In this document: piece after piece, positions 1 through 24,912 of the stretch
How positions within the stretch are numbered: the stretch's first letter is position 1
How the letters are laid out: each line of letters starts with the position of its first letter
IMG/VR virus record: IMGVR_UViG_2531839583_000011
Coordinates: 1-24,912 of that record
Reading direction: 5' to 3' (one strand)
DNA length: 24,912 nt
From: a virus
Taxonomy: Duplodnaviria; Heunggongvirae; Uroviricota; Caudoviricetes
Program-made: the position numbers and the translations under genes
Notes under the pieces: generated by a model
The model's input: the letters and a program-made list of their open reading frames with translations, nothing else
The model's database searches: none
Told to the model about the DNA's origin: nothing

Positions 1-1236
1 CTACGATAACCGCGCATTCAACATAGCTACCTGTTCGTCGTTCATGTCATCAATCCACATACCGTAAATTTCATACACCATCTGCGCAGTTTCATGCCCC
101 ATCTGGCTGGCTATAAATGCCGGGTTCGCTCCTGCCGTCAACAGCCAGCAGGCAAAAGTATGTCGCGTATGGTACGGATTACGGCGGCGAATACCAGCAC
201 GTTTTACTGCTGCATTCCATCTCGCACCCAAACTGCTTACCGAGTAATAAGGTTTCTGTTTTCCGTTACACATCCTGGGCATGAAAACAAAATGCAGTTT
301 TTGCTTTTCGGTTCTGCCGTACTCCCGATGATAAAAAGTGATTTCGCTTTTGCGATGATGCCCGGTCAGTTTGTATTGCTCCTTCAGTGCTTCAAGAGCT
401 GGCTGTAGTAATGTTACCGTCCGGATCCCGGCATTTGTTTTTGGGGGACCGAACATATCAAGTATCGTCAGGTTTCTTCTGACATTCACAATTCCCTTCT
501 CGAAATCCACATCCTCCCACGCCAGAGCTGCCAGTTCCCCGTGACGAAGCCCGGAGTAAACGGCAAATTTCCACAAGTTTTGGCTCTGTCCTTTTTCACT
601 TTCCATTAATGCATTGAATTCTGTTTTAGATAACGGGTCAGGCTTTATTCTGTTTCGCTGTAATTTTTTTACTCCTTCAAATGGTTTGGTTGATATAAAT
701 CCCGACTGATACGCAAAACGTAACAGCGAACAGAGCAGGGCGATATAGTTATCAACTGTGCGCACGGTTCTTCCTTTTTTGTTGGATCTTGGATTATCCA
801 GGTAAAGCGTTTCTCCATGCAGCAGTTCATTCCGGTAGTTTAAGATATCGCTATAACGAATATATGATATCGGGGTACTTTCACAAATTATTATTCTGAG
901 TGTTTTTAATTGTGATTTCGTTTTCTTCATTGTGTTTGTTGTTAACTCTGTCTCTTTAATTTTTGTCCAGATATCACAAAGCTCCCCGAACGTTTTTATG
1001 ACTCTCGTTGTCACCATTTTTGCCCCAGTGCTGGACTGGGGAAAACGTCTTAAATACTCAAATTCACCGGAGTTTATTTCATGAACTATCAGCGCTCTTA
1101 AATTTCCGGCTTTTTTAATATTACTGTTTGTAATCTCCCAGCCTTTTAATGTTTCCCGACATCGTTTTCCTCGAAACATGAACCAGATGCGAATGTTTCT
1201 ACCTCTAATCTCGACACCTGTTGGTAATTTAGACAT
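1..1236 (-). CDS. intR: Prophage tyrosine integrase, 411 aa, complete (stop at 1-3, ATG at 1234-1236)
   Basis: Full-length ORF in track; N-terminus MSKLPTGVEIRGRNIRIWF and C-terminal R..HxxR..Y-type region typical of lambda-family integrases; position at prophage end next to xis. Recognised from memory as Rac IntR. Confidence 0.88.
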   Translation of the reverse strand: MSKLPTGVEIRGRNIRIWFMFRGKRCRETLKGWEITNSNIKKAGNLRALIVHEINSGEFEYLRRFPQSSTGAKMVTTRVIKTFGELCDIWTKIKETELTTNTMKKTKSQLKTLRIIICESTPISYIRYSDILNYRNELLHGETLYLDNPRSNKKGRTVRTVDNYIALLCSLLRFAYQSGFISTKPFEGVKKLQRNRIKPDPLSKTEFNALMESEKGQSQNLWKFAVYSGLRHGELAALAWEDVDFEKGIVNVRRNLTILDMFGPPKTNAGIRTVTLLQPALEALKEQYKLTGHHRKSEITFYHREYGRTEKQKLHFVFMPRMCNGKQKPYYSVSSLGARWNAAVKRAGIRRRNPYHTRHTFACWLLTAGANPAFIASQMGHETAQMVYEIYGMWIDDMNDEQVAMLNARLS

Positions 1237-1237
1237 A

Positions 1238-1453
1238 TCATGAGTCTTTGATAAACTGATTTATCTTTGGATAGTTGTACCAGATAATCCCTCGTTTGCT
1301 GTCTGGCTTACCTAAAGGAGATACTCGTTTGAAGTGGAAGCCCTCCACCCAACAGTTCTGGCGGTATGCTTCAATTTGTCTGGCCCCCAGACCAGTGCGA
1401 AGCATCAGGCCGTATTCAACCATCCACTCTTCATTAAAGATTACTTGTGCCAT
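1238..1453 (-). CDS. xisR: Excisionase-like small protein (71 aa from [10 protein letters not shown])
   Basis: ORF 1238-1477; internal ATG at 1451-1453 preceded on minus strand by GAGGTG Shine-Dalgarno; lies immediately upstream of int as in lambdoid int-xis modules. Confidence 0.7.
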
Positions 1454-1552
1454 CGCATCACCTCTGGCAGGCGCCAATGTTAGACTGAAATTGACGCCTG
1501 ATGTTGATTATTAATAATCAGCTATGAAGTTTTAATTTGAATACAATGCAAT

Positions 1553-1741
1553 TCACGAGGACTGAAGTTTCTCGCAATTAAAATTTATCAGTTTTACTTT
1601 CTGCTCTCTGGAAACGCCTGCTTCTTTTTTACCTGAGAGCATTTTTTCGCATTCTGATTTCGTTAGTTTAGATTTTGAATATCTTGTCCAGTTAGTAGGA
1701 GTGCCACCTTCCTTTTCAATTGTAGCGGTAATTTTATACAT
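1553..1741 (-). CDS. ydaC: Small conserved Rac protein (YdaC-like), 62 aa from MYKITATIEKEGG
   Basis: ORF 1553-1813; ATG at 1739-1741 has GGAGG 5 nt upstream on minus strand; start choice uncertain (longer form would overlap ralR by 80 nt). Confidence 0.5.
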   Translation of the reverse strand: MYKITATIEKEGGTPTNWTRYSKSKLTKSECEKMLSGKKEAGVSREQKVKLINFNCEKLQSS

Positions 1742-1940
1742 GAACGCCTCCATTAATATTTTCAGTGGTTCGTTTATTCCATCTTTCGAGCGCTTCTTTT
1801 TCACTTCCACCATAGCCAGTTCGGGATTCGCATCCGTTGCATTTTGCCCGGTAATATCCTGAAATGTCTTTCACCGTTACTGATGGACAACCACAAAACG
1901 GACATGGTTTAACATCGTCATATCTCAAAGTTTTTGTCAT
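1734..1940 (-). CDS. ralR: RalR/Lar restriction-alleviation protein, type I toxin (DNase), 68 aa from MTKTLRYDDVKPCPFCG
   Basis: Cys-rich motif CPFCGC...CNGCESRTGYGGSEKEALERWNKR matches recalled RalR; located between ydaC and recT as in Rac. Confidence 0.78.
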   Translation of the reverse strand: MTKTLRYDDVKPCPFCGCPSVTVKDISGYYRAKCNGCESRTGYGGSEKEALERWNKRTTENINGGVHV

Positions 1941-1984
1941 AAAAACTATCTCACGTTGGCGGTGCATTACACCGCCAGGCTGGA

Positions 1985-2818
1985 TTATTCTTCTGGATTA
2001 TCGATTACACTGTATTCCCCGGCTATAACCGATATGTCGTCTGGATTAATTGTTTCCACCTCTTTTCCATCCATCGATACTGCACGCTGGATTTCAATAG
2101 ATACCGGCAGATACTTGAACAGTTTTCGTATCACTGTCTTTTTGGCCATGTCTTCAAAGTGTTCATCCCAGATGGACGACGCCCCTTTTGACGCTGCGTT
2201 TTTTGCCGCCTTGCTGTGTGTGTCGCGAACTTTTTCTACTTGTTTGCGGGTCATGACTTCAAACTGCACTCCTCCGTCTTTCAGTTTTGCAACAGCATAG
2301 ACATGGGTTATAGGGGCATCTTCGTTTTCACCGGGACGATGAACCAGTTTTTCATCAAGGCCAAGTTCATAGCTGAATTCATCACATTCACGGACAACAC
2401 GAGCTGACAGACTGATGATTTGACCTGATCGACGGGCAAGGTCGATCATGCCGCGATAACCGATGATCAGCTGTACGTTCTTCTTACCGTTTTTTGCTTT
2501 TCCGTTGCCGAACGGTAGCAGATATGCATGACCGAGGGCGCTACCTGGCTCAAGTCCGAGCTGTGAACACTGTACGATGGCACCGATAAAACTCGTCGAG
2601 TCACAGTTTCTTAGTTCCGGTACTTTACGGATTTCTGTTGTAGCAATGCGGATCATGCGTTCCGCTGTCATGTGACGTGGCAGAGCTGCTGCCAGTTGCG
2701 CTTTCATTGCCGGGCTGTTAATCACGCACAGCACATCCTTATCGTTAACTGCTGCTGGTGCACGGTTTCCCTGAGTTTTTTGCAGATCGGCTTTTGCGAT
2801 AGGTGGTTGCTTAGTCAT
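1985..2818 (-). CDS. recT: RecT single-strand annealing protein (starts [16 protein letters not shown])
   Basis: Sequence recognised as RecT; start ATG (2816-2818) overlaps recE stop (2811-2813) in ATGACTAA arrangement, i.e. translational coupling. Confidence 0.9.
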
Positions 2819-5411
2819 TTGCATACTCCTTAGCCCAGCGGGGCAGTGATAACGTCTTAATAGCTGGCCATTCATCGGTATTTAGGCAGTCAGCCAGGGT
2901 CCGCAGATTGCGGTGATATTCCTGCTGGCCTGCCAGTTTTGCTTCTTCGCCCATCATGAAAATCTCAACCGGATAACGTCCGCATTCAACAGTTGTGCTG
3001 GCAACCAGAAAAACGAAAGTTGGCTGCACACCAAACTGTGCTTCATAACCGTCACTGTAGAATGCATCCTGAACGTGATAGCGGTAGTCGTAATAAGACG
3101 TTTTGAATCGTTGAATATCCGCTGTGGTTTTCACGTCCATGATCCAGTGAAATTCAGGAATAATTTTGTCCGGACGGCACCGACACAAAATTCCTGTTTC
3201 CGGATCTTCCCAGTAAATTGATGATTCAGCGTGTCCGGCGCTTTCAACAAGCCATTGCCCCAGCGGCAAAGCCATAACGCTTTGATACATGAGTTCAATT
3301 TTCCGGCCTTCTTCCGCAGTGATAACCGTTTTTCCTGTGCTTGCGCATTCCATCAGAAACGCTTTCTCTTCTTCTTTTCCGGCGTTTGTACGGCGGTTAA
3401 ATTCAGGTGCTACGATAAAGCGGTTACTAAATTCTTCCGGTTCAAGTACCCGGCAGTGGAAAGCGGTTCCTAAATCGAGCGTTTTTGTCTTTGTAGTGTC
3501 CACGGGGGCATTTTTACGCCACAAATACAGTGCCGGAGTATCAGCAATGTCATCGAGCTGAGACTTACTGACACCGGGACCCGCGTGGTAATTCTCATTC
3601 GAAATTCCGTAATAAATACCGGGCTCTATGTCTTCTACGATTACGGGATCTGCGACTTCGCCAGTTTCATCACTGCAATCGCGATGCGGATCGCTGCCAG
3701 CATTCTCATTGTGCGGATGTTCAGCGCCTTCCATTTCCTCCGGATCTTTTTCCTTAGCTTCAACCTGATTCTCTTCACCGAATGTTTCCTGGTATGTTGC
3801 GTCGCCCATCACCGCACCACAGTCAGGGCAGTTATCCCCGCCAGTCTGACCGCAGGCATTGCAGACTATTTCCTGTTCCTGTTGCACTACTGGCTCAGGT
3901 TGTTTCGCATCCGGGCTGATTATTTCCGTTTCTGGCTGGTTCTGGTACACAGAATCGCGAGTCTGGATCCCCTTTACCCATTTCGGATCGTTCGGGTCGC
4001 TAATTCCGTCAACAAATTCACCACGTGATGCAGCAAGCAATTTATCGGCATCGACAGGATCTTTTGATGGAATGTTTTTTCGGGCTTCATGGAGTTCTGC
4101 CCGCAGTTCCTGATATTTCGCATCAACAGAATTTACCTGTGACTGAGCATCCAGCGGCTGCGTGTCCTGATGATGTTCAGTTGCGTCCGGTTCCATTGTT
4201 TCAGCCTCTCCCTGTTCAACTGCCGTTGTTCCAGATGGTTGCGGTTTTTCTTCATCATCCTGTTTTCCTTCTTCTGTTACTCGCTGCGGCATCGGGGCAG
4301 AGGAGCGACCGCAGGCAATATCCACGATTTCCGGATCAGGGTTGGCATGATCGGTTTCAGTCAGTACTTTGTTCAGATATTCAGTGACGTGCGCGGGGAT
4401 GACCTCGATCCCAATTGGTGCTTCTTTTACGGACGCAACCACGATGGCGCGGGAATAATCCAGCCCGCCAGGCATGGTGATGAATTTGTCGCGGAAAACA
4501 GAAAAGGGCGGTTTATTTTCAGCGATAATTTCCTCAATGCGTTTAGCGTGTGCCGGATGAAGGTTATAGATGTCCAGATCCATTGAACGGGCCAGTACGC
4601 CAGTGGCTACGTCGCACGCCAGTGACGTCAGATCGTGTACGAAACCTTCGCCGCGATCGGTGAGGTTTCCGCCGCCAGCATTAGCACCGGAAGCCGTGCG
4701 AGTGATGTGTGAAACACGATTACCCTTCATCCACTCTTTTGTCAGCAGTCCTCGATCGGTGTAGTCAGCGTTCAGGTATGCTTCGAAAAAAGCAGTTATC
4801 AGTCCCAGGTTTGAATTACCAGGATTAGGGAAAACTTTGTCAGTGTCACGAACCAGTTTGTGGAGTTCGCGAATTTCCAGCGGGTCGAGCAGGCTGGTTT
4901 TGTGGGAAACAGCCAGGGCAGTAACAGCCGGTAGTTCTTCAGCCCGAGCAATGTGTAATGCCTGGAGTCCGTCGCGTGAAACGTGCGTTACCGGTTTTTC
5001 GCTGCCGTGTTGAGCAAGCCAACGAATGGGCAGTTCCTGGCCAGAAATTGGGAGTAGCATATTCTCCTCAATCTCAGTCATGTCTTCGCCGTTGACGTTG
5101 GTATTGCCTTGATAGTGAGCGTTGTCTGGTGCTGCTCCCGGTTTTAGTTCCCATGTCATGGAGTCTTTGCTGAGTTGATAGCGTTCACTCCAGGTAAAAT
5201 CGATCTCACCTTCAGCGGGCAGGTCATTAACGACAGGAAAATTCGTGGCAACAGCTTTAAAATAGCTGCTCAGTTTTTTACCTGACTTAACGATCAGGTA
5301 GTCCAGAGTGGCACAGGTCGATTCAAAATCGTTGCTTGCCCACAGGACGACGTCAGGTTCACCGGATGATTTTTTCGCTTTCCGTAACAGGAAGAGTGGT
5401 TTTGTGCTCAT
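2811..5411 (-). CDS. recE: RecE exonuclease VIII, 866 aa
   Basis: 866-aa ORF, same length as recalled K-12 RecE; acidic/Q-rich central region, C-terminal nuclease domain; GAGGT Shine-Dalgarno before ATG at 5409-5411; directly upstream of recT. Confidence 0.92.
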
Positions 5412-5512
5412 TGTTTTTTAACCTCAACTCAGATTAAAATTCGTTTTGTTCAGTGAATGATCTTGCCGGATACACACTGTTCATAGCCTGCGCCATACGC
5501 AGGCTATTTCTT

Positions 5513-5788
5513 TCAGATTTCACCTTTTAATTTCATTGCAATTAGAGTTGCCAGAAATTCGGCTTTTTTTTCTGCGGGCAGATTCTTTCCGATATGCACC
5601 AGGCACATTTTTTTGACACCTTCATCAAGTGTTTTTACGTTGCCTGATGGACCATCGATATCAACCACAGTGAATGGGGTTTCTTTATTTTCTGTTTTAA
5701 TTACGTAGCCAATGCGCTTTCCTTCCAGATTCACCTCGTGAACAATGTCATCGGTAGTTACAACAGTGGCTTCATAATTGGTAATCAT
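5513..5788 (-). CDS. racC: RacC, 91 aa from MITNYEATVVTTDD
   Basis: ORF 5513-5836; internal ATG at 5786-5788 with AAGGAG Shine-Dalgarno on minus strand; sequence recalled as Rac RacC. Confidence 0.78.
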   Translation of the reverse strand: MITNYEATVVTTDDIVHEVNLEGKRIGYVIKTENKETPFTVVDIDGPSGNVKTLDEGVKKMCLVHIGKNLPAEKKAEFLATLIAMKLKGEI

Positions 5789-5862
5789 GTTTTTCTCCTT
5801 AATTAAGGTTGAGCGAATACCTGCCATTTCTGGCATAAATTCAGTTTCGAATAGTCAATTAA

Positions 5863-6033
5863 TTAAAGTTCATGTGCCATCTGGTCTTTTTCGGCACAAG
5901 CTTCACTGCAATATTTTCTCGGTTCGTCTTTTGATAAAATCCCGTGCATGAAGTGAAGCATTCTTTCAATAGCTTTGCTTTCTTCAACGTCTTTTTTGCA
6001 AAGGTGGTAAGCACATTTTATTTTCTTAGTCAT
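5863..6033 (-). CDS. ydaE: Small Cys-containing protein YdaE-like, 56 aa ([56 protein letters not shown])
   Basis: Hand-translated ORF below the 60-aa cutoff of the supplied track; CxxxxC...CxxxC pattern; start overlaps kilR stop. Confidence 0.55.
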   Translation of the reverse strand: MTKKIKCAYHLCKKDVEESKAIERMLHFMHGILSKDEPRKYCSEACAEKDQMAHEL

Positions 6034-6254
6034 CACCATGACTCCGCCTTTACAGGTAAACCATCACGACCGAGGAAGACTTTAATCATGCGGTCAGTAA
6101 TGCATGTTTTTGTGGTCAGGTTACGAATATATAGTTTTCGCTTTTTAATATTGTTTGCCGAGGCAATATATGTCCGGCCTTCATGAAGAACATAATCGCC
6201 AGGAGTCACACACTGACGTGGTATTTCATCAGTTCCGAAGTGATGTGCAATCAT
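6033..6254 (-). CDS. kilR: KilR cell-division inhibitor, 73 aa from [14 protein letters not shown]
   Basis: ORF 6033-6266 with internal start; sequence recalled as Rac KilR; gene order racC-ydaE-kilR. Confidence 0.78.
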
Positions 6255-6695
6255 AATTATCTCCATTTTTACAAATGAACTTTGTTGATGCGGTGCCTGG
6301 TGCCTCCAGGTGACTGCAACCAGTTAACAATTACAGTCGGCTTTCCCACCCAAACCAATAAGGACTAACATGACTTTTAACTGTGCCACGTGCGCTTAGC
6401 CGCATTCACCGCATCACAAAATTCACTTTAAAAAGGGCGGACATCAGCCGAACTTCAAGAAAAAAACTGATGCCGCCAGGACTACACACAGCAATGTCGT
6501 TATTTACAACCGGAGGCGCACTCCCACCATTTAAATTTAACAGACAAGACCGACTCTTTATGGATATCGGAAATGCGCCTTCGTGTTGTGCCCGGTTTTA
6601 TTTCACCACCTCCGGGCTTCGGTGGTCTCGGCTATACCCCTACAGCGAGAGCTTGTGTTAACATTTCAATACCCTTACAGTTGAGAGTTATTGAT

Positions 6696-7184
6696 ATGTT
6701 GGATGTATTTACTCCATTGTTGAAACTTTTTGCTAACGAGCCACTCGAAAGACTTATGTATACGATTATCATTTTTGGTCTCACTCTCTGGCTGATACCG
6801 AAAGAGTTTACTGTCGCATTCAATGCTTATACTGAAATACCTTGGCTCTTTCAGATTATCGTTTTTGCCTTTTCTTTCGTGGTCGCCATTTCCTTCTCAA
6901 GATTGCGAGCACATATTCAAAAGCATTATTCATTACTACCAGAGCAACGAGTATTGCTTCGTTTATCTGAGAAAGAAATCGCTGTATTTAAAGATTTCCT
7001 TAAAACAGGAAATCTTATTATCACTTCTCCTTGCCGTAACCCGGTTATGAAAAAATTAGAACGGAAGGGCATCATTCAACATCAGAGGGATAGCGCAAAC
7101 TGTTCTTATTATCTCGTCACCGAAAAATACTCCCATTTTATGAAGTTATTCTGGAACAGCAGGAGTAGACGTTTTAATCGTTAG
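6696..7184 (+). CDS. sieB: SieB superinfection-exclusion membrane protein, 162 aa from MLDVFTPLLKLF
   Basis: Internal ATG at 6696 of ORF 6573-7184; two hydrophobic N-terminal segments; only plus-strand gene in the left early region, as sieB is in Rac/lambda. Confidence 0.82.
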   Translation: MLDVFTPLLKLFANEPLERLMYTIIIFGLTLWLIPKEFTVAFNAYTEIPWLFQIIVFAFSFVVAISFSRLRAHIQKHYSLLPEQRVLLRLSEKEIAVFKDFLKTGNLIITSPCRNPVMKKLERKGIIQHQRDSANCSYYLVTEKYSHFMKLFWNSRSRRFNR

Positions 7185-7336
7185 CTTACTGTGTGCTTCT
7201 CCAACCATCGGCGCGCACCAGTTTCGGTTTTAAATGTTTTGCTTTTGGTATACGTCATGGCAGTGAACGTTCCATCCTGGTTGGAGAACACGCCGCACAC
7301 CAGGGATTCGTTGTTGCCGAGGTCGATTTTTTGCAT
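7181..7336 (-). CDS. ydaF: Small protein YdaF-like, 51 aa (MQKIDLGNNESLVCGVFSNQDGTFTAMTYTKSKTFKTETGARRWLEKHTVS)
   Basis: Hand-translated 51-codon ORF (below track cutoff), convergent with and overlapping the sieB stop; length matches recalled YdaF. Confidence 0.5.
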   Translation of the reverse strand: MQKIDLGNNESLVCGVFSNQDGTFTAMTYTKSKTFKTETGARRWLEKHTVS

Positions 7337-7346
7337 TTTGCGAATC

Positions 7347-7481
7347 TCACATCTTGTTGCTACGTATAGCGACTTCTGCCTGCCAGAGATCCTAGTCGTT
7401 GCTGCGTAAAGCCTGCACAGCCTGGTTGTAAGTGATACCGCAACAATCCATCAAATACTGAACTACTTCGTAATGCACCAT
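7347..7481 (-). pseudogene. ydaG: ydaG-like 44-codon frame interrupted by in-frame TAG at codon 30 (plus-strand cta at 7392-7394)
   Basis: ATG at 7479-7481 with GGAGAG Shine-Dalgarno; frame reads MVHYEVVQYLMDCCGITYNQAVQALRSND then TAG; read-through would add 14 codons to a TGA, giving exactly 44 codons. Confidence 0.4.
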
Positions 7482-7653
7482 CTTATCTCTCCCCTTAACG
7501 CCGGGTGGCGGAACTAACTGCTGCACTGCAAAATTTGAATCCCGCCGTCATGTTCATACGCCTCGGGCTGGCTACTTAACCCCTGACCACTGCCTGGTAA
7601 CTCGAAGTATTGCCCGGCGTTCTGTGGGGCGGGGTGGGTTGGTAGGTATATAA

Positions 7654-7691
7654 TGTACTTTGTGTTCATCATTGTAAAGTACTTTAAGTAC
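7654..7691. promoter_or_regulatory. Putative left operator pair (OL): TGTACTttgTGTTC at 7654-7667 and AGTACTttaAGTAC at 7678-7691
   Basis: Two 14-bp sites with GTACT-N3-(A/T)GT(T/A)C pattern, starts 24 bp apart; same motif and spacing recur in the racR-ydaS intergenic region; a minus-strand TTTACA -35-like hexamer overlaps. Confidence 0.45.
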
Positions 7692-7768
7692 ATTTTATGT
7701 ATAAAAAAATGAGACGGGATAAAGTGAAGCACAAACCCGGAGGGGGACGCTACCGGATTTATGCTGGT

Positions 7769-8188
7769 TTAAGAGGCTTTTTGTTTTTTCTTTCGTGCTA
7801 ACTCTTCGTAAATTGCATTGTACTTCTGTTTTTTCTCCTCAAGAGTTTTTAAAAGTTCATCTGTCTCACTGTCAGGGAGCTCGTCCAGAAGGTCAATGAT
7901 GATTTTTTGTCTTGGATTTAACTCCTGATAGAAACGTATCTGTCCACTTTCTTCTGTATCCTCTCCCAAAAGATAGGTTGGTGTTGTTCCAATGAGTGTT
8001 GCTAATTCCCTTAATTTCTCTCGGCGAGGAATTGTTTCACCATTAAACCATTTGCTAACCGCTTTTGGTGTTAATTTCATTCGACGGGCAATTTCTGCCT
8101 GCCTTCCATGTTGTTCATAACCAGCGTTTTCACAGGCTAGCGCAAGCCTACTGGCGAACTCTTTACGCGCTTTATCTTCATGAACCAT
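7769..8188 (-). CDS. racR: Prophage repressor, XRE-family HTH (cI functional analogue), 139 aa
   Basis: HTH segment QAEIARRMKLTPKAVSKWFNGETIPRREKLRELA; divergent from cro-like gene across an operator-containing intergenic region. Confidence 0.75.
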   Translation of the reverse strand: MVHEDKARKEFASRLALACENAGYEQHGRQAEIARRMKLTPKAVSKWFNGETIPRREKLRELATLIGTTPTYLLGEDTEESGQIRFYQELNPRQKIIIDLLDELPDSETDELLKTLEEKKQKYNAIYEELARKKKQKAS

Positions 8189-8213
8189 AAGTTCAATGAT
8201 ATTCGCTCTTGAA

Positions 8214-8251
8214 TGTACTGTCAGTTCTGTTATAGCATGTACTCAAAGTTC
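8214..8251. promoter_or_regulatory. Putative right operator pair (OR) within divergent PRM/PR region: TGTACTgtcAGTTC at 8214-8227 and TGTACTcaaAGTTC at 8238-8251
   Basis: Two direct copies of TGTACT-N3-AGTTC, starts 24 bp apart, between racR start (8188) and ydaS start (8268); candidate PR -35 TTGAAT at 8209-8214 and -10 TATAGC near 8231-8236. Confidence 0.5.
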
Positions 8252-8267
8252 ACATTGTGAGGATGAT

Positions 8268-8522
8268 ATGAACCAGAAAACACTTGAAGATGTAATCAAA
8301 ACTGTTCGCGTTTCTGTTGTGGCCGACGTTTGTGGTGTCAGCCAAAGAGCAATCTACAAATGGATGGATAACGGAAAATTGCCTCGCACAGAATATACCG
8401 GCGAAACAAATTACGCTGAAAAAATCGCTCATGCATCAAACGGATTATTTTCTGCCGATGCAATTTTAACTATTGGCAGAAATAAAACTACTACGAAAAA
8501 GCTGATGGGAGTTGATTCATGA
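8268..8522 (+). CDS. ydaS: Cro-like/YdaS-like small HTH DNA-binding protein, 84 aa from MNQKTLEDVIK
   Basis: ATG at 8268 preceded by GAGG; HTH segment VADVCGVSQRAIYKWMDNGKLP; stop overlaps ydaT start (ATGA at 8519-8522). Confidence 0.65.
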   Translation: MNQKTLEDVIKTVRVSVVADVCGVSQRAIYKWMDNGKLPRTEYTGETNYAEKIAHASNGLFSADAILTIGRNKTTTKKLMGVDS

Positions 8523-8941
8523 AAATCAAGCATGAGCACATCGAATCAGTGTTGTTAGCCCTGGCAGCCGAAAAAGGGCAGGCGTGGGTCGCTAACGCAA
8601 TTACTGAAGAATATCTGCGCCAGGGGGGCGGCGAATTGCCCCTGGTACCAGGCAAGGACTGGAACAATCAGCAGAATATCTATCATCGTTGGTTGAAAGG
8701 TGAAACGAATGCGCAAAGGGAAAAAATTCAGAAACTGATCCCTGCGGTTCTGGCAATTCTTCCTCGCGAGCTGCGTCACCGACTCTGCATCTTCGATACC
8801 CTGGAACGCCGTGCATTACTGGCGGCACAGGATGCACTGAGTACGGCAATTGATGCGCATGATGATGCAGTCCAGGCCGTTTACCGTAAAGCACATTTCA
8901 GCGGCGGCGGTTCTCCTAGCGATTCTGTCGTAGTGCATTGA
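8519..8941 (+). CDS. ydaT: YdaT, 140 aa (MKIKHEHIESVLLALAAEKGQAWV)
   Basis: Sequence and length match recalled Rac YdaT; position right of the cro-like gene. Confidence 0.85.
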   Translation: MKIKHEHIESVLLALAAEKGQAWVANAITEEYLRQGGGELPLVPGKDWNNQQNIYHRWLKGETNAQREKIQKLIPAVLAILPRELRHRLCIFDTLERRALLAAQDALSTAIDAHDDAVQAVYRKAHFSGGGSPSDSVVVH

Positions 8942-8954
8942 TTGAAATTAATCG

Positions 8955-8976
8955 TACCGAACTGTTTTGTTCGGTA
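8955..8976 (+). other. Stem-loop TACCGAAC-tgtttt-GTTCGGTA after ydaT (no clear U-tract)
   Basis: Perfect 8-bp inverted repeat with 6-nt loop read directly; function unknown (possible tR1-like or protein-binding site). Confidence 0.35.
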
Positions 8977-8986
8977 TCAGTTAAAT

Positions 8987-9005
8987 GTAACGCTGCGAGC
9001 GTTAC
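8987..9005. repeat. 19-bp palindrome GTAACGC-TGCGA-GCGTTAC (copy 1), just upstream of ydaU start
   Basis: Perfect 7-bp arms, 5-bp spacer; exact arm sequence recurs at 9179-9197 and 9386-9404. Confidence 0.7.
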
Positions 9006-9018
9006 AAGGTGAAAACAA

Positions 9019-9807
9019 ATGGCTTCAAACTGGATAAAGCTCGAAGTTATTACGCCGGATAAGCCGGAAATATTCAGGCTTGCTGAGATTCTGAATATTG
9101 ATCCAGATGCCGCATTAGGGAAAGTCATTCGCTTCTGGGCATGGGCGGATCAACAAATGATAGACGGTAACGCAGAGTGTAACGCTCGCGGCGTTACAAA
9201 AAGTGCAATAGATCGCATCACTTTTATGGCTGGGTTTGCTGATGCGTTAATTCAGGTTGGATGGCTGGTCGAAACTAATGGTGTGTTGTCGCTTCCTAAC
9301 TTTGAGCGCCATAACGGGAAAAGCTCTAAAAAACGGGCGGTTACAAACGAGAGAGTAACAAAAATACGAGAACTGAAACGAAAAGGTAACGCTGCCAGCG
9401 TTACAAAAACGGATCAAAAAGCGTTACCAGAGGAAGAGAAAGAGGAAGATATAAATACTTATCTCCCCCTAAATCCCCCTCGCCAAAAACGAGCGTCTAA
9501 AAAATTCGAACCGGAGGCTATCGAGCTGCCTGACTGGTTGCCGGAAACACTCTGGCATGAGTGGGTTCAGTTCAGGCAGGCATTGCGAAAACCGATTCGA
9601 ACGGAGCAGGGCGCTAACGGGGCGATACGGGAGCTGGAAAAATTCCGCCAGCAGGGTTTTTCACCTGAGCAGGTGATTCGACACAGCATCGCCAATGAAT
9701 ACCAGGGCTTGTTCGCGCCAAAAGGTGTTCGACCTGAGACGTTACTCCGACAGGTTAACACCGTCTCGTTACCGGATAGTGCGATCCCGCCAGGCTTCAG
9801 GGGGTAA
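9019..9807 (+). CDS. ydaU: Replication initiation protein, lambda O analogue (YdaU-like), 262 aa
   Basis: Position right of the cro/ydaT pair and upstream of the DnaC-like ydaV; contains internal palindromic iteron-like repeats; N-terminus MASNWIKLEVITPDKPEIFRLAEIL. Confidence 0.75.
   Translation: MASNWIKLEVITPDKPEIFRLAEILNIDPDAALGKVIRFWAWADQQMIDGNAECNARGVTKSAIDRITFMAGFADALIQVGWLVETNGVLSLPNFERHNGKSSKKRAVTNERVTKIRELKRKGNAASVTKTDQKALPEEEKEEDINTYLPLNPPRQKRASKKFEPEAIELPDWLPETLWHEWVQFRQALRKPIRTEQGANGAIRELEKFRQQGFSPEQVIRHSIANEYQGLFAPKGVRPETLLRQVNTVSLPDSAIPPGFRG
9179..9197. repeat. 19-bp palindrome GTAACGC-TCGCG-GCGTTAC (copy 2), inside ydaU
   Basis: Read directly; followed by ACAAAAA like copy 3. 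Confidence 0.7.
9386..9404. repeat. 19-bp palindrome GTAACGC-TGCCA-GCGTTAC (copy 3), inside ydaU
   Basis: Read directly; additional half-sites (GCGGTTAC, GTAAC) at 9337-9360. Confidence 0.7.
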
Positions 9808-9813
9808 CTGACC

Positions 9814-10560
9814 ATGAAAAATATTGCGGCAGGCGGCATTCTTGAACGTATCCGCAGACTGGCCCCGCCACATGTAACCGCCCCATTCAAAACGGTAGCG
9901 GAGTGGCGCGAGTGGCAACTTTCCGAAGGCCAGAAACGTTGTGAGGAGATCAACCGTCAGAATCGTCAGTTGCGGGTGGAAAAAATTCTGAATCGCTCTG
10001 GCATCCAGCCATTGCACCGCAAATGCTCGTTTGCGAATTACCAGGTGCAGAACGACGGTCAGCGATACGCGTTGAACCAGGCGAAATCTATCGCTGATGA
10101 ACTGATGACCGGGTGTACAAATTTTGCGTTCAGCGGAAAACCTGGTACCGGAAAAAACCATCTGGCGGCGGCTATCGGGAATCGCCTGCTGAAAGATGGC
10201 CAGACAGTGATTGTGGTTACCGTGGCTGATGTCATGAGTGCTCTACACGCCAGCTATGACGACGGGCAATCAGGCGAAAAATTTTTGCGGGAACTGTGCC
10301 AAGTGGATCTGCTGGTTCTTGATGAAATTGGCATTCAGCGCGAGACAAAAAACGAGCAGGTGGTGCTGCACCAGATTGTTGATCGCCGGACAGCGTCGAT
10401 GCGCAGCGTGGGGATGCTGACAAACCTGAACTATGAGGCGATGAAAACATTGCTCGGCGAGCGGATTATGGATCGCATGACCATGAACGGCGGACGCTGG
10501 GTGAATTTTAACTGGGAGAGCTGGCGTCCGAATGTCGTCCTGCCAGGAATTGCGAAGTGA
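9814..10560 (+). CDS. ydaV: DnaC/IstB-like AAA+ helicase loader (lambda P functional analogue), 248 aa
   Basis: Walker [18 protein letters not shown], Walker B LLVLDEIG; GGGGG Shine-Dalgarno before ATG; same length as recalled K-12 YdaV. Confidence 0.85.
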
Positions 10561-10582
10561 TTTTTACCGGGAGGAAATTTTA

Positions 10583-11344
10583 ATGGAGACTGTTTTTGAC
10601 GCACTGAAAGCAATGGGAAAAGCCACGTCGGTAGAACTGGCTGCGCGACTTGATATCAGTCGTGAAGAGGTACTGAACGAGCTGTGGGAACTGAAAAAGG
10701 CTGGTTTCGTTGATAAAAGCGTATACATCTGGCGTGTGGCTGATAACAACGTTCAGCAGGAACAGCCAGAGCAGGCAGAACTGCCGGAAGAAACCACCAC
10801 GGCAACAGTCGCAAAAATTTCGGAGTGCGATTTAACTGCGACGATTGAACAACGTGGCCCACAAACGGCGGATGAACTGGCTACGTTTTTCGGCATCACA
10901 TCACGCAAAGTGGCTTCAACGCTGGCAATGGCAATCAGTAAAGGTCGTCTGATTCGCGTTAATCAGAACGGTAAATTTCGTTACTGCATGCCGGGCGATA
11001 ATTTACCAGCAGAGCCGAAAGCTGCATCGGTAGCGGAAACTGATGGTAAAGCCTTTCCTCAGCCAGCCGGTGTTGCGTTACCAGCACAGGAAGCGGCAAC
11101 ACAGGAAGAAATTAAAACAGATACTATGGGGGACATTGTGCAGTCACTACCATCGTTCACTGAAACGCGAGCCAATGACCTGATTTTACCATCGCTGCAT
11201 ATGGCAAACCGCGAACTGCGCCGGGCGAAAAGTCATGTCCAGAAGTGGGAGCGAGTCTGCGCCGCGCTGCGTGAGTTGAACAAGCACAGGGATATTGTAC
11301 GACAGATTACTGATTCTTCCCGCCATGTTGCATCGGAAAAGTGA
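10583..11344 (+). CDS. ydaW: Putative DNA-binding protein with two winged-helix-like segments (full-length YdaW-like), 253 aa from [13 protein letters not shown]
   Basis: ATG at 10583 with GGGAGG Shine-Dalgarno; segments [29 protein letters not shown] and [32 protein letters not shown]; gene symbol by position after ydaV only. Confidence 0.5.
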
Positions 11345-11359
11345 TTGCCGGAGGCACCT

Positions 11360-11782
11360 ATGGCAAAAGTATTTACACCAGAAGAGCGGGAAAAAATTAA
11401 AGGGCAGGTTCTTGAACTCGTACGCCAGAGTGGGCGCGAGACGTTACGACAACTGGAAGCTAAAACTGGGGCAACAAGATATCTGATGAGCGTTCTGGCC
11501 AGAGAGCTGGTTGCCAGTGGCGATGTATACAATTCTGGCTACGGGTTATTCCCGTCTGAACAGGCTCGTAAAGACTGGCAAAATGCCCGCAAAAAATTAT
11601 CGAGGGCAAAGCTGAAGAAACCGGTTGTGGTTGATCCGGACCTTATCTGGTCGTTACCTGACGGAGAAATACGTCGCTACGACAGTCGCCTAAACATAAT
11701 CTGTCGCGAGTGCCGGAAGAGCGAAGTTATGCAGCGCATATTGTCGTTTTATCAGGGGGATGTTCGGTATTTATTGAAGTGA
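11360..11782 (+). CDS. Hypothetical nin-region protein, 140 aa from MAKVFTPEEREKIKGQ
   Basis: ORF 11345-11782; ATG at 11360 with GGAGG Shine-Dalgarno 6 nt upstream; no family recognised. Confidence 0.5.
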   Translation: MAKVFTPEEREKIKGQVLELVRQSGRETLRQLEAKTGATRYLMSVLARELVASGDVYNSGYGLFPSEQARKDWQNARKKLSRAKLKKPVVVDPDLIWSLPDGEIRRYDSRLNIICRECRKSEVMQRILSFYQGDVRYLLK

Positions 11783-12010
11783 CGAGATTAAAGTGCATTA
11801 GTTCAGATGCAAATTGACATTTTGTGGCACAGGGTAGAGCTAGCGTGGTTGTCCACTTTGTGCCAAAAGCGGACCTTTACGTATAGGAATATCGCGAATT
11901 AGTCGCACATGAAATGTCATTCCCGGAGACATTATTTATTCAGACTTGTAAGGGTATGATTCATACAAACAGCGAATGCCTTCGATAATTTTATCTCGCT
12001 CGCCAGGAGA

Positions 12011-12457
12011 TCATTTGTAAAAATCAAAAAATTCTTGGCAGTAGATACCAGATAACGCCAAATATACCAGGACGGCAACGTCTGGTTTTGGTCCTCTTTT
12101 TATCTCATCCAAATCTTTGTTTGTGCAGGAACGCATGGTGTCCCTGATATTCGTATCGTTAGTTAACGATTCGCTGACCGCCAGCACTACTGCTCTCTCA
12201 GTATGACTGAGAGCATTACTGGCTGAAATAATTCGCCCATAGAGTGCGGGATGTGGGGTATTATTACTTTCCGCTATCGCTTGCTGAACACGTTCCTCCT
12301 CTACTGGCATAAGGCGACTGATGAGATCGCTGAGCAAATCTTGCTTTGACTTATGATCGTACATTACCGTTGCCTTACTGACGCCAGCCTCTTTTGCAAC
12401 GTCATCGATTGAAAGTCCAACTGCACCTTCCCGAAGAACAACCCTTTCGCGTTTCAT
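12011..12457 (-). CDS. TetR/AcrR-family transcriptional regulator, 148 aa from MKRERVVLREGAVGLSIDDVAKEAGVSKATVMYDHKSKQDLL
   Basis: Canonical TetR N-terminal HTH signature; divergent from the three-gene operon; internal ATG at 12455-12457 chosen because the HTH begins just after it. Confidence 0.75.
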   Translation of the reverse strand: MKRERVVLREGAVGLSIDDVAKEAGVSKATVMYDHKSKQDLLSDLISRLMPVEEERVQQAIAESNNTPHPALYGRIISASNALSHTERAVVLAVSESLTNDTNIRDTMRSCTNKDLDEIKRGPKPDVAVLVYLALSGIYCQEFFDFYK

Positions 12458-12758
12458 CGTTTCACCGGGTGAGGTCGTGCCAGCGCCGTCGCATCCAACA
12501 TCATGCGGGCAGCAGCAGATCCCATGGATGCGAATAAAAACCATTATAACCTATTGATTATTATTTTTAAATTTTAATCCAGTGCTAGATTTCTGCTTAT
12601 CCCTAGGAACTAAATCATGGAGGTCGAGATTGCCTCCAGATCCTTTTGAGTAAGTGTGCATTTTGTACATGAGGGTTTAGTCAACAAGGTCTTTATTTTG
12701 GATTAATCCTATGGTAAAAAAGAGAAAATTAAGAGTTTGGATATATAAGGTAATTAAA

Positions 12759-15084
<2,326 letters not shown>

Positions 15085-15339
15085 ATAGGATTGTGTAATT
15101 TTACACCCAAATGGACATTTGTAGATTTAGATTTTGTAACTTGAAAATTAAATCATAGCATGGAACTACATAGAAATTATCTTAAGTAACTCCGCGAAGC
15201 GGAGCTACTTACTTCGACGTGGTCAATGTGTGGGCATGACCAGAAATAAATCCTTTTATTTCATTATGTGGAAGCGGTTTCAAAATCTCCATCGGGAGCT
15301 TTTTTGTTAGCATTGATATCTATTAACCAGAATGTTCCT

Positions 15340-15363
15340 GTCCGCTTTTCGCTCAAAGCGGAC
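15340..15363. other. Perfect hairpin GTCCGCTTT-tcgctc-AAAGCGGAC in noncoding region downstream of the operon
   Basis: 9-bp inverted repeat read directly; no flanking U-tract; function unknown. Confidence 0.4.
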
Positions 15364-15846
15364 TAGAAGGTTAGCTTGCGTCGGACTTGGCGTATTTAAA
15401 GAAGTGCTGGTGGTGACTGGTTGTTGTGTTCCATTTCTACAGAATAAAATCACAGAAACTATACCCAATAGTTGTATTGAATCACTGACGAGACAGCCTC
15501 ATATTTATCAGGACTGGTGTGCGTCTAATACAGGGGGTTGTCGTGCTGGTTCTCAAATGTGCGCTGGCTATTGCGGCTGTAATGGCAATTTATTGTCTTG
15601 CTGTTGTTCTTATGGAGCGGCTTTCTGATTGATTACATACTGGCTAGAAAAAAGGTGTTACCTTGGTTTATCTTTGTCCGGCAAGGTGCGCTCATTAATC
15701 TTAAGTAAATTTATTGCTCAAGTATTCAGATTACTTCTTATGGTTGAAGTCTCCTGTCAATGTAGAACCAATATATTTACAAAAATGAGACCCGTCGGGG
15801 ATAGCCCTGCCGGGTCTGACTGTTAAAGCATTTTTAATATGATCAT

Positions 15847-16185
15847 CTATTTTTTGGTGCTATAGACTTTTTCGCCCGAGAAGTCTGGAGCGACCCAAAA
15901 GTTAATATTAAACTGAGCATCATCGCTTAGTTCAACACGGTGCCAGTATTGTGGTGGGCTTGTTGCAAAAGCGCCAGCATTAATGACTACTTTTATCTCC
16001 GGTTCAGTAGCATTCTCATCAGTAAAACCATAATATGTTACAGTGCCTTCCATTACGCACAACTGCCCAAAAACACCTGCTGCTGTATTATGATGTGTTA
16101 ATAACGCTGAAGGTACGTTCTCTTTTGTGAAGAACGGAGTTGAGCGTTTGATTACCCAATCTTTAGGAATTCTCTTGTGTGTCAT
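15847..16185 (-). CDS. DUF1971/YeaR-like small cupin-type protein, 112 aa from MTHKRIPKDWVIKRSTPFF
   Basis: ATG at 16183-16185 with GAGGAGG Shine-Dalgarno on minus strand; C-terminal PPQYWHRVELSDDAQFNINFWVAP resembles recalled YeaR/TehB-N-domain proteins. Confidence 0.55.
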   Translation of the reverse strand: MTHKRIPKDWVIKRSTPFFTKENVPSALLTHHNTAAGVFGQLCVMEGTVTYYGFTDENATEPEIKVVINAGAFATSPPQYWHRVELSDDAQFNINFWVAPDFSGEKVYSTKK

Positions 16186-16998
16186 AACCACCTCCTCAAA
16201 AACATGCATTATAAATGCGTGTTTTTGAGGGTTATGTCAAGCTGTTATGAAACACATAATTGATATGTTGATTAGAGGAGAAGATATAATAAATATGGTT
16301 GTTTTTCGTATAACTATTTGTTTTACTTTTAGTTTATGCATTCTGCGTGTTAGGAATAAGTTATTAAAGTTTAATCAAAAAATCTCGATGTAGTCCACAT
16401 AGATTATTGTTACTGAACCTTATTGTGTGTATTAGTTGTGTTCTGAAATTTCAGCTTAATTATTTATGATGTATTTTTTAACGATAAATATTTTCCCAGG
16501 ATACCTTTACTGTGTATATAAATAAATTATATACACATAAATAATGTAAAGGCGTCCTTTTAGATATATCTTATCAAATGTTAATGACTTGAGTGGGAAA
16601 TATGATTCCAGCAACTTATCATGTGGCTACTTTATAAAAATAATGCCCATATAAAACAACAAGCGAAAAGGATTACGGATAAAAAAGGAGCGAGATGTGC
16701 GAACTTGTTATTTTCCATGTTTAACCACCTTAAATAATTGATGATGACGGGATGATTGCATCTGTAATGCTTTTATTGAAATGTTATGATAAAAAAGAAC
16801 TTTTGCATAACATTAAAATGTAATTTATCTAATCGTTTTTAATAATAAATGTCGTATTTCTATCCTTGTACCAGCTATTTGATATGTAGTGTTTGTTCAT
16901 GCTATGTGGGGCTTTACACCATAGCCAGTTTATTTATACTTTATTCGTCAGCCTGAACAACTGGCATCTGCTGCGCTGCGCCATCGAGAGATTGAGAA

Positions 16999-17598
16999 AT
17001 GGCGCATATACAACTGGTCAAACAAACCTCTTCTGGTTTACTTCTCCCGGCGACGCCGGAGAGTTGCGATTTTCTGCATCAAATCAAAATAGGTGAGTGG
17101 ATACACGCAGACTTTAAGCGTGTGCGTAACTACGCATTCCACAAGCGTTTTTTCAAACTCCTGCAACTGGGATTCGATTACTGGACTCCGGTCGGTGGGG
17201 CGATCACACCTCGCGAACGAGAACTGCTGTCTGGTTTCGTGGATTACTTGTGCGAATCAGTTGGTCGGGAACACACACCAGCCCTGAGTGATGCCGCAGA
17301 GCAATATCTAAATACAGTTGCGACACGCAGAACTCGGGATACGGCATTGCTAAAGTCGTTTGAGGCTTTCCGCGAGTGGGTAACCATTCAGGCCGGATTT
17401 TACACCGAGCATATTTATCCGGACGGTAGCCGTGGACGCAGGGCGAAATCCATCGCGTTTGCGAATATGGACGAAACCGAGTTTCAGCAGGTTTATAAAT
17501 CTGTTCTGAATGTGCTGTGGAACTGGATTCTGTTCCGTAAATTCTCCTCTCAGGAGGAAGTTGAAAATGTGGCCGCACAACTACTGGAGTTTGCGTAA
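16999..17598 (+). CDS. Conserved lambdoid nin-region protein (DUF1367/YdfU-like), 199 aa
   Basis: Position immediately upstream of the YbcO-like and Q-like genes; stop overlaps next start (TAATG); family assignment from memory only. Confidence 0.45.
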   Translation: MAHIQLVKQTSSGLLLPATPESCDFLHQIKIGEWIHADFKRVRNYAFHKRFFKLLQLGFDYWTPVGGAITPRERELLSGFVDYLCESVGREHTPALSDAAEQYLNTVATRRTRDTALLKSFEAFREWVTIQAGFYTEHIYPDGSRGRRAKSIAFANMDETEFQQVYKSVLNVLWNWILFRKFSSQEEVENVAAQLLEFA

Positions 17599-17888
17599 TG
17601 GTGAATTTACGTAAAGCGGCTAAAGGCCAGATGTGCCAGATCAGAATCCCTGGCTACTGCAATCACAATCCCGAAACCTCTGTGCTGGCGCATTACAGGC
17701 TGGCGGGGACGTGCGGAACAGCGACAAAACCACACGATATGCAGGCAGCGATTGCCTGTAGCTCATGCCACGATTTAATCGACGGGCGGGTAAAAACCAG
17801 CGATTACACCAAAGAAGAATTACGCCTGATGCATGCAGAAGGTGTTTTTCGCACACAAGAAATCTGGAGAAAGGAAGGTTATTTATGA
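17598..17888 (+). CDS. YbcO-like (DUF1364) Cys/His-rich putative nuclease, 96 aa
   Basis: CQIRIPGYCNHNPETSVLAHYRL...ACSSCHDLIDGR pattern; stop overlaps Q-like start (ATGA at 17885-17888). Confidence 0.55.
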   Translation: MVNLRKAAKGQMCQIRIPGYCNHNPETSVLAHYRLAGTCGTATKPHDMQAAIACSSCHDLIDGRVKTSDYTKEELRLMHAEGVFRTQEIWRKEGYL

Positions 17889-18427
17889 TTTACCCAACAA
17901 ATACAGGCAAAAGCGGGGAACACCTTCGTCTCACCACGCTGGAAAGTGTCTGGATTCAGGGAAAACTGCGCATGTGGGGGCGCTGGTCGTATATTGGCGG
18001 CGGTAAGACGGGAAATATGTTTAACCAGTTGCTGGCATCCAAAAAATTGACGAAAACAGCCGTCAATGAAGCCCTGCGCAGGATGAAAAAAGCGGGAATA
18101 GAGAAACCTGAGCTGGAAGCGTTTTTGCGAGAGATGATCAATGGCAAGCAAAAGACCTGGCTGGCGCATTGTACTGATGCAGAGGCGTTATGTATTGATA
18201 GAGTCATAAGTGAGGTGCTGGCAAAACACCCAGGATTGATTTGTATCCTCCGGCAACGATATGAAGGGAGGGGGATGACTAAGCGTAAAATGGCTGAATT
18301 GCTGAATGATGCACATCCTGAGTGGTGTTTTAGCACATGCGAAAAGCGAATTGCTAATTGGTTAGCCGTTGCTGAATATGCCCTGTATATTCCCATGCGA
18401 GAATCATTTGCTCAAAAAATAGCTTGA
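17885..18427 (+). CDS. Late-gene antiterminator Q-like protein, 180 aa from MIYPTNTGKSGEHL
   Basis: Position between nin-type genes and the lysis cassette; called mainly on synteny. Confidence 0.6.
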   Translation: MIYPTNTGKSGEHLRLTTLESVWIQGKLRMWGRWSYIGGGKTGNMFNQLLASKKLTKTAVNEALRRMKKAGIEKPELEAFLREMINGKQKTWLAHCTDAEALCIDRVISEVLAKHPGLICILRQRYEGRGMTKRKMAELLNDAHPEWCFSTCEKRIANWLAVAEYALYIPMRESFAQKIA

Positions 18428-18511
18428 TTTTTTACGCATAAATTGCTTCAATTCCGGTATGCTTCGCAAAGCTGTATCGCGAGGCGAACCAAGCGCATGA
18501 ACTTTACCAGA

Positions 18512-18539
18512 ACCCGCCATTGAGCGGGTTTTGTTGTTT
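18512..18539 (+). terminator. Intrinsic terminator-like hairpin ACCCGC-cattga-GCGGGT followed by TTTGTTGTTT, about 85 nt after Q stop (possible tR')
   Basis: 6-bp GC stem plus T-rich tract on plus strand. Confidence 0.5.
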
Positions 18540-18760
18540 CTGGGGGGGCATTTCGTTAAATGAAGCTGTGTTGTGCGCAATTAGCTAATAACACGAATCG
18601 TGAATGTATATAATGCGCTTGTTCCTTCGATGGTGTATTCGAATAACGGATTACTGAATACAGCTATCCCATTAAGGGAACACCGCCATCTGCTCATCGG
18701 GAAGAGCCGACCATCATTTAAGTGGTAGGTGTGAGATTCGATACCTCGGTGGCGGTTCTG

Positions 18761-18836
<76 letters not shown>

Positions 18837-18839
18837 ATA

Positions 18840-18914
<75 letters not shown>

Positions 18915-19190
18915 AGCATTTGAAATAAGCCTTATTGTATTGCAGCACTGGCGTATTTTTATTACGTGGGAGCAGGTTGTTTCGAAAAAGCATTCTGTTC
19001 TCTGGCTATGATTTGAGGCCAGGTGTAGCCTCAGTGCTGATTTTTTTACGGCAGCAGAATGGTGCATTATCGGTGGAGATTTTGTATTTCCTGGCAGGGC
19101 CGGTGATGTGCCATCCCGATGTTGTAAACATCGCTAAAAATGACATTGAGATTAATCATATACTAAGCAAAACCTGGAAATACATCCTTT

Positions 19191-19217
19191 ACCGCCTCCA
19201 CCGGGCGGTTTTTTTTA
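19191..19217 (+). terminator. Intrinsic terminator ACCGCC-tccaccg-GGCGGT plus T8
   Basis: 6-bp GC-rich stem followed by TTTTTTTT on plus strand, between the tRNAs and the holin. Confidence 0.6.
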
Positions 19218-19601
19218 TTCTGAACCCTAAAAAAAGAAACACGGACACTGATAATGCCCGTGTGGCAATGCCATGTAAGTTAGCGATGAATATGGCGCAA
19301 AAAAAGCGCGGCCGTCGGATTAACGCCGCGGGACAAAGTCCATGAAGAATCATAAGTATTGGCCTCCTTCTGGGGACATGTTCATACTACTAAGCTTCAG
19401 AAGTGGTTTAAATCATCAAATTAACCTTAATTTTCGATAAGTCTTATTTCATTTCTTTGCGCCACATCTGGCGCGCATCAAATAACGCCACGCAAAGGGC
19501 ATCTGCGGATGCCGGTGCTTTTGACGGGGTGTTTTTTACGGGCCGCTGGTGGCCATTTTTTGTTTCCATTACACAGCGCCCGCATCTGCGAGGTGGGGGT
19601 T

Positions 19602-19817
19602 ATGAAATCCATGGATAAGTTAACAACGGGTGTCGCCTATGGCACCTCCGCAGGCAGTGCTGGCTACTGGTTTTTACAGTTGCTCGATAGAGTAACTCCG
19701 TCACAGTGGGCTGCAATCGGTGTGCTGGGTAGTCTGGTTTTTGGCCTGCTGACGTACCTGACAAACCTTTATTTCAAGATTAAAGAAGATAAGCGCAAGG
19801 CTGCGAGAGGTGAATAA
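19602..19817 (+). CDS. Class II holin (phage 21 S-type pinholin), 71 aa with dual-start motif MKSMDK
   Basis: ATG at 19602 after GAGGTGGGGG, second in-frame ATG at 19611; two hydrophobic segments; sequence close to recalled S21. Confidence 0.8.
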
Positions 19818-20314
19818 TGCCTCCATCATTACGAAAAGCCGTTGCTGCTGCTATTGGTGGCGGAGCAATTGCTATAGCATCAGTGTTAATCACTGGCCCA
19901 AGTGGTAACGATGGTCTGGAAGGTGTCAGCTACATACCATACAAAGATATTGTTGGTGTATGGACTGTATGTCACGGGCATACAGGAAAAGACATCATGC
20001 TCGGTAAAACGTATACCAAAGCAGAATGCAAAGCACTCTTGAATAAAGACCTTGCCACTGTCGCCAGACAAATTAACCCGTACATCGAAGTCGATATACC
20101 GGAAACAACGCGCGGCGCTCTTTACTCATTCGTTTACAACGTGGGTGCTGGCAATTTCAGAACATCGACGCTTCTTCGCAAAATAAACCAGGGCGATATC
20201 AAAGGCGCATGTGATCAGCTACGTCGCTGGACATATGCTGGCGGTAAGCAATGGAAAGGTCTCATGACTCGTCGTGAGATTGAGCGTGAAATCTGTTTGT
20301 GGGGTCAGCAATGA
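19817..20314 (+). CDS. SAR endolysin (phage 21 R-type, T4-lysozyme fold), 165 aa
   Basis: Gly/Ala-rich N-terminal signal-anchor-release segment [18 protein letters not shown]; start overlaps holin stop; sequence close to recalled R21. Confidence 0.85.
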
Positions 20315-20775
20315 ACAGAGTAACCGCGATTATCTCCGCTCTAGTTATCTGCATCATCGTCTGCCTGTCATGGGCTGTTAATCATTACCGTGATAACGCC
20401 ATTACCTACCAAGCCCAGCGCGACAAAAATGCCAGAGAACTGAAGCTGGCGAACGCGGCAATTACTGACATGCAGATGCGCCAGCGTGATGTTGCTGCAC
20501 TGGATGAAAAATACACGAAGGAGTTAGCTAATGCGAAAGCTGAAAATGATGCTCTGCGTGATGATGTTGCCGCTGGTCGTCGTCGGTTGCACATCAAAGC
20601 AGTCTGTCAGTCAGTGCGTGAAGCCACCACCGCCTCCGGCGTGGATAATGCAGCCTCCCCCCGACTGGCAGACACCGCTGAACGGGATTATTTCCCCCTC
20701 CGGGAACGACTGGTAATGATGCAGGCCCAACTTGAAGGTGCTCAGCAATACATAACCGAACAGTGTTTAAAGTAA
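20299..20775 (+). CDS. Rz i-spanin, 158 aa
   Basis: N-terminal TM segment [20 protein letters not shown] then coiled-coil-like region; overlaps endolysin 3' end; contains embedded Rz1 in another frame. Confidence 0.8.
20531..20716 (+). CDS. rzoR: Rz1 o-spanin lipoprotein embedded within Rz, 61 aa
   Basis: Lipobox LVVVGC followed by proline-rich [16 protein letters not shown]; classic embedded-gene arrangement. Confidence 0.8.
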
Positions 20776-20912
20776 AATCTTAACTACAATATGATTCATT
20801 TTGATGATTGTTTCATAAGGAACAGTGAAGTAAGATCTAAGAGGAGTTAAATTTTATACAGTATAATCATAATATTGCAGCAAGGTGGTTATAATTGAAA
20901 GAATATTTAGAT

Positions 20913-22370
20913 ATGAATACATCTCATGTAAGAGTTGTTACTCATATGTGTGGGTTTCTGGTTTGGCTCTATAGTCTTTCAATGTTGCCACCAATGGTTG
21001 TAGCATTGTTTTATAAAGAAAAAAGCCTGTTCGTTTTCTTTATAACTTTCGTTATGTTTTTTTGCATTGGTGGCGGAGCGTGGTATACAACTAAGAAATC
21101 TGGCATTCAATTACGTACCCGTGATGGGTTTATTATAATTGTAATGTTTTGGATTTTGTTTTCTGTTATTAGTGCATTCCCTTTATGGATTGACTCAGAA
21201 CTTAATTTAACGTTCATTGATGCTCTGTTTGAAGGGGTTTCTGGAATAACAACAACAGGAGCAACTGTAATTGATGATGTTAGTTCATTACCTCGGGCAT
21301 ATTTGTACTATCGGTCACAGTTAAATTTTATAGGTGGTTTAGGAGTTATTGTTCTGGCGGTTGCTGTATTGCCATTATTGGGTATTGGTGGTGCAAAGCT
21401 TTATCAGTCAGAAATGCCGGGGCCATTTAAGGATGACAAACTCACTCCCCGCCTGGCCGATACGTCACGGACACTGTGGATAACTTATTCTTTATTAGGT
21501 ATTGCTTGTATTGTCTGTTATAGACTTGCAGGAATGCCTTTGTTTGATGCTATTTGTCACGGGATTTCCACAGTTTCGCTTGGTGGTTTCTCAACTCATA
21601 GCGAGAGTATCGGATATTTTAATAACTATTTGGTTGAGCTGGTGGCTGGTTCTTTTTCCCTGCTATCGGCTTTCAACTTCACTCTTTGGTATATTGTTAT
21701 TAGCAGGAAAACGATAAAACCTTTAATCAGAGATATTGAACTTCGTTTCTTTCTGTTAATAGCCTTAGGGGTGATCATTGTTACCTCTTTCCAGGTCTGG
21801 CATATAGGTATGTATGACTTGCATGGAAGTTTTATTCATTCGTTTTTTCTTGCCAGCTCCATGCTCACTGATAATGGTTTAGCTACGCAGGATTATGCAA
21901 ACTGGCCCACGCACACGATAGTGTTTTTGCTGTCGTCAAGTTTCTTTGGGGGATGTATAGGTTCAACTTGTGGTGGAATTAAGTCACTTCGATTTCTTAT
22001 ACTTTTCAAACAAAGCAAACACGAGATAAATCAGCTTTCTCATCCCAGAGCGTTGTTGAGTGTAAATGTAGGAGGGAAGATAGTTACAGATCGTGTAATG
22101 AGGTCTGTATGGAGTTTCTTTTTTCTTTATACTCTCTTCACGGTGTTTTTTATACTGGTGTTAAATGGTATGGGATATGATTTTCTTACATCATTTGCAA
22201 CAGTGGCTGCATGTATTAATAATATGGGATTAGGTTTTGGGGCTACTGCATCGTCATTCGGAGTGCTTAATGACATTGCAAAATATTTAATGTGCATAGC
22301 TATGATTCTTGGTCGCCTTGAAATTTATCCTGTTATTATATTGTTTTCAGGTTTTTTTTGGCGCTCCTAA
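20913..22370 (+). CDS. trkG: TrkG K+ uptake membrane protein (TrkH family), 485 aa from MNTSHVRVVTHMCGF
   Basis: Multi-pass hydrophobic protein, low-GC gene; length from internal ATG matches recalled K-12 TrkG; follows Rz/Rz1 as in Rac. Confidence 0.88.
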   Translation: MNTSHVRVVTHMCGFLVWLYSLSMLPPMVVALFYKEKSLFVFFITFVMFFCIGGGAWYTTKKSGIQLRTRDGFIIIVMFWILFSVISAFPLWIDSELNLTFIDALFEGVSGITTTGATVIDDVSSLPRAYLYYRSQLNFIGGLGVIVLAVAVLPLLGIGGAKLYQSEMPGPFKDDKLTPRLADTSRTLWITYSLLGIACIVCYRLAGMPLFDAICHGISTVSLGGFSTHSESIGYFNNYLVELVAGSFSLLSAFNFTLWYIVISRKTIKPLIRDIELRFFLLIALGVIIVTSFQVWHIGMYDLHGSFIHSFFLASSMLTDNGLATQDYANWPTHTIVFLLSSSFFGGCIGSTCGGIKSLRFLILFKQSKHEINQLSHPRALLSVNVGGKIVTDRVMRSVWSFFFLYTLFTVFFILVLNGMGYDFLTSFATVAACINNMGLGFGATASSFGVLNDIAKYLMCIAMILGRLEIYPVIILFSGFFWRS

Positions 22371-22456
22371 TATATGGCTGATTTATAATTGTGAGTTTAA
22401 TATTATATTGACTCACTCATTGATCCAATACCTAACTTTACCAGCAACACCTCCGC

Positions 22457-22488
22457 CCCCAGTAGCACTGGCTGCTGGGGTGCGTTTT
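22457..22488 (+). terminator. Imperfect GC hairpin (CCCCAG...CTGGGG) followed by TGCGTTTT, after trkG
   Basis: Read directly; stem has bulges. Confidence 0.4.
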
Positions 22489-22507
22489 ATTCATAAAGCA
22501 AGGCTGT

Positions 22508-23299
22508 ATGAGCGAGAAATTAAAGATAGTCTATCGCCCATTACAAGAATTGTCACCGTATGCGCACAACGCCAGGACGCACAGTACTGAGCAGGTGGCA
22601 CAACTGGTAGAAAGTATTAAGCAATTCGGCTGGACTAATCCGGTGCTGATTGACGAAAAGGGCGAAATTATTGCGGGTTACGGTCGTGTTATGGCGGCTG
22701 AAATGCTCAAAATGGATTCTGTTCCGGTCATTGTTCTGTCTGGCCTGACGGATGAGCAGAAAAAGGCGTACCGCCTGGCAGATAATCGCCTGCCGATGAA
22801 TGCTGGCTGGGATGAAGATCTGTTGCGGATGGAGCTGTCGGACCTAATCAATGCTGATTTTGATGTCTCCCTGACAGGCTTCATCCCGACAGAAATTGAT
22901 GAACTGTTGACGGATGTTTTGCCCGGTACAGGAAATGAGGAGGAGCCGTATACGACGAAAATTGATACGCCTGTTTATGAGCCGTCGGGCGGTAAACCGG
23001 ATATCAGTGAACTGTACGACGATACGAAAACTCAGGAGCTGATCAGCCGGATACGTTCGGCGTCCCTTGAGCCTGATATTGAGAAATTCCTCCTGTGTGC
23101 GGCAGAACGTCACACGGTGTTTAATTTCAGCAGAATTGCGGACTATTACGCTCACGCCCCCTCTGAAATTCAGTGTTTTTTCGAGGAGTCGGCGCTGGTG
23201 ATCATTGATTATCAGCAGGCTATTGAAAATGGATTTGTCCGGATGACGCAGCGCATGGTGGAGATCATGCATGGTGGTGAGGAGGAGGAATATGCGTGA
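22508..23299 (+). CDS. ynaK: ParB-like nuclease-domain protein, 263 aa (full-length form of the K-12 ynaK/ydaY fragments)
   Basis: N-terminal ParB/Srx-like region ...NPVLIDEKGEIIAGYGRVMAA...; AAGG Shine-Dalgarno; stop overlaps next start. Confidence 0.65.
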   Translation: MSEKLKIVYRPLQELSPYAHNARTHSTEQVAQLVESIKQFGWTNPVLIDEKGEIIAGYGRVMAAEMLKMDSVPVIVLSGLTDEQKKAYRLADNRLPMNAGWDEDLLRMELSDLINADFDVSLTGFIPTEIDELLTDVLPGTGNEEEPYTTKIDTPVYEPSGGKPDISELYDDTKTQELISRIRSASLEPDIEKFLLCAAERHTVFNFSRIADYYAHAPSEIQCFFEESALVIIDYQQAIENGFVRMTQRMVEIMHGGEEEEYA

Positions 23300-23990
23300 T
23301 GATTTTTGCGCCTTTATTCTGACTCACGGGCGACCGGACAAAGTTCTGACTTACCGGACGTTGCGTCGTGCTGGCTATACCGGGAAAATTTTTATCGTTG
23401 TTGATGATGAAGATAAGACACGGCATCAGTACATGGCTGAATTTGGTGAACAGGTGCTGGTGTTTTCCAAAGCCGATATCGCCAGTCGTTTTGACGAAGC
23501 CGATAATTTCTGTGACCGCCGCTCAATTTTTTACGCCCGTAATGCCTGTTTCGACCTGGCAAAACTGGTCGGGTGTAAATACTTCATTCAGCTCGATGAT
23601 GATTATCACGAGTTCCAGTTTCGGGTGGATCGCAACTATGACCAGGCCTATTTTCCGATAAGGAAACTGGATGCGATCCTTTCTGAAATGCTGGCGTACT
23701 ACGAATCAATACCTGCTCTTTCCATCGCTATGTCGCAGGGCGGGGATTTTCTTGGTGACAATGGCGGCCATGCTTCGTGGGTGAAACGCAAGGCAATGAA
23801 CAGCTTTATCTGTTCGGTTGATCGACCGTTCTCATTCATGGGGCGCATTAACGAGGATGTGAATACGTACACGAATCTCGGTCGCTGTGGTGAATTGTTT
23901 ATGACGATCGGTGCTGTCCAGTTAGGGCAGAAACAGACGCAGAAAAACAGCGGCGGAATGACCGAGCTGTATCTGGATTCCGGAACGTGA
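23292..23990 (+). CDS. Hypothetical protein, 232 aa from [18 protein letters not shown]
   Basis: ATG at 23292 after GAGGAGGAGG; ORF in track 23271-23990; no family recognised. Confidence 0.5.
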
Positions 23991-24487
23991 ATGCGAACTC
24001 CGGGACGCTCAACAACGTCACGATTAACGAGAACTGTCGGGTTCTGGGAAAACTGTCCGCCAACCAGATTGAAGGCGATCTCGTTAAAACAGTGGGCAAA
24101 GCTTTCCCCCGGGACTCCCGTGCACCGGAACGGTGGCCATCAGGGACCATCACCGTCAGGGTTTATGACGATCAGCCGTTTGACCGGCAGATTGTTATTC
24201 CGGCGGTGGCATTCAGCGGCGCTAAACATGAGCGGGAGAATAACGATATTTATTCGTCATGCCGCCTGATAGTACGGAAAAACGGTGCTGAAATTTATAA
24301 CCGTACCGCGCTGGATAATACGCTGATTTACAGTGGTGTTATTGATATGCCTGCCGGTCACGGTCACATGACACTGGAGTTTTCGGTGTCAGCATGGCTG
24401 GTAAATAACTGGTATCCCACAGCAAGTATCAGCGATTTGCTGGTTGTGGTGATGAAGAAAGCCACTGCAGGCATCACGATTAGCTGA
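23987..24487 (+). pseudogene. Possible C-terminal fragment of a tail fibre/host-specificity (J-like) protein; GTG-initiated frame, 166 codons
   Basis: No ATG or ribosome-binding site; frame begins at a frame junction with the upstream ORF; C-terminal segment ...[53 protein letters not shown] is tail-fibre-like from memory; lies immediately upstream of lom as the J 3' end does in lambda. Confidence 0.35.
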
Positions 24488-24507
24488 ATTTTTATAACCC
24501 AGATACG

Positions 24508-24531
24508 GGCGCCAGAAATGGCGCCTTTTTT
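24508..24531 (+). terminator. Intrinsic terminator GGCGCC-agaaat-GGCGCC plus TTTTTT
   Basis: Perfect 6-bp GC stem and T6 read directly. Confidence 0.7.
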
Positions 24532-24555
24532 ATTGCAGAAAAGCGAGAGGTAATT

Positions 24556-24912
24556 ATGCGTAAAGTTTATGCAGCTATTTTGTCCGCAGCCATCTGTCTG
24601 GCCGTATCAGGTACGCCTGCATGGGCGTCTGAACACCAGTCCACACTGAGCGCAGGGTATCTTCATGCCCGTACGAACGTACCCGGCAGCGATAATCTGA
24701 ACGGGATTAACGTGAAATACCGTTATGAATTTACGGACACGCTGGGGCTGGTGACGTCATTCAGTTATGCCAATGCCAAAGATGAGCAAAAAACGCATTA
24801 CAGCGATACCCGCTGGCATGAGGATTCCGTGCGTAACCGCTGGTTCAGCGTGATGGCGGGGCCGTCTGTGCGCGTGAATGAATGGTTCAGCGCGTATGCG
24901 ATGGCGGGTGTG
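24556..24912 (+). CDS. lomR: Lom/Ail/OmpX-family outer-membrane protein, 5' part (119 codons; truncated by window end)
   Basis: Signal peptide MRKVYAAILSAAICLAVSGTPAWA then beta-strand-like alternating segments; GAGAGG Shine-Dalgarno; open to window end. Confidence 0.75.
   Translation, partial: MRKVYAAILSAAICLAVSGTPAWASEHQSTLSAGYLHARTNVPGSDNLNGINVKYRYEFTDTLGLVTSFSYANAKDEQKTHYSDTRWHEDSVRNRWFSVMAGPSVRVNEWFSAYAMAGV

Follow-up and report, generated by a model that had tools for sequence, protein, structure and literature searches.

The window, by which we mean the whole 24,912-bp stretch of DNA analyzed here, contains five 15-bp palindromes that are very probably the operators of an HK022/933W-type lambdoid immunity switch in a variant of the Rac prophage. 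This reading is drawn from the sequence and uses site statistics, conservation, the homology of both regulatory proteins, and the identity of the motif with footprinted operators. The preliminary description of this DNA had taken two clusters of sites for OL and OR bound by a single repressor, named that repressor RacR, and called the switch poorly characterized. The assignment to OL and OR agrees well with a lambdoid switch, as the clusters keep register with those of relatives, overlap the predicted PL and PR/PRM promoters, and are avoided by substitutions, but the gene between them is not racR. The type of switch is also known, as HK022 and 933W share its operator code and layout and have both been studied experimentally (PMC3317979, PMC5977221, PMC8053113). 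Because the repressor is related to HK022 and 933W repressors of known operator code, this is an ordinary, well-understood kind of element.

We aligned the window with the Rac prophage of E. coli K-12. The two are near-identical up to position 7639 and again from about 8512, and they are unrelated in between. This places the swap junctions at about 7639/7640 and 8511/8512 and makes the window a Rac prophage with an immunity cassette of ~870 bp that differs from that of K-12. Both operator clusters lie just inside the swapped block, with 15 bp between the left junction and the start of the left pair. Lambdoid immunity regions classically behave in this way, exchanging OL, repressor, OR, and cro as a single block. 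In a megablast search, K-12 records matched the flanks of the query only, at 33% coverage. A 100%-identical stretch in E. coli FDAARGOS_1249 adjoins ttcA, with intR, xisR, ralR, recT, recE, racC, ydaE, kilR, sieB, and ydaF on its left side and ydaT, ydaV, and later genes on its right. The cassette is present at a coverage of at least 80% in 1047 of 5426 complete E. coli genomes (~19%), and O157:H7 strain 86-24 carries it with identical proteins. A literature search for this specific cassette found no experimental study. See Table 1 for the coordinates of all features.

Operator sites and promoter layout

The preliminary description had listed four 14-bp sites, two on each side of the repressor gene. 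Reading the sequence directly bore out their coordinates, as well as the start-to-start distance of exactly 24 bp in both the left and the right pair. The pattern that they share, WGTACTNNNWGTWC, is not random, with five exact matches in the 24,912-bp window against 0.08 expected from 100 dinucleotide shuffles, none of which contained five matches. Four of them are the listed sites, and the fifth is the perfect palindrome at 7679-7691 read on the reverse strand. With one mismatch permitted, the right-hand sites also matched on their reverse strands, and the sole other addition was an unrelated site at 16885. The site itself is a palindrome with a 13-bp core (15 bp in full), G(T/A)AC-N5-GT(T/A)C, which occurs five times across the window and always within the two clusters. 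The motif search for further copies, proposed earlier as a check, yielded one extra site, GAACCATAAGTTC at 8182-8194. The description of two sites on each side is therefore right for the left pair, but not for the right-hand cluster, where OR comprises three sites with OR3 lying over the repressor ATG.

We then scored the window with a weight matrix built from 26 sites of five relatives, using none of the window's own sites. The five positions scored 12.0-20.2 bits, compared with 12.3-20.5 bits for the training sites, and the next best position in the window reached 7.9 bits. Simulated 24.9-kb sequences gave 0.37 hits per window at 12.0 bits or more. The highest score in the window, 20.2 bits, belongs to the site that was absent from the earlier list (8181-8195). 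By this measure, all five sites belong with the 15-bp palindromes of the HK022/933W type, xG(A/T)AC(T/C)-N3-(A/G)GT(A/T)Cx.

Table 1. Features of the immunity region, in window coordinates
Feature	Position	Strand	Sequence or elements	Basis and remarks
First leftward genes downstream of PL	7181..7526	-	ydaG-like 44-aa ORF (7392-7526); ydaF/DUF1391 (7181-7336)	
Immunity cassette replacing the K-12 racR-ydaS cassette	7640..8511			Alignment with K-12 Rac; holds both operator clusters, repressor gene, and cro-like gene
PL-like promoter, predicted	7650..7678	-	-35 TTTACA (7678-7673), 17 bp, -10 CATTAT (7655-7650)	Consensus scan
Left site 1	7654-7667		TGTACTTTGTGTTC	Read directly from sequence
OL1, promoter-proximal left operator	7654..7668		TGAACACAAAGTACA on - strand	Matrix 12.0 bits, weakest match
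Left site 2	7678-7691		AGTACTTTAAGTAC	Read directly from sequence
OL2	7678..7692		GTACTTTAAGTAC, perfect 13-bp palindrome	Matrix 16.8 bits
Hairpin, possible terminator of repressor transcript	7729..7765	-		RNA fold -20.5 kcal/mol, z = -3.65 versus shuffles
Repressor gene, 139 aa, WP_000233319.1	7769..8188	-		HK022/933W-CI-like HTH domain (residues 1 to about 76), flexible linker, short DicA-like helical C-terminal part
OR3	8181..8195		TGAACTTATGGTTCA on - strand	Matrix 20.2 bits; identical to HK022 OR3; covers repressor ATG at 8188
PRM-like promoter, predicted	8196..8224	-	-35 CTGACA (8224-8219), 17 bp, -10 TATCAT (8201-8196)	Consensus scan, 10/12
PR-like promoter, predicted, for cro-ydaT	8209..8238	+	-35 TTGAAT (8209-8214), 18 bp, -10 TAGCAT (8233-8238)	Register with HK022
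Right site 1	8214-8227		TGTACTGTCAGTTC	Read directly from sequence
OR2	8214..8228			Matrix 16.0 bits
Right site 2	8238-8251		TGTACTCAAAGTTC	Read directly from sequence
OR1	8238..8252			Matrix 17.1 bits; over predicted PR start site (near 8245)
Cro-like gene, 84 aa, WP_001072342.1	8268..8522	+		Homology search
YdaT-box	8512..8529		TTGATTCATGAAAATCAA, perfect inverted repeat TTGATT-N6-AATCAA	Spans ydaT ATG at right-hand cassette junction
ydaT, CII-analogue regulator	8519..8941	+		94% identity to K-12 YdaT; outside swapped cassette

The predicted leftward promoter is embedded in OL. Its -35 lies between OL2, which abuts it, and OL1, the end of which overlaps the -10. It points toward the ydaG-like and ydaF genes, then kilR, racC, and recET, and its TTTACA is found in register in HK022, Kp4864-1, Omnitron, and the Salmonella relatives. 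OL1 aligns with OL1 of HK022, Kp4864-1, and Omnitron and has a rare A at half-site position 6. This base is disfavored in 933W assays (PMC3317979), which counts against the operator reading. On the other side of the repressor gene, the predicted PRM has its -35 inside OR2, a geometry seen in all nine cassettes that we compared. The repressor mRNA is predicted to be leaderless because just 7 nt separate the PRM -10 from the ATG; leaderless repressor mRNAs have been reported for lambda cI, paaR2, and racR (PMC8630535, PMC9638921). The PR-like promoter matches the consensus weakly (8/12), gave no call in the consensus scan, and was placed by register with HK022, where PR is TTGACT-18-TAATAT compared with TTGAAT-18-TAGCAT in the window. 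The poor consensus match of this -10 is among the points counted against our main reading. Directly 3' of the repressor stop codon is a hairpin followed by a U-rich stretch that may end the repressor transcript, while a simple terminator scan between the repressor gene and OL gave no call.

Next, we compared nine cassettes: that of the window, an E. coli variant at 89% identity, two Salmonella short forms, HK022, Kp4864-1, Omnitron, a 933W-type phage, and Salmonella phage SF6. OR1 and OR2 are spaced by 24 bp in all nine, and so are the two OL sites; the repressor ATG is covered by OR3 in every case. The spacing of OR2 and OR3 is 33 bp in seven cassettes and 32 bp in two. The window, in which a tripartite OR and a bipartite OL flank the repressor gene, has spacings of 24, 33, and 24 bp (OR1-OR2, OR2-OR3, and the OL pair), and its clusters align in register with OL and OR of HK022, the 933W-type phage, and three other phages. 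OR3 and OL2 are separated by 494 to 3049 bp, according to what occupies the interval: the window has nothing there, Salmonella has a HigB-type toxin-antitoxin pair, and the 933W-type phages have stk. Within the half-sites, positions 4 and 5 (A and C) are invariant (90/90) and G occupies position 2 in 88/90; the central base is always A/T, and the three spacer positions around the operator center are variable. A mutational study of 933W found the conserved positions to be the important ones (PMC3317979). The 89% variant departs from the window at 2 of 75 operator positions, compared with 22 of 109 flanking non-coding positions (Fisher p = 3e-4), and both operator differences fall at the uninformative positions 7 and 9 of OL1. 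Including a stretch that is probably misaligned, the flanking count becomes 40 of 132 (p = 4e-7).

The motif G(T/A)ACT-N3-(A/G)GT(T/A)C is the experimentally defined operator of the HK022/933W family. For 933W-type phages, we used GQ499361.1, a GenBank record of an immunity region with depositor-annotated operators; facts on the HK022 operators were drawn from the HK022 genome sequence and PMC8053113. The annotated OR1 cGTACTttcAGTACg, OR2 tGAACTgaaAGTTTt, OR3 cGTACTcatGGTTCa (over the cI ATG), OL2 cGTACCaatAGTTCt, and OL1 cGAACTattGGTTCa have the same motif as the window's sites. So do the HK022 sites, which read GAACTtatGGTTC, GAACTgatAGTAC, and GAACTtatGGTTC at OR and GTACTattGGTAC and GAACTttaAGTAC at OL, and HK022 OR3, GAACTTATGGTTC, is identical to OR3 of the window. 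HK022 also has the OR spacing of 24 and 33 bp, the 24-bp OL pair, the TTTACA of PL between the OL sites, and a PRM geometry that predicts a leaderless repressor mRNA. However, HK022 has an extra site downstream of cro, GTACTAAAAGTAC (2165-2177 of the HK022 sequence), as well as a reported OL3. The window has neither, as the matrix found no further operator of either kind and the best remaining score was 7.9. The gene after cro also differs, being ydaT in the window and a lambda-type cII in HK022. The likeness to 933W comprises the 15-bp operator with G2, A/T3, A4, C5, T/C6, and a central A/T, three OR sites but only two OL sites, and OR3 over the cI start; its OR2-OR3 distance is 32 bp rather than 33.

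Repressor, Cro-like protein, and YdaT

The DNA-binding domain of the repressor is homologous to that of the HK022 and 933W CI proteins. A translated search of phage genomes gave 46% identity to HK022 CI over 99 residues (E = 9e-32). Identity is 63% to CI of Klebsiella phage Kp4864-1 and 71% over residues 1-76 to CI of Citrobacter phage Omnitron, but only 51% over residues 1-73 to CI of a 933W-type Stx phage. The recognition helix, PKAVSKWFNGE, is identical in Kp4864-1 and Omnitron and differs by a single V/I change in HK022. Residues K42 and K46, which set the specificity of the 933W repressor as determined by mutagenesis (PMC3317979), are invariant in our alignment. S41 of 933W is replaced by P in the window repressor and the HK022-like group in general.

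The homology to CI proteins stops near residue 76-80. In all full-length relatives, the next ~160 residues form an S24 LexA-like domain (PF00717), which is missing from the short forms. HK022 CI, at 235 aa, has such a cleavable domain, as does 933W CI, where the 139-aa window repressor has a short helical tail. A Pfam search of the repressor returned an HTH_3 domain only, with no match to PF00717. In the AlphaFold2 model (mean pLDDT 82.6), five helices form the DNA-binding domain, residues 77-86 are a disordered linker, and two further helices span 92-103 and 106-138. A Foldseek search of the PDB with this model gave generic helix-turn-helix matches only, none at E ≤0.001, and the full-length likeness to SinR, EspR, and an arbitrium-phage repressor was too weak to identify the tail by structure. 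By sequence, the only PDB match was a marginal one to the N-terminal domain of P22 C2. The NCBIfam DicA profile NF007257 aligns over residues 29-137, including the C-terminal helices, but at 56.4 bits, far under the curated cut-off of 101. Because the profile aligns at such a score, we describe the tail architecture as DicA-like and reject membership of the repressor in the DicA family. DicA, the repressor of the Qin prophage, does match in length and overall architecture.

Short-form relatives include 139-aa variants at 87-89% identity in E. coli and metagenomes, as well as 138-aa and 151-aa forms in Salmonella at 62-65% identity. The short form is thus a real family and no truncation artifact. 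The short DicA-like helical tail that replaces the RecA-cleavable domain is the sole unusual feature of the switch. We also searched the window for a LexA box, a possible route to induction without a cleavable repressor, and found none. As the repressor also has no S24 domain, we do not expect induction to be mediated by RecA.

The Cro-like protein shares 59% identity with HK022 Cro, compared with 44% for the 933W-type Cro, which is of another subgroup. Its gene runs divergently from the repressor gene through OR, with promoters assigned by consensus and register only. Further downstream, the YdaT-box has been footprinted in CP-933P (PMC9986795) and, with one mismatch, in K-12 Rac (PMC11879457). 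The PaaR2-YdaS-YdaT system of CP-933P (PMC8630535), a cryptic prophage of E. coli, is also built like the lambda switch. Its repressor is short, has no S24 domain, and comes from a leaderless mRNA; both OR and OL are present, and YdaT is the CII analogue. The system differs in its operators, which are GTTTAGTAA-type repeats, and the window lacks the toxin-antitoxin pair. Salmonella relatives of the window repressor do have a toxin-antitoxin pair downstream of the repressor, a CP-933P-type likeness.

Expected regulation and competing explanations

Repressor binding, promoter activity, the order of occupancy, cooperativity, and OL-OR looping are what we infer, rather than show, for this switch. 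Dimers of the 139-aa repressor would read the G(T/A)AC half-sites through the recognition helix common to the HK022/933W family. Bound at OR1 and OR2, the repressor would turn off the rightward promoter for cro-ydaT and the replication genes, and at OL1 and OL2, it would turn off the leftward promoter for ydaG/ydaF, kilR, racC, and recET. OR3, lying on the start of the leaderless repressor message, would provide negative autoregulation. The Cro homolog is expected to bind the same sites, and YdaT would act at its own box at 8512-8529.

How the repressor occupies paired sites is less easily predicted. In HK022 and lambda CI, the S24 domain mediates dimerization and cooperativity. Because the C-terminal part of the window repressor is unrelated to that domain, its oligomeric state, cooperativity, and looping cannot be transferred from HK022 or lambda CI. 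OL and OR of the window are about 560 bp apart. Lambda OR1 and OR2 are likewise spaced by 24 bp. By itself, the 24-bp phasing noted in the preliminary description is no proof of cooperative binding: the sites are spaced alike in 933W, where OL likewise comprises just two of them, and the 933W repressor is reported to show no cooperativity at OR1 and OR2 (PMC5977221). The spacing is a family trait and does not point to a particular mode of action.

The short repressor might accordingly behave like that of 933W and bind each site independently, with no pairwise cooperativity, no OL-OR loop, and a spacing that is merely inherited. Besides the 933W precedent, the missing domain that mediates cooperativity in CI proteins and an AlphaFold2 model with only two C-terminal helices past a disordered linker speak for this. 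We nevertheless consider independent binding unlikely, while giving it real weight. All four short-form cassettes preserve the spacing without exception despite protein identities of 62-89%, and HK022, the nearer relative by its recognition helix and Cro, has a CI that binds with high cooperativity and forms an OL-OR loop (PMC8053113). Furthermore, short helical tails can tetramerize, as in the SinR-like architecture, although the structural likeness is weak here.

A second alternative is that the sites are relics of a functional phage ancestor and have fallen out of use as the cryptic prophage decays. Defects are common in Rac prophages, one host of the identical cassette has an IS5 in ydaU, and the PR -10 appears degraded (TAGCAT compared with TAATAT in HK022 and TATGTT in a close relative). 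This explanation is very unlikely, as the repressor and cro ORFs are intact and at least 95% identical in more than 1000 genomes, and substitutions avoid the operator positions. The cassette also adjoins ydaT and kilR, toxic genes that K-12 must keep repressed (PMC5700373), and a functional repressor-operator pair should therefore be under selection.

The RacR reading of the preliminary description, with the sites as operators of the K-12 Rac repressor, is extremely improbable. The gene does sit where racR would be in a Rac prophage, with ydaF/ydaG on one side and ydaT on the other, and the resemblance to K-12 Rac (PMC5700373, PMC9638921, PMC11879457) extends to the prophage itself, its insertion site (ttcA), the flanking genes, and YdaT with its box. 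In both, moreover, an operator covers the repressor ATG, the promoters diverge, and a pair of sites lies left of the repressor gene. However, the repressor and Cro-like proteins are unrelated beyond the HTH: identity is 36% to RacR over just 33 HTH residues, and 33% to YdaS over 18 aa. The operator code differs as well. K-12 RacR binds the footprinted motif TAGGC-N3-GCCTA (PMC9638921), which is absent from the window; with two mismatches allowed, (T/A)TAGGC-N3-GCCTA(T/A) gave 2 matches against 6.8 expected, none of them intergenic. K-12 has six such sites, at 2461 (over the racR ATG), 2497, 2522, and 2548 of the K-12 Rac locus sequence, with a further pair 25 bp apart at 1856 and 1881, left of racR; those on the right have been published (PMC9638921, PMC11879457). 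In turn, the K-12 locus has no GTAC-type site, and the best matrix score there is 7.6. The protein comparison and the absence of RacR-type operators rule out that the gene is racR.

That a GTAC-rich motif clustered by chance in AT-rich intergenic DNA, as the shortness of the sites and a pattern chosen after they had been seen might suggest, has next to no probability given the excess of matches, a matrix from other phages that independently picks the same five sites and nothing else, and a layout identical across nine cassettes.

Meaning for Rac prophages

Read as an HK022/933W-type switch, the cassette corrects what is likely a habit of mis-annotation, that of calling every Rac prophage repressor "racR." About 19% of complete E. 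coli genomes, O157:H7 included, carry an HK022-type cassette instead of that of K-12, and conclusions on K-12 RacR concerning operators, C-protein cross-talk, and essentiality cannot be transferred to these strains. The second outcome is a predicted operator map with five sites, three promoters, and the YdaT-box. Apart from these two points, the architecture is textbook lambdoid.

We tentatively suggest, as a possibility short of an even chance, that the repressor is a natural domain swap in which an HK022-type DNA-reading head was joined to a DicA-like, non-cleavable helical tail. If true, the Rac prophage of about one-fifth of E. coli strains, including O157:H7, would share the immunity specificity of HK022-type phages while being insensitive to RecA-mediated cleavage, so that kilR and ydaT would stay silent through the SOS response. 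Any induction would then run via an antirepressor or the Cro/YdaT circuit. The operator map predicts cross-immunity with HK022-type phages, and such a prophage could shield its host from superinfecting phages of HK022 immunity.

Sites at the cassette junction and left of racR

The swapped immunity cassette has a perfect YdaT-box, TTGATTCATGAAAATCAA, exactly at its right-hand junction (see the feature table below for coordinates). In CP-933P, the YdaT site footprinted there is the same as this box; K-12 Rac has ATGATT... at the equivalent position. We also found, in K-12 Rac, two RacR-type sites, TAGGTAATGCCTA and TAGGCTATGCCTA, in the stretch from the ydaG-like gene to racR, at a spacing of 25 bp. 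The two form an OL-like pair for K-12 RacR. The papers on RacR operators, as far as they are searchable, describe sites in the racR-ydaS intergenic region only, and ydaG is not mentioned.

NZ_CP026085.1 (nucleotide match H65), a 4.83 Mb record labelled E. coli DH5alpha, contains the HK022-type cassette at 99.9% identity, whereas the other K-12-derived records in the initial search (ER2796, nucleotide match H8) have the K-12-type racR cassette at this place; NZ_CP026085.1 may be wrongly labelled or wrongly assembled. The protein match P0013 (E. coli, 123 aa) has a Cro-like N-terminus (…RAIYKWMDNGKLPRTEY) fused to the repressor from approximately residue 50 onward and is probably a chimera across the divergent genes, produced by assembly or recombination.

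Features located in the window and in related loci
Feature	Location	Description
YdaT-box TTGATTCATGAAAATCAA	window 8512-8529	perfect; over ydaT start codon
RacR-type sites TAGGTAATGCCTA and TAGGCTATGCCTA	K-12 Rac locus (L001) 1856-1868 and 1881-1893	left of racR
HigB-toxin/HTH-antitoxin pair	L010 3553-4220; L011 3588-4255	Salmonella enterica short-form relatives
Cargo cluster	window 12011-15084	inside prophage; divergent TetR-family regulator gene, then three closely packed genes
Cargo gene 1 of three		adenosine-deaminase-family protein, 342 aa; top PADLOC match, deaminase part of CARF_ADA (1e-35)
Cargo gene 2 of three		Ham1/RdgB ITPase-like protein, 184 aa
Cargo gene 3 of three		SIR2_2 protein, 264 aa; ThsA-like SIR2 (9e-32)

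Promoter PR and the hairpin behind the repressor gene

The predicted -10 element of PR (window 8233-8238) reads TAGCAT, and its equivalent in the E. coli variant of the cassette at 89% identity is TATGTT; HK022 and the other phages compared, in contrast, have TAATAT or similar. Furthermore, four substitutions separate the window from the 89% variant in the OR1-OR2 interval, the highest density within the OR region. Read together, these differences suggest that the lytic promoter PR may be attenuated in resident Rac prophages. Directly 3' of the repressor stop codon, a hairpin (7729-7765, minus strand; -20.5 kcal/mol, z = -3.65) is a possible terminator that would set the repressor transcript apart from PL; a simple terminator scan did not call it.

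Accessory genes in Rac and in the Salmonella short-form relatives

In both Salmonella enterica relatives, the HigB-toxin/HTH-antitoxin pair is placed between OL and the repressor gene, and the OL pair is merely shifted, to ~1.3 kb from OR. The place of the toxin-antitoxin pair is occupied by paaA2-parE2 in CP-933P and matches that of rexAB in lambda.

Within the window, the cluster of deaminase, ITPase, and SIR2 genes appears to be a candidate module for defence against phages; no complete PADLOC system matched it. E. coli FDAARGOS_1249 has an identical immunity cassette, with an IS5 splitting ydaU and a NACHT-domain protein replacing this cluster after DUF977 (L002, its Rac locus, 13558-15817). 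The Rac region after DUF977 appears to act as a hot spot of cargo variation.

Follow-up and report, generated by a model that had tools for sequence, protein, structure and literature searches.

A probable replication origin within the initiator gene of a Rac-family prophage, marked by conserved 19-bp palindromes and a polypurine tract

The window analyzed here, 24,912 nucleotides of Caudoviricetes DNA (IMG/VR record IMGVR_UViG_2531839583_000011), carries a Rac-family prophage located at ttcA, as in E. coli K-12. In its replication module, the position of ydaU is occupied by a gene for a replication initiator, and the next gene downstream encodes a DnaC-type helicase loader. Palindromes with identical arms, isolated half-sites and a purine-rich tract lie just upstream of the initiator gene and inside it; the features are given below in order, with the strand for those that have one.

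8987-9005: dyad 1, GTAACGC-TGCGA-GCGTTAC, exact match; non-coding, directly 5' of a Shine-Dalgarno-like sequence and the ATG
9019-9807, plus strand: replication initiator gene, 262 aa, in the position of ydaU; PHROG 2509 match
9167-9173: extra left-type half-site GTAACGC, 12 bp 5' of the dyad 2 left arm
9179-9197: dyad 2 (cluster A), GTAACGC-TCGCG-GCGTTAC, exact match; inside codons 54-60
9339-9359: two degenerate core half-sites, GGTTAC (9339-9344) and GTAAC (9355-9359), read from the sequence with low confidence
9386-9404: dyad 3 (cluster B, core of the candidate origin), GTAACGC-TGCCA-GCGTTAC, exact match; in the stretch that encodes the inter-domain linker
9421-9427: lone right-type half-site GCGTTAC, 23 bp 3' of the dyad 3 right arm and directly before the polypurine tract
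9429-9462, plus strand: polypurine AGAGGAAGAGAAAGAGGAAGA (9429-9449), then AT-rich TATAAATACTTAT (9450-9462); candidate DNA-unwinding element
9463-9480, plus strand: C-tract motif CTCCCCC-TAAAT-CCCCCT, adjoining the junction with the YdaU-type C-terminal module
9814-10560, plus strand: ydaV, DnaC-type helicase loader; NCBIfam PRK12377 (504 bits, E 6e-152), DnaC PRK07952 (E 1e-91), PHROG 50

Residues 1-262 of the initiator align with positions 1-277 of the 277-position profile of PHROG 2509 (E 4.7e-88), whose name, 'replication initiation protein', is an annotation and denotes a putative function. In an AlphaFold2 model, aa 1-125 make up a winged-helix-like N-domain and aa 125-149 a disordered linker, after which comes a YdaU-type C-domain. 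Codons 54-60, which contain dyad 2, map to a low-confidence loop of the modelled N-domain; those that contain cluster B (9339-9427) and the tract (9429-9462), approximately 107-148, reach into residues 125-149, modelled as disordered between two folded domains. The protein has no Pfam match at E<0.01, Pfam holds no model for the N-domain, there is no solved structure for the initiator family, and no homology to Rep or DnaA proteins was found. Profile comparison likewise detects no homology of the N-domain to λ O or to DUF1376, yet the family to which it belongs is large, with 6,485 cluster representatives at E<=0.001, or about 6,500 clusters at 50% identity.

The original prediction described the gene as an O-like ydaU upstream of a DnaC-like loader. 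The loader is confirmed by the PRK12377 match of ydaV, and YdaV presumably works together with the initiator. The likeness to O does not survive: the protein lacks a match to Phage_rep_O, on which λ O itself scores 123 bits (PF04492), and the family profile reaches an hhalign probability of just 0.1% against λ O. The name ydaU suits the C-terminal part, which has an hhalign probability of 95% to YdaU over aa 141-240 and, from about window position 9550 up to the ydaV start, 96% DNA identity to K-12 ydaU, but not the N-domain: K-12 YdaU scores 92 bits on DUF1376 (PF07120), on which the window protein scores nothing, and the family profile aligns solely with residues 164-262 of K-12 YdaU. The initiator gene is a mosaic, YdaU-like only from about aa 141 onward.

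The pattern GTAACGCNNNNNGCGTTAC matches the 24.9-kb window exactly at 8987-9005, 9179-9197 and 9386-9404 and nowhere else; 0 matches are expected, and 100 dinucleotide-preserving shuffles of the window contain none, in full agreement with the three perfect 19-bp palindromes first reported at 8987, 9179 and 9386. Allowing 3 mismatches adds no further site in the window. There are 10 copies of the half-site 7-mer GCGTTAC in the window, where 2.2 are expected and the shuffles reach 7 at most; 8 of the 10 are confined to 8987-9427, within 440 bp. The lone half-sites at 9167-9173 and 9421-9427 are additional to those listed originally. The partial half-sites noted around 9337-9360 can be recognized in GGTTAC and GTAAC, but they are weak because they keep the 5-bp core alone, and other E. 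coli alleles have GTTAC in place of the GTAAC at 9355-9359. Dyad 1, thought at the outset to overlap a promoter and ribosome-binding region, ends at 9005, immediately before a Shine-Dalgarno-like AAGGTG (9006-9011), and lies 14 bp from the ATG at 9019; a scan of 8100-9900 finds no sigma-70-like promoter at dyad 1 or overlapping any dyad. The same scan returns 4 terminator-like hits against 2.2 expected, which is not above chance, and the replication module contains no DnaA boxes.

The arrangement recurs far beyond this prophage. The comparison set comprises 80 loci of about 4.5 kb each, 78 of them distinct. The equivalent of dyad 2, with a score of >=11 of 14, lies at about +148 of the gene in 73 of the 78 distinct loci and that of dyad 3 at about +350 in 74, with a modal spacing of 207 bp between the two; the hosts are Enterobacterales, Pseudomonas, Xanthomonadales, Burkholderiales, Planctomycetota and Verrucomicrobiota, including Akkermansia. 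Enterobacterial members alone have a 4-codon 'NAEC' insertion, which carries the half-site at 9167-9173 and moves their dyad 2 to +160. Although the copies had been called dispersed, and are indeed not tandem, the family-wide plan is one of two clusters about 207 bp apart, each made up of a dyad and extra half-sites at 11-13 bp steps; some members have direct xTAACGx half-sites every 12 bp where the window has the 9339-9359 cores. Dyad 1 is a different matter. Of the 14 enterobacterial loci (L090-L103), 10 have an upstream dyad at -32 to -44 from the ATG, and the 66 other loci have none, so that dyad 1 is a lineage-specific third site, either an auxiliary origin site or an autoregulatory operator.

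Dyad copies at other places in the loci are rare, and exact ones outside the initiator gene are absent from the 80 loci over their ~4.5 kb. Of the 187 exact palindromes found when IMG/VR was scanned without selection, 165 fall within 700 bp of an initiator-family gene, and several of the 22 without a nearby family gene are truncations at contig ends. Together the window, 80-locus and IMG/VR searches place most of the copies at initiator-family genes, and the possibility that the motif is common genome-wide, on which the original prediction could have failed, is set aside. The family gene is the initiator in complete phages such as TL-2011b, ZX5, CP2, PAN70 and epsilon15. On the circular replicons CP088505.1 and NC_015459.1 it has no rival as a replication candidate apart from transposases, and the high-scoring dyads there are confined to it; these 'plasmid' records may be excised phage circles and not stably replicating plasmids. 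Among 5,426 complete E. coli genomes, 1,423 have a match to the fragment, which extends along the whole of it in about half of these. Among 57 distinct E. coli alleles the arms vary in only one or two sequences each, but the comparison has low power and carries no weight here: the background differs too little, and some outliers that are misaligned blur the outcome. In the literature on oriJ/Rac, ydaU/ydaV and Stx-phage replication units, taken apart from the older oriJ papers, neither the motif nor an origin of this family is described.

Translated in frame, dyads 2 and 3 each give N-A-x-x-V-T, and the proteins share a conserved motif DGNAxxVTK, which might suggest that the repeats are a by-product of coding a repeated peptide, or chance. 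The reading frames and wobble positions led to rejection of such an artefact. Dyad 3 occurs in all three frames, in 60, 15 and 1 loci, and is therefore an element of the DNA rather than of the peptide; in the 16 loci with another frame it encodes a different peptide, and dyad 1 encodes none. Across the family the arms are fixed at wobble positions while the 5-bp spacer is free to vary: at dyad 2, Val is encoded by GTT in 70 of 80 cases (37% elsewhere) and Asn by AAC in 72 of 72 (63% elsewhere). With synonymous positions fixed and 0 matches in the window shuffles, the likelihood that peptide coding or chance accounts for the repeats is negligible.

A second alternative treats the dyads as hairpins in mRNA or single-stranded DNA, such as an RNase III or attenuator structure or a priming signal, instead of duplex sites. 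Each dyad could form a stem of 7-8 bp, folding of the 5' UTR is stronger than that of shuffled sequences (z = -3.45), and dyad 3 is terminator-like on the minus strand, although the terminator-like count is not above chance (4 vs 2.2 expected). Among 133 distinct site sequences, however, departures from the consensus destroy pairing in 129 instances and are compensated in 7, the result on which the hairpin was rejected, and the arm sequence is near-invariant across phyla, with no drift that preserves pairing. Specificity variants do change both arms and keep their complementarity, but unpaired lone half-sites are also conserved and co-vary with the arms. Hairpins are accordingly a highly improbable explanation.

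These variants comprise five lineages with a different half-site, GTCCGC in epsilon15, GTCACG in L161 and L156, GTTGCG in L165 and GTAGAC in L166. In every one of them all half-sites in both clusters have switched together, including the lone half-site before the tract, which co-varies with the dyad arms, and the (AGAGA)n repeat is unchanged. All five replace T109 and V113, two residues in a basic helix that follows an invariant HNG motif of the N-domain.

Could a protein other than the initiator bind the dyads? The candidates are the CII-like YdaT, the Cro-like protein, the repressor, YdaV and a host factor. In favor of YdaT, its tetramers bind inverted repeats (PMC9986795) and only 46 bp separate the end of ydaT from dyad 1 downstream. 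Their operator is TTGATT-N6-AATCAA (PMC9986795), which differs from GTAACGC-N5-GCGTTAC and sits elsewhere in the window, perfect at 8512-8529, at the junction of the Cro-like gene and ydaT, and with 2 mismatches at 8938-8955. A YdaT-like gene is moreover absent from most dyad loci, and YdaT, unlikely to bind the dyads, was rejected as a candidate. No neighboring gene is a constant companion of the dyads, with YdaV-like genes in 17 of the 80 dyad loci, YdaT-like in 8, a repressor in 7 and Cro-like in 1. A host factor is implausible, since it would have to be shared from E. coli to Planctomycetota while single phages have variant sites, and there are no DnaA boxes nearby. Taken together, binding by any of these proteins has a very slim chance of being the explanation. 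The family comparison shows that the dyads, half-sites and tract are under selection at the DNA level and tied to the N-domain and to nothing else nearby.

The same association is visible in the exchange between prophages. K-12 Rac belongs to the same prophage family, with the gene order intR...kilR, sieB, ydaF, a ydaV match and an initiator whose C-terminal part is nearly identical in DNA; an origin, oriJ, has been reported in Rac (PMC3945230). Its immunity genes differ from those of the window, and its initiator has a DUF1376 N-domain unrelated to the one studied here. The 5.3 kb of the K-12 Rac ydaU region contain no copy of the half-site GCGTTAC, and Rac, dropped as a direct comparison for the motif, showed the mosaic instead of confirming the motif. 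At the equivalent place K-12 ydaU has inverted repeats of its own, TGTTCAAACA and TGTTTGAACA, followed by an AT-rich stretch. The homology between the window and K-12 Rac restarts right after the AT-rich tract, and the C-tract motif is common to both (L001:2414-2432 in K-12 ydaU); distant loci have similar CCCCCC-N3-5-CCCCCC motifs, some followed by GGGGG. The N-domain and its sites are, to judge by these alignments, swapped as one unit.

The tract itself is a family character. Over the 20-70 bp after the start of dyad 3, average GC content is 0.17-0.20 below each locus mean and purines rise to 81% on the coding strand. Most of the 78 distinct loci contain an (AGAGA)n tract, in the recurrent order dyad, 4-16 bp, GCGTTACC, (AGAGA)n. 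Because all three frames of (AGAGA)n encode cyclic permutations of R-E-E-K-R, its reading frame is uninformative; codon choice is not. Arg codons in the tract stretch are AGA in 90 of 90 cases, compared with 9 of 381 (2.4%) in codons 1-110 of the same genes, the stretch having been defined at the protein level since a count inside a purine-only run would be circular.

On this evidence, the palindromes are probably recognition sites of the initiator and, together with the polypurine/AT-rich tract, probably constitute the replication origin of the prophage, lying inside the initiator gene. The proposal that the dyads serve as initiator-binding origin sites in the manner of λ gains strong support from their cross-phylum conservation at the DNA level, from their travelling with the N-domain only and co-varying with it in the specificity variants, and from the AT-rich polypurine tract that follows them as in ori-λ; initiator binding, melting at the tract and origin activity are inferred from sequence. 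Two features sit less easily with an origin. The two clusters are about 200 bp apart, one of them within the coding sequence of a folded domain, and sites placed within a gene or just 5' of it would be as well suited to autoregulation.

Autoregulation by initiators that bind their own sites is common, as in iteron plasmids, and the dyads might be solely autoregulatory operators of the initiator-loader operon, used by the initiator or another repressor, with the origin elsewhere. Dyad 1, which adjoins the Shine-Dalgarno-like sequence and stops 14 bp short of the ATG, is well placed for such a role, and dyads within the coding sequence could act as roadblocks. Yet the upstream dyad is restricted to Enterobacterales while the two intragenic clusters are universal, and no promoter-like site overlaps any dyad. 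Operators alone would also leave unexplained the arrays of half-sites spaced by one turn, and the lone half-site and (AGAGA)n/AT-rich tract with its exclusive use of AGA. A purely regulatory function is thus unlikely.

If the sites and tract do form an origin, initiation could proceed as follows. Dimers of the winged-helix-like N-domain would bind the 19-bp dyads (consensus GTAACGCTnnnAGCGTTAC), and more subunits would occupy the flanking half-sites one helical turn apart, producing an oligomer on cluster B (9339-9427). Cluster A (9167-9197), some 207 bp away, would join or modulate the same nucleoprotein complex, as would the upstream dyad (8987-9005) in enterobacteria. Strain or direct strand-specific contacts would open the (AGAGA)n/AT-rich tract (9429-9462), after which the C-terminal domain and the DnaC-type YdaV would recruit host DnaB. 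By virtue of its place beside the ribosome-binding site, dyad 1 may additionally let the initiator limit its own synthesis.

The best reading is of an origin that would work like λ ori without being homologous to it. In λ and the lambdoids φ80, 82 and P22 (gene 18) the origin also lies within the initiator gene, in the part for the inter-domain linker; λ ori likewise has dyad-symmetric binding sites of ~19 bp and, directly at one side of them, an AT-rich tract that is purine-biased on one strand. The λ sequence runs from the iterons to a purine-rich AT tract, ACAAAAGAAAAAAGAAAAGATTATT, and then an inverted repeat. The N-domain of O and its sites similarly form an exchangeable specificity module, the C-domain pairs with the helicase-loading partner, and the helicase loader is the next gene downstream. 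The differences are equally clear. Homology between O and the window initiator is undetectable (Pfam PF04492; hhalign 0.1%). λ has four tandem iterons within 85 bp, and characterized lambdoid origins four within ~100 bp, unlike the three dispersed dyads of the window, arranged as two clusters ~207 bp apart plus the upstream enterobacterial dyad. Lambdoid iterons vary from phage to phage, whereas the recognition sequence of the window family is near-constant across phyla, and the tract on the unwinding side is in this family a specific pentanucleotide repeat, beyond being AT-rich.

Other replicons share parts of the design. Iteron plasmids, with winged-helix Rep proteins such as RepA, π and TrfA, likewise have repeated initiator sites beside an unwinding element, with the initiator gene close by, but their iterons are tandem direct repeats of 17-22 bp outside the rep gene, an organization that the window lacks, its dyads and half-sites being inside the gene. 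In DnaA-trios, DnaA reads a short repeat in the unwinding element. Some Rep proteins read a specific strand or short repeat in theirs (PMC4081077), and both cases resemble the lone half-site followed by (AGAGA)n in the window. The oriL of Bacillus phage SPP1 lies inside gene 38, for the replisome organizer G38P, and has repeated binding boxes beside an AT-rich region; it is an origin embedded in the coding sequence of its own initiator, as the window origin would be, with a different protein family, direct-repeat boxes and a Gram-positive host.

A broader and more tentative suggestion, which we consider possible but doubtful, is that the family defines an undescribed, widespread class of phage origin, a dyad and (AGAGA)n inside the initiator gene, in which the repeat is read sequence-specifically and a simple code links T109/V113 to GTAAC. 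With the same reserve, the N-domain, which has no known homologue, might be the reader of (AGAGA)n, perhaps as single-stranded DNA in the manner of DnaA-trios, and the DNA might dictate the protein, the dyad imposing the peptide N-A-x-x-V-T and the repeat the linker peptide L-P-R-E-E-K-R-R-E. Should the code hold true, origin specificity and incompatibility would be predictable among thousands of prophages.

Confirmation would establish, for a large family of initiators, where the origin lies and by what code initiator and DNA recognize each other, and origins in such prophages could then be located by a one-line sequence signature. It would also provide a clear case of a protein whose sequence is constrained by the DNA sites that it binds and a natural series of specificity variants for the study of initiator-origin co-evolution, and it would explain why the N-terminal half of 'ydaU' is swapped as a unit in Rac-family prophages. 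The family would then drive the replication of temperate phages and prophages of E. coli and Shigella, of epsilon15-like Salmonella phages and of Pseudomonas and Xanthomonas phages, as well as that of prophages in Akkermansia and Planctomycetota.

A Rac-family prophage with its integration site at ttcA makes up the window. Upstream, as an E. coli chromosome of 99.9% identity shows, lie the Rac genes intR, xisR, rcbA, ralR, recT, recE, racC, kilR, sieB and ydaF. The genes and repeats considered here are the following:

7769-8188, minus strand: HTH repressor
8268-8522: Cro-like gene
8519-8941: CII-like ydaT
8987-9005: dyad 1
9019-9807: initiator, 262 aa, matching PHROG 2509 'replication initiation protein' over the full length (E 5e-88)
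9167-9173: lone half-site, 12 bp upstream of dyad 2
9179-9197: dyad 2
9386-9404: dyad 3
9421-9427: lone half-site GCGTTAC, downstream of dyad 3
9814-10560: DnaC-type ydaV

The three 19-bp palindromes of the original prediction, GTAACGC-N5-GCGTTAC (dyads 1 to 3), are all exact and are the only copies in the window; 100 dinucleotide-preserving shuffles contain no match, and a search of the whole window with 3 mismatches allowed finds no additional dyad. The 7-mer half-site occurs 10 times against 2.2 expected, 8 of the 10 within 8987-9427. Both lone half-sites are new, and the 'partial half-sites' first listed correspond to GGTTAC (9339-9344) and GTAAC (9355-9359). Dyad 2 with its half-site makes up cluster A (9167-9197), dyad 3 with its half-sites cluster B (9339-9427). 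The interval from ydaT to dyad 1 holds, at 8956-8975, a hairpin with a perfect 8-bp stem, TACCGAAC-TGTTTT-GTTCGGTA; its left arm reads GCCGGAT or GCCGGAG in other E. coli alleles, where most RNA pairs would survive as G-U, and its minus strand scores terminator-like, reminiscent of the lambda oop terminator region.

The initiator gene is a mosaic: from ~9550 on it shares 96% DNA identity with K-12 ydaU, and its first ~530 bp have no counterpart in K-12. K-12 YdaU has a DUF1376 N-domain and lambda O has Phage_rep_O; the window protein carries neither, and a Pfam search gives no match. Profile comparison of its N-domain (aa 1-125) with lambda O detects no similarity (probability 0.1%), and comparison with K-12 YdaU finds similarity confined to the C-terminal part. 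The designation 'O-like ydaU' thus describes position and role correctly, but not homology. The N-domain (window 9019-9393) matches no Pfam or NCBIfam model and has no relative with a solved structure, and its family comprises 6,485 representatives at E ≤ 0.001 and 4,013 at E ≤ 1e-10 in a library clustered at 50% identity. An AlphaFold2 model of the initiator contains two helices, then a loop of low confidence (residues 47-60) that coincides exactly with the position of dyad 2 in the gene, a winged-helix-like helix-turn-helix and beta hairpin (residues 61-91), a basic helix (109-124), a disordered linker (125-149) and a helical C-domain; structure searches with the model yield weak winged-helix look-alikes and nothing significant.

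The dyads follow this N-domain across phyla. The initiators of TL-2011b and ZX5 (64-66% amino-acid identity) have the same dyad at +148 and +357, that of Xanthomonas phage CP2 (48%) has it at +148, and Pseudomonas phage PAN70, with the same N-domain, has the form TAACGC-N5-GCGTTA. Scanning one genome per species yielded 80 loci, 78 of them distinct, from Enterobacterales, Pseudomonas, Xanthomonadales, Burkholderiales, other Gammaproteobacteria, Planctomycetota and Verrucomicrobiota including Akkermansia. Among the distinct loci, a dyad matching at least 11 of 14 positions lies at about +148 in 73 and at +337 to +412 in 74, the modal spacing between the two being 207 bp; hardly any matches fall elsewhere in the loci. 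Base frequencies tabulated by position yield the consensus GTAACGCTnnnAGCGTTAC, in which three central positions are free. Of the 187 exact palindromes in an unselected scan of IMG/VR, 165 have a gene of this N-domain type within 700 bp, and several exceptions are family loci cut by a contig end; the motif is thus not common genome-wide. Four IMG/VR contigs (L177, L194, L223, L212) carry exact palindromes with no recognisable family gene adjoining, surrounded, in what looks like non-coding DNA, by additional GTTAC or GCGTTAC half-sites; these may be origins whose initiators are more distant but share the recognition sequence. In E. coli HNSQ2209 (L004:1600-2730) the initiator is split into two annotated pseudogene pieces ~370 bp apart, the N-terminal one of the window type and the C-terminal one annotated DUF1376-domain-containing; all three dyads are retained.

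Four features show that the constraint acts on DNA, not protein: dyad 1 is non-coding; dyad 3 is read in all three frames (60, 15 and 1 loci) and hence encodes different peptides; wobble positions are fixed, valine in the dyad arms being GTT in 70 of 80 cases (37% elsewhere) and asparagine AAC in 72 of 72 (63% elsewhere); and departures from the consensus are one-sided in 129 cases and compensated in 7. This last ratio disfavours a hairpin under pairing selection and favours recognition of each half-site.

As to which protein reads the sites, YdaT has sites of its own. The YdaT operator of prophage CP-933P is TTGATT-N6-AATCAA (PMC9986795); in the window a perfect copy, TTGATTCATGAAAATCAA, lies at 8512-8529, at the Cro-like/ydaT junction and overlapping the ydaT start codon, and a 2-mismatch copy, TTGATTGAAATTAATCGT, at 8938-8955, overlapping the ydaT stop codon ~30 bp upstream of dyad 1. 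Since a YdaT tetramer can hold two duplexes, a loop across ydaT between these copies is conceivable. No DnaA boxes occur near the dyads. Across the 80 loci, a YdaV-like gene is detectable in 17, a YdaT-like in 8, a repressor-like in 7 and a Cro-like in 1; the N-domain is the sole constant companion of the dyads.

Five lineages have a half-site different from the GTAAC type: GTCCGC/GCGGAC in epsilon15, GTCACG/CGTGAC in L161 and L156, GTTGCG/CGCAAC in L165 and GTAGAC/GTCTAC in L166. L156 matches only in a dyad and a single half-site; in the others both clusters have 2-6 half-sites, set 11-14 bp apart and arranged as -> -> <- <- or close to it, and every copy, including the lone half-site before the polypurine tract, carries the variant sequence. 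The tract itself, (AGAGA)n, stays the same. Within residues 104-115 (window 9328-9363), T109 and V113 (T..RV), kept in all lineages with GTAAC sites, are both replaced in all five variant lineages; they sit in the basic helix after an invariant F-E-R-H-N-G motif. With n = 5 lineages, this co-variation is suggestive of helix 109-124 as a DNA-reading element. The dyads are very probably specific binding sites of the initiator.

Loci aligned on dyad 3 share a fixed order of seven elements: direct xTAACGx half-sites at 12-bp steps (in many loci), the dyad, 4-16 bp, a lone GCGTTAC(C) half-site, a polypurine tract built of the pentamer AGAGA, a short AT-rich stretch and then often C-tracts. In the window the last three are:

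9429-9449: polypurine tract AGAGGAAGAGAAAGAGGAAGA
9450-9462: AT-rich stretch TATAAATACTTAT
9463-9480: C-tract motif CTCCCCCTAAATCCCCCT, directly after the AT-rich stretch

On family average, GC content 20-70 bp past the start of dyad 3 is 0.17-0.20 under the locus mean, and coding-strand purines reach 81%. The AGAGA tract is found in most loci, its start usually 12-13 bp past the dyad, and it codes for a conserved linker peptide, L-P-R-E-E-K-R-R-E-D. Over the ten codons that follow the LP motif, an interval set at protein level, arginine is AGA in 90 of 90 cases, against 9 of 381 earlier in the same genes: selection in the tract acts on purine-only DNA. All three frames of (AGAGA)n give cyclic permutations of one peptide, R-E-E-K-R, so that an indel near the origin can shift the frame and still not alter the linker peptide. 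In Drosophila this repeat, given there as (AAGAG)n, has been described as triplex-forming (PMC6316130). The C-tract motif, CCCCC-TAAAT-CCCCC in the window, codes for P-L-N-P-P and lies at the mosaic junction. Elsewhere it takes the form CCCCCC-N3-5-CCCCCC, often with GGGGG after it; distant family members have it immediately behind the AT-rich tract, as does K-12 ydaU (L001:2414-2432). It may be an additional origin element (cf. the lambda inverted repeat right of the AT-rich region) or a recombination hotspot.

In the proposed mechanism, dimers of the N-domain would bind the dyads, additional subunits would fill the half-sites of cluster B, one helical turn apart, and cluster A (~207 bp away) and, in enterobacteria, dyad 1 would join or modulate the complex; the (AGAGA)n/AT-rich tract would open, and the C-domain and YdaV would recruit DnaB. 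The C-domain is YdaU-type in the window and DnaT-like in many relatives; because the tract accompanies the N-domain whatever the C-domain, it is likelier to be read by the N-domain or linker, or physically selected, than read by the C-domain. Dyad 1, which adjoins the ribosome-binding site, may have an extra role in autoregulation.

In two circular records this initiator is the only non-transposase replication candidate. Plasmid pE16EC1016-8 (CP088505.1; L293/L294; 52 kb) contains a complete Mu-like phage within a TL-2011b/epsilon15-like remnant of ~15 kb, whose initiator gene, the only conventional replication candidate, has both dyads and the tract; the other record, a 41-kb Pusillimonas 'plasmid', is an entire temperate phage. 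In both, the initiator gene alone contains high-scoring dyads, and since either may be an excised circle, the support they lend to an origin role is weak. The assembly as a whole is likely to be the replication origin.

K-12 Rac lacks the GCGTTAC half-site throughout the 5.3 kb searched. At the position equivalent to cluster B, its ydaU has its own inverted repeats, TGTTCAAACA and TGTTTGAACA (L001:2290-2365); an AT-rich stretch comes next, and then the C-tract motif CCCCCCCTAAATCCCCCCC, at which the sequence again becomes homologous to the window. The repeats of the full cluster (L001:2286-2370), AGATGTTCAAACA, AGGTGTTCAAACA, GATGTTGAAG, GGTGTTTGAACA and TGATGTCAACA, are candidate iterons of the classical oriJ. 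Full-text literature searches, their scope stopping short of older subscription papers, turned up no account of either the motif or the origin of this family.

In ori-lambda the elements follow one another as they do in the window: iterons with dyad symmetry come first, a purine-rich AT tract (ACAAAAGAAAAAAGAAAAGATTATT) second and an inverted repeat last. The window element would work like ori-lambda with O, but the tests for homology to the O family and to DUF1376 YdaU came out negative. Unlike lambda, it has two separated clusters, one of them within the coding sequence of a folded domain, a specific pentanucleotide tract and a recognition sequence nearly constant across phyla. Cassette-like exchange of O/ori among lambdoid phages has long been described; the separate repeats of K-12 and the return of homology at the C-tract show that here, too, a single cassette is exchanged, made up of the N-domain with its sites and the AT-rich tract.
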